A model generated the notes under the pieces. That model ran no database searches and was not told the DNA's origin. It saw only the letters and a list, made by a program, of their open reading frames with translations. This document shows, piece after piece, positions 1 through 64,000 of a DNA stretch of 64,000 bases. Position numbers and translations under genes: made by a program. The first letter of the stretch is position 1; each line of letters opens with the position of its first letter. Source of the stretch: an uncultured Chloroflexia bacterium (GTDB lineage: Bacteria; Chloroflexota; Chloroflexia; Thermomicrobiales; UBA6265). The DNA is taken from assembly GCA_963750275.1 (NCBI GenBank), contig CAVVQC010000007.1, positions 104,346-168,345 on the forward strand, given 5' to 3'.

Positions 1-321
1 CGCTGTCTGGAAGTCCGAGATCGTGCTGTAGACCTCGATCTGGACGGGCTGCGCCGCCTGGGGCACATCCAGGAAAAGCAGCAGTTCTTCCAGTGCCGTA
101 GTCAGCTCATCTTCATAGGCCACCGCAAAGTCCTCAGCGGTGATCCCGGCTCCATCCTGAACCCAGACGACGAGGTCATCCGCAAGAGCTGACGACCCCC
201 AACCATCGCGCTGAGGCGACTCCTGGGCGGTCGCGCGGCCGAACGGAACCATCGTTATCAGCAGGAGCAGAACGAAAGCGATACGGACCGGTCGGGCTGC
301 AAAGCAGAAGAGAGGTGACAT
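1..321 (-). CDS. Secreted protein, N-terminal part (runs off window edge)
   Basis: Manual translation from ATG 321: MSPLFCFAARPVRIAFVLLLLITMVPFGRATAQESP..., Sec-type signal ending ATA-Q; open to position 1. Confidence 0.6.
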   Translation of the reverse strand, partial: MSPLFCFAARPVRIAFVLLLLITMVPFGRATAQESPQRDGWGSSALADDLVVWVQDGAGITAEDFAVAYEDELTTALEELLLFLDVPQAAQPVQIEVYSTISDFQTA

Positions 322-532
322 GCGCGAATCCGGGACGAAACTGGTGGAGTGCTCGATCGCTGTCCAGGTGGTGTTAGTAAGGAGAACGTGCGAAGTGGGG
401 TAGGTGTGACGAATTCCGGAGAACCCATAGGGGTCGGCGTACGCGTGGCGATCGATACCGTTCAGTCTATCTGAGTGCAGAGTGGGTGACTAGTGACCCA
501 GATCGATGCCACACGGCCAAGAGGGCTCTCGG

Positions 533-2947
533 CTAGATCAACCCCAGCCGGAAGCCAGCGGTCACCGCTGCGGCTCGGCTGTCGACGTCCAGCTTGGAAA
601 AGATGTTCGCCACGTGGGTGGTGGCGGTGCGCGGGCTGATGAAAAGGCGTTCGCCGATCTCGCGGCTGGAGAGCCCGTCTGCCATCAGGCGGAGAACTTC
701 CAGCTCGCGGGGCGAGAGAACGCTCTTCGACACCGGGAAGCGGCTCGCAGCCGGCCTTTGCGCCGGTGTCGCCGCATGTGGCGGCGCGGAAGGCCGGCCC
801 GAGCGCGCGAGTTGCTGCAGCTCCAGCGCCCAGGTCATCAATTGGTCCATCGTCGCCACCTGACCGTCGGCCCAGGCGGCAGCATAGGCAGGATCCTGCA
901 AACGTTCCTGGAGCTTTTCACCGTCGAGCAGGGAAGGGTCAATATATTCCTGCAAACTCAGTCCAATCGATTGGCGAATCTTTTCGGCAGAAGCATGAAA
1001 GCGGGTTGCCGCAAGGTTGTCACCTAAAACGGCGGCCAGTCCCGCCAGCGACAGGCGAGTCTCGGCTTCACCCCACGGATCGCCCTGGCGATGCGATGGC
1101 TCCAGACAATTGACCAAATCGGTCACTGCTTGCGCATAGTCGCCCCGGTTGCGGGCAGCAATGGCAAGATTGATAAGTGCAGTCACCACCCCCCATTCGT
1201 TGCCACGCGCCTGCCAAAGCTCGAGCGCCGAGCGAAATTGCGCTTCACTCTCTTCTTGCTGACCGACTGCGGCCAATTCGATACCGAGCCGGTTGTACGC
1301 GAACGGAACGCGCGATTCGGCTCCGGATTGAATCATCTGCTGCAAGGCCGAACGAGCGGCCGTCACGGCCGCCGCGTGGTCACCCTTACTCCCCAATACA
1401 AAGCTCTCGAGGAACTCGACTTGCCCTTCGCGGCCGGTTTCTTCGGATTCGGCGACGACCTGCCGACATTGCTCCAGATAGGGTAGGGCAGCGACCGGAT
1501 CCCCTTGCATACCCGCCAGGAAACCGCCCCCGAACAGCACCTGCAAACGGTCATCACTTGGTTCATACGGTGCGGCTTCGAGCGAACGGCAAATCCAGCT
1601 GCGCCCCTCGCTGAGATAACCACGCGTCTGCCAGTACCACCAAAGCTTGCTCGCTAACCGCAAGGCCAACTTTGGGTCGTTATCGATTGCCCATTCCATA
1701 GCGACGCGCAGATTATCGTTTTCCTGCCCCAGGCGCTGGACCCAGTGATACCCGTCTGGCCCCCAGATGAGCGGATCGGCTATCTCGGCCAACCGCAACA
1801 GGGCCAGCAAATGCCGGCGGCGATAGAGCTCACCTTCGCCCGCGATTTCGAGCTGCTCGAGCCCGAATTCGCGCAGTGTTTCGAGAATAATGAAGCGCGC
1901 CTCCGATTCTGATGATCGGTCAGCCAGCACCATGCTGCTATCGACCAACGTGGCGATCGCATCGAAGAGCTCGAGTGGATCGCCCCCGCCTCTGGGAGCA
2001 GACGGTTCGCCATCGGCGGAATAGCCTTCGATTGCAGAGGCTTCGTCGAGATTGAATCCTCCCGAAAAAACACTCATATGGCGGAAGACCGCCTGGTGCT
2101 CGGGACAGAGGAGATCGTATGACCAGGCGATCGCATCGCGCATGGTTTGCAGCCGAGCGGGAACATCGCGCGGACCACCAGTGAGTAATTGCAGGCGGTT
2201 CGACAGCCGGGAGAGCAACGCCTGCGGCGAGAGAATCTTCGTGCGCGCGGCTGCCAGCTCGATGGCCAGCGGCAACCCATCGAGACGGCGGCAGACTTCG
2301 ACCACTGCCTTGGCATTCTCGGCGTTCAGTTGGAAGGTATTGCGCACCGCGCGGGCTCGATCGACGAAGAGCGCCACTGCGGAATTCTGTAAGAGCTTGT
2401 CGGGCGTACGATCGCCATCCACCGCGGGCAATGGCAAAGGAGCGAGCAGGTACTCATGCTCGGCAGTGATGCGCAGGGGAACTCGGCTGGTCGCCAAAAC
2501 CACGGGACCCGTCACTCGGGTCAACAGCTCGGTGATGGCCCGCGACGCACCAACCACGTGCTCGAATCCATCCAGCACCAGGAGCATGCGGGTGCCATCG
2601 AGCCGTTCCTGCAACCGATCGAATACGGGTGAATCCCGTTCTTCGCGCAGTTCGAGCGACTTGGCGAGTAGATTGAGCACTAACTCAGGATCGCGCACCG
2701 AAGAAAGGGAGACGAAAACAACCCCATCCGGAAAGAGATTGCGTGAGTCCACATATAACTGCGCCGCCAGGCGAGATTTGCCCACGCCGCTCGGGCCGGT
2801 GATCGTGACCAGGCGCACCGAGGGGTCGCCAAGCATGGCCGACAACGAAGCTAAATCGTCCTGGCGTCCAAAGAACGAGGAGCGCAGGTAGACCGGTTCA
2901 CCCCAGTCCACCTCGGCTTCCCATCCCACCGACTCATGAGATGACAT
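533..2947 (-). CDS. STAND-type ATPase/TPR/LuxR-HTH transcriptional regulator
   Basis: FFGR motif, Walker A GPSGVGKS, LLVLDGFEHV, GLPLAIEL, TPR-like region, C-terminal LSPRELEVL...HVANIFSKL LuxR HTH. Confidence 0.92.
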   Translation of the reverse strand: MSSHESVGWEAEVDWGEPVYLRSSFFGRQDDLASLSAMLGDPSVRLVTITGPSGVGKSRLAAQLYVDSRNLFPDGVVFVSLSSVRDPELVLNLLAKSLELREERDSPVFDRLQERLDGTRMLLVLDGFEHVVGASRAITELLTRVTGPVVLATSRVPLRITAEHEYLLAPLPLPAVDGDRTPDKLLQNSAVALFVDRARAVRNTFQLNAENAKAVVEVCRRLDGLPLAIELAAARTKILSPQALLSRLSNRLQLLTGGPRDVPARLQTMRDAIAWSYDLLCPEHQAVFRHMSVFSGGFNLDEASAIEGYSADGEPSAPRGGGDPLELFDAIATLVDSSMVLADRSSESEARFIILETLREFGLEQLEIAGEGELYRRRHLLALLRLAEIADPLIWGPDGYHWVQRLGQENDNLRVAMEWAIDNDPKLALRLASKLWWYWQTRGYLSEGRSWICRSLEAAPYEPSDDRLQVLFGGGFLAGMQGDPVAALPYLEQCRQVVAESEETGREGQVEFLESFVLGSKGDHAAAVTAARSALQQMIQSGAESRVPFAYNRLGIELAAVGQQEESEAQFRSALELWQARGNEWGVVTALINLAIAARNRGDYAQAVTDLVNCLEPSHRQGDPWGEAETRLSLAGLAAVLGDNLAATRFHASAEKIRQSIGLSLQEYIDPSLLDGEKLQERLQDPAYAAAWADGQVATMDQLMTWALELQQLARSGRPSAPPHAATPAQRPAASRFPVSKSVLSPRELEVLRLMADGLSSREIGERLFISPRTATTHVANIFSKLDVDSRAAAVTAGFRLGLI

Positions 2948-2959
2948 AACTGGATTGTA
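2948..2959 (-). promoter_or_regulatory. -10 box TACAAT 6 nt before ATG (probable leaderless promoter)
   Basis: Minus strand TACAAT-ccagtt-ATG, no Shine-Dalgarno. Confidence 0.5.
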
Positions 2960-3121
2960 CTTTCAAGGTTTGGACCAGTCCAGCGGGAAGTATCTCATGG
3001 GTGAGACACGGGCGGGGAGGACATCGAACGCGGCATTCAGCGCACATCCACTTCTCAGAATCGTCTCTGTGCGCTCCGGACTCTGGGTCTTGGCCAAATA
3101 CCGCGGCCTCTTATCTCGTCA

Positions 3122-4871
3122 CTACATGACCCGGCGATCGGTCAACGTTTCGAACTCGTGGCCGCGCCAGACCGGGATGCCGCAGAACCGCTCGCCCTCA
3201 GGGCAGGTGGGCATCGATCCGGCGCGGGAGCGCATCACGCATGGGGGACCATCGACATAACGCGCCACAATTGGGAAATGTTCGCGCATCTGGGCCACTT
3301 CTTCCACGGCGGTGGAGAAGATCTCTCGCTGCGCATCGAAGCAAAGCCGTTTGACCCACTTCCAGTAGTAATTCAACAGGGTCCCGGTTTCGTAGAAGCG
3401 GACGCGGTGGCTATTCGGGAGGAGATAGAGACTCCATTGCGGATCGACCCCCGCATCGAGCAACGCGTTCTTGGCGTTCCAAAGGGCGGTGACGGTTTCG
3501 TCGTATTCCCGTTTGGCCTCCGGGTTGCGTTCGATGGCCCATGGGGTCATCACATCCGGGTTACGTCGCTGGTGAGCCAGCAGCAACGGACTGGACGAGA
3601 GGGTTCCTCGATGGCGCTGGTTCTGCGCATCCTCTGCGCCACTGATGCGCTTCTGGAACGTGAAGGGAATATGGTTCATCGTCTGCATCAGCTTCGAGCT
3701 CATGCCCAGGAAGAGGGGATGCCCCAGGTAGGGGTTCAGTCGCGGGTCGAGCACCTGCGCGATCGCGTCCTCGTCGCTCAGTCTCGGTTGACGCCCGGGC
3801 CAGCACCGTGCGGATAGCGCTCGCCATAGTCGCCTCGGCATTCGGATCGAACCCTGCTAACCGGCTGTGCTGACGGCTGCCGAGCGCCGCATCGTATTCG
3901 AGGAAGAACGCTTCATTGGGAACCTCGGCCAGCGATTCGTGCCAGGAGTCGAATGCCTTGGCCTCGATCGAATCGCCTAAGGCAAGCTGGCGAAGATCGA
4001 GCGGCGCATCGGGCGCCCCGAGGAAGAACGGATCGACTGCTAGTACCTCATCGATCATCCGATCAACGATGTAGCGCACCTCGGCCGGAGCGTCAGGCTG
4101 GTTGGCGAGCACGTGATAGCGCAGCAGCGTCAAACCGTTGACCGTGTGATAGAGATGACTCGGGGTGGCAAGCGGCAGCACATAGCGCGCCACTTCCTGC
4201 GCACGTTTCTGCACGGCGCCATCGAACCGCGCGACCGCCGCAGGAGTCGTTCCCTTGGAACGTGCCGGGAAGACGCCAGCATAGTCATGCGCGAAATCGG
4301 GGGTCAGGATTTCGACTAATCGCCGATATCCCTGCAACGCCCGCTCGATCGCCTCGGCATAAATCTGCTGTTCGCGCGCCGGAAGATCGGGGATCAGCAC
4401 AGTTTCGCCGGTGACTTCGCGATAACGCTGCGACACCTGCTCAGAGTTATAAAACGGATGCGAGTGGAAAAAAGACCAGATCGCCAGGCGCGAGACATTG
4501 TCCAGCACGAAGGTGAAACTGGCGTGTTGCAACGTGGTGTGGTGCCCGGCGGCGAAGAGATCGCTATAGAGTCGTAATGCCCGCGATTGCCGGCCTTCTC
4601 GATCGGCGGCTTTCTCATCCGAGAGGCCCTCGGGTGCCGGTCCGATCAATTTCCGAACGTTATCTACCTTGGCCGGTTTTCCACCATAGCACGACCAGGC
4701 TGCGGCAATCGCCACTGAGAACGGATGCGCGGTTGATTCATCACGTAACAGGGTCACCTTCGGGGCCGCGCCGACGAACGGCGAAACCGGATTCAGAAGG
4801 TTTGCCGATGGAATCTCGACCTCAGCACGAATAGGAACGGGTTCCTGCGGTAGGCGATCTTGTAGGCTCAT
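3122..4871 (-). CDS. thyX: Tandem-domain FAD-dependent thymidylate synthase (ThyX-like), split by a single frameshift near 3782
   Basis: GHHTTLQHASFTF, SEQVSQRY, EVARYVLP in ORF 3561-4871; QNQRHR, YLLPN, KRLCFDAQREI in ORF 3122-3841; frames join at ...ASTE/LSDEDAI. Confidence 0.8.
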
Positions 4872-5163
4872 GAAGGATCCTTCGAGTGTACGTACACTAC
4901 GCTCCCTGAGTGTAGCAGGTCGTCGAGGAACTGGAATTCCCAGCCGCGACTACAACTGTAGAGCAGCGCCAAAAGAGCGGCACCACACTCCTTTCGTGAT
5001 AACAAGGTCATACAAAACGAGTTCAACAACGTGCCCCTTCCATGCTCAACCAAATTCGAGGCAAAGGGATTGTTCAAAAACATAGCCCCATGCCGCTTAT
5101 GGCATGTCAGGACGAGAGCGGTGGAATCGTGCTGCCACCGAGATCGCGTAGTAAGCTCCACCG

Positions 5164-6429
5164 ATGCGAGCAGTTACTGACCCCAGCCAGTCGCTTCACA
5201 ACGACGGGCATCTCCCACCTCTGGAAACACAGCCGGGACGCTTCAGCCGTCGCGGAGTCCTCCTTGCAGGTTTGATAGCCGTCCAATCAGCACTGGTCGC
5301 GGCAACTACCCGAACGGAGCGGGCGCGCAACTTCTACCGGGAATTCAATCAATTTCCTCCACTCGCCGATCAAGAATTCTATGAGCTGGTAGCCGCATAT
5401 ACGGAAACCCCAATTTCACTCGTCGAGGGAGAACCCGATGCGGACGGGCGCCGTACTTACCATTTCTCACTGAAACGGGAAACGCCCGTCTATCTGACTG
5501 CGACAGCCGCCAGCGCCGAACCAATGTTTGTTCACCCGCTTATCGTCCGGACGGACGATGGGCCACGTCAGTTGTTACCGTTGATTCAATCCTCGATTCC
5601 GGAAAAGGAAATTCCGTCCACTATTCAATTAGGAATCCTCGATGCCGGCGACCACGTGTTCACGTTGGAGCAGGACGCTGCCGTGACGGTCCCCATCCCG
5701 GGTTCGCTTTCGTTGCGCGCGGCGCGTCCGGAGCCTGATGTGCCCCTTGCCAGATTCCTGGCTCATACCCCAGTGATCGAGATCAAGAATCCGGCGAATG
5801 TCCTGGACGACATTCCGCTGATGGCCTTCGCCAAGCTCTACCGGCGGGAGGATCTCTACAAAGTCACGACCTTCTTCATATTCTCATCGGAGAACGGGGG
5901 CACCATGCCCGTGCGTCTGTTAGCCACCTACCAGCGCACGGTCGATATCGAATGGGCCACCCAGCAAATCTATTCTCTTAGTGGAGAAACCGTTTCGGGG
6001 CTGCTCAGCTTTCAAACGGTGAGCCATGGGTTCGCGCAGTTCCAGGGCCGCCGCGTGCTCGGCGAACACCCAGTTCTCTCGATCGCGTCGGAGAACAACA
6101 ATTTTTCTGACGGGCAGGTCCGCGTGCTGGGGTGGGCGATTCCGCGACTCACGTCGGGGGATAGCGCTGACCCGATCCTCTACGCTCCTAAACCCCGATT
6201 TATCCCCGGGACCGATTGGGGCGCGTCGTTGCTTCGCGAGTATCCAGAGATGCAACGATGGAGCTTGTTCGAGCTCACGATGGAAGGTTGTGTCAGGGAT
6301 AACGGGCGAGTCGACCCAGGCGAAGAGCAATTCTTCGCGGATCTCGCGGTCATCCGGAAACGTCTGACTGTGACGTATCCGAATCGTGGCTGCCGTAAGC
6401 AACTCAGTGTGGGAGGCGACGATGACTGA
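5164..6429 (+). CDS. Tat-signal exported hypothetical protein
   Basis: 421-aa ORF, SRRGVLL followed by hydrophobic stretch; TAAGCT 6 nt before ATG. Confidence 0.7.
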   Translation: MRAVTDPSQSLHNDGHLPPLETQPGRFSRRGVLLAGLIAVQSALVAATTRTERARNFYREFNQFPPLADQEFYELVAAYTETPISLVEGEPDADGRRTYHFSLKRETPVYLTATAASAEPMFVHPLIVRTDDGPRQLLPLIQSSIPEKEIPSTIQLGILDAGDHVFTLEQDAAVTVPIPGSLSLRAARPEPDVPLARFLAHTPVIEIKNPANVLDDIPLMAFAKLYRREDLYKVTTFFIFSSENGGTMPVRLLATYQRTVDIEWATQQIYSLSGETVSGLLSFQTVSHGFAQFQGRRVLGEHPVLSIASENNNFSDGQVRVLGWAIPRLTSGDSADPILYAPKPRFIPGTDWGASLLREYPEMQRWSLFELTMEGCVRDNGRVDPGEEQFFADLAVIRKRLTVTYPNRGCRKQLSVGGDDD

Positions 6430-6571
6430 CGTCGCCCTGATCGAGGAATAAATCGCTCGTCAAGCGCTTACGGCGGGACATTTCTGCACGCGCTTGTCGC
6501 TGGCGTGCTTAAGCCGGAGCAAAATTCTTGTCTCGTTTGGCGGAGCGCTCCGCCAAACGAGCAAGCCATCG

Positions 6572-8227
6572 TTATGCCGGGTATGCCGTACCATCCGCCA
6601 GCGCGGCTTCGCCGCGCTCGACTGCCGCCACCCCAGAAATGACCTGCGTCGCTTCGGCCCGTTTCGGATTGCGGATCAAAAGCGCAAGCAATGCAGCGAT
6701 TCCGCACGAGATTGCACCCACCAGGAAGGTATTGTGCAATGCCATTACAAACGATTCCTTTATTACTTCGGTTACTGGGCCGATCTGATCGACCGGGATA
6801 ATTTCAAAAATCAGCTGGAATTGATTCTGGCTGGCAAACTCCTTGATCTGCGCGACGAGGCTGCTATTCAGACCCAATGGTGCGAGAGCAGCTTCCGTGT
6901 GAAAACCCATACGGGTTTGCAGTACCGAGCCAAGGATGGCAATACCAAGCACCTGCCCGATATTCCTGGTGGTGTTGAGCACGCCAGACGCGCTGCCCGC
7001 CACGCGGGGCGGCACGTCGCGCATAGCGGCAGCGGTCATTGGCGAAAAGGTCATGCCCATGCCGATACCGGTCACGATCAACGGTGGGGCAAGTGAGAGC
7101 TGCGTCGTTGTGACAGAGGTTTGCCGGATGATGAGAAGGATGCCGAACGCCATGATGGCCGTGCCGGAGAAGAGTAACCAGCGCGCCCCGATGCGATCCG
7201 AAAGACGCCCGGAGATCGGCGCTCCAACCAGGATCATCAACGACATTGGCGTCATGGTCAGCCCGGCTTTGATCGGCGAAAACCCAAGGACTTCCTGGAG
7301 AAACAGCGTCATCGGGAAGAAGATCCCGAGCATGCCAAACGATACGACCATGGCGATGATGTTCGCGACAGTAAAGTTTCGATTCTGGAAAAGCTCGATC
7401 TTGACGATCGGATCGGCGACCCGGCGTTCCCACCATACGAAGACACCGAGCAGGATGGCACTGAGCAGGAAGAGGCCGAGAATGAGCGTGCTAGTCCAAC
7501 CAAGCCGGTTGCCTTCGATACAGGCGAAGACGAGACAAAAGATGCCAATTCCGGAAAGAAACACGCCCGCCCAGTCGATCTTTCGACCGGCAAGGGGATC
7601 GGTCGATTCCGGCACGATGCGATGGACCAGAAAAAGCGCGACGAGTCCGACGGGCAAATTGATGAGGAAGATCCACGGCCAGTTGAAGTCGGTCACAATG
7701 AGGCCGCCAATGATCGGGCCGAGGATGGCGCCGAGAGCGACCACGCTTCCCCAAATACCCAGCGCGGCGCCCCGCTTCTCGGCGGGGAAGTTGACCGTCA
7801 ACAGCGAAAGCGATTGCGGCATCATGAAGGCGCCGCCAACTCCCTGGAGTACGCGGAAGAAGATCAGCAAGGTAACGCCGGAAATTCCGGTCCGCTCACC
7901 CATCAACTCGGACGCGCCGCACATCACCGATGCGGCGGTGAAGATCGCCATACCGATCATGAAAAACTTCTTGCGCCCATAGATGTCGCCTAACCGCCCA
8001 AACGACAGGAGCAAAACGGCGTACGCCAGGATGTAAGAATCGAGGATCCATTGAATCTGGGTCAGACTGGCCCCGAGGGAATCCTTGATCTTGACCTGCG
8101 CGACATTCACCACCGTGGTGTCGAGCAAAAGCATGAAAACCGCCAGGCAGAGCACGATAAGAATCTGCCAGGAACGCCTTTCGTCGTGGATCGCTCCCCC
8201 AGCGGGAGCAGCGGTTGCTGAGCTCAT
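6572..8227 (-). CDS. DHA2-family (EmrB/QacA) 14-TM MFS efflux transporter
   Basis: LDTTVVNVA, WILDSY, GRLGDIYGRK, WIFLINLPVG motifs. Confidence 0.93.
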   Translation of the reverse strand: MSSATAAPAGGAIHDERRSWQILIVLCLAVFMLLLDTTVVNVAQVKIKDSLGASLTQIQWILDSYILAYAVLLLSFGRLGDIYGRKKFFMIGMAIFTAASVMCGASELMGERTGISGVTLLIFFRVLQGVGGAFMMPQSLSLLTVNFPAEKRGAALGIWGSVVALGAILGPIIGGLIVTDFNWPWIFLINLPVGLVALFLVHRIVPESTDPLAGRKIDWAGVFLSGIGIFCLVFACIEGNRLGWTSTLILGLFLLSAILLGVFVWWERRVADPIVKIELFQNRNFTVANIIAMVVSFGMLGIFFPMTLFLQEVLGFSPIKAGLTMTPMSLMILVGAPISGRLSDRIGARWLLFSGTAIMAFGILLIIRQTSVTTTQLSLAPPLIVTGIGMGMTFSPMTAAAMRDVPPRVAGSASGVLNTTRNIGQVLGIAILGSVLQTRMGFHTEAALAPLGLNSSLVAQIKEFASQNQFQLIFEIIPVDQIGPVTEVIKESFVMALHNTFLVGAISCGIAALLALLIRNPKRAEATQVISGVAAVERGEAALADGTAYPA

Positions 8228-8299
8228 GATCGGATCTTCCCCTTCCGCAAGATCTGAGTGAAACGTGCCTGCGCGTGCACTGTGAGATAGAGGGCCCGG

Positions 8300-8758
8300 T
8301 TAGGTTGAGGCTGGACAGCGAACTGCGCCCGGTTCCAGTGCGGCGGCGAGCGCCCGGATAGAATCCAGGAAACATGCCTGCTGCTCCTCGGGCATGGCAG
8401 ACAACGCGGCGCGAGCCTGGGCACGACGTAAATCGTGGATCCGCCTGCCATAGGCAATCGCTGAGTCGGACAAGGCGATGAGCACTCGACGCCGATCGGC
8501 AGGATCGACGGTCTTCCCCACGAGTCCACGATCGATCAAACGGTCGACCAGCTCAGACGCCGAAGGCAACGAGACGGCCAGTCCCAGAGCCAGCTCACTC
8601 ATGGAACGCTCGCCGTTGTTATAGAGATAAATGAGGGCTTTTACTTGTGGGAGCGTGAGTCCGGTGATCTCCGGATCGTCCATCACGGTCGCATAGAGCC
8701 CGCGCCCAATGGCCGGCATGAGCTCGACCACTTCTTCGACGATTGCGATGTTGTGCAT
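8300..8758 (-). CDS. MarR-family regulator
   Basis: LTLPQ...ELA...VDRLIDRGLV...DPADRR; directly upstream of MFS gene. Confidence 0.9.
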   Translation of the reverse strand: MHNIAIVEEVVELMPAIGRGLYATVMDDPEITGLTLPQVKALIYLYNNGERSMSELALGLAVSLPSASELVDRLIDRGLVGKTVDPADRRRVLIALSDSAIAYGRRIHDLRRAQARAALSAMPEEQQACFLDSIRALAAALEPGAVRCPAST

Positions 8759-8914
8759 AGACCGCCGCTTCCCCTGCCTGGTCACCCAAACGTTCAGTAC
8801 GGAGTCCGAAGCAATAGCCGACTATCGCTGCGGCAGGCCGAAGTATAGCGACGGCTGGAACGATTGCACGCCGAGAATCAGCGATTGGATGGTGACGGTC
8901 TTTGCGCGACTCGC

Positions 8915-9718
8915 TCAGACGGTGAACGTGCTCAAGGAGGGGTTAGTGAGGAATACGACCCGCTCGGGATGCTCGGTACCGAGGAGATAAAGCGGCGTGT
9001 CATCTTCGAACGGCTCCAGATCGGCCGCGGTAACGACCTCGATCCCTTCGTCTACCTCGGGATAGGCGTGATTCCATTCTGCTTCGAACGCGTCTTCTTC
9101 GCCAGGCACTGCCATGATGCGTACGGCGCCTCCCTGACGGGTGGCATAGCCCTGGTAGTGATTATTTGACGCGGTTGCTACCAGATCGGCCACCACCAAC
9201 GGAGTCGTCCCGATATTGACGGTGACGTGTCCGTAGTTGGGCGGAATCACCAACCGGTCACCGGGTCCAGCCACGATCACAATACCCCGGGTCACTCCCG
9301 GGTCGGTTGCGGGATCGCCCTCGGCTCGTTGCAGCACGAACGCCGCGTCCCCTGAAAGCACATCGTAGATCTCTGCCCAGCTGACGCCGTTCCTATCCAG
9401 CGCGTGGTAGTGCCCGGCGGTTTTGATGAACTCGCCCCCAACCGCCCCAGGGAGGGTGACGGTAACGTCGTAGCGCAAGCCATTCGCGGCCAAGCCGGTT
9501 TCTTCCGCCAGGCGCACATCGCGATACGTGAAGTAAGCGGTCTCGTCCGCGATCGCATCGGCTGCTTCCGGAACCGCCACGACGGAGCGAAGATCGCTAA
9601 AGCGCCGTTGGCCAGGACCTTCCCAGAAAACGGTGCTGGCCAGGTCGATAAGCTGCCCGGTCTCCTGGTCGATGGCGATGGGGAGTCCGCTGATGTTGGA
9701 AAGGTCGAGCGTTTTCAT
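8915..9718 (-). CDS. Cupin-type (archaeal-like) glucose-6-phosphate isomerase
   Basis: LRYDVT, GEFIKTAGHYH, EIYDVLSG, IPPNYGHVTVN cupin PGI metal motifs. Confidence 0.85.
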   Translation of the reverse strand: MKTLDLSNISGLPIAIDQETGQLIDLASTVFWEGPGQRRFSDLRSVVAVPEAADAIADETAYFTYRDVRLAEETGLAANGLRYDVTVTLPGAVGGEFIKTAGHYHALDRNGVSWAEIYDVLSGDAAFVLQRAEGDPATDPGVTRGIVIVAGPGDRLVIPPNYGHVTVNIGTTPLVVADLVATASNNHYQGYATRQGGAVRIMAVPGEEDAFEAEWNHAYPEVDEGIEVVTAADLEPFEDDTPLYLLGTEHPERVVFLTNPSLSTFTV

Positions 9719-10278
9719 TCGAGATTGGTATGCCGTTTCGCGAGCGTTGCAAAACCGGTCGCGGCATCGCCAGCGGCCAGCAACGAGACCATGGTTTCGA
9801 AAAGGAGAAGCGTGGTTTGCTCGAAGAGACTACCACCGTACTGGCGCGAGCTCGAACCCTGCAATTTGTGCTGGGTCGGTAGGAAGACGACCAGGTCGGC
9901 CAGCCCGGCCAGCCGACTTTCGGCATTGGCGGTCACCGCAGCCAGCCGAGCGCCCGCTGCCCTGGCGCCGTCCGCCATCATGACGACCGTGCCCGTCTCT
10001 CCGGATCCAGAGATCGCTATTAGCAGATCGCCATCCGCAATCGCGGGTGTGGTGGTTTCCCCAACGACGAAAGCTCCATGCCCAAGATGCATCAACCGCA
10101 TGGCAAACATGCGTCCAACCAGCCCCGAGCGTCCTTCACCGAGCAAAAAAATGCGATTGGCTCTGGAAATCGCTCCCAGAAGCTCACCGATCGCGACATC
10201 ATCGACCAGCGCAATCGCTTCGACCTGCTCAGCCAGAATCTCGGCCGCCTCATCGTGAAAGGAGAGGGGTTCAATCAT
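9715..10278 (-). CDS. hxlB: 6-phospho-3-hexuloisomerase (SIS domain)
   Basis: GEGRSG, FAMRLMHLG, VVGETTTP, ISGSGET, GSLFEQ, C-terminal HTNLE. Confidence 0.93.
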   Translation of the reverse strand: MIEPLSFHDEAAEILAEQVEAIALVDDVAIGELLGAISRANRIFLLGEGRSGLVGRMFAMRLMHLGHGAFVVGETTTPAIADGDLLIAISGSGETGTVVMMADGARAAGARLAAVTANAESRLAGLADLVVFLPTQHKLQGSSSRQYGGSLFEQTTLLLFETMVSLLAAGDAATGFATLAKRHTNLE

Positions 10279-10909
10279 CGATCACGCCCCGAACCATGGA
10301 TGCCGCAGCCACCGGATCGTCCGCTCCCGTGATGGCCGAACCAACCACTACGATCGCCGGGCGATAGCCCAGCACACCCAGCAGTGAGTTCGCATTCAGA
10401 CCGCCCGCGATCACCAGCTTCATTTGCGAGTTTGCCGTCACGAGCCCAATCTCGCTCATCAGATCTGTCCCCCCGGCCAGTCGAGCGTCGGTTCCCGCGT
10501 GAACGCCAAGATAGTCGACACCCAACCGCTCGAGCTGCGCAATCCGTTGCGGCACATCGTGCACTCCCAGCAGATCGGCGGCAACTTCGAGTCCCCCGGC
10601 GTGGGCCACCTCGACCACGCCAGCGACCGTCGCATCTGCGGCGGACGCCAGCACAGTGACGAATGCCGCACCCGCCTCAACTGCCAGTTGCGCTTCGAAG
10701 GGTCCGCCGTCGGCGATCTTCATGTCGGCCACCACCGGCAATCCGGACGCTTTTCGCAGTTCGGGAATCACTCCGATGCCATAGCGCTTGATGAACGGGG
10801 TACCCGCCTCGATCAGATCGACGACCCCGCGCAGCGATGCGGCCAAGGCGATCGCCTCATCGAGCGTTAGCGTGTCAATGGCTACCTGCAATCGGGGTCG
10901 TTCTGGCAT
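10271..10909 (-). CDS. hxlA: 3-hexulose-6-phosphate synthase
   Basis: LQVAID, IEAGTP, ADMKIADG, HAGTD, AGGL; overlaps the hxlB start. Confidence 0.88.
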   Translation of the reverse strand: MPERPRLQVAIDTLTLDEAIALAASLRGVVDLIEAGTPFIKRYGIGVIPELRKASGLPVVADMKIADGGPFEAQLAVEAGAAFVTVLASAADATVAGVVEVAHAGGLEVAADLLGVHDVPQRIAQLERLGVDYLGVHAGTDARLAGGTDLMSEIGLVTANSQMKLVIAGGLNANSLLGVLGYRPAIVVVGSAITGADDPVAAASMVRGVIDD

Positions 10910-10992
10910 GGTTCGAGTTTGTCCTTGCTGGGGCACGACGCCCGAGTTACAACTCGCGGCATCGCAGATGAAACCTCTTCGCAGTTGGCGAG

Positions 10993-12048
10993 CTAGACCG
11001 GCAAAAGTCCTTCGACCTTGAAGAGCTCAGCATTCAAGATACTCGCACCGGCCGCACCGCGAATCGTGTTATGCCCCAGCAGCACGTACTTCACCCCCAG
11101 GATCGGGCACTCGCGCAACCGACCGACCACGGAGGCCATACCTCGTTCGCAATCACGGTCCAGGTTCGGTTGCGGGCGGTTGCGCTCTTCGCGCACCACG
11201 ATCGGACGCTTCGGCGCACTGGGAAGATCGAGGAGCTGCGGCCGCCCCTTGAAGGTCCGGAACACGTCGGCCACGTCCCCTGGTGTCGCGCTCTGACCAA
11301 GCTTCACCGAAACCGATTCGGTGTGACCGTCGCGGACCGGCACCCGCGTGCAGGTGGCGCTGACCACCACCGGGTCGAACTGGAAGCCATCCTGCCACTT
11401 GCCGAGCAGCTTCTGCGTTTCTTCGGCCATTTTTTCTTCTTCAGTCGGAATAAAGGGGACCACATTGTCGATCATGTCGAGCGATGGCACACCCGGATAC
11501 CCCGCTCCGGAAACCGCCTGCAAGGTGGTGACCATCACCTGCTCCAGACCGAAGGCATCCTGCAGTGGTTTGAGTGTAAGCACCATGTGGATTGCCGAGC
11601 AGTTTGGATTGGTGACGATGAATCCCGACCAACCGCGGTTCTTCTTCTGGGTTTCGATAGCGCGGGCATGATCCGGATTCACCTCCGGGATCATGAGGGG
11701 GATATCGTCGCCCATCCGGTGAAAGGAGGTGTTGGACAGCACCGCATGGCCGTCCTTCGCCAGACGCTGCTCGATTTCCTCAGCGACTTCACCAGGAAGC
11801 GCAGAAAAGGCAATCGGGCTATCGATCTGATCGACGTAATCCTTGACGACCATATCGGCCACGCTTGCCGGCACAGTCGAATCGAGTCGCCAATCGGCAG
11901 CCTCACGATAGGGACGCCCAACCGAGCGTTCGGAAGCGACCAGCTCGGCCACCTCGAACCACGGATGGTGCTCGAGGAGCTGGACAAATCGTTGTCCCAC
12001 GCTCCCCGTGGCTCCGAGGACAGCTACTGGAATTTTCTTCGACGACAT
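10993..12048 (-). CDS. asd: Aspartate-semialdehyde dehydrogenase (archaeal/fungal-type clade)
   Basis: VLGATGSVGQRF, HPWF, NPNCS, QAVSGAGYPG, HNTIRGAAG. Confidence 0.95.
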   Translation of the reverse strand: MSSKKIPVAVLGATGSVGQRFVQLLEHHPWFEVAELVASERSVGRPYREAADWRLDSTVPASVADMVVKDYVDQIDSPIAFSALPGEVAEEIEQRLAKDGHAVLSNTSFHRMGDDIPLMIPEVNPDHARAIETQKKNRGWSGFIVTNPNCSAIHMVLTLKPLQDAFGLEQVMVTTLQAVSGAGYPGVPSLDMIDNVVPFIPTEEEKMAEETQKLLGKWQDGFQFDPVVVSATCTRVPVRDGHTESVSVKLGQSATPGDVADVFRTFKGRPQLLDLPSAPKRPIVVREERNRPQPNLDRDCERGMASVVGRLRECPILGVKYVLLGHNTIRGAAGASILNAELFKVEGLLPV

Positions 12049-12114
12049 CGATCATCCTTTCATACAAACAACGCATACAAACAATGAAGGCGGTGATCTT
12101 CCCCACCGCCTCGA

Positions 12115-13565
12115 CTATCCGACCTGAACCGATTCCGCCATCATTCGCGAGCGACGCTGGCGACGAAGCTTGGCGCCACTTGGGCGCGAGCCGATGAACT
12201 CGTCATGGATCGCCATCAGCCCGCGATCGGCCAGGGACTGCGGCACCGCAGCCACCATGGCGACATTGGAGAGTTGTTGATTGGATGCCAGCACCGGAAT
12301 CCCCTCGCGCTGCAACACGCCGAGCATGCGCGCTAATGCGCGCGATTGATCCGCTGCGCCCTGCCCAACCGCTGCCAGCACGGCGACCTCTTCCGTGCAG
12401 CCGATCTCGACCTCGTACTCCCGTTCGCGCAACACCTCTTCGATCCGGGAGCACAGCCGGTTGCAGCCACCATAGTTGCCGGCCTCGATGAGATAGGTCA
12501 TCCGGCGGCGGCTGGACGCCTGCGCGGCCAGCACGACTTCGGTGCGGTCTTCATAGAGCGCTCCAAACACCGCCGACGCGGCGCCGGAAAGGTCTTCCAA
12601 CTCGGGCACATCGACGGTCAGCAGGATGAGGTTCTTCATGACCGTTACGGCTTTGAGATAGTCGCTGCTCGATTCCCGGGTCACCAGCGTGCCTGGTTCG
12701 TACGGGCAAACGTGGAAAGAATGCGTACCGGGATGCCGAGCGCGACCGCGGGACGGATCGTACGCGGATGGAGAACTTTCGCGCCGAAGTGCGCCAGCTC
12801 CTGCGCTTCTTCGAAGCCAAGCTGTGGCACCTCGCGGGCGTCCGGCACCATTCGGGGATCGGCCGAGAGCACACCAGGTACATCGGTCCAGATCTGAACC
12901 TCGTCCGCATGCAACGCCGCGCCCAGCAGGGTGGCGCTGTAATCGGAGCCGCCCCGTCCGAGCGTGGTCGTGGTGCCGTCCGGCGCGCCACCAATGAAAC
13001 CGGTCATGACAACCGTTTTCCCCTCCTCGAGCAATGGCCACACGATCGCGTCAGCTTGCTCGCGGGTGCGATCGTGTTCGGGACGCGCCGCCCCGTAACG
13101 CGCGTCGGTGGCAAGTACCCGGTCGGCGAAGACCGCTTCGGCGGGATAACCCCGCGACCGCAGCGTAGCTGCCATCAGCAGGCTCATCACCTTCTCACCG
13201 GTCGACACGATCCGATCGGAATTTTTTGCCGAGAATTCCCCCGCAACTGCCACATCCGCCAAAGTCAGCTCCAGCGCCGTGTGCAAATCGCCAATGCGGA
13301 CTGCGGTTTCCTTGCGGTCGGCGCCATCCGGAAGCCCTTCCAAAATCGCGAGGTGTTTCTCGGCGATCACCTGGACCGTAGCGGACATGCCGCCCCGGTC
13401 GCCGCTGGCGGCTTGCCGTCCAGCTTCCAGGAGCAGATTGGTCACACCAGAAGCGGCTGATACGACGACCGCGCGGGGAGCGGGTTGGGCGGCGGCAATG
13501 GCGGCCGCTTCCCGAACCCGTTCGAGTGAGCCGACGGAGGTGCCTCCGAACTTGAGTACGATCAT
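12115..13565 (-). CDS. lysC: Aspartate kinase with ACT domains, frameshifted at a C-run near 12705
   Basis: MIVLKFGGTS, TTLGRGGSDYSA, DPR, GAKVLHP; adding one C restores FAPYEPGTLV and joins the ACT-bearing ORF. Confidence 0.9.
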
Positions 13566-13582
13566 GCGCGTCGATCCTGCGT

Positions 13583-13621
13583 AAAACAAAAAAGAGGCGG
13601 GAGCGTTGTTCGCTCCCGCCT
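13583..13621 (-). terminator. Intrinsic terminator of the lysC attenuator
   Basis: AGGCGGGAGCG-AACAA-CGCTCCCGCCT followed by CTTTTTTGTTTT, about 18 nt before the lysC ATG. Confidence 0.9.
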
Positions 13622-13649
13622 GCCGGTGATGCCTGGTTACGTCGCTCGC

Positions 13650-13760
13650 TCAGACGTCTCCCCATCTACCGGCAGGCGTGCGCTTGGTAATCATCATGGT
13701 CATCATGAGGATCCCCAGGGGCGCGCCGGTAGTAGTGGTCGTGATCGAGCGATTCGTCAT
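13650..13760 (-). CDS. Attenuator leader peptide MTNRSITTTTTGAPLGILMMTMMITKRTPAGRWGDV
   Basis: 36 aa with 9 Thr, 4 internal Met, 3 Ile, 1 Lys; contains an 11-nt strand complementary to the 5' flank and arm of the terminator. Confidence 0.88.
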   Translation of the reverse strand: MTNRSITTTTTGAPLGILMMTMMITKRTPAGRWGDV

Positions 13761-13766
13761 AGGGTC

Positions 13767-13795
13767 ACTATACCGGGCGATTCGGCCTGGTGCAA
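13767..13795 (-). promoter_or_regulatory. Sigma70-type promoter TTGCAC-N17-TATAGT, leaderless to the leader peptide
   Basis: -35 at 13795-13790, -10 at 13772-13767, 6 nt to ATG 13760. Confidence 0.75.
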
Positions 13796-14148
13796 CGGCA
13801 GTATGAAAACGCGGCTTTCGTGGCAATTGATTGGAATTCAGTTTGATTCGCCGAAAGAGTGTGCTTCGATGAGAATTTCCGCTCGACTTGGCCATCGCTC
13901 TCAAGATCGCTCTACGTGGGGCGGCATACCTCGCAACCTACCCGGTGCCGGGTACCATTCCAGCAAATGACTGACCTTTGGATCTCACTCGATCGCACCG
14001 TCGCCGGCGCGCCGCATACTCGGAGACTGCTCACGCATCGACTGGGATCGACCGTCGTGTGGCGGCCTCGGCTACTCGACGAGCCCGAAGATCTCAGGTT
14101 TGGATTTGACCTCCCGCTGTCTCGGTGACCCGGCGAGCACGTGTTTGC

Positions 14149-14967
14149 ATGGATAACCAGCTTGTGACTATCGACAGCATCAAAACCACGTATGTCGAAG
14201 CCTATGGCCGAGTCGTTGCCCTCGAATGCGATGACACGCTGTTCGACCTGCCCTATCTTCCGTTCAACTGGCTTGCTACGCCCCCATCCGGCACGATCGA
14301 TCGCCGCTATTCAGTGGCGCGCACCGGCGAGAGCGCCTGGGAGATTGCCATCGACGACCAACCCTCGACCACGCTCTCCGACGCGAGCTTGATTGCCGAA
14401 TATATTGAAGGCGATCTGCATCATTGGCTCGCCACCTATACGACAGACTTCCTCTTTGTTCATGCCGGCTGCGTGAGCTGGCGCGATCGCGCCATCGTCA
14501 TTCCAGGCCGCTCCTACGCGGGAAAAACAACGCTCACTCAGGCACTCCTGGAAGCAGGGGCTGTCTACTATTCTGATGATTATGCGGTGATCGACGCTGA
14601 CGGCACGATTCATGCCTTCCCCCGGCAGCTACGCGTCCGTTCCGAATCGATCGGACCGAGCCGCCTGGTCGACCCAGTCAGCAGCAATTGGCCAGTGGGA
14701 CGCGATCCCATTCGGGCTGGAGTCGTTGCGGCGCTGACGTATGACGCCGAGCTGGGGTGGGACGTTGCAACGCTGAGTCGTGGGATGGGAGCGCTTTCGC
14801 TGCTGGATAACACCGTTGCCGCGCGCGAACGCCCGGAAGACGCATTGCGCCTCATGAGCAGGGCAGTGTTTGGCGCGATCTCCATCAAAGGGACCCGCGA
14901 CTCTGCTACCAACACCGCTCAACGGCTGATTGCCATGGTTGATGATCTGCTCAAAAGCGCGGGTTAA
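14149..14967 (+). CDS. HPr-kinase-like P-loop kinase
   Basis: FVHAGCV, IPGRSYAGKTT, YYSDDYAV, FPR. Confidence 0.75.
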   Translation: MDNQLVTIDSIKTTYVEAYGRVVALECDDTLFDLPYLPFNWLATPPSGTIDRRYSVARTGESAWEIAIDDQPSTTLSDASLIAEYIEGDLHHWLATYTTDFLFVHAGCVSWRDRAIVIPGRSYAGKTTLTQALLEAGAVYYSDDYAVIDADGTIHAFPRQLRVRSESIGPSRLVDPVSSNWPVGRDPIRAGVVAALTYDAELGWDVATLSRGMGALSLLDNTVAARERPEDALRLMSRAVFGAISIKGTRDSATNTAQRLIAMVDDLLKSAG

Positions 14968-15038
14968 TTCCAAACACGGCAAGCGCCACTGGTTCACACC
15001 TGCAAAAGCATTTCCCCGTGGAGATGTCGAATCCGGGA

Positions 15039-16694
15039 TTACGCTTTGCTCGCGCTTCCGGGGACGAGTTGTCGAACTTTCTCCCCAAATTTCTGGCCCG
15101 AGCCGTTCTGTGACGGCGGATCGGAGCCGCCCGGAGAATCGTTACTCCCATAGTAATAGTAGTAACTATCAGCCCGGCTGCGCTTCTGGTAGTTGAGGGC
15201 AACGCCAATCACCCGCGCCGTCTCCGGCAGCGCTGCGACAGCAGATTGCAGTCGGTCGATCCGGGTCTCATTGGCGCGTGAAACCAACAGTACATCCTTG
15301 GCCACATCGGCCACCACCAAAGCATCTGTCACCGCCAGCGCGGGCGGAGTGTCGAGGATCACCATGTCGAATTCATCATTCAGGGTTTCCAGCAACGCCT
15401 TGAACCGTGGACTCTTCAGGAGATCGCCGGGATTCGGAGGAATCGGACCAGAGGTGATAACCCGCAGCTTGAGATCGGCATTGGTTCGAGCCACCGAATT
15501 CCAGTCGACATCCGATCGCGCCAGCAATGTCGACAACCCGCGCTCGTTCGTAAGGTTGAACGCTTCCTGCTGTGCCGGACGCCGCATGTCGGCATCGATA
15601 ACCACTACGCTGAATCCTGCCTGGGCCATCGCAACCGCGAGATTGGCAACCACGGTGCTCTTGCCTTCGCCTGGACCGGCACTCGTCACCGCCAGCGTCT
15701 TGACATCAGTACTGGCGATGGCGAATTCCACATTGGCGCGCAGTAAGCGCACCGATTCGGCTTCGGGGGACATTGGTTGGTCGAGGATGAAGAGCTGGTG
15801 TGGCAATCTTTCCATGGATGGAACGATCGGGATGGTGGTCATCAACGGCGCGCCAATCAGCTCGTTGAACGGCGTGTCCACCTTGGTCGTGTTATCAAGA
15901 TATTCGAGCAGGAAGACCGCACCGATGCCGATACAGAGTCCGGCCAGCAGCGCCAACAGGGTATACAACCGCACATTGGGCGCATACGGCGCTCCCGGAA
16001 CCGTCGCCTCCTGAACTACGACTACTCCGGTTTGTGCACCGGCTTGCTGGAGGTCCATCTGATTCGCGGCAAGGAGCAGGTTCTGATACTGGCTTCGCAG
16101 ATCAGTCAGGTTCAATCGCAATGTATCGATCTGGGCGGCAACATCCGGGGAGAGAATATCCTCGCTGGCGACGAGATTGTCGATCAATCGCTGGTTCGTA
16201 GAGATCTTCGCATCAGTAGAAGAAATCTGTTGATTGAGCGCCTCGCGATAGGGACCCGACAGTTCCTCGGTACGGGCCTGCGCAAAGCTTTGAAATTGGG
16301 CGGCGATGGCATTCGCCAGCACGGCCGCGGTCTCTGGATTGGGATCGGACACTGAAATGCGCATGAGCCGCGTATTTGCAAGAGGAGCGGTAGTGATCTT
16401 GGCGCGCAGTTGGTCCTCGGTCAGAGGAAGCTTGAGATCATCGATGACAGGCTGGAGGACCGCCGAGGTCGTAATAAGCGCTTGATACGTGGCAACCACA
16501 CTGTTGTCATAATACGAAAACTGGTCGGCCCCCATGGTGGGCGGATTGATCTCGACCGTCGACGACGCGCTATAGAGCTCTTGCTGCCGTGAAACTTGGG
16601 CGAATGCAACCGTACCGGCCACCAATGGGGCCAGCACGAGCAACCACCACCAGCGACGCGCCATTGCTGCCAGATTTTGAAGCGTAAGGTCCAA
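15039..16694 (-). CDS. Polysaccharide co-polymerase / tyrosine autokinase (Wzc, CpsC-CpsD fusion)
   Basis: Wzz-type N-terminus RRWWWL, AESVRLLRAN, GEGKST, IDADMRRP, DTPP, C-terminal YYYYY cluster. Confidence 0.92.
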   Translation of the reverse strand: MDLTLQNLAAMARRWWWLLVLAPLVAGTVAFAQVSRQQELYSASSTVEINPPTMGADQFSYYDNSVVATYQALITTSAVLQPVIDDLKLPLTEDQLRAKITTAPLANTRLMRISVSDPNPETAAVLANAIAAQFQSFAQARTEELSGPYREALNQQISSTDAKISTNQRLIDNLVASEDILSPDVAAQIDTLRLNLTDLRSQYQNLLLAANQMDLQQAGAQTGVVVVQEATVPGAPYAPNVRLYTLLALLAGLCIGIGAVFLLEYLDNTTKVDTPFNELIGAPLMTTIPIVPSMERLPHQLFILDQPMSPEAESVRLLRANVEFAIASTDVKTLAVTSAGPGEGKSTVVANLAVAMAQAGFSVVVIDADMRRPAQQEAFNLTNERGLSTLLARSDVDWNSVARTNADLKLRVITSGPIPPNPGDLLKSPRFKALLETLNDEFDMVILDTPPALAVTDALVVADVAKDVLLVSRANETRIDRLQSAVAALPETARVIGVALNYQKRSRADSYYYYYGSNDSPGGSDPPSQNGSGQKFGEKVRQLVPGSASKA

Positions 16695-16967
16695 GTATTA
16701 GCCTTCCGGCCAATTTGGAGGCCGGTCGATAATGCCAAAAAAGGCGATTGCAGTTGGCTGTGTGTGGCGCCATCGTAATGCACAGTACGAACGAATTTCA
16801 ATCATAGCGTGGCAATGGAGAAAAGAGTGATTCGAAATGCGGGCAATTCGCTACATCGCGCAGCCAATTCCACCGAAAGTCCTGTCGAATTCGGATGCGA
16901 TGATCAATTTGCGGAGTGCGATACTTGCCCAGATGAATGATTGGGCTCCGTCACCAGTGTCACACCA

Positions 16968-18137
16968 ATGCAAACCGCGATAGTTTCCCCGGTCATGCCG
17001 CGACTTGCCGGGGCGGAAACGTTGCGGGTCGGACTGGTGCACGACTATCTGACCCAGTTCGGCGGAGCCGAACGGGTGCTAGTGGCGCTGCACGAGCTGT
17101 TTCCGGCTGCGCCGATCTTTTGCTCGATCGCTGATCCGTCATCGCTCCCCGATGTCACCCAGGATTGGGATGTGCGCGAAAGCGCCATTGCCAGGCTCCC
17201 CGGTGCGGCTTCCTATCATCGGGCAATGATTCCGGTGTACCCCGCGATCTTCCGCCGCTTCGAAGCCGACCTGCGCGATCTCGACATCGTCATCGTCGAT
17301 TCCAGCGCTTGGGCGCATCATGTTCCGGTAGCGCCCACCACCGGTTTACTCTGCTATTGCCATAGTCCCGCGCGATTTCTCTATGGCGACCGCGACTATC
17401 TGGAACCGGCCGCGCTGCCGCCCGGCGTGCGTCATGTCATGCACGCGATCTTTGGCGGCTTGCGCCGCTCAGATCGCCGTGCCGCCGAACGAGTCGATCG
17501 CTTTATCGCCAATTCGCGTAATGTCGCAGCACGTATCGAGCGCACCTATCGCCGGCATGCCACAGTCATCTATCCCCCAGTCGATCTTCCGGCGTTCGAT
17601 CCCACGATTCCCAAGGAAGAGTGGTTCCTCGTCGTCTCCCGTCTGGTGCCACACAAACGGGTCGATCTGGCGGTTCGCGCCTGTTCGCGCTACGGCATTC
17701 CCTTGAAGGTGGTTGGCACGGGCCGTTCGGAAAACGAGCTGCGCGCAGTGGCGGGACCGACCGTCGAGCTGCTGGGCCGCCTCGAAGATGATGCAGTGCA
17801 GGAGTTGATGGCTCGTTGCAAAGGTTTCATCCTGGCGGGATCCGAGGATTTCGGCATCTCCGCGGTGGAAGCGCAAGCCGCTGGGCGGCCGGTGATAGCC
17901 TTCGGAGCCGGCGGCGCGCTCGAATCGATCATCCCCGGCGAAACGGGAGTGTTCTTCTATGAACGCACCGCGGAATCACTGATGGACGCGATCCGCCGTT
18001 TCGACAAGATCGACTGGGATCCCGCGAAAGCCCGCGCAAATGCCGAGCGATTCTCCAAAGACCGGTTTCAGCGCGAAATCATGGAAGAAGTGCGCGCCGT
18101 ATTACTGCAAAAACAAGCCATCAAGGAAAGCGCCTGA
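16968..18137 (+). CDS. GT4 glycosyltransferase
   Basis: HDYLTQFGGAERV, YCHSPAR, SRLVPHKR, EDFGISAVEAQAAGRPV. Confidence 0.92.
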   Translation: MQTAIVSPVMPRLAGAETLRVGLVHDYLTQFGGAERVLVALHELFPAAPIFCSIADPSSLPDVTQDWDVRESAIARLPGAASYHRAMIPVYPAIFRRFEADLRDLDIVIVDSSAWAHHVPVAPTTGLLCYCHSPARFLYGDRDYLEPAALPPGVRHVMHAIFGGLRRSDRRAAERVDRFIANSRNVAARIERTYRRHATVIYPPVDLPAFDPTIPKEEWFLVVSRLVPHKRVDLAVRACSRYGIPLKVVGTGRSENELRAVAGPTVELLGRLEDDAVQELMARCKGFILAGSEDFGISAVEAQAAGRPVIAFGAGGALESIIPGETGVFFYERTAESLMDAIRRFDKIDWDPAKARANAERFSKDRFQREIMEEVRAVLLQKQAIKESA

Positions 18138-18799
18138 TGCAATGGGGCGATGAGCCAGTCGGATTAGTCCTCTCGCGCAACGAGATTTGGCTCCTGTTGC
18201 ACGCGCTGACAGCAGGTCCGCGTCCCGCCGTTGGATGGGACGGGTCGCCGGTCGAACCGTGGGCGGCTGGCGAACTCCGCTTGCGGTTGCAATCGGCGCT
18301 CAATCCAGAACCGCTTGGCGCGGTCGATCAGCGCCCTATCATCGATCTCGATTCGGATATGGGGCACACGCTCGCCGCCGCTGGCGTCATGCCGCTGGTA
18401 ACTGACGACGGATTCGATCTCGGGGCCATCGTGGCCGCTTGCGCCGAACGGGGCTGGGGTGCGCAGGTGAGCATCCCGCTCGGCGCAACCCAGGTCACAC
18501 CGGCCGACGCGTCTGTCACCACCCGCAACGCAATCGGGGAGCCCCAGGTCCATACCGGACTCGAGCGTCCGGTGGTCGCGCTGGCGCGGGCATTCATCGC
18601 GGCCTGGATGGAGATGAGCCAATTCAGCGAACCAGAGCGACTCGAGGTCGGACCCGACCATTACGTGATTTATCTCGATTCGGTCGGCCCCGGCGAAAAA
18701 CCTGAAACGATCGAACGAATGAAGCGGCAGGGGTGGGAACTGGTTCTCGACGAAACGGGGCAGCCGGAAGCCCGTTTGATCTTTCGCAATGTGGAATAG
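18137..18799 (+). CDS. Hypothetical protein
   Basis: 220-aa ORF coupled to the GT4 stop (TGATG). Confidence 0.6.
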   Translation: MQWGDEPVGLVLSRNEIWLLLHALTAGPRPAVGWDGSPVEPWAAGELRLRLQSALNPEPLGAVDQRPIIDLDSDMGHTLAAAGVMPLVTDDGFDLGAIVAACAERGWGAQVSIPLGATQVTPADASVTTRNAIGEPQVHTGLERPVVALARAFIAAWMEMSQFSEPERLEVGPDHYVIYLDSVGPGEKPETIERMKRQGWELVLDETGQPEARLIFRNVE

Positions 18800-18836
18800 C
18801 AGTCGCGAGGATGAGGAAAGGAAATCAGATTCACTC

Positions 18837-19655
18837 ATGACCGATCGCGCGCCCGTGCTCGTGTTGGACGATATCTCTCTCTTTTTACCTGAGGGGTTGC
18901 AGGTCCTGAACCACATCGACTGGACCGTGCAGCCCGGCGAGCAATGGGCCTTGCTCGGTCCGAATGGCTCCGGGAAATCGACGCTGATCGCGATTGCCGG
19001 GGCCATGCGCTTTCCGAGCAAGGGAACGGCGGACGTACTCGGCAAACGCCTGGGCACCATCAGTCTCTGGGCACTGCGCGAGCAAATTGGGCATATCAGT
19101 CCATCGCAGACGGTGCACGATTGGCAGTCGGTGGAAGAGGTCGTCCTCACCGGGGCCACCAGCACGGCGTGGGTCCTGGCTGATCGTATCAGCGAGGCCG
19201 ACTATGCCCGGGCAAACGAGCAACTGGAGCTGGTCGGCGCGCTCGACCTGAAAGAACGTGAATTCGCCACGCTGTCCCAGGGGGAAAAGCAACGCGTACG
19301 CATCGCGCGGGCGCTGATGCCTGATCCGCCTCTGCTCCTGCTGGACGAACCGGCGACCGGGCTCGACCTGCCCTCACGCGAGGCGCTGCTCTCTGCCCTG
19401 GCCACGATGGCACGCGCCAAACCAGAGCTCTCCACGGTATTCGTCTCGCACCACCTGGAAGAGCTGCCGGCATCCACCACCCATGCCATGCTCCTGCGCG
19501 CTGGAGAAATCGTCGCGATTGGTCCTGCGCAGGATGTGCTCACCAGCCAGCATGTCTCGGAAGCATTCGGTTACCCGATCGAGGTCAGCTATGCCTATGG
19601 TCGGTGGTCAGCCCGCGGCTCGGCGAGCTGGCACACGCGGCGTGAAGATGGGTAG
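18837..19655 (+). CDS. ABC ATP-binding protein (ModF-like, orphan)
   Basis: GPNGSGKST, LSQGE, LLLDEP, SHH. Confidence 0.9.
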   Translation: MTDRAPVLVLDDISLFLPEGLQVLNHIDWTVQPGEQWALLGPNGSGKSTLIAIAGAMRFPSKGTADVLGKRLGTISLWALREQIGHISPSQTVHDWQSVEEVVLTGATSTAWVLADRISEADYARANEQLELVGALDLKEREFATLSQGEKQRVRIARALMPDPPLLLLDEPATGLDLPSREALLSALATMARAKPELSTVFVSHHLEELPASTTHAMLLRAGEIVAIGPAQDVLTSQHVSEAFGYPIEVSYAYGRWSARGSASWHTRREDG

Positions 19656-19658
19656 GCG

Positions 19659-20392
19659 TCAGGGACTGGCACGATAGGGATCCTCGAACCAGCGGCTGGG
19701 ATTCGCTTCGATGTATCTGCGGAATTTTTCGAGATCGTATTCATTTCGCACGATTCGTTCGTAATAGTTCCGTTGCCAAAGCTTCCCATCAGAGGGTGGC
19801 CAGCCATCATCACGCACCCCAAGACGATAGCGATGCGTTGTCAGGGATTTGTATCGCTCGACCACATCTGAAAGCGACAATCGTCGCGCAGTCGTTTCCG
19901 GGTCCTGATATCCCGTCGACTCGGTAGGGGCGCCTCCCCGCGGGCGCCCTGGTGCGGGAACGAAATCCTCCGAGGTGGAAACTTGGTTCTCGGGTTCGTT
20001 TAGCCTGGCAAATTGGGGTAAATCCGGAGCATTCGTGTTGGCACGAGGGCGCCCGCGGGGAGGCGCCCCTACCGGGATACTTGGTGGTTGGTCCCCGATG
20101 GTGGGATACAAATCGGATTCCTGAGGGATGAGAAAGACGACGCCGTGGATATGGTTGGGCATCACGATGAAAGCGTCGATTTCGACACCCGGGTAGGCGG
20201 CGGGGATTTCGTCCCAGGTGCGTTGGATCATTCTACCGGCGGGATTCAGATTCATCTGGCCATCGCGAATATCACCGAAAGGTGAGCCTTGTTCTGCGTG
20301 CAAATGGTCACGACATACAGACCCGGGGTTCGGTAGTCGAACCCCGGGAGACGGATCGAACGACGGTGGTGCCGTTCCGGATCGTAAGGCAC
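19659..20392 (-). mobile_element. REP-associated tyrosine (Y1/HUH) transposase, frameshifted at a T-run near 20279
   Basis: From GTG 20392: PYDPERHHRRSIRLPGFDY...VTICT; MPNHIHG HUH motif; WQRNYYERIVR; YIEANP. Confidence 0.88.
19922..20074. repeat. GTAG-type REP inverted doublet inside the transposase
   Basis: 29-bp perfect inverted repeat CGGTAGGGGCGCCTCCCCGCGGGCGCCCT at 19922-19950 and 20046-20074. Confidence 0.9.
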
Positions 20393-20411
20393 GTGTTGTC
20401 GGTGTTCGTCG

Positions 20412-20978
20412 CTACTTTGCGCTGAACACGGCTGTCAGCAGGTCCGCCGAGGTCGCGACGGTCCAGCCACCGGGTTGGGCAAACCGCAGCGGGACGCCCT
20501 GGCTCTTCAGCAGGATGTTTGGATCGACCCGCAAGGTTCGACTGCGGGTCGGGTCTTTCTCGACACCGGGATAGGCGGTTGCCTTATCGAGTCCTTTATC
20601 GAGGATCGGACCAACGATCGATTCGATCGGCAGCTTCCCCAGCGCCTTGATCTCCTTGATCTCGACGGTCACCATGTCGTCATCATGCGCGGTGATACCG
20701 ATGACAGCCGTCGCCTTGGCACGCAGGAAGCGACCGGTGCCAGCATTCACCGTCACCTCTGCGCCGCCCGGCACGAACTTCGCGCCCTCCAGCTCGACCT
20801 CCATGGGCATCTTGCTCTTGCCGAGCTCGAGCACGGCAGCCACGCTCTTGGTCAGCGCCACGTCGTTCAGGTTCGCAGACAGCGTGTAGACCACGGGAGC
20901 GAGGGGAACCTTTTCGGTTCCCTTCTCCAGATCCATCGACAGGTCGGTAATTTGCAGATCAACGGTTGCTTTGCTCAT
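20412..20978 (-). CDS. Hypothetical protein
   Basis: ORF with GAAGGA RBS, typical codon usage; MSKATVDLQ... Confidence 0.7.
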   Translation of the reverse strand: MSKATVDLQITDLSMDLEKGTEKVPLAPVVYTLSANLNDVALTKSVAAVLELGKSKMPMEVELEGAKFVPGGAEVTVNAGTGRFLRAKATAVIGITAHDDDMVTVEIKEIKALGKLPIESIVGPILDKGLDKATAYPGVEKDPTRSRTLRVDPNILLKSQGVPLRFAQPGGWTVATSADLLTAVFSAK

Positions 20979-21322
20979 CGTAATGTCCTTCAGCGGCGGG
21001 GACGAACCCGCTCGGCGATATTGGGAAAAAGTGTAGCGCCCGACCCGATGCATGGGCCGAGAGTCGCTTCCTGGCGAAAATTGGGCGTCCGTTCAGGTAG
21101 ACATCGATTCCAACCGTCCGCTAGGGTTGAATGAAATACGCCGAGAACGTGTCCCCGCACGCTGGCTCTTCCCCGCCCGTCTTCCGACGGGAGAGCCAAC
21201 ACGCCATCTTCGACCGGATCGCCGGTCTCATTTGGCTGAGCGTATCGAATCGGAACAACGCGCGACGATCTTTGCTGGGCCGAATTGCAGATCGGCAGGT
21301 TGTCGTGACGGAGGGAAGGCGG

Positions 21323-22996
21323 ATGACGGCGTTGTCGTATCGACGCAGCCGGATCGTGGGAATTCTTGCGCTCCTGCTTGTAATGGCGATCCCCATCGCA
21401 ACCAAACTCGATGTGCGAGCCGCGACCGATCTGGTCGTCGGCGCTCAAGCACAGGTGAGCGACGCCCAGGGCGATAGTGTCAACCTGCGCATGGAACCGT
21501 CGTACGCCGGAGATGTGCTGACCAGCGTGCCGGAAGGCGAGATCGTTGATGTGCTCGACGGTCCCTTTACCGACAATACGGACGGTACTGTCTGGTACCA
21601 GGTCAATGCCTCCGGGCAACCGGGCTACATGATCTCCGACTATCTGGTAAACGCTGATGCCGCGGTCAGTCCCGCTGCGGCAGCGACCACGACGGCCAAC
21701 TTGAATCTCCGTTCAGGGGCCGGCATCAGCTTTTCGGTCCTGCTCGTGATTCCGAACGGCGCGACGGTCAATACCACCGGCGCTGTTCAAAACGGTTATA
21801 CCCAGCTCGTCTACAACGGCACGACCGGTTGGTCGGCCAGTCAGTACCTCTCGATGACCGGAGGAACGACCGCGGCGATTGTGGCAGATGGACCGCTCAA
21901 TCTTCGTTCCGGTCCCAGTACCAGTTTCTCAGTGTTGGCGCTTATGCCAACTGGGGCCAGTCTCACGATCACCGGGGCGCTCACGAGCGGGTACTATCCA
22001 GTCAATTACAACGGCACTGCCGGATACGCCGCCGCCGAGTTCATTCAGATAACCGCGACGCAAACAGCAACCACGACCGCCAATCTCAACCTCCGCTCTG
22101 GTGCGGGTACCACCTTTGCCGTCCTCCTGGTCATTCCGAACGGGGCGTCCGTGACCATTACTGGCGCGGCGCAGAGCGGTTTCTATCCCGTCACCTATAA
22201 CGGCACCAGCGGTTTCGCCTCGGCAACATATCTGCAAATCGGCTCCGGCCCTGGCCCTACACCAACCCCCGTCGACCGGACAGCCTGGACCACCGCGAAT
22301 CTCAACCTGCGTGCAGGAGCGTCCACCAGCACGTCTGTCCTGCTTGTGATCCCGAACGGGGCACAGATCACCGTCACTGGAGCGCTCACGAGCGGCTTCT
22401 ACCCGGTGCGCTATGGCTCGACCAACGGTTTCGCCTCGTCCACATACATCACATTCACATCTCCCGGCCCCACACCAACCGCAACGGTACCGGCAGGCGG
22501 AGCCATCGTCTGGCCGGTTTCCGGGGGCGCCTGGGAAGTGATCCAGGGGTATAACGGATCGAGCCACCAGAACAACAGCTCAACCTGGCAATACCTCTAT
22601 TCGCTCGATATCGCCCGCCAGAGTGGCCAGACCGCTGGGACGAGCGCCTATGCCCCTGTGTCCGGCACCGTACGCTGGTACGAGCGGTCGTCGGGAGGAA
22701 TCACGATCGACATGGGCAATGGGTACGCTGTCGCCATGTTCCATCTGACCGTCGATCGCGGTTGGGAGCCAGGCGACACCATCCGGCAAGGCGATTTCGT
22801 CGGCACCATCTCCCCGGAGGGAGGCGAAGGCTTCGTCCAGGTTCCCCACATCCACATAACCCTCTGGCAAACCAACGATGGTGGTAACTGGAACCGCGTG
22901 GCTGCTCCCTTTACCGGCCAATTCGCTATTAGCGGGAACGACCTCCCCTCGAACGGAACCGCCTACCAGTGGTCCGGGTTCGAGTTCGCGCCGTAA
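21323..22996 (+). CDS. Secreted multi-SH3b peptidoglycan hydrolase with M23 domain
   Basis: Signal peptide; five (V/L)NLR-type SH3b units; WPV, H...SLD, YAPVSG, PHIH. Confidence 0.88.
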   Translation: MTALSYRRSRIVGILALLLVMAIPIATKLDVRAATDLVVGAQAQVSDAQGDSVNLRMEPSYAGDVLTSVPEGEIVDVLDGPFTDNTDGTVWYQVNASGQPGYMISDYLVNADAAVSPAAAATTTANLNLRSGAGISFSVLLVIPNGATVNTTGAVQNGYTQLVYNGTTGWSASQYLSMTGGTTAAIVADGPLNLRSGPSTSFSVLALMPTGASLTITGALTSGYYPVNYNGTAGYAAAEFIQITATQTATTTANLNLRSGAGTTFAVLLVIPNGASVTITGAAQSGFYPVTYNGTSGFASATYLQIGSGPGPTPTPVDRTAWTTANLNLRAGASTSTSVLLVIPNGAQITVTGALTSGFYPVRYGSTNGFASSTYITFTSPGPTPTATVPAGGAIVWPVSGGAWEVIQGYNGSSHQNNSSTWQYLYSLDIARQSGQTAGTSAYAPVSGTVRWYERSSGGITIDMGNGYAVAMFHLTVDRGWEPGDTIRQGDFVGTISPEGGEGFVQVPHIHITLWQTNDGGNWNRVAAPFTGQFAISGNDLPSNGTAYQWSGFEFAP

Positions 22997-23039
22997 CCCG
23001 CACCCCTTTCCAAACTTGCCCGCATTTCCATCCCCCGCA

Positions 23040-23074
23040 GGTGATGGCCAGGAGCCCCGCTCCTGGCCATCACC
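23040..23074 (+). terminator. Strong hairpin after the SH3-M23 gene
   Basis: GGTGATGGCCAGGAGC-ccc-GCTCCTGGCCATCACC, 16-bp stem, weak U-tract. Confidence 0.6.
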
Positions 23075-23152
23075 ATTTGACGAGTTGGGAGCCGGGGTTC
23101 TTCTGCTTCTCATGTCTCGTCTACAATCCTGTTCACGAAGGAGTACGCCCAC

Positions 23153-24145
23153 ATGCAAACGATGTCCACGACGCGGGACACCGGGATCGCCCCCGTGTCC
23201 GAACTGGCTGAACGCATTCTGGGTGAGATTCGTACCTCGGTCATCGGCAAAGATGACACCGCCGAGTTGTTACTCGCCGCCATGTTGGCCGGTGGACATG
23301 TGCTGATCGAGGATGTGCCTGGTGTGGGAAAGACGACCCTGGCGCGCGCGATAGCCCAGGCGTTCGGTGGCAGCACCCGTCGCATCCAGTTCACGCCCGA
23401 TCTGCTGCCAAGCGATGTCACCGGTATAACCTATTTCGACCAGCGCGCCGCCGAATTCCGATTCCGGCCAGGGCCGATCTTCGCGAATGTGGTGGTGGCG
23501 GATGAGATCAACCGCGCCACCCCGCGCACCCAGTCGGCCTTGCTGGAAGCCATGCAGGAGGGGAACGTCACCATCGAAGGAGAGACGCACGTCCTTCCCG
23601 CGCCCTTCCTGGTGGTTGCGACCCAGAACCCCATCGAGCTGGAAGGCACCTTTCCGCTCCCGGAAGCGCAGATCGACCGCTTTATGATGCGCCTCAGCAT
23701 GGGCTATCCGAACGAGCGCGATGAAATTGCCATGGTGTCGGGCGAATTCACCGGTGGTGAGCCAGTCACGCCGGTTGGTTCGCCAGCAGAAGTGGATGCT
23801 GCGCGACAGGCGACCCGACTGGTCTACCTCTCTCCTGAAATCGCTGCCTATCTGACCGAATTGGTGCGCGCCACCCGGACCTCCCCGGGGGTGGAGCTTG
23901 GGGCGAGCCCACGCGCATCATTGGCCCTGGCGTCCTCCGCCCGGGCGTTGGCCGCGATGCAGGGACGCACCTCCGTTACCCCAGACGATATCAAGCGACT
24001 CGCTCCCTTTGTGTTAGAGCATCGGGTGGTGATGACAATCGAAGCGCGGCTGCGTGAGCAGACCGCGGCCGGGTTGATCGCCGCACTCTTGAGCTCGACT
24101 CCGGTGCCGGTCGAAGGGAGCGTCGGACTCGACGGTGGATCATGA
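23153..24145 (+). CDS. MoxR-family AAA+ ATPase
   Basis: EDVPGVGKT, RIQFTPDLLPSD, DEINRA, ATQNPIE, LPEAQIDRF. Confidence 0.95.
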   Translation: MQTMSTTRDTGIAPVSELAERILGEIRTSVIGKDDTAELLLAAMLAGGHVLIEDVPGVGKTTLARAIAQAFGGSTRRIQFTPDLLPSDVTGITYFDQRAAEFRFRPGPIFANVVVADEINRATPRTQSALLEAMQEGNVTIEGETHVLPAPFLVVATQNPIELEGTFPLPEAQIDRFMMRLSMGYPNERDEIAMVSGEFTGGEPVTPVGSPAEVDAARQATRLVYLSPEIAAYLTELVRATRTSPGVELGASPRASLALASSARALAAMQGRTSVTPDDIKRLAPFVLEHRVVMTIEARLREQTAAGLIAALLSSTPVPVEGSVGLDGGS

Positions 24146-25413
24146 TTCCCCTGCCATCGCGTTTCGACCGGTTGCGGACGCCCTATCACCACAATGAGGG
24201 CGATCGTAGTCTCTATTTCGGCCGCTTCTGGGTCTACGGGGCCGTCGTTTTACTGCTGATTGGTATCGGGCTCGATCACTATCCGGTTGCGCTGGTGGGA
24301 TTCTTCGTCCTCTGCACAGCCGCCGGTTCGAGCCTTTGGAACCGATATGCCCTCGATCAGGTCCTATTCGAGACGTCACTCTCAGCCCACCGCGCATTCC
24401 CGGACGATCGGGTAGAGCTGTACGTCACGCTCGCCAACGAAAAGCCCCTCCCTCTACCAGAGATCACGGTCGATCTGACCCTCTCTGAAGCATTGCTGCC
24501 GGTGGGACGAGAGAGCACCGTCGAAGGCGCTTCGACCAATCGCTCATTGGAGCTACGCGCCAGTCTGCGGCCCTTCGAGCGACGTAGCTGGACGATTCCG
24601 CTCGATTGCACCTGCCGCGGACCGTGGAATATCGGCCCGGCAACCTTGCGTTCCAGCGATCCATTCGGCTTTTTCTCGAGCCGGCGGACGGTGAGCGACA
24701 AACAGGAGCTGATCGTCTATCCCCATTCCTTCCCAGTCCCCGAACCGCCCGCCCGCAACGAGCGCCTGATGGGTCCGCTCACTGCACGCCGCCGCCTCGT
24801 AACCGATCCATTGCGCCGGGCCGGCGTACGCGACTATCACCCGGAGGATCCCTTTCGGGTCATCAATTGGAAAGCGACTGCCCGCACCGGGAGTCTCAAG
24901 GTCAACGTCAACGATCCGGTCATCTCAACCGTCATGATGATCCTGCTCAATCTCGACACCTTTACCCACTACTGGGAGGGACTTGCGGTCGAGCAGAGTG
25001 AGCGCGCCATCGAAACAGCGGCTTCGATCGCCCGCTGGGGGATCGAACAGCAGATCAGCGTAGGGATTTCCACCAACGGTTTGATTTCCGGGTTCGATAC
25101 ACCGCTCCGCATCCCACCCGCGCGTGGCATGCATCAACAGGCACAGATCATGAATGGGCTGGCTCGGCTCTGGGCCTTTTCGACCGTACCGGTGGCGCAG
25201 GTACTCCGGCAGGAACGGGTGCGTTGCAGCCGGGAAACCACCTTCGTGTTTGTCTCCCCCATGACTTCGCCGGTCATCGCCAACGAGCTGCGGCTCTACA
25301 CCCTGGCCGGGATCGACCCGATCTTCGTTCCGGTTGGAGAAGCGATCAAGGACCCGTTACCTGGGGTGGAGCGGTGGGACATCGAGTTGCCAACTACGGA
25401 GACGGCCGCATGA
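24142..25413 (+). CDS. DUF58-family membrane-anchored protein
   Basis: DPFGFF, LIVYP, GVRDYHPEDP, INWKATAR; coupled to MoxR. Confidence 0.88.
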   Translation: MIPLPSRFDRLRTPYHHNEGDRSLYFGRFWVYGAVVLLLIGIGLDHYPVALVGFFVLCTAAGSSLWNRYALDQVLFETSLSAHRAFPDDRVELYVTLANEKPLPLPEITVDLTLSEALLPVGRESTVEGASTNRSLELRASLRPFERRSWTIPLDCTCRGPWNIGPATLRSSDPFGFFSSRRTVSDKQELIVYPHSFPVPEPPARNERLMGPLTARRRLVTDPLRRAGVRDYHPEDPFRVINWKATARTGSLKVNVNDPVISTVMMILLNLDTFTHYWEGLAVEQSERAIETAASIARWGIEQQISVGISTNGLISGFDTPLRIPPARGMHQQAQIMNGLARLWAFSTVPVAQVLRQERVRCSRETTFVFVSPMTSPVIANELRLYTLAGIDPIFVPVGEAIKDPLPGVERWDIELPTTETAA

Positions 25414-26846
25414 GCCAGATGTCGCTCACCTACAGTCGCCGGGAATGGGTGATCGAACTGCTCTTGCTGCTGGCGGAAGGACTCCTGGTGTGGATGGTGG
25501 CCAATCAGCTGTTTGCGCCATTCACGGGTAATCCCGATCCAATCCCGGTCTGGCTACCGGTTGTCCTGGTCATCGTCGCAGGCGTATTGCCACGTTTCCT
25601 GCACGACTACGGCATCTGGAATCGTGGCTTCGGACTGGTCATGCTGGGGGCGATTCTGCTCACTACGCTGGCCACGGTGAAAGTCATCGCCTTTCCAAGC
25701 TATCCCTGGATAGATTCCGAGTGGTTGCGGCAAGCGGTGCGCTCGCTCGTCTTCGAGCAATCAACGGCCGATATCGCCGCATGGGCGCCCATTGGGCTGA
25801 GTGCTGCAGTCTGGTGGCTGGCCCGCGTTAACGGTTCGCCAGGGATGGAACGTTGCCGCACGATGCTTCTGGCTGCGACGATGATTACCGCGCTGGTTTC
25901 CATCGCCGCGTATGTGGTGCTTACGGGACCTGGCGACCGGGAGCTCTCGATTGCCATCGTCATCGTCTTCTCCGCCACGCTCATCGCGCTCGCCATCGCC
26001 CGGCAGGGGCACGAGGCCACCCATTCTCGTCGCAGGTTGCTGACGACGGTTCTTCTGCCGACCATCGCCATCGTCTCGGCCGCAGTGGTGCTTTCCCGGA
26101 TCGTGACCTTCGATGGGCTCCGCAGCTCATCGGCCGCGATTTCGTTCCTCGAAGTCGTGCTGGAACCATTCTTCCAGTTGCTGGTGCTGTTGCTCACCGT
26201 ACTGGTCATCGTCATCTCGTTGCCGCTCGTTTGGTTACTTTCGCTGGGCGACTATCGTGGCATCCCGCAGGTCAACGGATTTGGCAACAACGGTCAAAAT
26301 GAACCGGCCCGCTCGGTGCTCGACTGGCAGCCGCCCGATCCGGTGCGCTACCTGCTGGCGTTTCTCGTGCTGGCGGCGATCTTCTATGGATTGACCCGGT
26401 TTGGTCTGGCCCTGACCCGGCGCGATTTCGATCCGCTGGAAACCGGCGAGCGCGAGTTCGGCTCCGGCAAAGGCTTCGGCGCCTGGCTCGACCGGTTCCG
26501 CGGACGCTTCGGCCGGCCGATCTCGCGTGATCCCCTCGCTGAGCTGCGCAAGGACCCAGCCTGGGCAAACACCGTAACGATCCGCGAGACCTATGCCACC
26601 TGGCTTCGCTTTGCGGAAACCCACAAACTCGGTCGCGCTACCGGTGAAACTGCCGACGAGCTCGATCGGCGCGCGGGACCGAATCTGCAGGCACAATCCG
26701 CCACTGCAGCGCTCGATGAGCTCACCGAGATCTACGACAACGTACGCTATGCACAGACGCCGGCCACTCCCGACCAGGCCGAACGTGCGCTCCGCGCCTG
26801 GAACAGGCTGAAATCCGCCGAATCGGCAGCTTCGAGTCAGCGCTGA
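25410..26846 (+). CDS. Polytopic membrane protein with C-terminal DUF4129-like domain
   Basis: Multiple TM segments; R..GETADE, LTEIYDNVRY. Confidence 0.75.
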   Translation: MSQMSLTYSRREWVIELLLLLAEGLLVWMVANQLFAPFTGNPDPIPVWLPVVLVIVAGVLPRFLHDYGIWNRGFGLVMLGAILLTTLATVKVIAFPSYPWIDSEWLRQAVRSLVFEQSTADIAAWAPIGLSAAVWWLARVNGSPGMERCRTMLLAATMITALVSIAAYVVLTGPGDRELSIAIVIVFSATLIALAIARQGHEATHSRRRLLTTVLLPTIAIVSAAVVLSRIVTFDGLRSSSAAISFLEVVLEPFFQLLVLLLTVLVIVISLPLVWLLSLGDYRGIPQVNGFGNNGQNEPARSVLDWQPPDPVRYLLAFLVLAAIFYGLTRFGLALTRRDFDPLETGEREFGSGKGFGAWLDRFRGRFGRPISRDPLAELRKDPAWANTVTIRETYATWLRFAETHKLGRATGETADELDRRAGPNLQAQSATAALDELTEIYDNVRYAQTPATPDQAERALRAWNRLKSAESAASSQR

Positions 26847-26889
26847 CCGAGCGGCAACCTAACGTAGATTGCAACACAGGCAAACATTC

Positions 26890-28035
26890 ATGGCTCCGCT
26901 TCCCAACGACGCTCCCGTCGGTATCTATCTCCACATTCCCTTCTGTCGCCACATCTGTCCCTATTGCGACTTCAACACCTATCGCGGGCTGGATGCGCTC
27001 GTCCCGCGCTATGTCGATGCGCTCGTTCGCGATATCGCATCGCATCCACCGATGCCTGCCCAGACGATCTATTTCGGTGGGGGCACGCCCTCGCTGCTCG
27101 CTCCGGAACAAATCGGGCGCATCATGGACGCATGTCGTGCGTCGTTCGATCTCGACCCGAACGCGGAAATCACCCTCGAAGCCAATCCCAACGGAGTCGA
27201 TACCGCCTGGTTCGAAGGCGTACGCGCAACCGGGGTCAACCGCCTCAGCATCGGTGCGCAGACCTTCGACCGCAAGGGGTTGCGCGTGCTCGGCCGGCAA
27301 CACGAAGCAGCCGACGTGATCGCGGCGCTGGACGCGGCCCGGGCCGGAGGGTTCGAGAATCTTTCGCTCGATCTTATCTTCGGGTGGCCCGGACAAACCC
27401 TCGACCAATGGCGGAGCGATCTCGAGACGATTGCCTCCCTGGCTATCGAACACTGCTCGCTCTATTCGCTCATCGTCGAACCAGGCACACCCATGGCCGA
27501 CGCGGTTACGCGTGGAGTCCTAACCGTGCTCGACGACGACACCAGCGCCGATCTCTACGAAATCGCGATGGACACCCTGGGTTCCGCTGGATGGACCCAC
27601 TACGAGATCGCCAACTGGGCGCGTTCGCCTGAATTCGCGTCCCAACACAATCTCGTCTACTGGCGAAACGGCGCCTATGCCGCATTTGGCGCGGGCGCTC
27701 ACGGCCGTATTGGTTCCGAGCGCTTCATGAATCATCTCAAACCGCTCACCTACATCGAAGCGGTCGAATCTGGTGCATCTCCGCACTCCAATGTCGAGCA
27801 TCTTGGCTCCGAGCTGCAAATTGGCGAAACCTTGATGCTCGGGCTGCGTTTGCTGCAGGAGGGGGTGTCAGCTTCTGCATTCGCAGCGCGACATGGTGTC
27901 GACCTGGACAATCACTTCGGCTCGCAAATCGAGGAGCTGACCGGGTTCGGCTTACTCGATTGGGACGGTTCCCATCTTCGCCTGACGCCGCGCGGCACCC
28001 TCCTCGCCAACGACGTCTGCATGCGCTTTCTTTAG
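26890..28035 (+). CDS. hemW: Radical SAM heme chaperone HemW
   Basis: YLHIPFCRHICPYCDFN, GGGTPS, EANP, HYEIANW, HNLVYW. Confidence 0.93.
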   Translation: MAPLPNDAPVGIYLHIPFCRHICPYCDFNTYRGLDALVPRYVDALVRDIASHPPMPAQTIYFGGGTPSLLAPEQIGRIMDACRASFDLDPNAEITLEANPNGVDTAWFEGVRATGVNRLSIGAQTFDRKGLRVLGRQHEAADVIAALDAARAGGFENLSLDLIFGWPGQTLDQWRSDLETIASLAIEHCSLYSLIVEPGTPMADAVTRGVLTVLDDDTSADLYEIAMDTLGSAGWTHYEIANWARSPEFASQHNLVYWRNGAYAAFGAGAHGRIGSERFMNHLKPLTYIEAVESGASPHSNVEHLGSELQIGETLMLGLRLLQEGVSASAFAARHGVDLDNHFGSQIEELTGFGLLDWDGSHLRLTPRGTLLANDVCMRFL

Positions 28036-28188
28036 CGCCCACGAGTGGGCCCCTACAGCATCCGACACGTTCGACCAGTGTCGCCGGAATAACGAACCGG
28101 TTCCAACTTCCAGAATCACGCCCTCGCGCCAATCGGTATCCCTCTACAATGCCGGAACGAGTCACACACCGGCCGGGGAGGGCGAATC

Positions 28189-29607
28189 ATGGGAAATGAC
28201 ATCATCTTTTCATCCGCGATCGAGCTGAGCGAGCGGATCCATAAAAAGGACGTCTCGGCTCGCGAGGTGATGGAAGCACATCTCGCGCAGATCGAAAAGG
28301 TGAATCCGCAGGTCAACGCCATCGTCAATATGCTCACACCCGATCAGGCTATCGAGCAGGCGATCGACAAGGATCGCGATTTCGCGGCTGGCACGAAGCC
28401 CGGTCCGCTGCACGGCTTTCCCCATGCGGTCAAAGACCTCTACGACGCGGCCGGTTTTCCCACCACCAGCGGCTCGCTGCTCTTCAAGGACAACATTGCC
28501 CAGCAAGACTCGCTCATCGTGCAGCGAATCCGGCGCGCGGGGGCGGTGATCATCGGCAAAACCAACGTCCCAGAATTCGGTCTCGGATCGCATACCTATA
28601 ACAAGGTATTTGGTCCCTGTCACAATCCCTACGACCTGAGCAAGAGCGCCGGGGGCAGCAGCGGCGGCGCGGGTGCAGCACTGGCAAGCGGGATGCTTCC
28701 GGTGGCGGACGGTTCCGATATGGGCGGCTCGTTGCGCAATCCCGGCAGTTTCAACAATGTGGTCGGTTTTCGCATCTCTCCCGGTCTCGTGCCTGCCTGG
28801 CCCACCGCGAAACCCTGGCTCGGCCTGAGTGTGAAGGGTCCAATGGCCCGCACCGTCGATGACTGTGCCTTCCTGCTCTCAGTAATCGCCGGTCCAGATG
28901 CACGTGATCAGCTCGCCTATCCCGTCGATTCTGGCATCTTTCGCCAACCGCTCGAACGCGACTTTCGCGGAGTCAAAGTGGCCTGGTGCCCCGATCTCGG
29001 TGGGCTGCCGCTCGATCCCGGCGTCCGCGCAACGCTCGATGCCCAGCGAGCTACCTTCGAAGCGCTTGGATGCCAGGTCGTCGATATCGCACCCGATCTG
29101 ACTGGCGCAGAGGAGGCGTTCCAGATGTTGCGCGGCGCATCGCTCGCGGATGACGAACGGCACTTGCTCGACGCCCCGGAGGGGATGGTCAAACCGGAAG
29201 CAATCTGGAACATCCAGCAAGGCCTCAAGCTTTCGGCTGCTGATTTCGGTCACGCTATGTCTGTGCAGCAGCAGATCTTCGAACGGCTGCGTATCTTCAT
29301 GAAGGAGTACGAATTCGTCCTGACCACGGTCAACCAGATGCCACCTTTCCCGATCGAATGGGACTGGCCGCATGAGGTCGATGGGACCGAAATGGACACC
29401 TACATCTCCTGGATGCAAACTGCCTACTGGATCACCGTTACCCGTTCGCCGGCCATCTCCGTTCCCGCGGGCTTCACCGACGACGGTCTCCCGGTGGGAC
29501 TCCAGATCGTCGGACGCTTCCGCGACGATTTCGGCGTGCTGCAGCTCGCCAAAGCCTTCGAATCGGCCACCGAATTCTGGAAGATCCGCCCGGCCATTGC
29601 CGGATAG
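28189..29607 (+). CDS. Amidase signature family enzyme
   Basis: VKD, GKTNVPE, GGSSGG, GSDMGGSLR. Confidence 0.93.
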   Translation: MGNDIIFSSAIELSERIHKKDVSAREVMEAHLAQIEKVNPQVNAIVNMLTPDQAIEQAIDKDRDFAAGTKPGPLHGFPHAVKDLYDAAGFPTTSGSLLFKDNIAQQDSLIVQRIRRAGAVIIGKTNVPEFGLGSHTYNKVFGPCHNPYDLSKSAGGSSGGAGAALASGMLPVADGSDMGGSLRNPGSFNNVVGFRISPGLVPAWPTAKPWLGLSVKGPMARTVDDCAFLLSVIAGPDARDQLAYPVDSGIFRQPLERDFRGVKVAWCPDLGGLPLDPGVRATLDAQRATFEALGCQVVDIAPDLTGAEEAFQMLRGASLADDERHLLDAPEGMVKPEAIWNIQQGLKLSAADFGHAMSVQQQIFERLRIFMKEYEFVLTTVNQMPPFPIEWDWPHEVDGTEMDTYISWMQTAYWITVTRSPAISVPAGFTDDGLPVGLQIVGRFRDDFGVLQLAKAFESATEFWKIRPAIAG

Positions 29608-29715
29608 CAGCACCTTTTTCGGAGTGTGGTTCCGCCTCCTCGGTATGTGCCCTGACGCCGCTTGTGCAGCGTTTCTCTGGGAAACCGTTCCGAGCAACGT
29701 CAGGAGTTGCCAACG

Positions 29716-31371
29716 ATGCCTGCTTTTTTCCCAGAGAACGATCTGGAGGCCGCGTTTCCCACGCTGACCGAGGAGCAAATCGAGCTGCTGCGAGGGCTCG
29801 GCGAAGAACGCGCGACCCGGGCCGGCGAGGTCATCTTTTCCCCCGGCGATCCTGTCGCGCTGGTGGTGGTGCTCGCGGGCAGGCTGGCGATCGTCGACCT
29901 GTCTGACGAAGTCGAGGTCGATTCGGTCGAGGTCCATGTGGGGAACTTCGTCGGCGAGCTTGGCTTGCTTACGGGCCAGCGCGCCTATTCCACCTGCGTG
30001 GTGGCCGAGGCAGGGCGCATCCTGATCGTTCCACCGGACGGGGTGCAAACCGCCATCGAAACGGTGCCCGCGCTCGGAGACCTGCTGATCACCGCGTTCG
30101 CCGTTCGCCGTCTGCTCCTGATGCGCGCAGCCGATACCACGGTGACGCTCATCGGGCCGGAGCGGTTCCCTCAGCTTGTCGCGGTCGATGCGTTCCTGAG
30201 CCGCAACCGCATTCCCTATCGCTGGCTTGCGCCAAACGATGCGGAAGCCGTGGCACTGCTCGATCAGGTGGGAGTGCCAGCGTCTGCCAGTTCGGTCTGG
30301 GCGATCGTGCGCGATCAACTACCAATCCCAGACCCGACGCCACTTCTCGTGGCGCGAGCGCTCCGGCTCGATCTGGCGATCGGTGAAACGGAGGTCGCCG
30401 ACTTGTTGGTGGTGGGAGCCGGCCCTGCCGGGCTGTCGGCGGCGGTGTATGGCGCGTCCGAAGGCCTGAACACGATCGTGGCCGAGGACATCGCCATTGG
30501 CGGTCAGGCGGGATCGTCCTCACGGATCGAGAACTATTTGGGCTTTCCCACCGGAATCTCCGGCGCTGAGCTCGCTTTCCGCGCTGAAGTACAGGCACTC
30601 AAGTTCGGCGCGCGTATCACCGTCCCCAACAACGTTGTGGTGCTCCACCGGCGCGATGGGCTCTTCGAGATCGAACTCGAATACGGCGGCTCGCTGCATG
30701 GACGGAGCGTGGTCATCGCCACGGGGGCGCGCTATCGCAAGCTCGGCCTGTCAGGGGAAGACACGCTCGGTGGCATCTACTACTCGGCCACCGAACTCGA
30801 AGCACGCTCCTGCGGCACAGACTCGGTGGTGGTCGTGGGCGGCGGGAACTCGGCCGGTCAGGCAGCGATGTTTCTCTCAGAGCGCACGCGGCAGGTGCAT
30901 CTGGTCCACCGGCGCGAGGGGCTCGAATCGAGCATGTCTCAATACCTGATCGCGCGCCTGGAACAGGCGCCGAACGTCCACCTGCATCTCGACTCCGCTG
31001 TCTGGCGGTTGCATGGGCTCGATCAGCTCACCGACGTCACGCTCCGTAGGAGGGACGGAGCGAGTACCGAGATTGCTGCCAGTGGTCTGTTCGTCATGAT
31101 CGGCGTCGTTCCCTGCACCGACTGGCTCCGGGACACGGTGGCGCTCGACGCCAAAGGGTTTGTCCTGACCGGCCTGGATCTACCATCGAGCCTCGGGCAG
31201 CCACGTTCCGTGTTCGAAACGAGCGTTCCGGGTGTCTATGCGGTCGGCGATGTCCGGAGCGGATCGATCAAGCGGGTGGCAAGCGCGGTTGGGGAAGGGT
31301 CGGTAGTCGTCACGGCGATCCACCAGTACCTGGCTGGCATCGAAAGCGAGCCTGCCGCGTCCCGGGAATAA
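29716..31371 (+). CDS. cNMP-binding domain fused to thioredoxin-reductase-like FAD/NADPH oxidoreductase
   Basis: FPTL...GELGLL cNMP domain; GAGPAG, IENYLGFP, GGGNSAGQ, GDVRSGSIKRVASAVGEG. Confidence 0.88.
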   Translation: MPAFFPENDLEAAFPTLTEEQIELLRGLGEERATRAGEVIFSPGDPVALVVVLAGRLAIVDLSDEVEVDSVEVHVGNFVGELGLLTGQRAYSTCVVAEAGRILIVPPDGVQTAIETVPALGDLLITAFAVRRLLLMRAADTTVTLIGPERFPQLVAVDAFLSRNRIPYRWLAPNDAEAVALLDQVGVPASASSVWAIVRDQLPIPDPTPLLVARALRLDLAIGETEVADLLVVGAGPAGLSAAVYGASEGLNTIVAEDIAIGGQAGSSSRIENYLGFPTGISGAELAFRAEVQALKFGARITVPNNVVVLHRRDGLFEIELEYGGSLHGRSVVIATGARYRKLGLSGEDTLGGIYYSATELEARSCGTDSVVVVGGGNSAGQAAMFLSERTRQVHLVHRREGLESSMSQYLIARLEQAPNVHLHLDSAVWRLHGLDQLTDVTLRRRDGASTEIAASGLFVMIGVVPCTDWLRDTVALDAKGFVLTGLDLPSSLGQPRSVFETSVPGVYAVGDVRSGSIKRVASAVGEGSVVVTAIHQYLAGIESEPAASRE

Positions 31372-31475
31372 CGCGCGGCACTCATTGCCTGATCAGGCGA
31401 CAATCCCGCTATTGCCACTTTGATGCCGGCGCATCTCTGCGACACGGCTCGATCGCACGAAAGGAATCACACTCG

Positions 31476-32570
31476 ATGCTCACGACCCTTGTCGGACTCC
31501 CCGTCGAGCAGCTCGACACCCCGGCACTGCTCATCGATCTCGACGCGCTGGAGCGCAATATCGCGAACATGGCGTCCGATATCTCCTCACGCGGTTCGTC
31601 CTGGCGACCGCATAGCAAAGCCAACAAATCCCCGGCCATCGCGCATCTGGAAATGGCAGCCGGCGCCATCGGCATCGCCTGTGCCAAGCTCGGAGAAGCC
31701 GAGGTAATGGCGGCCAACGGCATCCGTAACATCATGGTGCCAAACCAGGTGGTTGGCCCGATCAAGGCACGTCGCGCGGCAGCATTGGCGACCCAGACTC
31801 GCCTCATTCTGGCCGTCGATAGCGAGATCCAGGCGCGCCAGCTCGACGAAGCCGCGGTCACGCTTGGTACCCATCCGGAAGCGGTGATCGAGCTGGACAC
31901 CGGAATGAACCGGGGCGGTCAGCTTCCCGGTGACAAAGTTCTGCGCCTGGCCGAGCTCATCGCCAGCATGGACGGGCTCAAGCTCGCTGGACTCATGACC
32001 TGGGAAGGTCATTGCATGAAGGTGGCCGACCCGGTCGAGCGCGATGCCGCCATTCGCTCGTCGGTCGGTATGCTGGTTGACATGGCCGAGCAGGTGCGCG
32101 CCCGTGGCATTCCAGTCGAGATCGTCTCCGCAGGTGGTACGGGAACGTATCTGACGACCGCCAGCATCGAGGGTGTCACCGAAGTGCAGGCCGGTGGCGG
32201 TATCTGGGGCGACCAGATGTATCTGAATCTTGGCGCGAACGTCGAACCCGCGTTGACCATCATGGCCCAGGTCGTTAGCCGCCCCCAACCCGACCGCATT
32301 CTCACCGATGCGGGACGCAAAACGGTCGATCCGAGCAACCTGGCCCCGATTCCACAGAACGTCCCCGCCTTTACCGAGCAAGCCTTCTCCGCTGAGCACG
32401 GCAAGATCATCCTGGCCGAGCCCTCGGACACGCCTGGGGTCGGCGACCGCATCTACTACCGCGTCGGCTACTCCGACCAGTGCAACCACTTGCATGAGAA
32501 TTTCTACGGCGTCCGCAACGGCATCGTCGAAGCCATCTGGCCGGTGTTGGCGCGAGGCCGGATTCAGTAA
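31476..32570 (+). CDS. DSD1 / D-threonine aldolase-like PLP enzyme (fold III)
   Basis: LDTPAL, RPHSK, GGTGT, EVQAG, DAGRK, SAEHG. Confidence 0.88.
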   Translation: MLTTLVGLPVEQLDTPALLIDLDALERNIANMASDISSRGSSWRPHSKANKSPAIAHLEMAAGAIGIACAKLGEAEVMAANGIRNIMVPNQVVGPIKARRAAALATQTRLILAVDSEIQARQLDEAAVTLGTHPEAVIELDTGMNRGGQLPGDKVLRLAELIASMDGLKLAGLMTWEGHCMKVADPVERDAAIRSSVGMLVDMAEQVRARGIPVEIVSAGGTGTYLTTASIEGVTEVQAGGGIWGDQMYLNLGANVEPALTIMAQVVSRPQPDRILTDAGRKTVDPSNLAPIPQNVPAFTEQAFSAEHGKIILAEPSDTPGVGDRIYYRVGYSDQCNHLHENFYGVRNGIVEAIWPVLARGRIQ

Positions 32571-32603
32571 GCCCTCATCACCATTGCGCCGCAACTCACC
32601 ATC

Positions 32604-32744
32604 GTAGTGGCGGGACCTGTGCCCGCCAGTGGCCGCAGGCCACCATTACGTGGCCAACCAGGATGTTTCCGTTCGGAAGCATAGGAGTGAGGGAACTCCG
32701 TTATCGGGCCTCGCCCGATTGGCGGCCACCGGTGCCGCCACTAC
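32604..32744. repeat. Second GTAG-family REP doublet between convergent genes
   Basis: GTAGTGGCGGGACCTGTGCCCGCCA (+) and GTAGTGGCGGCACCGGTGGCCGCCA (-). Confidence 0.75.
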
Positions 32745-32787
32745 GACGGTACGTATCGAAGACGACGGGCCAGTGAGCGTGGCCTCG

Positions 32788-33549
32788 CTACGACGCGCCC
32801 AGCACGTCCGCGTATCCGATTGTGCCAGCGTAGACCTCGGTGGTTCCATCCATCGTGATGACCGGATTGGCGGCCACGAACCCGGCGACAAGCTCATCAC
32901 CCGCGGCCAGATGCTCGGCGGTTTCCCAGATGTTGAACGAGACGCGGCCGTCAGGTGTGCCCAACCAGCCATAGAGGATGAAGCCGTCCATCGCGCGAAG
33001 TTCGGGAATGAGCTCGTCGTTGACCAACTGGATGATCGCCTCGATGTCGGTTTCAGCGGTGTTGATGCGATGCCGGAAGGTGACCTGGCAACCGGTCAGA
33101 TGCGGCGGGACTTCGGAAATTGGGCGATCGGTCACTTCCCAGATGCGCACAGGGCCTTGCTCGGCCAGAGGTGTTTCCGGCGTCAGCCGGGGATCGAGCC
33201 CCGCAACATACTCCTCCGCAACGGCATTCGCATCCGCCGTCGCCGCCTCGTCCGCCAGCAACGTCATGGTCAAAGAGGCAGCGGGGTTGTCATTCTCGAA
33301 CGCGAAGAGATAGCCGTAGTAGCCCGGAATCGCTGAAGTCTCAGGCAGGAAACGGGACATGACATCGGGATAGACCGCCTGATTGAGCTCCGGCGTAGCG
33401 AGTGCGCGCACCCGGACGATGCCGTAACCGGGCATGTCAAGAGTGGCCGCCTCGGGAGTGGCGTCCTGGGCGTGTGCCATTCGCGGCATCAATACCGGGG
33501 CGGCGAGGAGGAGCGAGGTGCCAAGAAGCGTTCGCCGAGTAACAGACAT
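32788..33549 (-). CDS. Tat-exported protein with two ABM-like (dimeric alpha+beta barrel) domains
   Basis: TRRTLL...AHA-QDATP; internal duplication (IPGYYGY / MDGFILY). Confidence 0.65.
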   Translation of the reverse strand: MSVTRRTLLGTSLLLAAPVLMPRMAHAQDATPEAATLDMPGYGIVRVRALATPELNQAVYPDVMSRFLPETSAIPGYYGYLFAFENDNPAASLTMTLLADEAATADANAVAEEYVAGLDPRLTPETPLAEQGPVRIWEVTDRPISEVPPHLTGCQVTFRHRINTAETDIEAIIQLVNDELIPELRAMDGFILYGWLGTPDGRVSFNIWETAEHLAAGDELVAGFVAANPVITMDGTTEVYAGTIGYADVLGAS

Positions 33550-33763
33550 GGGAAGGACCCTCCGCGAGATCGATGCAATCACAAGTGCGCGTTGACGCAT
33601 CATATCGGAGGATTCGACGCCGCGCCGGGTACCAGTAAAGATCAGTTGGCGCTCGATCGGTATGCCCCGATCGAGCGCACATCCCTGCAAGATCGAATGA
33701 CGCGGTAGGTGCAAAGTAAAGGCAAACCTTGAAGCCCGACCTTTCGAGATCGCGCGCGGGGCC

Positions 33764-34855
33764 CTACCAGAGCGCGAGCTCCGTGTCGAAGTCGAATAGA
33801 TGCGTGCGACCTTCCTCGAAGATCAGCTTGACGTTTTCGCCTTCGGCCGGCTCGATGTCGGAGGGAACATCGGCGACGATGCTCGCTCCGTCGACCAGCG
33901 TGTAGATCAGGGTGTTCGGGCCCATAGGCGAGATGACATCGACGACCGCCGGGATGCCAGGACTCTGCGCACTCGGATCGGCGATCGAGAACGCTTCCGG
34001 GCGAATCCCCAGCCAGAAGTGGTTACCTGGGTGCGCAGCCAGTAACGCGCCACGTTCCACCGACACCGGGAGTTCGATGGTTGGGCTCACGAGTTTCCAC
34101 TGGCCGCCGTGCTGCTCGGATGTCACCTCGATAAAGTTCATCTCCGGATTACCCATGAAGGTGGCGACGTACTTGTTCGCCGGGTGCCGGTAGACCTCCA
34201 GCGGCGGCGCGAGCTGTTGGATGATCCCGTTGCGCATGATGGCCACTCGGGTCGCCATCGTCATCGCCTCACTTTGGTCGTGGGTGACATAGACGATGGT
34301 CGCGCCCAATTGGCGGTGCATCTTGATCAGCTCGGTGCGCATGTTCACGCGCAGGCGAGCGTCGAGATTGGAGAGCGGCTCGTCCATCAGGAAAACCTTC
34401 GGCTCTCGCACAACCGAGCGTCCCAAAGCTACCCGCTGTTGCTGACCACCGGAGAGCTGACGAGGATAGCGTTTGAGCAACGGCGTGAGCTGCAACCAGT
34501 CGGCCGCTTCGTTCAGCCGGGCAGTAATGATCTGCCGGGGCGTGTTGTGCAACTTGAGCCCAAGGGCAATGTTACTGGTCACGTCCATATGCGGATAAAG
34601 CGCATAGTTCTGAAAGACCATCGAAATATCGCGGTCTTTGGGCGGGGTGAAATTCACCAGTTTGTCGTCGATGTAGATCTCGCCGGCGGTCGGTTCCTCC
34701 AGGCCCGCGATCATGCGCAGGAGCGTGGTCTTCCCGCAGCCTGACGGCCCGAGCAATACCAGAAACTCCCGGTCATGGATCGTCAGGGAGACGTCGTTGA
34801 CTGCCCGGACCGCGCCGAACTCTTTCACGATACGTTGCACTCGTACTTCAGCCAT
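33764..34855 (-). CDS. Carbohydrate ABC transporter ATPase (MalK/UgpC-like)
   Basis: GPSGCGKT, VFQNYALYPHM, LSGGQ, DEPLSNLD, GIRPE. Confidence 0.95.
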   Translation of the reverse strand: MAEVRVQRIVKEFGAVRAVNDVSLTIHDREFLVLLGPSGCGKTTLLRMIAGLEEPTAGEIYIDDKLVNFTPPKDRDISMVFQNYALYPHMDVTSNIALGLKLHNTPRQIITARLNEAADWLQLTPLLKRYPRQLSGGQQQRVALGRSVVREPKVFLMDEPLSNLDARLRVNMRTELIKMHRQLGATIVYVTHDQSEAMTMATRVAIMRNGIIQQLAPPLEVYRHPANKYVATFMGNPEMNFIEVTSEQHGGQWKLVSPTIELPVSVERGALLAAHPGNHFWLGIRPEAFSIADPSAQSPGIPAVVDVISPMGPNTLIYTLVDGASIVADVPSDIEPAEGENVKLIFEEGRTHLFDFDTELALW

Positions 34856-34859
34856 GGCG

Positions 34860-35741
34860 TTACCCCTTGGTCGAGCGGCCGCCGCTGAAGCCTTGCCGCA
34901 GATAGCGCTGGAAAATCATAAAGATGATGAGCATGGGGATCATGCTGGCCACGGTCGCCGCGGTCGCGAGTCCCCAATCGGTGTTGTATTGCCCGGGAAT
35001 GGTGGCCAATCCGGGCGGAATGGTGCGGGTTGCATCACTGGTTGCCACAATCAGCGGCCAGAGGAACGCGCCCCAGCTTGTGGTGAAGGTATAGAGTCCG
35101 AGTACTGCTAACCCTGGGATACAGAGCGGCAGGATCACCCGCAGATAGATGCCAAAATCGGTCATGCCGTCGATGCGGGCAGCGTCCTCCAGCTCTTTGG
35201 GAATGGTCTCGATGAACTGCCGCATCATGAAGACGCCCACCGGATAGGCCAGCGCCGGAAAGATGAGCGCCCGGTAGGTGTCGATCCAGCCGATATCGTT
35301 GGCGAACAGGAAGATCGGCAGCAACGTCACCGGCAACGGCACCATGAGGGTCGCCAGGATCAGAAAGAAAATCGTGTCCTTGCCCCGGAAGCGTTTGCGG
35401 GCAAAGGCATAGCCCGCCAGCGAATCGAGGATGAGGATTCCGATCGTCACCGCGGTCGCCACCAGGAGGCTGTTGCGCATCCAGTCCTGGAACGGATGCT
35501 CGTTCCAGATCTTCGAATAGTTGACGAAAGTTGGGTTCAAAAAGACCGAGAGATCGACCGTCCGGGTGTACGTTTCCTTGAGCGAGGTAGCCACCAGGAA
35601 GATGATCGGTCCAGTGGTCAGCGTGCAGGCGATGATGAGCAACAGGTAGGTAGCGGCGTCCTTCAGGCGTTCGTTGCGCTTCACCTTTGGATCGCGCTCG
35701 ATCACCACTGGCGGGGTCGTTGTTGTAAGTACAGTGCCCAT
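34860..35741 (-). CDS. Carbohydrate ABC permease (MalG-like)
   Basis: IPKELEDAARIDG EAA loop; TM pattern. Confidence 0.93.
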   Translation of the reverse strand: MGTVLTTTTPPVVIERDPKVKRNERLKDAATYLLLIIACTLTTGPIIFLVATSLKETYTRTVDLSVFLNPTFVNYSKIWNEHPFQDWMRNSLLVATAVTIGILILDSLAGYAFARKRFRGKDTIFFLILATLMVPLPVTLLPIFLFANDIGWIDTYRALIFPALAYPVGVFMMRQFIETIPKELEDAARIDGMTDFGIYLRVILPLCIPGLAVLGLYTFTTSWGAFLWPLIVATSDATRTIPPGLATIPGQYNTDWGLATAATVASMIPMLIIFMIFQRYLRQGFSGGRSTKG

Positions 35742-36691
35742 TAGAACTGGATCTCCTTGCGGAAGATCACGAGCTGCAGGAGCGCCAGAGTCATGATGAT
35801 CAGCAAAAGAATCAGCGACATCGTTGCCGCCAAGCCCATCGAGTCATAGCGGAACGCTTGCTGGTAGATGTACATGACCACCGTCGTCGACGCGTGCCCC
35901 GGACCGCCCTTGGTCATCACATAGGGGGAATCGAAAAGCTGCAGGTTCCAGATGGTGGCCATCACAGTGGCGAAGAGGATAGTCGGCCGCATCAATGGCA
36001 GCGTGACCAGTCGGAAAGACTGGAACCCGGTAGCGCCGTCGATCGCAGCGGCGTCGTAGAGATGCTTGGGAATGCTTTGCATGGCGGCCAGGAAGAGAAT
36101 CATGTAGAACCCAGCGCCGCGCCAGACCTCGAGCGCTACGAACACTGGGATCACATACGACGGCGTTCCGAGGAAGTTGATGGGACCGAAGCCGACGACC
36201 CCGATAATCCGGTTGATCACGCCGCCGTCCGTCTGCAGCAGATAGCTCCAGATCACCGACGCTGCCACGGTCGAAGCGACGTTCGGCACGATCAGGAGCA
36301 CGATCCACAGCGGACGGAACCGAATGGGCCGATTGAGCAATGACGCCAGGCCGATCCCCACGATGAGCACCGTCGGGATGACCAGCACCGTGTAGTAGAC
36401 CGTGTTCTTGAGGCTGGTCCAGAAGAGCTCGTCGTGAACGATCTTTTCATAGTTGCGGAACCCGACCCAATGGAGTCCGGAAAGAATCGCGCCACCCTGA
36501 AAGGTGAGCAACCCCGCCCGGACCAGCGGGTAAAGCATGAAGACCGCAAAGATGATCAGCTTCGGAAGGATGAAGCCATAGGGACCGACGGTCTTCCTGA
36601 GCCGGACACTCCGGGGAGCGGTGAGGGTTGTCGGAGCGGTCGCCGGTTGACTCAGCGCGCCCGTTGCTTGCGCCACGGTTACCTCGTTCAT
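35741..36691 (-). CDS. Carbohydrate ABC permease (MalF-like)
   Basis: VGFRNY, LYDAAAIDGA, GGPG. Confidence 0.93.
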   Translation of the reverse strand: MNEVTVAQATGALSQPATAPTTLTAPRSVRLRKTVGPYGFILPKLIIFAVFMLYPLVRAGLLTFQGGAILSGLHWVGFRNYEKIVHDELFWTSLKNTVYYTVLVIPTVLIVGIGLASLLNRPIRFRPLWIVLLIVPNVASTVAASVIWSYLLQTDGGVINRIIGVVGFGPINFLGTPSYVIPVFVALEVWRGAGFYMILFLAAMQSIPKHLYDAAAIDGATGFQSFRLVTLPLMRPTILFATVMATIWNLQLFDSPYVMTKGGPGHASTTVVMYIYQQAFRYDSMGLAATMSLILLLIIMTLALLQLVIFRKEIQF

Positions 36692-36730
36692 CGTTTACCG
36701 GGGAGGCCCGACCTGCCGACCCTACCCAAC

Positions 36731-36872
36731 TGTCATTCTGAGCGCAGCGAAGAATCTCTCCCGTCTGCGCTACCCGAAACCATGTCTCGAAATTGTGAAG
36801 CGTGATCCATGGGACGGATCGCAGCGTCCCCGGAACCACGAAGAGAGATCCTTCACGTCGTTCAGGAAGACA
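36731..36872. repeat. TGTCATTCTGAGC-type palindromic repeat doublet
   Basis: TGTCATTCTGAGCGCAGCGAAGAATCTCTC and inverted TGTCTTCCTGAACGACGTGAAGGATCTCTC. Confidence 0.75.
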
Positions 36873-36983
36873 TCGGGGAGAAGGCGCTGCTCCGGCGCGA
36901 CCGAGCCATCCGACGATGACAGACCGAACAAACCGGATCGGGACTTCTCCCAATCCGGTTCGCTGTTCATTCGATCGGACAGA

Positions 36984-38270
36984 CTAGCTGCCTTCGGCGA
37001 TCCGATCATTGATCCGCTCGGCTGATACCGACAATGCATCCGCGGCCGAGGTCTGCCCATTGAGAGCTCCCTCGATCTCGGGCATGACGATCGTCCAGTA
37101 GTCGAACGGCAGCGCCGGCAGGCGCATGTAATTCTTCTGGGTTTCGGCAAATGCCTCGGAGAGTGCGTCGCCCTCGAATGGGTTCACATCGGTGCGCGAC
37201 GGGAAGAGGCGCGAGAGCTGCGCGTACTCGGTTACGACCTCGGGGCTGGAGAGATATTCCATCAGTGCCCAGGCTTCCGGCTTGGCTTCGGATGCATCGG
37301 CCATCATCCAGTAGCCAACCCCACCGAGCGAAAGATCGTTCATTGGTCCGGCGGGTGGCATGGCGACTCCCATCTGGAAATCGGGGTAGTCGACCATGAG
37401 CGGCTGCAGGAACGAGGCGTAACTGAGCTGCATGGCGATCTTGCCATCGAGGAACGCCTTGTCGATATCGTGGCCGACATAGGTGCCCAGCGGCGGCGCG
37501 GTCTTGTCGGTCTGAATCATATCGATCTGGAGTTGCAGACCCTTCTCATATTCAGGACCGGTTGCCAGCCATTCCGTATCATCGTCGGTCGCCAGCGGGC
37601 CACCGTAGTTCACGATCGGCACCGGCACGAAGTTCAGCATCTCGCCGGTGGTGTTATCCATCATTGAATAACCCCATTGAGAGCCATCTTCCTTGGTAAG
37701 TTTTTTGGCGAACTCGACGAGCTCATCCCAGGTGGCCGGCGGGGTTTCCGGATCGAGTCCAGCTTCCTCGAAGAGGGCCTTGTTCCAGACGAGCGAAATA
37801 CCGGACTGCAAGAACGGCAGGCCATATGCCTCACCGTCGCGCGCGCCCAGACCCCAGATGGCAGGGTCGTAGAGCGGCTCCCAATCCTCGGGGATGTTCG
37901 CGCCCTCGATCGCGCTCAGCGGCACCAAAGCGCCCGCATCGGCAAACTTGGGGAAGAAGCTGTTGACCATGTAGGAGATGTCCGGCGGATCGCTGCCGGC
38001 AAAGGCGGCGGTGTACGTTTCCGCCCAGGTATCCCAGGGGGTGACGCGGTATTCGATCTCGACACCGGGGTTCTCCTCGGCGTATGCGGCCAGCTTCTCA
38101 TCGAAGAATTTCTGGTCGTCCGGGGTATGCGGCGCCTTCCAGACGCTGAGCTTCACGGCGTCTTGCGCCGCAACGGGGGATCGGAAGATTCTGGGGGCAA
38201 CCGATGCGGCTGCCACTGCTGCTCCGGCAGCGCTGGTTCCCTTGATGAGTGAACGACGAGTGAGCGACAT
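36984..38270 (-). CDS. Sugar ABC substrate-binding protein (Tat)
   Basis: TRRSLI signal; PDI, YGLP, WNKALFEEAG, PPATWDEL. Confidence 0.92.
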   Translation of the reverse strand: MSLTRRSLIKGTSAAGAAVAAASVAPRIFRSPVAAQDAVKLSVWKAPHTPDDQKFFDEKLAAYAEENPGVEIEYRVTPWDTWAETYTAAFAGSDPPDISYMVNSFFPKFADAGALVPLSAIEGANIPEDWEPLYDPAIWGLGARDGEAYGLPFLQSGISLVWNKALFEEAGLDPETPPATWDELVEFAKKLTKEDGSQWGYSMMDNTTGEMLNFVPVPIVNYGGPLATDDDTEWLATGPEYEKGLQLQIDMIQTDKTAPPLGTYVGHDIDKAFLDGKIAMQLSYASFLQPLMVDYPDFQMGVAMPPAGPMNDLSLGGVGYWMMADASEAKPEAWALMEYLSSPEVVTEYAQLSRLFPSRTDVNPFEGDALSEAFAETQKNYMRLPALPFDYWTIVMPEIEGALNGQTSAADALSVSAERINDRIAEGS

Positions 38271-38634
38271 AGGTGAATTGCTCCCTTTTTCGTTTCGCGA
38301 ACCGACTACTGGTGCACCGCCTCGCGCCATGTGGATGCAGCTACTATGGTTCTGGTGGCCTGTCCTGTCAAGACCTCACCTGCACACTGTAAATTCACGA
38401 AACACAGTCCCTCTGTACCTTTCATCCTGCTTTGGCGACCATCGTTTCCTGGAGAAACGCGTGCAAATGCGCTGATTCAAAACCCAGCCAACCGATCCCC
38501 ACCCTTCCGAGTTCTTCCGCCATTTCCATTACCGCCACGCTGGGTGGCAGTGGCTATGAAAATCTCCCCACTGCCAAGTTTTCGGCTCGGCAATGGGGAG
38601 ATGCAGGGTGGCGTATTGCGATGCTGGAACGGTG

Positions 38635-39171
38635 CTACGCGCACTCGACCGTAATGGTTCCCCGCATTCCGGAGAGCACATGAGGGATGCAGATATATGC
38701 GTATTTGCCCGGGGTCGTGAAGGTATGGGAATACGTTTCCCCCGGTTGCAATATCTCGGATCCCCACGGCTCAGCCCCGTCCGGCAACTCGACATAGTCG
38801 GGATGGGTTTTGTCGACCGGGTTTTGCGCGTGGTCCCCGGTGGCCGAGTGGGGCATCGCACTCGCATTGTTCCAGGTGATCGTTTGACCGGACTTGATGA
38901 CCACCGGATCAGGATCGAACCGAAGCTCATCCGTCATTTTGATTTCGACGGCCGGAGTAGGAGAAGCCTCAGGGCTCGCTTGCGGAGTCGCCGCACATGC
39001 GGCGGGAGTGCCGGTCTGCAACGAAGTCGCAGCCAGCGTACCGTGGGAGAAAACCCGGCTGGAAGAAGCCACGAGTGCGGCAATGGGCGCTGCGGCCAGC
39101 GAGCGAAGCACTGTTCGGCGGCTGATAGGACTGAGCGAGCCAGCCGCAATGGTGGAGAACCTGGAGTTCAC
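38635..39171 (-). CDS. Tat-exported plastocyanin/azurin-family blue copper protein
   Basis: SRRTVL; FDP, PHSA, YICIPHVLSGM type-1 Cu ligands. Confidence 0.88.
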   Translation of the reverse strand: MNSRFSTIAAGSLSPISRRTVLRSLAAAPIAALVASSSRVFSHGTLAATSLQTGTPAACAATPQASPEASPTPAVEIKMTDELRFDPDPVVIKSGQTITWNNASAMPHSATGDHAQNPVDKTHPDYVELPDGAEPWGSEILQPGETYSHTFTTPGKYAYICIPHVLSGMRGTITVECA

Positions 39172-39207
39172 AGAAACCTCCTGAATACAACGGAACGAAA
39201 AGGGTAC

Positions 39208-39232
39208 GGGCCACTCCTGACAGGAGTGGCCC
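39208..39232 (-). terminator. Intergenic hairpin between the secreted His-motif gene and the cupredoxin
   Basis: GGGCCACTCCTG-a-CAGGAGTGGCCC. Confidence 0.5.
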
Positions 39233-39261
39233 GGGAACTTGATGGCATGGCAGCTCGCTGG

Positions 39262-40122
39262 TTACTGCACAACCACGGTGAATTCAACCTGGCCGCCACC
39301 TTCGTACGGTGTGTGATCGTTCTGGGCGGGTGAGATCATGACCGTATATTCTCCTGGGCCCCATCCGCTGAGGTCGAGGTCGAAGGTGTTGTCACCGGGC
39401 ATGGCAACCAGGCCTGGAATGCCGGCCGGCGCTGCATCAGCAGCTGGGGATCCTGCCGCGTCGTCAGCAGCCTCGGGAGAGCTATCCATGCTCTGCGAGA
39501 CGAAGACATGATAGTGACCGTAGCCGGGCACGTTCTGCTTGCCTTCGAGATTCGCCGACGGGGTGAAGTTGACCGGGGTGAGTTCGACCGTGAAGGGACC
39601 ACTCACGGTGGTGCCATCGAGCTGGCTGACCAGTTCGACTCCTGGCACGCCGGCGTCATTGGCTTCCGGCAGCGGCTGGACATTCGCTGGCTGGAAGTCG
39701 AAGGTGACCTGCTGGGCAGTCTCCATGATGTCCGCATGGTTGTTGTCCGAGAGCACGACGGTCAACGTGTGCTCGCCAGGAGCCAGCCCTTCGCCGGAAA
39801 TCGTGAAGGTATCTTCGCAGTAAAGGCCGGTCAGCGCTGCAATTGTCGTGCCGTCGACCAGTACATGGATGAGCCCTTCACCGGCCACCGCAGGAGCACC
39901 GATGGTCAGGCAATTGAGCGAGAAGTCCGTGACCTCTACCTGAACCTCGATATCGTCGGTGGTGACCGAATCACCCGCGGCAGGAGCAACGATCTTGAGG
40001 GCCGGAGTCCCCTGTGCGCTCGAATCCATCGGCATCGCCAATGCAAGCACTCCCAGGATCAGCGCCAATGATGCGACGATGCGCATGACCCTCCCCGAGT
40101 GAACCTTGAAACTTGTGAGCAT
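39262..40122 (-). CDS. Secreted protein with two Ig-like His-motif domains (DUF4399/DUF6130-like)
   Basis: AAGGAGG RBS; signal peptide; GLIH...DNNH and GHYH...QNDH repeats. Confidence 0.7.
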   Translation of the reverse strand: MLTSFKVHSGRVMRIVASLALILGVLALAMPMDSSAQGTPALKIVAPAAGDSVTTDDIEVQVEVTDFSLNCLTIGAPAVAGEGLIHVLVDGTTIAALTGLYCEDTFTISGEGLAPGEHTLTVVLSDNNHADIMETAQQVTFDFQPANVQPLPEANDAGVPGVELVSQLDGTTVSGPFTVELTPVNFTPSANLEGKQNVPGYGHYHVFVSQSMDSSPEAADDAAGSPAADAAPAGIPGLVAMPGDNTFDLDLSGWGPGEYTVMISPAQNDHTPYEGGGQVEFTVVVQ

Positions 40123-40194
40123 GAAAGCCCTCCTTCGTACCGGCGAGGCCGGCCATTTGCAGCGGAACAGATGCCGCTGCATGCCATGCTCCTC

Positions 40195-40239
40195 ACGTTA
40201 GCAGTGCTCTGAAAGAAAAGATGTAAGCTCCCCTACGTT
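40195..40239 (-). promoter_or_regulatory. Putative class II Crp/Fnr-activated promoter
   Basis: GATGTAA-N6-CTACGTT (40220-40239) centred at -41.5 relative to -10 TAACGT (40200-40195). Confidence 0.55.
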
Positions 40240-40505
40240 GCATCTCAGATGAGAAAAACTCGGTCGGAAATCAGGCGGTATTCCTCGCAGGGGGAAGGGG
40301 AGCGTACTGGTCGATGCGGGCGCGCATGAGCAGGCTTGACACGTCGGAGTTCGCCACAATTTCACGAACTCAAGCGTGCACCGCCGTCGCGAAAGATATC
40401 GACGGCCGTTCTTTGGCCGGGAAACTCTTCACTGTTGAAGCAACGGAATCCGGCGCGCGAAAATTTCACAACGGAGAGCGCGCCGTTCGTCTTCCTGAGT
40501 GACGC

Positions 40506-41180
40506 CTAGAGCAGCGTGTACGTATGGAGTCTCGCGCGATCGAGAATGCGTATGTAGCGTTGCTCGACCGTAATCATCCCCTCATGCCGGAATCGACCGA
40601 GCATCTGGCTCACGGTTTCACGATAGGTCCCGAGTCGTTCCGCCAGATCCTGATGGCTCAGCCCAACGACTGCGCCACTTTCGTTCTCTTCCGCGAGCAA
40701 CAGTCCCGCCAGTCGCGCGGGGAGTGAGCGGAAAGCCAGGGATTCCAACGCTTCCTCTCGTTGCTCCAGACGTTTGCCAAGTTCTCCCAGCAAGCGCAAG
40801 CCGATGTCCGGGTTGCGACGAACCAGCGTCTGGAAGTCCGATCGACTGAGCACACACAGGTGACAGTCAGTGGCTGCTTCCGCAAAACAGCCATACATCC
40901 CATGATCGATGAACCCCATTCCTCCGAAGATGGAGGGAGACTCCAGAGTCGCGACGACGAGCTTGCGTCCTTCCGGGGTTATGCGATAGCGGGTCACTTT
41001 CCCATGTCTGAGAACGAAAACGGCCTCGCTTGGATCGTCCGGGGTGTAGAAAACGCGGCCTTGCTCACAGACGATTTCCGTCGTGCGCTCCGAGAGCCAC
41101 ATGTGTTCCGCCGGGGAGAGCGCACCGAACGCATTCGTTTTGCAAGGGGAGGCCCGCTTGTCCGGTCGTCTGGTGAGCAT
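40506..41180 (-). CDS. Crp/Fnr-family transcriptional regulator
   Basis: cNMP barrel (PEGRKL, IFGG); LSHQDLAERLGTYRETVSQ HTH. Confidence 0.9.
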   Translation of the reverse strand: MLTRRPDKRASPCKTNAFGALSPAEHMWLSERTTEIVCEQGRVFYTPDDPSEAVFVLRHGKVTRYRITPEGRKLVVATLESPSIFGGMGFIDHGMYGCFAEAATDCHLCVLSRSDFQTLVRRNPDIGLRLLGELGKRLEQREEALESLAFRSLPARLAGLLLAEENESGAVVGLSHQDLAERLGTYRETVSQMLGRFRHEGMITVEQRYIRILDRARLHTYTLL

Positions 41181-41604
41181 CGAAACACTGCCATCACAGC
41201 GGCTCGTCTGGCTCGGACATTCAAACTCAGGGCTGCGCGAGATTTCGACGACCTTACGTCGTAAAAGCGGAGGTTCTTCTATCATATTTGATTCCCACCA
41301 TCTTCGTGTCGCGTACGGCGCGACGTGAGCCAGTTCTCCTGCGAACGGCAAAAACTGATAGCGCGAACGTTTTGATCGAGACTTGGCACCAAAAGACGGT
41401 CTGTAGCCGTAGATCTCCTGATGAAGTCAGGGCAATGGCGAAGTCATCGGCGTTCTGCAAATGAGAGAAGCCCGGCGACGAGAGGAGGCCGCGCTTCGGC
41501 GGGCGTTGTGAATCGAACGAACGAGGACGAAAGTCACAAAGGCTTGACAGAACCCTTGGTCAACTCGACGATTTCTATGCCTGTCGTCCGGGCAGGATCG
41601 CCCC

Positions 41605-41624
41605 GATGTAATCAACCTTACATC
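41605..41624. promoter_or_regulatory. Perfect palindrome GATGTAA-N6-TTACATC (Crp-family-like site)
   Basis: 7-bp inverted repeat with 6-bp spacer upstream of the Crp/Fnr gene. Confidence 0.5.
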
Positions 41625-42164
41625 GCCCACAGGAACCACGCCGGAATCCACAACAGCTCCAACTCAAGTGGCTCATAACGAAGCGTTAAAACGGCGCTCC
41701 AATCGGGAAAAACGAAAAACTCCCACCTCGAAGTCGGTGCACCAGAGCGTCTGCATCGAACGCCAGAAATGCCCATCGCGGCAACGCGGCCAAAGTCGGA
41801 CTAGCTCCGCCTCGTGTCTTGATGGGGGAGTTACCCGGCCGCACAATTCGGCATACAACGTCATCCGCTCGTGAGACTGAGTGGTCCCGTTGCCTGACGC
41901 CTTCCTGTGGCGCAGTCCGATCTGTTTCCCATCTCCTGGTTCATCGTTCGCTCGACCGCTTTGTACGTGCCTCTCCCTGGCTCTGGCCGCGAGCGGGGGT
42001 TGTTTGTGATGAGCCGGGCGCGAAAGACCATCCGGTAACCTCCACAGGTCCTTCGGGTGATTACACGGATCGAGCTATCCACCCATACTGTGCAAGCTGA
42101 ATCGCCCATGCCGCTGCAAACTCGTAGCTTGCGTTCGATTCGTCACGAAGGGAATAATCGAACA

Positions 42165-42392
42165 ATGTGGTGGGAATGGCTTTTAGGCGTAGTTCTGTTC
42201 ACCTTCTACATAATCTGTCTCTTTACGGTCTGTCGACTGACGTTCGAGAAGGGTCACACCATTCTCGGCATCGTCGGAATCTTCATGCCTTTTCTCTGGC
42301 TAATCGGGGCGATCATGCCTCCTAAGCCAGGATCGCGGTTCGATGTGGCTCAGCGAAATCAGTACCAGGTTTCGGCGCCAGCGACGAGTTAG
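42165..42392 (+). CDS. Small two-TM membrane protein (75 aa)
   Basis: GAAGGG RBS; ...TFEKGH...GIFMPFLWLIGAIMPPKPGS. Confidence 0.7.
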   Translation: MWWEWLLGVVLFTFYIICLFTVCRLTFEKGHTILGIVGIFMPFLWLIGAIMPPKPGSRFDVAQRNQYQVSAPATS

Positions 42393-42489
42393 CGCCAGCA
42401 TCGCGAAATCGAATTTGAACGGACAACAGCCCAGGTATCGCACCTGGGCTGTTCCGCGCCGTAGTCGGTAAATGACTCGTCACACGCAC

Positions 42490-42630
42490 TCGTTCCGCTC
42501 GCCCGAATCGTGCAACATCATCTTCCAGGATGCGTTGATCGACGTCGAACCAAACGGCTAACACCCGGATCACGTAGTCCCGGCGAGACTCCAATGAACG
42601 CCACGGTCGCGGTCGACGACACGAATTATT
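42490..42630 (-). pseudogene. Degenerate PqqD-like fragment
   Basis: STAT/WRSLESRR...LAVWFDVDQRILEDDVARF across a frameshift; no valid start. Confidence 0.4.
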
Positions 42631-42739
42631 TGTTACAAAAATAATTTTTCAAGGCAACAGTTAAGCGTAAAAGCCAGATAGCCCGAACGTCCCTTCATCG
42701 AAGTACGCTGCCTGAGGCACTCGGGTAAGGAGGTCCAAA

Positions 42740-43018
42740 ATGTATATCGTGGTCCGAACATGGGAAAACGGAAGCGGATTAGCCGACGCCATGGAGAAGC
42801 ACGCAGAGGACGTCACCAAGGGCCTCAGCGGAGTTCCCGGATTCGTGAATTACTACGCCACCCGCTCCGGCAATACCGTGGCAACCGTTACGGTCTGCGA
42901 GAGCTCGGAAGGAGCTAAGGAATCGACTCGGGTAGCGGGCGAGTGGGTCAAAGCGAATGTGAGTGGCGCGATTGGCAGCCCTTCGATCATCGAAGGGGAG
43001 ACCTACCTGCAGTTCTAA
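42740..43018 (+). CDS. Small ABM-like (dimeric alpha+beta barrel) protein
   Basis: TAAGGAGG RBS; VPGFVNYY, ESTRVAGEWV, IIEGE. Confidence 0.8.
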   Translation: MYIVVRTWENGSGLADAMEKHAEDVTKGLSGVPGFVNYYATRSGNTVATVTVCESSEGAKESTRVAGEWVKANVSGAIGSPSIIEGETYLQF

Positions 43019-43622
43019 TCGTCAGACTTCTGCCGTTCTCACTGAACGATCTGTACATCGGGGCAGCCTTTGGGCTGCTTCGTGTCACGTAACCACCTGA
43101 GACGTCGGTGGTCCATCGGATAGCGTCGCCAAGTCAACAAAATTCGCTATTCCTGGTTGGATGCTTCGAGGAATGAGGACTCACATCATCTCGGCAGCTT
43201 CAAGGTAGGACCGGCTCCCGACCATCGTCGCCCTGCACGCTGAGCAGAACGGCCGCGAATCTCCGCATGAATCGCAAGGCAAACGGCGAAAAGCGTATCG
43301 GACGTTTTCTGATGATTCCTAATCGTGCTCGCAACCTTCTATTTCCTCCCAGACCAACGACGCGGCTGAGATTGAAGGCGATAACACGGGTCGAATTCCT
43401 TTTTTCCGCCGCTAAATTCTTCCTGCTGATGCCCCTAACCAGTTGACTTTGGCGTCCAGTGGCCGCACATTAGAACGACATAACCACGATGGGGCAAACC
43501 AACGAATGGCAGGCCATTGGTTCGTTACCTGTTGACACGCGTACGCTCATGTTCACCGAACTGAATTCCAGGAGTCGCCACCAGATTCGTCATTGCTGCG
43601 TACGATTGGGAGGAATGCTCGT

Positions 43623-44936
43623 ATGGTTCACAAACGCCACTTGATGATGTCTCTCACGTTTGTCATTGCATTGTTCGGGACGACACTGGGCGCGCTCGCT
43701 CAGACCGCGAGTCCTGAGATCGACACAGCTCCTGCTATCGATCTGGCTGCAATTGCGCTTTCCCCGGAGGATGTGCCCACCGGATTCTTCGACGACTACA
43801 GTGAATGGTGGGTGCCAGCCGGCGCTTTCGTCGGCATCATCGGCGACGCTACGCCCCCTGCCGGCCTCGAACGTGCCTATCAATCGTTCTATGTTTCCAA
43901 TGATTCCCCACTCGTCATCAATACGTTCCTGCTCGAGTTCGAAAGCCCGGAGGCGGCAGCCATGGGAGCTGGCATCGTCGACGCCGCGCTGCGTCCGCCA
44001 TTGCCCGACGGGACGTCCAGCGACCCATCCCACGCGGCCGGCCCCCAGATTGGCAACTCGCTCAGCACGTTGACTTCGGTTTCCTATGACACCCGATCCG
44101 CGGGCGGCCCATTCGTTTCGGTCGTGGCCAGTTCCTTCGTTCACGAAACGATCGTCGCCGCAGTTTCGATCGAGAGCTACATCGATCCTCCTGGCGAGGG
44201 TTCTCCCGTCCCGGTTGGCACGCCAGATAGTCTCGACCTTAGCAGCCAGGCTGAGCTTGCCAGCCACCTGGCCAGCGTGCTCGATTCCCGTATCGAAATT
44301 GGGTTGCATGGCGGTGAGCTCGATGGCGTCAATGCGGCCCTGAGTGATCGGCTCCTTCCACTTCAACAATTGGTCAGTGACGACACGCCAGTACTAGGCG
44401 GGTACAAGGCGGGAGCAGACCTGCTGGCCTGTCGCGTATGCGGCGAAGAAAACTCGCTTGGCGTCTTTGGCAAAGCCAGTCTGGGCGGGCTCGTGCGGGC
44501 AGTGGTAGCAGGTCCTATGGTCGACGGTGAGCCATCGCCACCCTTTATCGCGGTCGCGATTTCGCAGTTCGCAACCGCGAACGATGCGCTGACAGTGCTG
44601 GACGCGATTCGAAGCATGCCCAACGATCTGCCGACTCCCTATCCCGTTCCCAGGGGCGAGCGCACCGTTGCGTCCGATCCAACTGTTCCCGGCACCGATG
44701 CCACCGCAGCTTACACGGGAGTTCTCAATCCCGATGATCCGGAAGCCACACCAGATAGCGCCGGAGTCGCGTTCGTCGTGGACAACTCGCTGGTGACCAT
44801 CGACGTGCAAGGCGGCCTCACCGCGAATGAAGCGATGGCCATTGCGGTCGACCTTGCCACGCAGCAGGCAGACTGTCTCGCATCGATCGATCCGTGCTCG
44901 ACGGTAACTTTCGAGCTCCCTGCTCTGGCGGAATAG
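43623..44936 (+). CDS. Secreted acidic hypothetical protein with duplicated alpha/beta domains
   Basis: GGGAGG RBS; signal peptide ALA-QTASPE; DLAAIALSPEDVP. Confidence 0.75.
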   Translation: MVHKRHLMMSLTFVIALFGTTLGALAQTASPEIDTAPAIDLAAIALSPEDVPTGFFDDYSEWWVPAGAFVGIIGDATPPAGLERAYQSFYVSNDSPLVINTFLLEFESPEAAAMGAGIVDAALRPPLPDGTSSDPSHAAGPQIGNSLSTLTSVSYDTRSAGGPFVSVVASSFVHETIVAAVSIESYIDPPGEGSPVPVGTPDSLDLSSQAELASHLASVLDSRIEIGLHGGELDGVNAALSDRLLPLQQLVSDDTPVLGGYKAGADLLACRVCGEENSLGVFGKASLGGLVRAVVAGPMVDGEPSPPFIAVAISQFATANDALTVLDAIRSMPNDLPTPYPVPRGERTVASDPTVPGTDATAAYTGVLNPDDPEATPDSAGVAFVVDNSLVTIDVQGGLTANEAMAIAVDLATQQADCLASIDPCSTVTFELPALAE

Positions 44937-44963
44937 GAAGTCGTCATCGATCGAAAACGATGC

Positions 44964-45863
44964 CTACCCCTTCTCCGCCCCAACTGTCAGACCAGAAATG
45001 AAGTACCGCTGCAGGGCGAAATAGACCAGCAAGGTCGGCAAGGCAACAAAGACCGATGCTGCCGCGATCAGGTTGTCATCTGTGAAGAACTCGCCACCGA
45101 GGTTCGCCAGTGAGGATGTGATCGGCCGATCGGCGCCCTGTTGTTCCAGGACGACTGCCCAGAAGAAGTCGTTGTAAATCCAGGTGAACTCCAGCGTCGC
45201 CAGCGCGGCCAAAGCCGGCAGGGTAAGCGGCATGATGATCTGCCAGTACTGCTTCCAGACCCCGGCGCCGTCGATGCGCGCCGCCTCGTTGAGCGATTTG
45301 GGCAACAACTTCATGTAATTGCTGAGCACGAAGGTGCAGAAGCCGCTCTGGAAAGCGATATGGATCAGGATGATGCCCCAGGTGCTGCCGTTCAGCTTGC
45401 CGGAGTTGGACATCCAGTCTGGCAGAGGAATCCGGTTGTACATCTGAAACAATGGCTGAATGATGATCTGTTGTGGAAGCAAATTCCCTGCAGTGAAGAG
45501 GCTCAGAAGCACGATATTGAACCGCCAGGAAAAGCGGCTGCACACGAACGCCACCATGCTGGAAAAGAAAAGCGTGAAGATCAACGCCGGCACCAGGATG
45601 AGTGCGGTGTTCCAGTACTTGCGCGCGATATCGCCCTGATCCCAGGCATTGCGGTAGTTGTCGAGCGTCAGGGTGTCCGGCTTCGAGAAGAACCCGTTCT
45701 GCACCGTCTCGGCAAAGGGACGGAGCGAGGCATAGAGCGCGCCTACCAACGGAATCATCCAGATGATCGCCGTGAGAGTGACGAATCCATAGAGCACTAC
45801 CCGGCCAAGCGTGAAATGGCTTTTCTTTTTGTAGGGAATCGTCGTTGGAACCGTTGCGCTCAT
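44964..45863 (-). CDS. Carbohydrate ABC permease
   Basis: LNEAARIDGA; FTWIYNDF; LQRYFISG. Confidence 0.93.
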   Translation of the reverse strand: MSATVPTTIPYKKKSHFTLGRVVLYGFVTLTAIIWMIPLVGALYASLRPFAETVQNGFFSKPDTLTLDNYRNAWDQGDIARKYWNTALILVPALIFTLFFSSMVAFVCSRFSWRFNIVLLSLFTAGNLLPQQIIIQPLFQMYNRIPLPDWMSNSGKLNGSTWGIILIHIAFQSGFCTFVLSNYMKLLPKSLNEAARIDGAGVWKQYWQIIMPLTLPALAALATLEFTWIYNDFFWAVVLEQQGADRPITSSLANLGGEFFTDDNLIAAASVFVALPTLLVYFALQRYFISGLTVGAEKG

Positions 45864-46876
45864 GAATCGGCTCCTTCCTGGGTGTTGCGATAGTGATTGG
45901 TGACATACCAGATGACGAAACCGAAACAGAGCACAAAGAGGATGGTGGCATAGGCCGACCCGCGGCCGACATTGCCGCCGCCTTCCCCCAAGAGATTGTT
46001 CGTCGTCAGAATAGAAAGCACTTCGGTTTTACGAGGCGTGTTAAGAACGTAGATGATGTCGAAGGCGCGCAGCGCCTCGATCACGGTAATGACCAGCACC
46101 ACCACGTTGACCGGTTTAAGCGACGGAAAAATGACGTGGCGGAAGGTTTGCCATTCATTGCTGCCATCCAGCAATGCGGCTTCCCGCAGGCTAGGGTCCA
46201 CGGACTTCAACCCGGCCAGATAGAGCACCATGATGTAACCGGTGTGCCGCCAGGCAATCGCGATCAGGATGGCGACAAAGTTACGAGACACCCCATAGGT
46301 ATCCCCAATGGGTATCAGGAATGACTGGTTCCCCAGCCAGTCGATCGGCTTGCCATCTCCGAAGATCTGCGTGGCCAGTCCGTTCTCAGTCGAGTAGATA
46401 ACGCTTTTCCAGATGAACCCGACCACCGCCAGCGAAAGTACGACCGGGGTAAAGAAGACGGCCTGGTAAATGCGGGTACCGCGGATGTTCTTGTCGAGCA
46501 AATAGGCGAGCACCACGCCGAACGCGGTTGGCCCGACGAACAGGAAGAGCAACAACACCGTGTTGTTGAGCAGGGCCTGATAGGTGCTTTTCTGAAAGGC
46601 TCCGAAGATCTGCTGATAGTTCTTGGTACCGACCCAGGCGATATCGCTGAAGCGGATCCCCTTCCAGTTGGTAAAGGAAAGAAGGATGGAGCTGACGGTC
46701 GGAAACCAGACCAGCGCCACATGCAGCAGCGTTGGAATACCGATCATCAAGAGGGCAATCCACTTGTCCCGCCCATCGAACTGGGTGAACCAGCGGCTCT
46801 TCTTTTTGGCCGGCGTCGCGGGAAAGGACTTCAGGGAATCCTGAATATCGGAATGAACACCTTTCGAGAGATCCAA
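45860..46876 (-). CDS. Carbohydrate ABC permease
   Basis: SFTNWKG, LREAALLDG, LRAFDII. Confidence 0.93.
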   Translation of the reverse strand: MDLSKGVHSDIQDSLKSFPATPAKKKSRWFTQFDGRDKWIALLMIGIPTLLHVALVWFPTVSSILLSFTNWKGIRFSDIAWVGTKNYQQIFGAFQKSTYQALLNNTVLLLFLFVGPTAFGVVLAYLLDKNIRGTRIYQAVFFTPVVLSLAVVGFIWKSVIYSTENGLATQIFGDGKPIDWLGNQSFLIPIGDTYGVSRNFVAILIAIAWRHTGYIMVLYLAGLKSVDPSLREAALLDGSNEWQTFRHVIFPSLKPVNVVVLVITVIEALRAFDIIYVLNTPRKTEVLSILTTNNLLGEGGGNVGRGSAYATILFVLCFGFVIWYVTNHYRNTQEGADS

Positions 46877-46908
46877 CGGACTCCCTGCTTTCGATGTGAT
46901 GGGGAACG

Positions 46909-46942
46909 GCGAGCCCGCCGGTGTTTACCGGCGGGCTCGCGC
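46909..46942 (-). terminator. Hairpin between binding-protein and permease genes (mRNA stability or partial termination)
   Basis: GCGAGCCCGCCGGT-gttt-ACCGGCGGGCTCGC. Confidence 0.6.
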
Positions 46943-46950
46943 ATTAGGTG

Positions 46951-48279
46951 CTACTGCTCGAAGATGACTTCGGCTTGCGCCTGCATATCCTCGAGAATGC
47001 CGTCGATTTTGGTCGGATCGGAAATGAAGTCGGCGAACGCTTGCCCGGCGACATTCGAGGCGAACTCGGGGCTCGTATCGCGATCCAGGAACTGCGTCAC
47101 GCTCGGCGCGTTCGAAACGGCTTCGAGGACTTTGAGCTGAAGCGGGGTGTAGCCGGTCGGATCTACGTCGCTGGCGGTAGCTACTGCGCTTGGGTCGACC
47201 GCCAGATAGGCGTCCTGCGCGGCAGCGGTGCCCATGTTGTACAAGAGCTCCTTGGCCGCTTCCTCGTTCTTCGGGCTCTTGGCCATCATGAAACCGTCGA
47301 TCGGCGCTTCGACCGTGCCAATGCCGAACTCAGGATTGAGCTCCGGCCACACGAAGAAGTCGAGATCGGAGGTATCGGCATCGGGGAACTGCTGTCCGAT
47401 GAAGGTACCGATCGTCATCATGCCCGACGTCTTGTCGACGACCGTGCTGGCGGCCTCCTCCCAGGTTCGTCCGTTCGGGTTCTCCTGGTGGAACGGCAAA
47501 AGTTCGGTCCAGAGCGCGAAGACATTTTTAACGCGGTCGTCGGTCCAGCTTTCCTTACCGGCCATAAGATCCATATGGAAGTCGTAGCCATTGAGACGGA
47601 AATTGAGCTGGTCGAAGGTTCCCATGGCCGGCCACCGGCCATCGTTCCCGAAGGCAAATGGGGTGATGCCGGCGGTTTGCATCTCTTCTGCCAATGCCTT
47701 GAGCTCATCGAGCGTGGTTGGTGGGGTCCAGCCATTTTCCTCGAACAGACTCGGGCGGTAATAGATACCCCAGGCGTAGTAGTTGAAGGGCACAAGATAG
47801 AGCTTGCCGTCGTCACCGGTGGACGCGAGCTTGAAACCTTCCGACATTGTCTCGTTGAGCCCCTGGCCCCAGACATCGTCGATCGGACCGAGCAGGTCTT
47901 GCGCCGCGAAGTAACGCATGCGATACCCCGCGAACCAGGAGATCACGTCATCCGGGTTTTGCAGGTAGGTGGTGATGTTTTCCTGGTAGGTGTTGTGGTC
48001 CACCGTGTTGACGTTGACCGTGACGTTCTTGTTGGGGAACACGTCGATGGAGGCCTGGAGACCTGCCTTCGGCACATCGTTCGAATAGTTCGACCCGAAC
48101 GAAACATCACCGGTGGCCGAACCCATATCGAGCTGGGCGCTGGCGAAGCGCTCGCCGAACGTCAATCCAAGAGCGGCGGCTCCGGCAACGCCGGCTCCCG
48201 CTTTCAGCAGTCCGCGCCGTCCGAGCTGATAGCCCACCAACGACGGCATGGGAGAGAATTCACTACGGCGTGACGACAT
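46951..48279 (-). CDS. Sugar ABC substrate-binding protein (Tat)
   Basis: GRRGLLK signal; WFAGYRM, PPTTLDEL, EAPIDG, QFLDRD. Confidence 0.92.
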   Translation of the reverse strand: MSSRRSEFSPMPSLVGYQLGRRGLLKAGAGVAGAAALGLTFGERFASAQLDMGSATGDVSFGSNYSNDVPKAGLQASIDVFPNKNVTVNVNTVDHNTYQENITTYLQNPDDVISWFAGYRMRYFAAQDLLGPIDDVWGQGLNETMSEGFKLASTGDDGKLYLVPFNYYAWGIYYRPSLFEENGWTPPTTLDELKALAEEMQTAGITPFAFGNDGRWPAMGTFDQLNFRLNGYDFHMDLMAGKESWTDDRVKNVFALWTELLPFHQENPNGRTWEEAASTVVDKTSGMMTIGTFIGQQFPDADTSDLDFFVWPELNPEFGIGTVEAPIDGFMMAKSPKNEEAAKELLYNMGTAAAQDAYLAVDPSAVATASDVDPTGYTPLQLKVLEAVSNAPSVTQFLDRDTSPEFASNVAGQAFADFISDPTKIDGILEDMQAQAEVIFEQ

Positions 48280-48557
48280 ATGTACCTCTCTTATAGATTA
48301 TTCCCGCGGTAGCACCATTGCGTCCGACCGCGCTCTGAATTGTTCAGACGAAAGCAAGAGTAGGACTGATCCCCAAGAGATGTCAACGAAACCCGGTGCG
48401 CCTTGATCCAATATTCAGGAACCTATTTTCAACTCGATTACACCATATTTTCACTTTATAACACAACGATTCCGCAAGTTGAATAAGATTGGCGTCGATG
48501 CGAAGATGTGCCGACTCTACCGAACACGACCCGCCTCAGCTTCAGGAGACCGACTCC

Positions 48558-50498
48558 GTGATCGAAACGCTTCCCCCGATCCCCGCCAATTTCGCGCTCG
48601 GCGTCTGCGACTATCCCGAGCATGTCCCCTGGGAGCAATGGAAGCACTATCCGGAACGGCAGAAGCAGCTCGGCATCACCTATGTCCGGGTGGCTGAGTT
48701 CGCCTGGTCGAAGATGGAACCGGAAGAAGGCGTCTTCGACTGGCAATGGCTGGACGATGCCATCGAAGCGCTCGCCGAGGCCGGGCTCAAAGTCGTCATG
48801 TGTACTCCAACCGCCACCCCACCCGCCTGGCTGATCCGCCAGCATCCCGAAATCCTGGCCACCGGCATCGACGGGCATATCCGCAACTTCGGTTCACGCA
48901 AGCACTACGACCACGCCAGCCCGATCTACCGCGAGCACTCCCGGCGCATCACTACGGAAGTCGCGCAGCGCTATGGTCAGCATCCAGCCGTCGAAGGCTG
49001 GCAAACCGATAACGAATGGGGCTGCCATAGCACCACTCGTTCCTACGGCGGAGCCAGCGCGGTCGCCTTCCGCGAATGGCTCGAACGGAAATACGGCCAC
49101 CTCGAAGCGTTGAACCAGGCGTGGGGCAACATCTTCTGGAGCCAGGAATACTCCGCCTGGTCGCAGATCGATCCACCGTTTAACCTGGTCACCGATACCA
49201 ACCCCTCGCATTTGCTCGACTTTCACCGCTTCGCCAGCGATGCCGTGAAAGAGTTCCAGGCAGAGCAGGTGGCAATCATCCGCGAGCTTTCGCCGGGGCG
49301 CTGGATCACGCACAACTACATGATGCATTTCAATGAGTTCGATCACTACGCCAACAGCGAGGTGCTCGACTTTGCCTCTTGGGATAGCTATCCGCTCGGT
49401 CAGCTGGAGCGCGCGCCGCTTTCAGAAGAAGAGCGGGTGAAGTGGGCGCGCACGGGTCATCCCGACTACATCTCGTGGAACCACGATGTCTACCGGGGAT
49501 TGAAAGGTCGCCGCGCCTTCTGGGTGATGGAGCAGGGAGCCGGTCAGGTCAACTGGGCCCCCTCCAACTGTTTACCAGTGGAAGGCGCAGTGCAGCTTTG
49601 GACCGCCCAGGCCTACGCTCACGGCGCAAGCTGTGTCAGCTACTTCCGCTGGCGCGCCGCCACGATCGCTCAGGAGATGATGCACTCCGGATTGCTGCGT
49701 CACGATGAAACCCTCGATCGCGGTGGGCAGGAAATCTCCCGCATGGAGGTCGGTGGTCGCAATAACGCCGAGATTCCCGCCAAGGTCGCCCTGCTGCACG
49801 ACTACGAATCGCAGTGGGTCTACGATGTCCAACCCCACAGCGCCCGGGCGAGCTACGTCCGCCAGACGATGCTCTTCTACATCGCCCTGCGTTCGCTCGG
49901 CGTAGATGTCGACATCCGCCACCCGGATCACGATCTCAGCGGCTACGCGGTTATCGTCGCGCCGGCCATCCAGTTGATGGGAGCGGAGCGGGCCGCTCAT
50001 CTCGCCAGCTACGCGGAGGAAACGCGGCTCGTGTTTGGACCGCGCACGGCCTATCGCACCCCCACCGGCCGCGTACAGGAAGACGGCCAACCTGGTCCGC
50101 TGCGCGACCTGGTCGGACAACGGCTGCTCAACTTTGACGGTATGCGCCCTGGCCTGCACGTCCACGCCGGAGGCTTCGAGGTGGAAACCTGGGCCGAGTC
50201 CTACGAACCCATCGACGCCGACGTCGTCATGACCTACGACGATGGCCCGCTTGCCGGAAAGGCCGCGGTCACGCGCAAGGGAAATGCCATCTCCATCGGC
50301 GCCTGGAGCGCCCCGTTGATCGTTTCTGTTCTGGAACAGCTGCTTGCCGAGTCCGGCGTTCCGACGGCCCACCTCGCGGAAGGTGTTCGCCGCTCCACAC
50401 GCGGGTCTACCGAGATCTGGATGAACTGGTCGCAAACCGCCCAGGTGCTTCCGGACGGCTCCGAGATCGGCCCCGTTTCGTTCCAATTCCGAGGATAG
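48558..50498 (+). CDS. GH42 beta-galactosidase
   Basis: DYPEH, AEFAWS, TPTATPPAWL, WQTDNE, WDSYP, FWVMEQ, YFRWR, EMMHSG. Confidence 0.93.
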   Translation: MIETLPPIPANFALGVCDYPEHVPWEQWKHYPERQKQLGITYVRVAEFAWSKMEPEEGVFDWQWLDDAIEALAEAGLKVVMCTPTATPPAWLIRQHPEILATGIDGHIRNFGSRKHYDHASPIYREHSRRITTEVAQRYGQHPAVEGWQTDNEWGCHSTTRSYGGASAVAFREWLERKYGHLEALNQAWGNIFWSQEYSAWSQIDPPFNLVTDTNPSHLLDFHRFASDAVKEFQAEQVAIIRELSPGRWITHNYMMHFNEFDHYANSEVLDFASWDSYPLGQLERAPLSEEERVKWARTGHPDYISWNHDVYRGLKGRRAFWVMEQGAGQVNWAPSNCLPVEGAVQLWTAQAYAHGASCVSYFRWRAATIAQEMMHSGLLRHDETLDRGGQEISRMEVGGRNNAEIPAKVALLHDYESQWVYDVQPHSARASYVRQTMLFYIALRSLGVDVDIRHPDHDLSGYAVIVAPAIQLMGAERAAHLASYAEETRLVFGPRTAYRTPTGRVQEDGQPGPLRDLVGQRLLNFDGMRPGLHVHAGGFEVETWAESYEPIDADVVMTYDDGPLAGKAAVTRKGNAISIGAWSAPLIVSVLEQLLAESGVPTAHLAEGVRRSTRGSTEIWMNWSQTAQVLPDGSEIGPVSFQFRG

Positions 50499-50530
50499 AA
50501 CCGAGAGAAACGGTTGCTATCGAACCGAGA

Positions 50531-51052
50531 TCAGGCTGCGAGGTTGCCGAGCTGCTCGATCTGCGCCCGGTGATCGTCGAAGTGCAGACCATAGTTTTCG
50601 GTCATGACTTCCAGCAGCGGCCGGTCACTCGACTCCAGACCGGTCTCACGGGCCGGTCTGGACATCTCCTCATCGGACATGGCAGAAACGACCTCGAAGA
50701 GCTTGGGAAAGACGCGGTCGCGCTCGATCCGCGCCTCCGCCGGGGACATCGTTTTGAATGACTGACGAAACCATTCGTTGATCGCATCGGTATCGCCTGC
50801 ATTCCAGATCGCTTCCGGCATACCGGTGCTTTCCGGAATCGGCGTACCGGAGCTGAGTAGCGCCGTTTCCGCGCGTAGCCAGGTTGCAACATGTGCAACG
50901 TGGTCCCGAACGTTCCAGCCTGCAGCATTCACTGGACCTGTCCACACCTGATCGGAAAGAGCGTCGCTCGCGGACACGAATCCATTCCACTGATCGCGCA
51001 TAAACGCAAGCAGCTCATTCTTGTTGGTCGGGATATTCTCGGCGTCGGTCAT
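50531..51052 (-). CDS. DinB/ClbS-like four-helix-bundle protein
   Basis: GAGGAG RBS; GWNVRDHVAHVATW...HFDDH. Confidence 0.85.
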   Translation of the reverse strand: MTDAENIPTNKNELLAFMRDQWNGFVSASDALSDQVWTGPVNAAGWNVRDHVAHVATWLRAETALLSSGTPIPESTGMPEAIWNAGDTDAINEWFRQSFKTMSPAEARIERDRVFPKLFEVVSAMSDEEMSRPARETGLESSDRPLLEVMTENYGLHFDDHRAQIEQLGNLAA

Positions 51053-51273
51053 AAGGCCCTCCTCATCTCGGCTCCAGCGTACCGCACCGCGGCCACTGAA
51101 CCCACCTGGACGATTCGCATTCTCATGCGCCGGGCATTCTGATGATGATGGGAAAAATGACGCCATCTCGGTGAGCGAAGGCGGTCTACCGTCGTGAGAC
51201 AGAACTGGACGAGAAGCGGTGACCTGGATCCAGATGACCCAGCGCATCACCGCTTCTTCGATACAGTGTTCGG

Positions 51274-51807
51274 TTACGCCGCCGGAGTGCCCTCGACGCA
51301 CTGGACCAGCGGCACGTCGGCATCGACGACGCCGGTAAGCAGCACGACCGTCGGCTCATTGCCAAAGTTGAAGGCCGTGTGCACCATGCCTTCCGGCTCG
51401 ACAAAGCCATCGCCGGGATTGAGGGTCATCGGGACCCCTTGGGTCATCGTCTCGCTGGTTGCAGGAGTGGAGTCGGTCGCTGCGCGCGTAATCTCCATGT
51501 CTGCATGGTCCAGCTGAGTCAGCTCGAGCGTGCCAGCCTCGATCGACACGACCAGCGTTCCCGGATGGGTATGAGCCGTGAACCCGCCGCCCTGGGCAAT
51601 CTCCAGACGCTCCAGTACAAGGACCTGACCATCGAGCTCTTCCGGCATGGCCTTCCCGATTGGATAAGCCGTGACACCGGTGACACATGGGAGCTCGACC
51701 GGAATTCCCTCCTGGGCCCGAGCCGGAGTGAAAACAAACGCGACCATCGCCAGCATCAAAAGCAGAGCGGTTAACGGAATCAAATAGGGACGCTTGGTTG
51801 AAAACAT
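51274..51807 (-). CDS. Secreted cupin-domain protein
   Basis: Signal peptide ARA-Q; HTHPG, EPEGMVH. Confidence 0.82.
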   Translation of the reverse strand: MFSTKRPYLIPLTALLLMLAMVAFVFTPARAQEGIPVELPCVTGVTAYPIGKAMPEELDGQVLVLERLEIAQGGGFTAHTHPGTLVVSIEAGTLELTQLDHADMEITRAATDSTPATSETMTQGVPMTLNPGDGFVEPEGMVHTAFNFGNEPTVVLLTGVVDADVPLVQCVEGTPAA

Positions 51808-52008
51808 TAGTGATCTCCTCAGCCGCTCTAGCGCAGCCCTTATTTCATAAATATTTCGAGTTTCGAATTGAGCGCCGAACCCCTTGCCCCTACGGCAAAG
51901 CTACCCGTGACGGACATCGGGGCTCGGTCTGTTCGGGATGACGCCGCTCCACAGCATCGTCAGGGATTCGTGCAGCAGAGCGATTCACCTGTGCGTGGCA
52001 ACCTGCCG

Positions 52009-53424
52009 CTACCTCGCGGCGGGTGTGATGTTCTTATTGAACCGGAAGACATTCTCCGGGTCGTATTGCGCCTTCACGCGCTGCAACCGGGACAGCAGCG
52101 CCGGCTCATAGGCCTGCCGTGCGGGATCGCTCACCTCGTCCTCGGTCATGAAATTCACATAATGACCAGACGAATAGGGCAGCATCGCGGCATGGTTCAA
52201 CTTCGCCCAGTCGATCAGCTCCGCATCCAGGGCCGGATCCTCCCACGATGCCTGGTAGTTCACCAGGAATTCGCGGCCCAGGTGACTGGTTGCCGTAGCT
52301 CCCGTGGCGCCCCGCTTGGCTGCCCCACCAAGATGCGGGAGCAGGATCGAAGAAATCGGCGAGGGAAAATCGGTCCCGTTCTCCAGGAGCGCGTGCTTCA
52401 CCCCATCGCTGAAATCGTCGAAATAGAGCGACTTCCAGTAATAGCGGCGGCCGAATGGCTGCCCGGAATCCAGAAATGCTTGATGCTCCCGATACGGCTT
52501 GGGTTTGATCGTGACCGCCAGCGGCGTGCCATAAGTCATGATCGGCGCCATCGCCTGCAGCCCCTCCTCGACCGGGCCCGCATACATGGCGGCAATACCG
52601 ACTACCGGCTTTCCATGCACCTCCACCGGCAGGAATGGAGCCGGAGGCGCGACCCGCATCACCAGTACATGCATGAGCTCGTCGGGAGCTGCGGCCGACT
52701 CCCGCGTGAAGAGATCCATGATCTCGGAAGCCATCTCCATCGGCCAAAGCACCATTCCGCCAGCCACTTCCGGGCCGAGCTTGAGTGGCTCGAACTCGAA
52801 CTGGGTGACTACGCCGAAGTTGCCGCCACCGCCGCGAATCGCCCAGAAGAGCTCTGGCTCGTTGTTCGCATCGATGGTCCGGATTTGGCCATCGGCGGTC
52901 ACGATTGTGGCGCCGGTCAACTGATCGGTGGTGTATCCCTCGGAGCGGGAGAGCCAGCCGAACCCGCCACCGAGTGTGAACCCGGCCACCCCGGTGGTCG
53001 AGACAATGCCGCCCGGCACGATGAGTCCATACGGTTCGAGCGCGGCGTCGACATCAGCCCAGATGGCCCCCGCCTGGACGACGACCCGATTGATCCCGGC
53101 GACGTATTCGACCGATCGCATGCGACTCATATTGATAGTCAGGCCGCCATCGACCAGTGCCGTTCCGGCAATATTGTGCCCGCCGCCGCGCACCGAGAAG
53201 GGCATCCCGGTTCGCACCGCGAAGCGCACCAGCTCGGCCACATCAGCATCCGATTCCGGCAACGCGATCAGCGCCGGCCGTGCCTCGATCATGGCGTTCC
53301 AGATCGTTCGGGCCTCCCCATACCCAGGATCGTCCTGGGTTAGGACGACGCCAGTCAGGCGACCGCGCAGCTCAGCCAGCGATTCGACAATACCTACATC
53401 CATTCGTTCAACAATTGCGCTCAT
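52009..53424 (-). CDS. FAD-linked oxidase (VAO/BBE family)
   Basis: WNAM, RGGGHN, LGGGFGWL, AIRGGGGNFGVV, YVNF, KAQYDPENVF. Confidence 0.93.
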   Translation of the reverse strand: MSAIVERMDVGIVESLAELRGRLTGVVLTQDDPGYGEARTIWNAMIEARPALIALPESDADVAELVRFAVRTGMPFSVRGGGHNIAGTALVDGGLTINMSRMRSVEYVAGINRVVVQAGAIWADVDAALEPYGLIVPGGIVSTTGVAGFTLGGGFGWLSRSEGYTTDQLTGATIVTADGQIRTIDANNEPELFWAIRGGGGNFGVVTQFEFEPLKLGPEVAGGMVLWPMEMASEIMDLFTRESAAAPDELMHVLVMRVAPPAPFLPVEVHGKPVVGIAAMYAGPVEEGLQAMAPIMTYGTPLAVTIKPKPYREHQAFLDSGQPFGRRYYWKSLYFDDFSDGVKHALLENGTDFPSPISSILLPHLGGAAKRGATGATATSHLGREFLVNYQASWEDPALDAELIDWAKLNHAAMLPYSSGHYVNFMTEDEVSDPARQAYEPALLSRLQRVKAQYDPENVFRFNKNITPAAR

Positions 53425-53666
53425 TTACTCTTCTCCTTAACGTTGTTACCGATAACAGGTTCGAACCTGAGTTCTCATTATGGAGACGCAAAGCGGGCAC
53501 ACAACTACAAAAACTAAAGCGCACGAATACGCGTATCTCTGTCAGAATCGGGAACAAGAATGGGATGCCCTGCGGCAAAACGTTCGCAATCTGCGGTTTC
53601 TGGCCCGTTTCACACGCAAATCGATCGCAGTTCGCCACATCACAGCAGCACGACCTACTAGGAGAA

Positions 53667-54401
53667 ATGGAGTTCCGTCCGATGCGAAATAAGGGATATG
53701 GTCAGTTTTGCCCCGTCTCCGTCGCTGCCGAGGTGCTTTCGGAGCGGTGGACCCTGCTGGTGCTCCGAGAATTACTCTCCGGCAGCACCCGTTTCAACGA
53801 TCTGCATCGCGGCGTACCGTTGATGTCCGCCTCATTGCTCTCGCAACGGCTGCGCGATCTCGAAGGAGCCGCGCTGATCGAGCGACGACCGCTGCCCACC
53901 AGTAAGGGGTATAGCTATCACTTGACGGAGTCGGGCAAGGCGCTCGATCCGATCATCACCGGTATCGGGCTTTGGGGCACGAAATACATGCGCACCCAGT
54001 ACTCGCCCGAGAATCTCGATCCCAGTTTGCTGATGTGGGACATGCGCCGCTGGATTCGTGGCGATCTCATGCCGCCGGGAAAGCACGTCATCCGGTTCGA
54101 TATCCCGGACGCGCCTGTGCAGAAACGGCGCTACTGGATGGTCAAGGAGGAGAGCGGGGACATCGATCTCTGCCTTTTCGATCCAGGGTTTCCGGTGAAT
54201 CTGGTGATTACCAGCGGCTTGGCCAACCTGACCCGGGTCTGGATGGGCAACATCGAAGTCGAAACGGCCGTGCGCACCCAGCAAATCGTGCTGGAAGGAG
54301 ATCAACAGGTCCGCATGAGCTTCTACGACTGGATCGGTCTCAACCCATTCGTTCATCTGGAAGCCGTGGGAGCGGAACCGGCACTCAAACAAACGGCCTG
54401 A
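53667..54401 (+). CDS. HxlR-family winged-helix regulator with C-terminal SCP2-like domain
   Basis: YGQFCPV, ERWTLL, RFNDL, LSQRL, LMWDMRR, DLCLFDPG; divergent from the oxidase. Confidence 0.9.
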   Translation: MEFRPMRNKGYGQFCPVSVAAEVLSERWTLLVLRELLSGSTRFNDLHRGVPLMSASLLSQRLRDLEGAALIERRPLPTSKGYSYHLTESGKALDPIITGIGLWGTKYMRTQYSPENLDPSLLMWDMRRWIRGDLMPPGKHVIRFDIPDAPVQKRRYWMVKEESGDIDLCLFDPGFPVNLVITSGLANLTRVWMGNIEVETAVRTQQIVLEGDQQVRMSFYDWIGLNPFVHLEAVGAEPALKQTA

Positions 54402-54672
54402 GCGTGCCTTCACACAACGGCCGCCCGCATCAGTTTCGGCTCAGCAACTTCAAAAGAGACACTCGCGTTACACGTTGCAACATGCTCAAAGACTTCGAAT
54501 CTCTCGAAACCGCCGTAATCCGAATGCCCGAATCGAATGTTGAGCCTGAGAGGCGTCTAACGCGCGACACCGTTGAAACATAAGTCCAGGTCAGCAGTCG
54601 AGGCGAGTCGCCTCTGAACTCCAGAGGGGAGTTCGTCGACCACGACCCACCTAAGTGGCAATCGAGTCCGCG

Positions 54673-55611
54673 CTAGCCTTCAGCTTCGATCACGATCTGC
54701 ACCGGGTTCACTCTGACCGCCCGGGTGGAGAGGATCCAGATCGAAACCAGCAGTAACGCACCACCGACGAGTCCCAGCAACCCGAGCCGCTCGTCGAAGA
54801 AGAACCATGCCAGCACCGAGGCGATCAGCGGCTCGATCAGCGTGACGATGGTTGCCATGGAGGCCGGGACATCGCGCAGCCCCCGTTGATAAAAGAAGTA
54901 AGCGACGAAGGACGGAACCGTTGCCAGGTAGACCAGCAACGCCCAGGCAGTCGGATCCGCATGCGGATGAAACCCGCGCGCGAACACAAACGGCGCCAGG
55001 ACGATCGCCCCGACCGAAAACCCGATTGCCAGCACGACCAGCGGATGAATCCGGCCGGCCACGCTCCGACTCCCCATGGCATGAAGGGCAATCCCAAGTG
55101 CGCATCCCAACGCGTAGAGCACACCATGCGTCCCGTTGCCACCCTCCATTTCCGGTGGGCGCCCGATCAGCAATCCGGTCCCGATCAACGCCCCCACCAA
55201 AGCAATGAGCTGCGGCCGGCTCAAAGGCTCTTTCAACACCAGCACCGAGAGAATGGCGACGATTACCGGTGCGCCGCAGAGCGAGATCAGCGTGGTAGCC
55301 GTCACACCGATCTGTTCGATCGCCGCCAGATAGAGCCATTGATAGAGGATGAGCGCAATGCCCAATCCGATCATCCGGAGCAAATCCGGGCGGGAAAAGC
55401 CCAATAGCTTGCGTCCGCCCGCCAGCCAGACCGCCACAATACAGATCGGGCTCGCGATCAGGGTGCGTATCCACGTCACCGAAACGGCATCGAGGGCGCT
55501 ATGCTCGAAGACGCCCTTCGAGGCCACACCGATCGTGCCCCACAGGATGCCGGTGCCGATGAGCAGCAACATGCCGGATGGACCGCGTCGTGTTTGACTG
55601 CTCGAATCCAT
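54673..55611 (-). CDS. DMT/EamA transporter
   Basis: Ten-TM pattern; LWGT, LKEP, LIEPL. Confidence 0.9.
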   Translation of the reverse strand: MDSSSQTRRGPSGMLLLIGTGILWGTIGVASKGVFEHSALDAVSVTWIRTLIASPICIVAVWLAGGRKLLGFSRPDLLRMIGLGIALILYQWLYLAAIEQIGVTATTLISLCGAPVIVAILSVLVLKEPLSRPQLIALVGALIGTGLLIGRPPEMEGGNGTHGVLYALGCALGIALHAMGSRSVAGRIHPLVVLAIGFSVGAIVLAPFVFARGFHPHADPTAWALLVYLATVPSFVAYFFYQRGLRDVPASMATIVTLIEPLIASVLAWFFFDERLGLLGLVGGALLLVSIWILSTRAVRVNPVQIVIEAEG

Positions 55612-55810
55612 CCCCGTCCAACCCTAGCCACGTCTCCATGCAAGCGCGTGATTCTATACCCGTCTGTTGCTCTGGTGGGCGGCCCAATGCCGTGATGGAA
55701 ATTGACAAAGCACGAGCGGCGAAGGAAAGTTGCTCAACGGCACTGTTCCCTGTCGTCACAGCACGGGTGCCTACCGTACTTCAGTCCCACTACCGAGGGG
55801 AAAGCCCGCT

Positions 55811-56650
55811 ATGAAACGACTCGTCACCCTGCTGTTCACACTGCTCTTCTTCGCGCTCCCGGTTGCCGGTGCCGCTCAGGACGCCACGCCGCTGGCTAGC
55901 CCGGAAGCCGTCGGTTCTCCGGAAGCTGTTGGAGGCACGCAAGCGACTATCTTCGTACGCGAGAGCGGCACGCTGGGTCGCTATTTCTCGTCACCCGCCG
56001 GCGACACGCTCTATGTCACGGATGGCGACACGGTTCCCAACCAAAGCCTGTGCGTGGGAGATTGCGCGGTGGCCTGGATTCCTTTCTCAGCCAGCGAACC
56101 GCTTTCTCTCCCATCCGACCTGACCGGCGAGCTCACCCTGTTCGACCGTGAGGATGGCACCACCCAGCTCGCCTACAACGGCATGCCGCTCTATACCTAT
56201 AACGTCGATACTTCACCGGGCGACACCTTCGGCGCCGGAGTCGGCGGGGTCTGGTGGCTGGCATCTCCCGGCGATCAGCTCGGTGTTCCCGCCACCCCGG
56301 TGGCTCCCACCGCAATCGACATGGGTACTCCCCGCGCCGGCGGCCGGGTAACCGTCTCCATGCGCGAGTTCTACATCCAATCGGCGGCGGTTACCTTCAC
56401 TACCGATGTGGAATACACCTTCAACGTCACGAATCTCGGCACCAGTGAGCACCAGTTCATGGTGGAGCCAGCCGGCTCCCAGGGCGCGCCGATCTCCTCG
56501 GATGCCGGTGAAGCGGAAATCCTGACCATTGCTCCGGGCGAAACGGTAACCCTGGCGGTCACCTTCACAGAAACCGGCAATTTCCAGCTCGCCTCACACG
56601 CCAACACCGATTACGAACAGGGCATGGCACTCGACATTACCGTGATCTAG
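55811..56650 (+). CDS. Secreted COG4315 (lipoprotein_15-repeat) protein fused to a cupredoxin-like domain
   Basis: GDTLY...CVGDCAVAW, QLAYNGMPLY, GVGGVW; C-terminal TNLG..HQF, PGET, QGM. Confidence 0.78.
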   Translation: MKRLVTLLFTLLFFALPVAGAAQDATPLASPEAVGSPEAVGGTQATIFVRESGTLGRYFSSPAGDTLYVTDGDTVPNQSLCVGDCAVAWIPFSASEPLSLPSDLTGELTLFDREDGTTQLAYNGMPLYTYNVDTSPGDTFGAGVGGVWWLASPGDQLGVPATPVAPTAIDMGTPRAGGRVTVSMREFYIQSAAVTFTTDVEYTFNVTNLGTSEHQFMVEPAGSQGAPISSDAGEAEILTIAPGETVTLAVTFTETGNFQLASHANTDYEQGMALDITVI

Positions 56651-56750
56651 CGATTCCGCCATGTGGCGGAAGAGGCTAGGATCTCCGTGCGCACGTTTCG
56701 CCGGTATCAGCGCATCTCGTTTCCAACTCGTCGTATCTTCCGGAGGTTCC

Positions 56751-57951
56751 ATGCTCAGCGACGCAACCATGGCATATGGCGAGCAGCTCGCCACCGCGCT
56801 CCTCGGACTCGATAAGCTCTACGCCGACGAGCAGGGAATAACCGACGACGACGATGACAACCATATCGAGCGTCTTGGTCGTGCTCAATATGTCCAAATC
56901 CCACCAGCCAGAAGACTTCTCCGACTATGCGCATGCCATCGACCGCTTCCAGACCCTGCAAGCGGAAGCTGCCGGACTGGCCGAGCCCGATCGGCAGGTC
57001 TACTACGACGAAACCTGCGCCAGCGCGGTCGCGTTTGCTACCTGGCGTTCCAGCGGACTCGACTTCAAGGATCAGCTCACCCGATTTCTGCATATTCCCG
57101 CCGAACCCGCCCCTGATGCCGAACTGCGCGTGATGCGCGATCTCCTGACCCAGGAGCTCACTGCGCTTGGGTACGCCGGCGATCTGGAAACCCAGGTCGG
57201 TCTCTGGCAAGACACCCATCGGGTTGCCCCGGAGGACGTCAAGACCGTGCTCGACGAGCTTCTCGATGAAGCCTGGGATCTCACCGAACAGAAAATGGAA
57301 ATCCCTGCCGACAAGAGCGACGGCATGCAGGTCGAGATCGTCCGCGACGTTCCGTACAACGCCATGTGCGACTACAAGCACCGGTTGATCCGACTCAATG
57401 TCGATCCCGTGCTGACCAAACCCGGCCTGCGACACCTGGCCGTGCATGAGGCGTACCCGGGCCACTACGTGCAGTTCAAACGCCGCGAAGTCGCCTACGC
57501 GAACGGAGAAGGTCCGGCTGACAACCTGCTTTCGGTGGTCAATACCGCCAGCTCATCCCCGTTCGAGGGGATCGCCGACACCGGTCTCGATGTCATCGGC
57601 TGGCAGGACGATCCGGACGACCGTGTCCTCGGCCTGCTCACGCGCTACAACTCTGGCATCGGCACCCGGGCCGCCTGGCATATGCATGCCGACGGATGGT
57701 CGACCGAAGCCGTGCGCGAGGAGATGCTGCGCGACAGTCTCTCGGGCGGCGACGGCTGGGTCGATTCCCGCATCGGCTTTATCTCCCGCCCCGACCGCGC
57801 GGCGCTCATCTGGTCGTACTGGAAAGGCGATCCCGGTGTGCGCATGGTCTGGGACCGCTTCAAAGGCATCCCCTCCGAGGAGACCCGCTACTTCGACTGG
57901 ATCTACCAGCGCATGCACTCGCTCAAAAGCATCCAGATGCTTGGGGCGTAA
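56751..57951 (+). CDS. DUF885-like metalloprotein, frameshifted near 56880
   Basis: GGAGG RBS and ATG 56751 (MLSDATMAY...HIERLG) continuing in another frame; HEAYPGH and FEG motifs. Confidence 0.65.
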
Positions 57952-57997
57952 GCGAGCCAGAAGCCTTTGTTGGTGTCCCCTCCTGAACGATCACGTC

Positions 57998-58028
57998 GAA
58001 AAGCCGCGTCTCCGGGCGCGGCTTTTCC
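57998..58028. terminator. Bidirectional-type terminator
   Basis: GAAAAGCCGCGTC-tccg-GGCGCGGCTTTTC. Confidence 0.7.
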
Positions 58029-58245
58029 ACATCCTTCGGTATTCACCTCTGACAGACAAATGAGCTCGTCACCAGGGATATCGCGTTCTGCCGGACATCC
58101 CCGTCCTCACTACGAAACGGAGATGTTGCTTCGCACAGAACGATCCAACTTCCCGTACAGTGCCGCGAGAGTGAAACTCCTGTTCGATCGGTCGATGTAG
58201 TCAGAGCAGCACGGCGATACGACTTCGCCGCGGGAGGAGTGTTCG

Positions 58246-59094
58246 ATGAAACGTTGGATGGTACTTGCGTTAGCGGCCACGCTGGTTGGCACAATGTTCG
58301 CCGGATGGAACCCAACAGTCGCCCAGGAAACAGCGACCACCGTCAACGTGGCGGAAACCCCCGAGCTGGGTCAATTTTTCACCGATGCCGACGGGCGCAC
58401 CCTCTATCTCTGGACCGTAGACACCGTCGCCGGTGCCAGCAATTGCTATGGACCTTGCGTCGATAACTGGCCAATCTTCACTGCAGAGGAGCCACTGTCC
58501 TTGCCCGACGGCGTCGATGGCACCCTGACACGCTTCGAACGCACCGACGGCAGTACGCAAGTTGCTTACAACGGGATCCCGCTCTATTACTTTGCCGGTG
58601 ACAAAGTTGCCGGTGACGCTAACGGCCAATGGGTGGGAGATTCGTGGTTCGTCGTTGCACCCGGTGAGCAGTTCGGGACCGCAGCCGCCATGGTTGCGAC
58701 TGCCGTCACCACCCCGGTGACCGCGACCACTCTGGTGATCGCGTCCGATCCCACATTGGGAAATTATTTCACCGATCCTGAAGGCCGTACCGTCTATCTC
58801 TTCACCAAGGACACCGAGCTCTACGTCAGCTCGTGTACCGGCGACTGTCTGGCGAACTGGCCCCCGGTTCCCGCGCCAGCCGGACGGCTCACCTTGCCGA
58901 GCAACGGCCTCGGCGAGCTAGCGCCGATCGATGGCGCCGACGGCAGCAAGCAACTCGCTTACAACGGCATCCCGCTTTACTACTTTGCCGGCGACACCGC
59001 CCCCGGCCAGCTCAATGGTCAAGGCGTTGGCGGCGTCTGGTGGATCGTCAAACCCGGCGCCCAGCTCGGCGCTGCTACCCCAACTTCGAGTTAA
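58246..59094 (+). CDS. Secreted COG4315 protein with tandem duplicated domains
   Basis: GGAGG RBS; two copies of GRT(L/V)Y..CxGxCxxNWP..Q(V/L)AYNGIPLYYFAGD..NGQ. Confidence 0.85.
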   Translation: MKRWMVLALAATLVGTMFAGWNPTVAQETATTVNVAETPELGQFFTDADGRTLYLWTVDTVAGASNCYGPCVDNWPIFTAEEPLSLPDGVDGTLTRFERTDGSTQVAYNGIPLYYFAGDKVAGDANGQWVGDSWFVVAPGEQFGTAAAMVATAVTTPVTATTLVIASDPTLGNYFTDPEGRTVYLFTKDTELYVSSCTGDCLANWPPVPAPAGRLTLPSNGLGELAPIDGADGSKQLAYNGIPLYYFAGDTAPGQLNGQGVGGVWWIVKPGAQLGAATPTSS

Positions 59095-59367
59095 GGCAGC
59101 GCCTGATCGACTGCCTTTTTCTGCCAGTACTGGCGAGCGCATCCATTTCTCAGAGTTGGACCGCTCGTTCAGTGCTCCCCCTCACTTGTGGATTCGAACG
59201 GTTGGAGCGTCGCACTGCCGCAACGGCTCAACGATCTGGCGTTCAAAGTGGTCTATACCGGGGCTTGATACTCTTTCGCGGCGCTTGGACAGTTGGCTGA
59301 AGTCGCCAAAGCCAGGCTTTCATCCTAAAGCCGCCAACTGCCTTCTCGCTTCCGAGTGAACAATGTG

Positions 59368-59399
59368 AGACGCGCCCTCCAGATTTGCAGGGCGCGTCT
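59368..59399. terminator. Hairpin between convergent genes
   Basis: AGACGCGCCCT...AGGGCGCGTCT. Confidence 0.55.
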
Positions 59400-59445
59400 T
59401 AGATTCTGGAGAGGACCTATCGTTCGAGTCGGCCGTAGCGCCTGA

Positions 59446-59655
59446 CTACAGGTCGCTCGAGTTTCGCCGATCTTCAGACCAGTTCATGAACCAGAAGAAG
59501 AGGACGATGCCGCCAACGCCTGCTCCGACAAGCGCAACCGCACTGCCGATTAGCTCGAAGCCGAGCTTCCAGATGACCCAGCCAATTGCAAAACCGCCAA
59601 TGGCCCCCAGGAGCACACAGGCAATCCAGGCCAGGATAAGCTTCCAACCTTCCAT
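59446..59655 (-). CDS. Small Gly-rich two-TM membrane protein
   Basis: GGAG RBS; MEGWKLILAWIACVLLGAIGG... Confidence 0.7.
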   Translation of the reverse strand: MEGWKLILAWIACVLLGAIGGFAIGWVIWKLGFELIGSAVALVGAGVGGIVLFFWFMNWSEDRRNSSDL

Positions 59656-59931
59656 CGATCCGTCTCCAGTTCCGCGATTCGATAATCCGTTCGGAACGGA
59701 ACAGCACGAGAGCACCGCACCATCGACTCCGTTCGGGTCAAACGATGCACCGATCTCATGAGACCGTCACGGGGCATTATGCCCCCATTCAAGACTCAAT
59801 CTTGTGACCGGTGAAAGCTATCCCTCGAACGTTGCAAAGATCGTTCCCAACGGCCGAGGAGTCGGAGTTCGCACCGAGCCGGTCGTTCGCATTGGTGATC
59901 GCACGAAGCTTCCAGCACCGAGAGTCGTCAG

Positions 59932-61077
59932 CTACTGCTCGAACGTCGCGACCTTCGACCCCAGTTCTTCGAACGTCTTCCAGTCGAACTCGACCCCGCT
60001 GCCAACGGCGTCGGTCAAGGTGAAGATACCGTTCGGCGCGGAAAGCGGCTCCAGGGTCAAGTCTCGTTCGAAGTACGGCCCACCCGGTGAGAAGTGATCG
60101 CCCGGCAGATCAATGCAATCGAGTCCATTGAAGTTCAGGTTCATCGCCTTGCCCCAGGCGGAATCGAGCATCCCCCCGATCCAGGTTCGCACCTGCTGAT
60201 CGTTACAGGCATTGGCGATCTCGATTGCTTCGGAGAAGCCGGAAACCCGCGGTGGCTTGATATTGATGATCAACCGGTCCAGGATCTCGTTCCGCTGCCA
60301 GAGATGCATGGCAGCCTGAGCATCACGGAGCGAATGCACGCTCTCGTCCAGGCAGACCGGCGTTTTCAATTCTGCGGCGATCTCGCTATGCAGCACGATG
60401 TCATCGTCGAAAAGCGGTTGCTCGATCAGCAGGAGCTCGAGATCGTCGAGCGCTTTCAAGTCGGACCAGGTATCGAGGGTGTACGCCGAATTGGCATCGA
60501 CTTGCAGCAGAATATCCGGATACGCCTTCCGGAGCGCTGCCGCGGGCTCCGCATCGAATCCGGGCCAAATCTTCACTTTGAGCCGCTGGTAGCCGAGCCC
60601 AACGGCTTTTTCCGCTCGGGTCAGCACATCCTCGACCGTATTCCCACCAATGCTCACACCCACCGGGAACTGGCGCTCGCGGCCGCCCCACAGTTTCCAA
60701 AGCGGTTGCTCCCGCTGCTGCGCCTCGATATCCCAGAAGGCGGCCTCCACTCCGCTTTTTGCGAACCCGGCCCCCTTGATCCATTCGTAGCTGGCGCACA
60801 AATCGTCGACCGTACCGATCGAGCCGATCTCCTTTTGCCGTTTGAACACGGCCGGCACGACAAAGGTCTGCAAGGACGTCATCACCGCGTAGGGGTCGCA
60901 TTCCGCCTTATAGGCCGGATCGCTCAGGGTCGGCACTTCGCCAACCCCGGTCAAACCGTCGGTCGTTCGCACAATCACGAAGGGCCGGTCGAGCTGGCGA
61001 TAGGTGCCAAACGAGGTGGTGAACGGCGACCGCAACGTCAGCGGCACGCTCCAGAGCTCAATCGATTGGATCTTCAT
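59932..61077 (-). CDS. menC: o-succinylbenzoate synthase / N-succinylamino acid racemase (enolase superfamily)
   Basis: PFTTSFG, RLKVKI, VDANSAY, IEQP, CLDES, INIKP, IGGM, LPGD. Confidence 0.85.
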   Translation of the reverse strand: MKIQSIELWSVPLTLRSPFTTSFGTYRQLDRPFVIVRTTDGLTGVGEVPTLSDPAYKAECDPYAVMTSLQTFVVPAVFKRQKEIGSIGTVDDLCASYEWIKGAGFAKSGVEAAFWDIEAQQREQPLWKLWGGRERQFPVGVSIGGNTVEDVLTRAEKAVGLGYQRLKVKIWPGFDAEPAAALRKAYPDILLQVDANSAYTLDTWSDLKALDDLELLLIEQPLFDDDIVLHSEIAAELKTPVCLDESVHSLRDAQAAMHLWQRNEILDRLIINIKPPRVSGFSEAIEIANACNDQQVRTWIGGMLDSAWGKAMNLNFNGLDCIDLPGDHFSPGGPYFERDLTLEPLSAPNGIFTLTDAVGSGVEFDWKTFEELGSKVATFEQ

Positions 61078-62138
61078 GATTGGTTGTCTTTCCGTTCCAG
61101 CAAGAAGAGACTCTCGCGGTTGCCAAACTCGTCCAGCTCGGTTGCGAATCCGGTGACATCATACGGCCCGTCGATCACGCTCTTTCGAATCGCAATCGGA
61201 CCTTCTTTGGCGACATCTTCACCCACGATCGCCGCACGTCGGGTAATCAGCACGCCAAGCACCTCGCGCATCTCGTTGCGCCAATCGACTGCACGCTGCG
61301 GATCGACCCGCAAAAGCTGATCGATATCGCCCGGCACGCGGTAAACCACCTGCTTCGGTAGCTCCTGGCGCAATCGAGCCGCATTTTCCCCCGTCGCTTC
61401 CGGCAATCCTGTCAGATCGACCGGTCGGCGCGGGCGGTACTCCCGATCGAACACCTGCTGCAATCGCTGGTGCACGTCGCTGGAGCGCAAGTCCCACATA
61501 TTCGTGAAGCGATCGGTGGGCACATTGCCGTAGAGCGTGCTGCGCATCACGCCATATTTGTCGATGGTCAGGTTTACGGCCGTAGCCGCCAGTTTTTCCT
61601 GGTTGAGGCGGGCATTCGCGCCGCGCATGGGGTCGACCGTCCAGGTCATCTCGTCGAACCCTTCCTGCAGTGCGAGATACCCTTGCAGCACCTTCAGATA
61701 CCACCCGAGATCGATACCACTGCGGTACTCCGACCGCACCCCCAGCATGTGGGAATACATCGGGCCATGCTTGGTTCCGATCCCAAAAGCGAATCCGAGC
61801 CAACCCTCAGCATTGAATCCCTTTTCGAGCTGATAGGCGACCAGGAGCGAGGCGCCCGTATCTTCGATGATCGAGAGAATGTTGACTGGCACCGCCTCCT
61901 CCGGCGGAAACCCCCAAACCTCCTGCTGCAATTGCACCACCAGCTCGAGCGCGTTGCTGACCGAACTCTCCTGGTCGTCCAGCCAGAAACTGGTCGCCTG
62001 GTTATGTGCCCAGTCGAGCGAGGCAAACGCGATCCTTCCCGTCTGGGGAAAATCGACGGTCCAGCCATCCTTGTACGCGCTGAACCCGAACCGCTCCGGC
62101 GCGAATGCGGCCAGTGATTCTTCCCGTGATCGTCTCAT
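61074..62138 (-). CDS. GNAT N-acyl(succinyl)transferase associated with NSAR/OSBS
   Basis: LQQEVWG, YSHMLGV, LKVLQ, WTVDPM, NARLN, YG...PTDRF; coupled ATGA to menC. Confidence 0.82.
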   Translation of the reverse strand: MRRSREESLAAFAPERFGFSAYKDGWTVDFPQTGRIAFASLDWAHNQATSFWLDDQESSVSNALELVVQLQQEVWGFPPEEAVPVNILSIIEDTGASLLVAYQLEKGFNAEGWLGFAFGIGTKHGPMYSHMLGVRSEYRSGIDLGWYLKVLQGYLALQEGFDEMTWTVDPMRGANARLNQEKLAATAVNLTIDKYGVMRSTLYGNVPTDRFTNMWDLRSSDVHQRLQQVFDREYRPRRPVDLTGLPEATGENAARLRQELPKQVVYRVPGDIDQLLRVDPQRAVDWRNEMREVLGVLITRRAAIVGEDVAKEGPIAIRKSVIDGPYDVTGFATELDEFGNRESLFLLERKDNQS

Positions 62139-62475
62139 GCCGTCAATGCCGCTTCCCCTTCAAAATCGGAATTCCTCGGGAAGTCTATCGGCAGCGGCCT
62201 TCCCCGGCGTCCGGGTCATGCACGCACGGCAGGTTCGCGAATTCACCGAATCTTCAGCATCAAATCACGGTGCCATCAGCTTCGAGCCTTACAACTAGAA
62301 CATGACCTGCTGAACGGCAGGCAATCGCACCGAATCGAAAGGCTTTTATCGACATTCTCCCACTCTTCTCCCATTCCCTTCCTCCTTCCAAATGACCGGA
62401 GCGACCCCATGCGCTTCGGTCATTTTTTTGTCCTCCGCCGATGCTCCATCAGAACTCCGTCCTAGCACAACAAGG

Positions 62476-62725
62476 CTATCCCTCACCCTTGCGGAACGCG
62501 GCCGTCGCAGCCGCTGAGACACGCGCTTGCACGTCCGGCTCACCGGCCGCAATCGCAGTCTGCACAGAACTCCCACGTCACCTCTAACATATGCGGCGGA
62601 TTGCACTTCTCGATCGCGCCGCCCACGATCGCGTCGACGATTGTGCCGGCAGCTCGCTTGCCAGCGACCAGTATCCGCAGGCTGTTCCTTCGTACGGAGT
62701 TGCCCAGCACATCGAGGGCACCCAT
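62476..62725 (-). pseudogene. Collapsed ArsR + SRPBCC operon relic
   Basis: ArsR-like start LDVLGNSVRR..L..G...AG.IV joined to GGAIEKCNPPHMLEVTWEF, then shifted IAAGEP..AR..AAATAAF..GE*. Confidence 0.55.
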
Positions 62726-62815
62726 GCCGTCCCTCTGCCAGATATTTGAAGAGAAGTCCCTACGCATATTCAGATCACTGCGTCATCTATGTCACCGACT
62801 TGGATATGAAAGGGA

Positions 62816-62869
62816 TTGACAGGATGGGAGAAAACCCATACCCTGACCAGACATCCGACGTCTGATGTC
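62816..62869 (+). promoter_or_regulatory. Promoter TTGACA-N17-TACCCT with operator-like palindrome over +1
   Basis: GACATC-CGACGTCT-GATGTC at 62850-62869. Confidence 0.6.
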
Positions 62870-62937
62870 ACATCGTTCCCCTGTCTGCTGGCGGGGAACC
62901 GCTCCGAACACCGAAGCATTATTGCTGGAGGCGATTC

Positions 62938-63979
62938 GTGTCCGATCCGATCCGCGCAGGTCTCATCGGTTGCTCTGGTATTTCGATTTCCCCGCCCGAG
63001 CGTACGGCCGCCGCCATCCGGATGCCGCTGCCGCATTCGCACGCCGCCGCCTTTGCCGCACACCCGCAAACCGTCGTCACGGCCAGTCTGCGATATCTCC
63101 CAGAATGCGCTCGACCGCTATGTCGAGCTCTGGGGACCTGCCAGCACCTACACCGATTTCCACCAGATGCTGGCAAATGAAGCATTGGATCTGGTCAGCA
63201 TCGTCACTCCAGATCATCTTCATGCCGAAAGCTTCGAAGCCGCAGCGAACGCTGGGGTAAAGGGGATTTTCTGCGAAAAGCCGATCGCCACCACGCTCGC
63301 GGATGCCGACCGCATGATCGCCGCCGCCGAACGAACCGGCGTGCAGACCATCGTCAATCACACCCGGCGTTTCGATCCCTTCTATCGGCAGGCACGCTGG
63401 CTGATCGAGCAGGGGACCATCGGCGAAATCCGCAGCGTGCTCGGCACGCTCTCCGGCGAACGCGCCATGCTCTTCCGCAACGGCACCCACCTGCTGGACA
63501 CCGTCGGCTATCTGCTCGGCGACGAGCCTGCCTGGACCATGGCGCTGCTGGACGACCGTGATACCGGCTACGGCACCGTCTACACGGGCGACGGCGGCCG
63601 CGATCCAAAATCCGATCCCGGCGCCACCGCCATCATCGGCTATCGCCGTGGGGTGCGCGCCCTCTACAACGGTGTCAAAGCTGGAGTGGCCGGATTGCAG
63701 ATCGAACTGATTGGCGACAACGGCGCATTGCGCATCGGCAACCAACTTGCTGAGTTACTGGTCGAAAGCCCAGCCGGCGGTCTGGCGACGCAACCGTTGC
63801 CCTTTCATGCTCCATCACAGGCCGGAATGGTGACCGCTATCGATGAGCTGCTCTTCATGATCGAAAACGGGGGCGACGGTGTCGCGCCGTTGCGTGAGGC
63901 ACGTGCCACGCTGGCGCTCCTGCTGGCCATGCTGGAATCCGCGGACAAAGGAGGTGTGAAGATCGAGCTACCGGCTTGA
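62938..63979 (+). CDS. Gfo/Idh/MocA oxidoreductase, frameshifted near 63084
   Basis: GGAGG RBS; IRAGLIGC...VVTA/VCD; VTPDHLH, CEKP, NHTRRF, GTHLLD. Confidence 0.88.
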
Positions 63980-64000
63980 GTGATGAAGTTCCAATCGGAA

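Follow-up and report, generated by a model that had tools for sequence, protein, structure and literature searches.

The window, a stretch of 64,000 nucleotides from an uncultured Chloroflexia bacterium, carries on its minus strand the aspartate kinase gene lysC, the aspartate-semialdehyde dehydrogenase gene asd and, ahead of lysC, a short ORF followed by a terminator. The earlier note had taken the DNA to be from a probable Chloroflexota genome, and the genome belongs to the order Thermomicrobiales of that phylum. The features, in the direction of transcription, are:

13795-13790, minus strand: putative -35 hexamer TTGCAC, read directly from the sequence
13772-13767, minus strand: putative -10 hexamer TATAGT, 17 nt from the -35 hexamer
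13760-13650, minus strand: leader ORF of 36 codons plus TGA (stop at 13652-13650), by translation
13745-13728, minus strand: predicted first sensing block, I-T-T-T-T-T, codons 6-11, by translation
13735-13721, minus strand: region 1, candidate 5' strand of the anti-antiterminator, ACUACUACCGGCGCG, containing ACCGGC at 13730-13725
13712-13683, minus strand: predicted second sensing block, I-L-M-M-T-M-M-I-T-K, codons 17-26, by translation
13678-13668, minus strand: region 2, 5' strand of the antiterminator, CGCCTGCCGGT / CGCCUGCCGGU, within codons 28-31
13627-13617, minus strand: region 3, 3' strand of the antiterminator, ACCGGCAGGCG, from a pair-by-pair check
13621-13585, minus strand: intrinsic terminator, an 11-bp stem with a 5-nt loop (13621-13595), then the T tract CTTTTTTGTT
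13565-12115, minus strand: lysC, aspartate kinase, the gene that would be regulated, ATG at 13565
12048-10993, minus strand: asd, aspartate-semialdehyde dehydrogenase (NCBIfam asd, 476 bits)

The lysC product has Pfam AA_kinase and ACT domains and scores 289.6 bits against TIGR00657, above the cut-off. A 1-nt shift within a C run near 12705-12708 splits the gene into two frames, and both halves are 89-90% identical to an intact 483-aa protein from a genome of the same genus; should the frameshift be genuine, the gene that would be regulated is disrupted here. The N-terminus of asd lies downstream of lysC in 65 of 75 loci of the taxonomic family, the other 10 having short downstream flanks, and asd is possibly co-transcribed with lysC. 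Its co-regulation is uncertain, because a terminator-like hairpin (12112-12087) separates the two genes.

Elsewhere, a second aspartate-kinase-like gene was found on contig C6 (about 2000-3170), without such a leader. It sits in a contig end with 48% GC, against 60%, and we treat it as probably foreign because of this low-GC location. With this foreign-looking second copy as a caveat, the lineage appears to have one native aspartate kinase gene.

We compared 94 lysC loci of the family (L001-L018, L020-L045, L101-L130 and L151-L170, all from Thermomicrobiales) and found the full layout of promoter, start, short ORF, regions 2 and 3 and terminator in 92 of them, with leader ORFs of 33-55 codons. 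The two exceptions are L107, which is cut by a contig end, and L159, which has no in-frame stop before the terminator. The 92 loci collapse to 61 distinct sequences spanning at least 24 genus codes. A covariance model found only one full-length copy, at 87 bits, in the source genome. Of the 19 family genomes in the class sample, 17 had full-length matches, scoring 59-97 bits; outside the family, no score in that sample exceeded 32 bits. One match, in G054 (25.5 bits), was dismissed as apparently lying within coding sequence, and those in G084 and G181 were set aside as not attenuator-like.

The promoter that the earlier note had read here, TTGCAC-N17-TATAGT, is present, and its geometry is conserved; its -35 hexamer is poor, agreeing with TTGACA at only 3 of 6 positions, which is why a consensus promoter scan of the window region did not call it. 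We take the promoter as real because TTGnnn and the -10 box are 17 nt apart in 57 of the 61 related leaders (18 nt in three and 19 nt in one). The -10 box is TATAGT in 41/61 and another TAnnnT form in the remainder, and it precedes the start codon by 6 nt in 34 leaders, 7 nt in 26 and 9 nt in one. In the window these 6 nt are GACCCT, directly before the leader ATG at 13760. None of the 61 has a Shine-Dalgarno-like motif (GGAG, GAGG or AGGA) in the few nucleotides that separate the start codon from the -10 box. An ORF start that abuts the promoter and lacks a Shine-Dalgarno sequence, as the earlier note had described, is thus maintained in 24 or more genus-level groups of the family. This spacing suggests that the 5' end of the transcript is the A of the leader ATG, i.e. 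that the transcript is leaderless.

Related leaders occur before other genes and in other families of the order. In the window's own family we found a leaderless Trp/Tyr/Phe leader before the DAHP synthase (aro) gene and, in one genome, a leaderless Met-rich leader before metG. A genome-wide scan for the pattern gave 4 matches in its strict form and 21 candidates in a wider form, among which only the lysC and DAHP-synthase leaders are attenuator-like. Two sister families have Shine-Dalgarno-led Thr/Ile/Met leaders with terminators before lysC (3/3 loci in f2 and 4/4 in f5). Two more, f3 (4 loci) and f4 (6 loci), have leaders of this kind before asd, those of f4 being Thr-dominated.

These sister forms, together with the poor -35 hexamer and its absence from the scan calls, are what could be said for a real attenuator that is not leaderless, in which transcription starts upstream and ribosomes initiate internally, independently of a Shine-Dalgarno sequence. 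Against this, the geometry TTG-N17-TAnnnT-N6/7-ATG is kept in 60 of 61 diverged sequences whose flanks are not conserved, none of the 61 has a Shine-Dalgarno-like motif, the Shine-Dalgarno-led sister families have their promoters shifted upstream accordingly, and the lysC leader has its geometry in common with the family's aro and metG leaders. We therefore regard an upstream start as improbable and favor a leaderless one.

The leader ORF translates as MTNRSITTTTTGAPLGILMMTMMITKRTPAGRWGDV and contains 9 Thr, 4 Met apart from the initiator, 3 Ile and one Lys. The pathways to these four amino acids all begin with aspartate kinase. In the sensor part of the 61 distinct leaders, with long ORFs from the same genome as the reference, Thr made up 25.7% vs 6.1% of residues (4.2-fold), Met 9.7% vs 2.1% (4.7-fold) and Ile 14.1% vs 5.4% (2.6-fold). 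Lys was more weakly enriched (4.3% vs 2.2%, 2.0-fold), and no other residue exceeded 1.3-fold over the proteome. This is in line with the two blocks that the earlier note had read as sensing the products of the aspartate pathway. At least three Thr codons are present in all 61 peptides (mean 7.2), and the maxima of Met and Ile fall 2-13 codons upstream of region 2. The stop codon comes 3-9 codons past region 2 in 61/61, and outside the pairing strands it is the codon composition that is conserved and not the sequence. The +2 frame is likewise open in 36 of the 61 leaders; hence, the open frame alone is weak evidence.

The pairing on which the earlier note had built its switch held up. Region 2 is the exact reverse complement of region 3 over 11 bp, and the last 5 nt of region 3 form the base of the 5' arm of the terminator, so these nucleotides are shared by both helices. 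Across the 61 sequences, the antiterminator is paired in 86.6% of cells, vs 25-47% when the partner is slid. Both sides have changed in 15 cells, covering 5 of the 11 pairs, a level matched by 2 of 500 shuffles; most of the pairs are invariant, and kinship among the sequences inflates shuffle statistics of this kind. RNAalifold independently recovered a 7-bp core of the same helix. The GC hairpin and U tract before lysC are called by a terminator scan (9 G-C among 11 stem pairs), which found 2 terminator-like sites in 1.5 kb, including this one, with 1.1 expected. The terminator ends about 20 nt upstream of the lysC start; in the 61 sequences 85.9% of its cells are paired and 30 have changes on both strands, a number that none of 500 shuffles attains. 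Hence, the alignment of lysC upstream regions reveals both a conserved T/M/I-rich ORF and covarying stems, as had been anticipated, and the conservation, covariation and codon enrichment make the feature more than chance.

The third segment, around ACCGGC, fared less well. Region 1 pairs with 13680-13660 in the minimum-energy fold, as the earlier note had suggested, but its duplex energy with region 2 is no better than that of shuffles (mean of -17.9 kcal/mol, z = -0.7). Upstream in the ORF, 27 of 61 leaders have an exact complement of at least 6 nt to the 3' half of region 2, most often at codons 8-11, vs 16.2 ± 3.2 when codons are shuffled. The search for one to the 5' core was negative (3 of 61, vs 2.3 in shuffles), so it is the 3' half with which region 1 pairs. 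The putative 1:2 helix is the weakest element, and support for it is modest.

The earlier note had also proposed folding this region. The 191-nt RNA is stable, at -80.2 kcal/mol (z = -5.4; 0 of 200 shuffles were equally stable), and its minimum-energy fold is a long hairpin, in which the Thr-run/ACCGGC segment pairs with the GCCGGUAGAUGG segment, plus the terminator. At equilibrium, the free RNA has the terminator at P = 0.99 and the antiterminator at 0.00. Masking by a ribosome at codons 9-16 raised the antiterminator probability to 0.79-0.90; for a stall on the Thr codons, the base of the terminator still has P = 0.3-0.5 at equilibrium, so kinetics would need to favor the antiterminator. Masking from codon 27 on, with pairing across the ribosome barred, or at the stop codon left the terminator base at 0.86 or more. 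A stall at codons 18-24 gave antitermination only if region 1 was barred from pairing across the ribosome. In this model, sensing by the Met/Ile block would therefore depend on the assumption that region 1 is unable to pair across the stalled ribosome.

Should that assumption fail, the attenuator would be real and would sense only Thr, perhaps with Ile, through its first block; a ribosome held up in the loop would not keep region 1 from capturing region 2, and the second block would have no effect. Such a restriction fits the model when pairing across the ribosome is permitted, since stalls at codons 18-26 then keep the terminator at P = 0.99. It also fits the rank of Thr as the most abundant residue, with its three or more codons in every peptide, and the Thr-dominated asd leaders of f4. 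It leaves unexplained, however, why Met and Ile are enriched 4.7-fold and 2.6-fold just ahead of region 2. Moreover, with a 27-nt ribosome footprint in the loop, the linker left free would be only about 15 nt long for closing the 1:2 helix, which is itself weak, and runs of Met codons are used in the leaderless metG leader of the same family. We consider sensing of Thr alone unlikely and retain Thr, Ile and Met as the amino acids probably sensed.

For Lys, the doubt already voiced in the earlier note agrees with the ribosome-masking fold, in which the terminator base stays at P = 0.97 during a stall at codon 26. The single Lys codon is too close to region 2 and is for this reason predicted to be ineffective, so Lys sensing is doubtful in the window's genus. 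In other genera the Lys codons sit in the first block, where they could be sensed.

We searched Rfam and found, in the window at 9000-18000 with E <= 1, only an unrelated IRES model (E = 0.79) on the opposite strand, and no match at E <= 0.1 in 19 related loci. Thr_leader (RF00506), other amino-acid leaders, the lysine and SAM riboswitches and the T-box were all unmatched in the window region and in these loci. Hence, the region is not a known riboswitch or T-box. Alternative terminator and antiterminator helices alone do not prove control by a ribosome, and an RNA-binding protein or small ligand acting in trans could in principle set the switch, with the ORF incidental. The lack of any Rfam match speaks against a factor of this type, as do the conservation of codon composition in place of sequence outside the pairing strands, the locking of the start codon to the promoter and the position of the stop 3-9 codons after region 2 in every leader. 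We judge such a factor very improbable, and control by a translating ribosome remains the reading that we prefer.

A search of RNA-library runs gave 24 runs, each with at most 0.24 of the sampled words. The RNA evidence consists of contigs assembled from four RNA-library runs, from relatives 90-99% alike, in which DNA may be present. Six contig pieces cover 13473-13740; among them are one of 162 nt (13580-13740) and three that cross the terminator into lysC. None extends past 13740, and the stretch 13756-14000 is uncovered; as assembled contigs are uninformative on transcript starts, ends and levels, we attach no weight to the uncovered part. The 162-nt contig is readable as a separate short transcript and, with a conserved short ORF that has its own promoter and terminator, would suit a small functional protein whose terminator is merely the hairpin, lysC being transcribed from another promoter. 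This we find scarcely credible: the peptide is unconserved beyond its composition and RNA-pairing segments, the antiterminator covaries, the three bridging contigs run on into lysC, and a promoter scan found no promoter-like site in the window between the terminator and lysC.

Our main reading, to which we assign a probability of roughly 0.8 from comparative sequence evidence, is a classical ribosome-mediated attenuator, on a leaderless transcript, that senses Thr, Ile and Met and controls lysC, possibly together with asd. What the sequences show is the anatomy and how it is conserved, together with codon enrichment and covariation; from these we infer where transcription starts, that the ORF is translated and ribosomes stall on it, and which way expression responds, as follows. 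A 70S ribosome would load on the 5' end of the transcript without a Shine-Dalgarno sequence. With charged tRNAs plentiful, it would translate past region 2 and reach the stop codon; region 2 would then be masked, or captured by region 1, the terminator (3:4) would form, and RNA polymerase would halt about 20 nt before lysC. With Thr-tRNA scarce, the ribosome would stall on the Thr run and cover region 1; with Ile- or Met-tRNA scarce, it would stall in the second block, which is part of the loop joining regions 1 and 2. Either stall would leave region 2 free to pair with region 3, and this pairing would open the 5 bp at the base of the terminator, beside the U tract, and allow read-through into lysC. 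Shortage of any one of Thr, Ile and Met would therefore increase lysC expression, an OR logic.

We put forward a broader version tentatively, thinking it rather less probable than its opposite. The leader would be an OR gate of two zones serving the aspartate family as a whole: stalls on Thr, and in many genera Lys, would cover region 1, and stalls on Met or Ile would block closure of the 1:2 helix around the ribosome purely sterically. Loading at the 5' end as the RNA emerges would couple the pioneer ribosome to the polymerase without a pause hairpin such as Shine-Dalgarno-led attenuators employ. Because the Trp/Tyr/Phe leader of DAHP synthase joins the lysC leader, leaderless multivalent attenuation would, if this version is true, be the general control of the lineage over the first common enzymes of branched amino-acid pathways, and the Shine-Dalgarno-led sister forms would record a switch of initiation mode on one homologous element.

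In organisms with several aspartate kinase isoenzymes, each is regulated by one product; this lineage, with apparently one native kinase, seems to rely on a single multivalent RNA sensor. The main reading would extend classical attenuation, including its leaderless form, to Chloroflexota, where we found no description of it. The lysC/asd, aro and metG leaders are three candidate RNA families absent from Rfam 15, and the leaderless and Shine-Dalgarno-led sister forms offer a natural series for relating initiation mode and ribosome-polymerase coupling to attenuation. For annotation, short ORFs of this type would be regulatory, and the label 'hypothetical protein' is inappropriate for them.

A survey by Lopatovskaya and co-authors, cited in PMC4833913, is said to cover classical attenuation in several phyla and may contain prior predictions. 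In our literature search we found no paper that describes, for Chloroflexi or Thermomicrobiales, a leader peptide of lysC or asd. The main text of Naville and Gautheret 2010 (PMC2965389) mentions neither Chloroflexi nor lysC, asd or aspartate, and its supplementary tables could hold a prediction; the survey of Sun et al. 2013 (PMC3766115) is confined to Rfam families. For Actinobacteria, a survey states in its conclusions that the thr, lys and met operons had no RNA element upstream of them (PMC1262725).

Among known systems, the lysine riboswitch (L-box) of lysC in Firmicutes and Gammaproteobacteria likewise acts at the RNA level by premature termination; unlike the leader described here, it binds lysine directly and has no ORF, and neither the window nor the 19 related loci matched it. 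Leaderless attenuators and multivalent attenuators are both already known, and multivalent ones such as thr and ilv are textbook cases. The E. coli ilvGMEDA leader senses Ile, Leu and Val, and resembles the lysC leader, as we read it, in integrating several end products of a branched pathway through one leader peptide; it differs in its amino acids and pathway, is Shine-Dalgarno-led and was not homologous by any test here. E. coli thrL has Thr and Ile codons and is Shine-Dalgarno-led, and thrA, the first gene of thrLABC, encodes an aspartate kinase. The two leaders share a Thr- and Ile-containing peptide, terminator and antiterminator alternatives and, on our main reading, control of an aspartate kinase gene. 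They differ in that RF00506 is unmatched here at E <= 1, and in that thrL has neither Met nor Lys codons, whereas the lysC leader abuts its promoter and is 4.7-fold enriched in Met; thrA is also a bifunctional kinase-dehydrogenase dedicated to the Thr branch, and the lysC here is monofunctional.

The closest parallels to the leaderless start are in Actinobacteria. In mycobacteria, polycysteine leaderless short ORFs are described, in the available part of the report, as amino-acid-responsive cis regulators (bioRxiv 10.1101/834739); they sense Cys, and the likeness lies in leaderless short-ORF control in cis. Leaderless leader-peptide attenuators are reported for leuL, trpL, ilvL, metL and thrL of Streptomyces lividans and for trpL and aroR of Corynebacterium glutamicum, and, as far as the available text of the two papers goes, they combine leaderless translation with downstream hairpins and a U tract, with RNA-seq evidence (PMC8079986, PMC11802643). 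They belong to another phylum, and none described in that text controls lysC or asd; the peptides given there are mostly of 12-29 residues with a single codon cluster, in contrast to the 33-55 residues and two blocks here. In the same text, C. glutamicum aroR, with Phe-Tyr-Phe before a DAHP synthase gene, parallels the Trp/Tyr/Phe leader of the window's family.

We found that the minus strand before lysC (aspartate kinase) holds the parts claimed in the earlier note: the promoter boxes, a 36-codon ORF, 11-nt complementary strands and a terminator are all read there, as follows.

Parts of the candidate lysC leader in the window
13795-13790, minus strand: -35 hexamer TTGCAC, read in the sequence, with a 17-nt spacer to the -10 hexamer
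13772-13767, minus strand: -10 hexamer TATAGT, followed by 6 nt and then the ATG at 13760
13760 (ATG) to 13652-13650 (stop), minus strand: leader ORF of 36 codons, MTNRSITTTTTGAPLGILMMTMMITKRTPAGRWGDV, by translation
13678-13668, minus strand, codons 28-31: region 2, CGCCTGCCGGT, exact complement of ACCGGCAGGCG
13627-13617, minus strand: region 3, ACCGGCAGGCG, exact complement of CGCCTGCCGGT
13621-13595, minus strand: terminator, 11-bp stem plus CTTTTTTGTT tail, from the terminator scan
13565, minus strand: lysC start codon, ATG

Regions 2 and 3 would form the antiterminator (2:3 helix), and region 1 (13721-13735) with region 2 the anti-antiterminator (1:2 helix); the lower 5 nt of the terminator stem are common to the region 3 strand (13627-13617). 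Folding of the 191-nt leader RNA gave -80.2 kcal/mol (z = -5.4; 0/200 shuffles equally stable), with a long hairpin that pairs the Thr-run/ACCGGC segment with the GCCGGUAGAUGG segment, and the terminator formed. A consensus promoter scan made no call at the leader promoter because the -35 hexamer matches TTGACA at 3/6 positions, and an Rfam search of the leader region in the window returned no family. Upstream of this promoter, the divergent neighbor is a 280-aa ORF (14125-14967, plus strand) with no Pfam match at E <= 0.001.

The feature exists and is conserved. Very probably (about 80%), it attenuates lysC by a ribosome-mediated mechanism on a leaderless transcript. Among 94 lysC loci of the window's family within Thermomicrobiales (f1), a count that leaves out ten f1 genomes with a lysC match, 92 keep the ORF and layout; they collapse to 61 distinct sequences, and the f1 loci cover at least 24 genus codes. 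The loci comprise 44 (L001-L018, L020-L045), 30 from an order-wide protein search (L101-L130) and 20 taken by coordinates (L151-L170). Thirteen of them, including L030, L034-L036, L038, L125, L130, L153, L158, L161 and L167, were below the first composition threshold and were added by eye and a relaxed script. Locus L107 is cut by a contig end, with just region 3 and the terminator remaining, and L159 (G119:C18:1226-2125) has all parts and no in-frame stop before the terminator, through which its frame runs. Compared with its nearest relatives, L159 lacks one base directly behind a G homopolymer; this could reflect a sequencing error or genuine variation.

The close lysC relatives in public records (L021-L045) are all metagenome-assembled genomes labeled Thermomicrobiales, Chloroflexia, Chloroflexota/Chloroflexi or Sphaerobacteraceae, and the next best lysC matches are from other phyla at <= 49% identity. 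From the 61 sequences we made an alignment, A1 (from 48 nt before the ORF end to the T tract; 61 rows, 151 columns), and from it, with the terminator structure, a covariance model, R1. In the window's genome, R1 found a single full-length copy at 87 bits, plus 7 other matches at E <= 1, all <= 23 bits and mostly partial, terminator-only ones. Across 151 genomes sampled class-wide, 17/19 f1 genomes, the window's included, had full-length matches of 59-97 bits, and no match outside f1 exceeded 32 bits. Unpublished genomes are behind the A1/R1 rows L012 (G015) and L017 (G011), whose peptides recur in public loci L041 and L031, behind L106, L127 and L107 in the locus counts, and behind L220, L237 and L228 in a second leader family (below); dropping these rows would leave all conclusions unchanged.

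Two recurring hairpins accompany the leader. In many genera (L008, L010, L011, L016, L037, L043 and others), lysC begins 150-290 nt beyond the leader terminator; a GGAGCAACGGCGCTCC-type hairpin recurs in that spacer, matches no Rfam family and could be a second control element. A small hairpin also surrounds the leader stop codon within the 2:3 loop (13640-13662, minus strand, and the same place in A1), for example GACGUC..GACGU in the window and GCGAC-loop-GUCGC in other genera; it may be an antiterminator stabilizer or a pause site.

The start geometry is nearly fixed across the 61 leaders, in sequence that is otherwise unconserved around the promoter and start motifs. The -10 box is TATAGT in 41 and another TAnnnT form in the remainder; it lies 6 nt (34), 7 nt (26) or 9 nt (1) from the start codon and 17 nt (57), 18 nt (3) or 19 nt (1) downstream of TTGnnn. 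The start codon is ATG in 54 and GTG in 7, and a Shine-Dalgarno-like motif (GGAG/GAGG/AGGA) precedes it in 0/61. Since the promoter is locked to the start codon, there is no room for a 5' leader, and we infer that the transcript would be leaderless.

Both main helices covary. In A1, 86.6% of antiterminator cells are paired vs 25-47% with the partner slid by 1-3 columns; both sides changed in 5/11 pairs (15 cells), with the cell count reached by 2/500 shuffles and the covariation score by 1/500, figures that kinship of the rows inflates. The central antiterminator pairs are mostly invariant, and RNAalifold without structure input gave a 7-bp antiterminator core as the consensus. The terminator has paired bases in 85.9% of its cells and changes on both sides in 30, a number reached by 0/500 shuffles. 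Of the proposed 1:2 / 2:3 / 3:4 layout, the 2:3 and 3:4 parts are conserved, and the 1:2 helix is weaker than both: its mean is -17.9 kcal/mol (z = -0.7 vs shuffles) against -26.6 kcal/mol for the 2:3 duplex. The best 1:2 site holds ACCGG in 37/61 leaders. In 27/61 leaders, an earlier stretch of the ORF is exactly complementary, over at least 6 nt, to the 3' half of region 2, vs 16.2 ± 3.2 in codon shuffles (maximum 28 in 300), and 38/52 occurrences of such stretches are at codons 8-11.

The leader peptides are enriched in the products of interest. In the part before region 2 (sensor part; 1,704 residues from the 61 f1 leaders), relative to long ORFs of the same genome (589,404 residues), Thr is 25.7% vs 6.1% (4.2-fold), Met 9.7% vs 2.1% (4.7-fold), Ile 14.1% vs 5.4% (2.6-fold) and Lys 4.3% vs 2.2% (2.0-fold), with all other residues at <= 1.3-fold. 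At least three Thr codons occur in 61/61 peptides, at least three Ile in 57/61, at least two Met in 48/61 and at least one Lys in 47/61. Counted back from region 2, Thr is most frequent at 15-22 codons in these peptides, Ile and Met at 2-13 codons, and Lys at two places, 2 codons (19 cases) and about 15 codons (10 cases). Otherwise, the peptides are alike just in a Thr-Gly pair (48/61) and Pro-Ala/Val-Gly, both of which encode pairing strands.

We folded the window's leader with a ribosome mask of 27 nt around each A-site codon; the resulting probabilities are equilibrium figures, and real behavior would hinge on kinetics.

Antiterminator and terminator-base probabilities (P) by ribosome position, with pairing across the ribosome barred or allowed
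No ribosome (free RNA): antiterminator 0.00, terminator base 0.99
Codons 9-16: antiterminator 0.79-0.90, terminator base 0.36-0.54
Codons 18-24, barred: antiterminator 0.90-0.93, terminator base 0.29-0.36
Codons 18-24, allowed: antiterminator 0.00, terminator base 0.99
Codon 25, barred: partial antiterminator 0.67, terminator base 0.78
Codon 26 (Lys), barred: partial antiterminator 0.56, terminator base 0.97
Codons 28-36, barred: antiterminator 0.00, terminator base 0.98-0.99

We take barred pairing as the probable realistic case, since a ribosome sitting in the loop would leave regions 1 and 2 only about 15 nt of free linker. At the stop codon, terminator base P is >= 0.86 whether pairing across is barred or allowed. 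The stop lies 3-9 codons after region 2 in 61/61 leaders; hence, a terminating ribosome stays near region 2. In the model, Thr would be sensed through region 1, and Met and Ile through the block in the loop between regions 1 and 2. The anatomy gives Thr sensing good support; putative Met and Ile sensing is supported by the enrichment and hangs on the steric assumption. Lys sensing in the window's genus is doubtful, as the earlier note had cautioned, with the single Lys codon badly placed and a predicted stall there leaving the terminator nearly intact. The leader is covered by RNA-library contigs of two studies, three of which run through the terminator into lysC; contigs of this kind do not show starts, ends, strand or level.

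The lysC product has AA_kinase and ACT domains and scores above the TIGR00657 cut-off. Its gene switches frame once, by 1 nt, at a C homopolymer (about 12705-12708, within 12700-12712, minus strand) that follows the codons for ..STFA. The shift is probably an assembly error in that homopolymer, since a same-genus genome encodes an intact 483-residue protein to which each half is 89-90% identical. In f1, the N-terminus of asd (aspartate-semialdehyde dehydrogenase) follows lysC in 65/75 loci, the other 10 having short downstream flanks. In the window, 66 nt lie from the lysC stop to the asd start, and they hold a terminator-like hairpin (12112-12087, minus strand, 10 pairs, tail CATTGTTTGT), which may be a partial terminator uncoupling asd from the leader and makes co-regulation of asd in this genome uncertain. 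Directly after asd, on the same strand with short gaps (9715-10936, minus strand), are the two ribulose-monophosphate pathway genes, hxlA (3-hexulose-6-phosphate synthase; 192 bits, just below the 200-bit cut-off) and hxlB (6-phospho-3-hexuloisomerase; 195.6 bits). The sole other aspartate-kinase-like gene of the assembly, itself split, is at a low-GC contig end (C6:1-10000; 48% G+C vs 60% for the whole contig) with Bacteroidota-like flanks. It looks foreign, and these 10 kb may be either a chimeric end of the contig or inserted foreign DNA.

We read 20 lysC upstream regions from the four sister families (f2-f5). In f2, 3/3 (L131-L133; two flagged by script, the third read by eye) combine a TTGACA-type promoter with a Shine-Dalgarno-led, GTG-initiated ORF in which Thr/Ile/Met abound (for example, VFFSAMMTTGITTMRPPALVDGCYGMRP), and have their own antiterminator and terminator. 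In f5, 4/4 (L147-L150) have a Shine-Dalgarno-led ORF, such as MMSMTIMITTTTTTPGWPGGESA, then a terminator. No leader precedes lysC in f3 (0/6) or f4 (0/7), and weak R1 matches pointed to asd in both families. There, a Shine-Dalgarno-led Thr/Ile/Met ORF precedes asd in four f3 loci and one f4 locus, with an ..AG.. region 2, an GCCGGCAG-type region 3 and a terminator; five further f4 genomes (5/5) have the same layout with Thr-dominated ORFs (asd loci L196, L197, L200-L202 and L209-L213; four f3, six f4). These leaders point to an attenuator of the common trunk of the aspartate pathway throughout the order, on lysC-asd, lysC alone or asd alone, with the predicted leaderless form confined to f1. 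In Bacteroidota loci with aspartate-kinase homologues (L058, L071, L075, L080, L092, L095, L099), upstream short ORFs end in Thr runs (for example, ..TTSTTTTTPFGV) and presumably serve thrA-type operons of this phylum as Thr leaders.

Putative leaderless leaders also precede other genes in f1. A second R1 match (49 bits, one genome; L198, G062:C16:131200-133700) lies before methionine-tRNA ligase, with the same promoter-to-ATG geometry, a Met-rich ORF with 7 Met within a stretch of 10, and a region 3 and terminator that resemble those of the lysC leader. A scan of the window's genome picked out 21 candidate leaderless short ORFs that combine residue runs with a terminator, two of them attenuator-like: the lysC leader and, outside the window (C7:1094350-1094600; TTGACA-N17, TAGTGT, 7 nt, ATG), a leader (aro) encoding MDTQQTHHREVIRATGISPISGAWYYFYFTPRLCWRGDGC. 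The gene downstream, checked in this genome only, is DAHP synthase (438 bits). At the DNA level, 22/41 f1 genomes had a match to the aro leader region, giving 23 distinct peptides (L215-L240), with TTGACA-N17-TAnnnT, 6-9 nt, ATG and a 38-55 codon ORF that has a Trp/Tyr/Phe cluster and a PPA(L/S)L(A/V)G-type segment, then a strongly conserved terminator. By these features, the aro leader is a second putative leaderless attenuator family in f1.

The mechanism is classical attenuation, and E. coli thrL (Thr, Ile) and the ilv leaders (Ile, Leu, Val) are textbook multivalent attenuators. Leaderless forms are known from Actinobacteria. In Streptomyces lividans, eight leader-peptide attenuators (leuL x2, trpL x2, alaL, ilvL, metL, thrL), most of them reported as leaderless, precede leuA, leuS, trpE, trpS, alaS, ilvBHC, metNIQ and thrS (PMC8079986); leaderless examples are likewise described for Corynebacterium, where C. 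glutamicum aroR (Phe-Tyr-Phe) before aroF is the closest described analogue of the f1 aro leader (PMC11802643), and leaderless Cys-sensing ORFs for mycobacteria (bioRxiv 10.1101/834739). Surveying Actinobacteria, Seliverstov et al. detected no RNA element upstream of thr, lys or met operons (PMC1262725). Full-text literature searches and the main texts of two surveys (PMC2965389, PMC3766115) turned up no lysC or asd leader peptide in Chloroflexi. Since leaderless and multivalent attenuators are already described elsewhere, the lysC leader is a further case of the classical mechanism; relative to those texts, what is new is the lineage, the gene under control, Met (and partly Lys) among the amino acids covered, and the occurrence of leaderless and Shine-Dalgarno-led forms across sister families.
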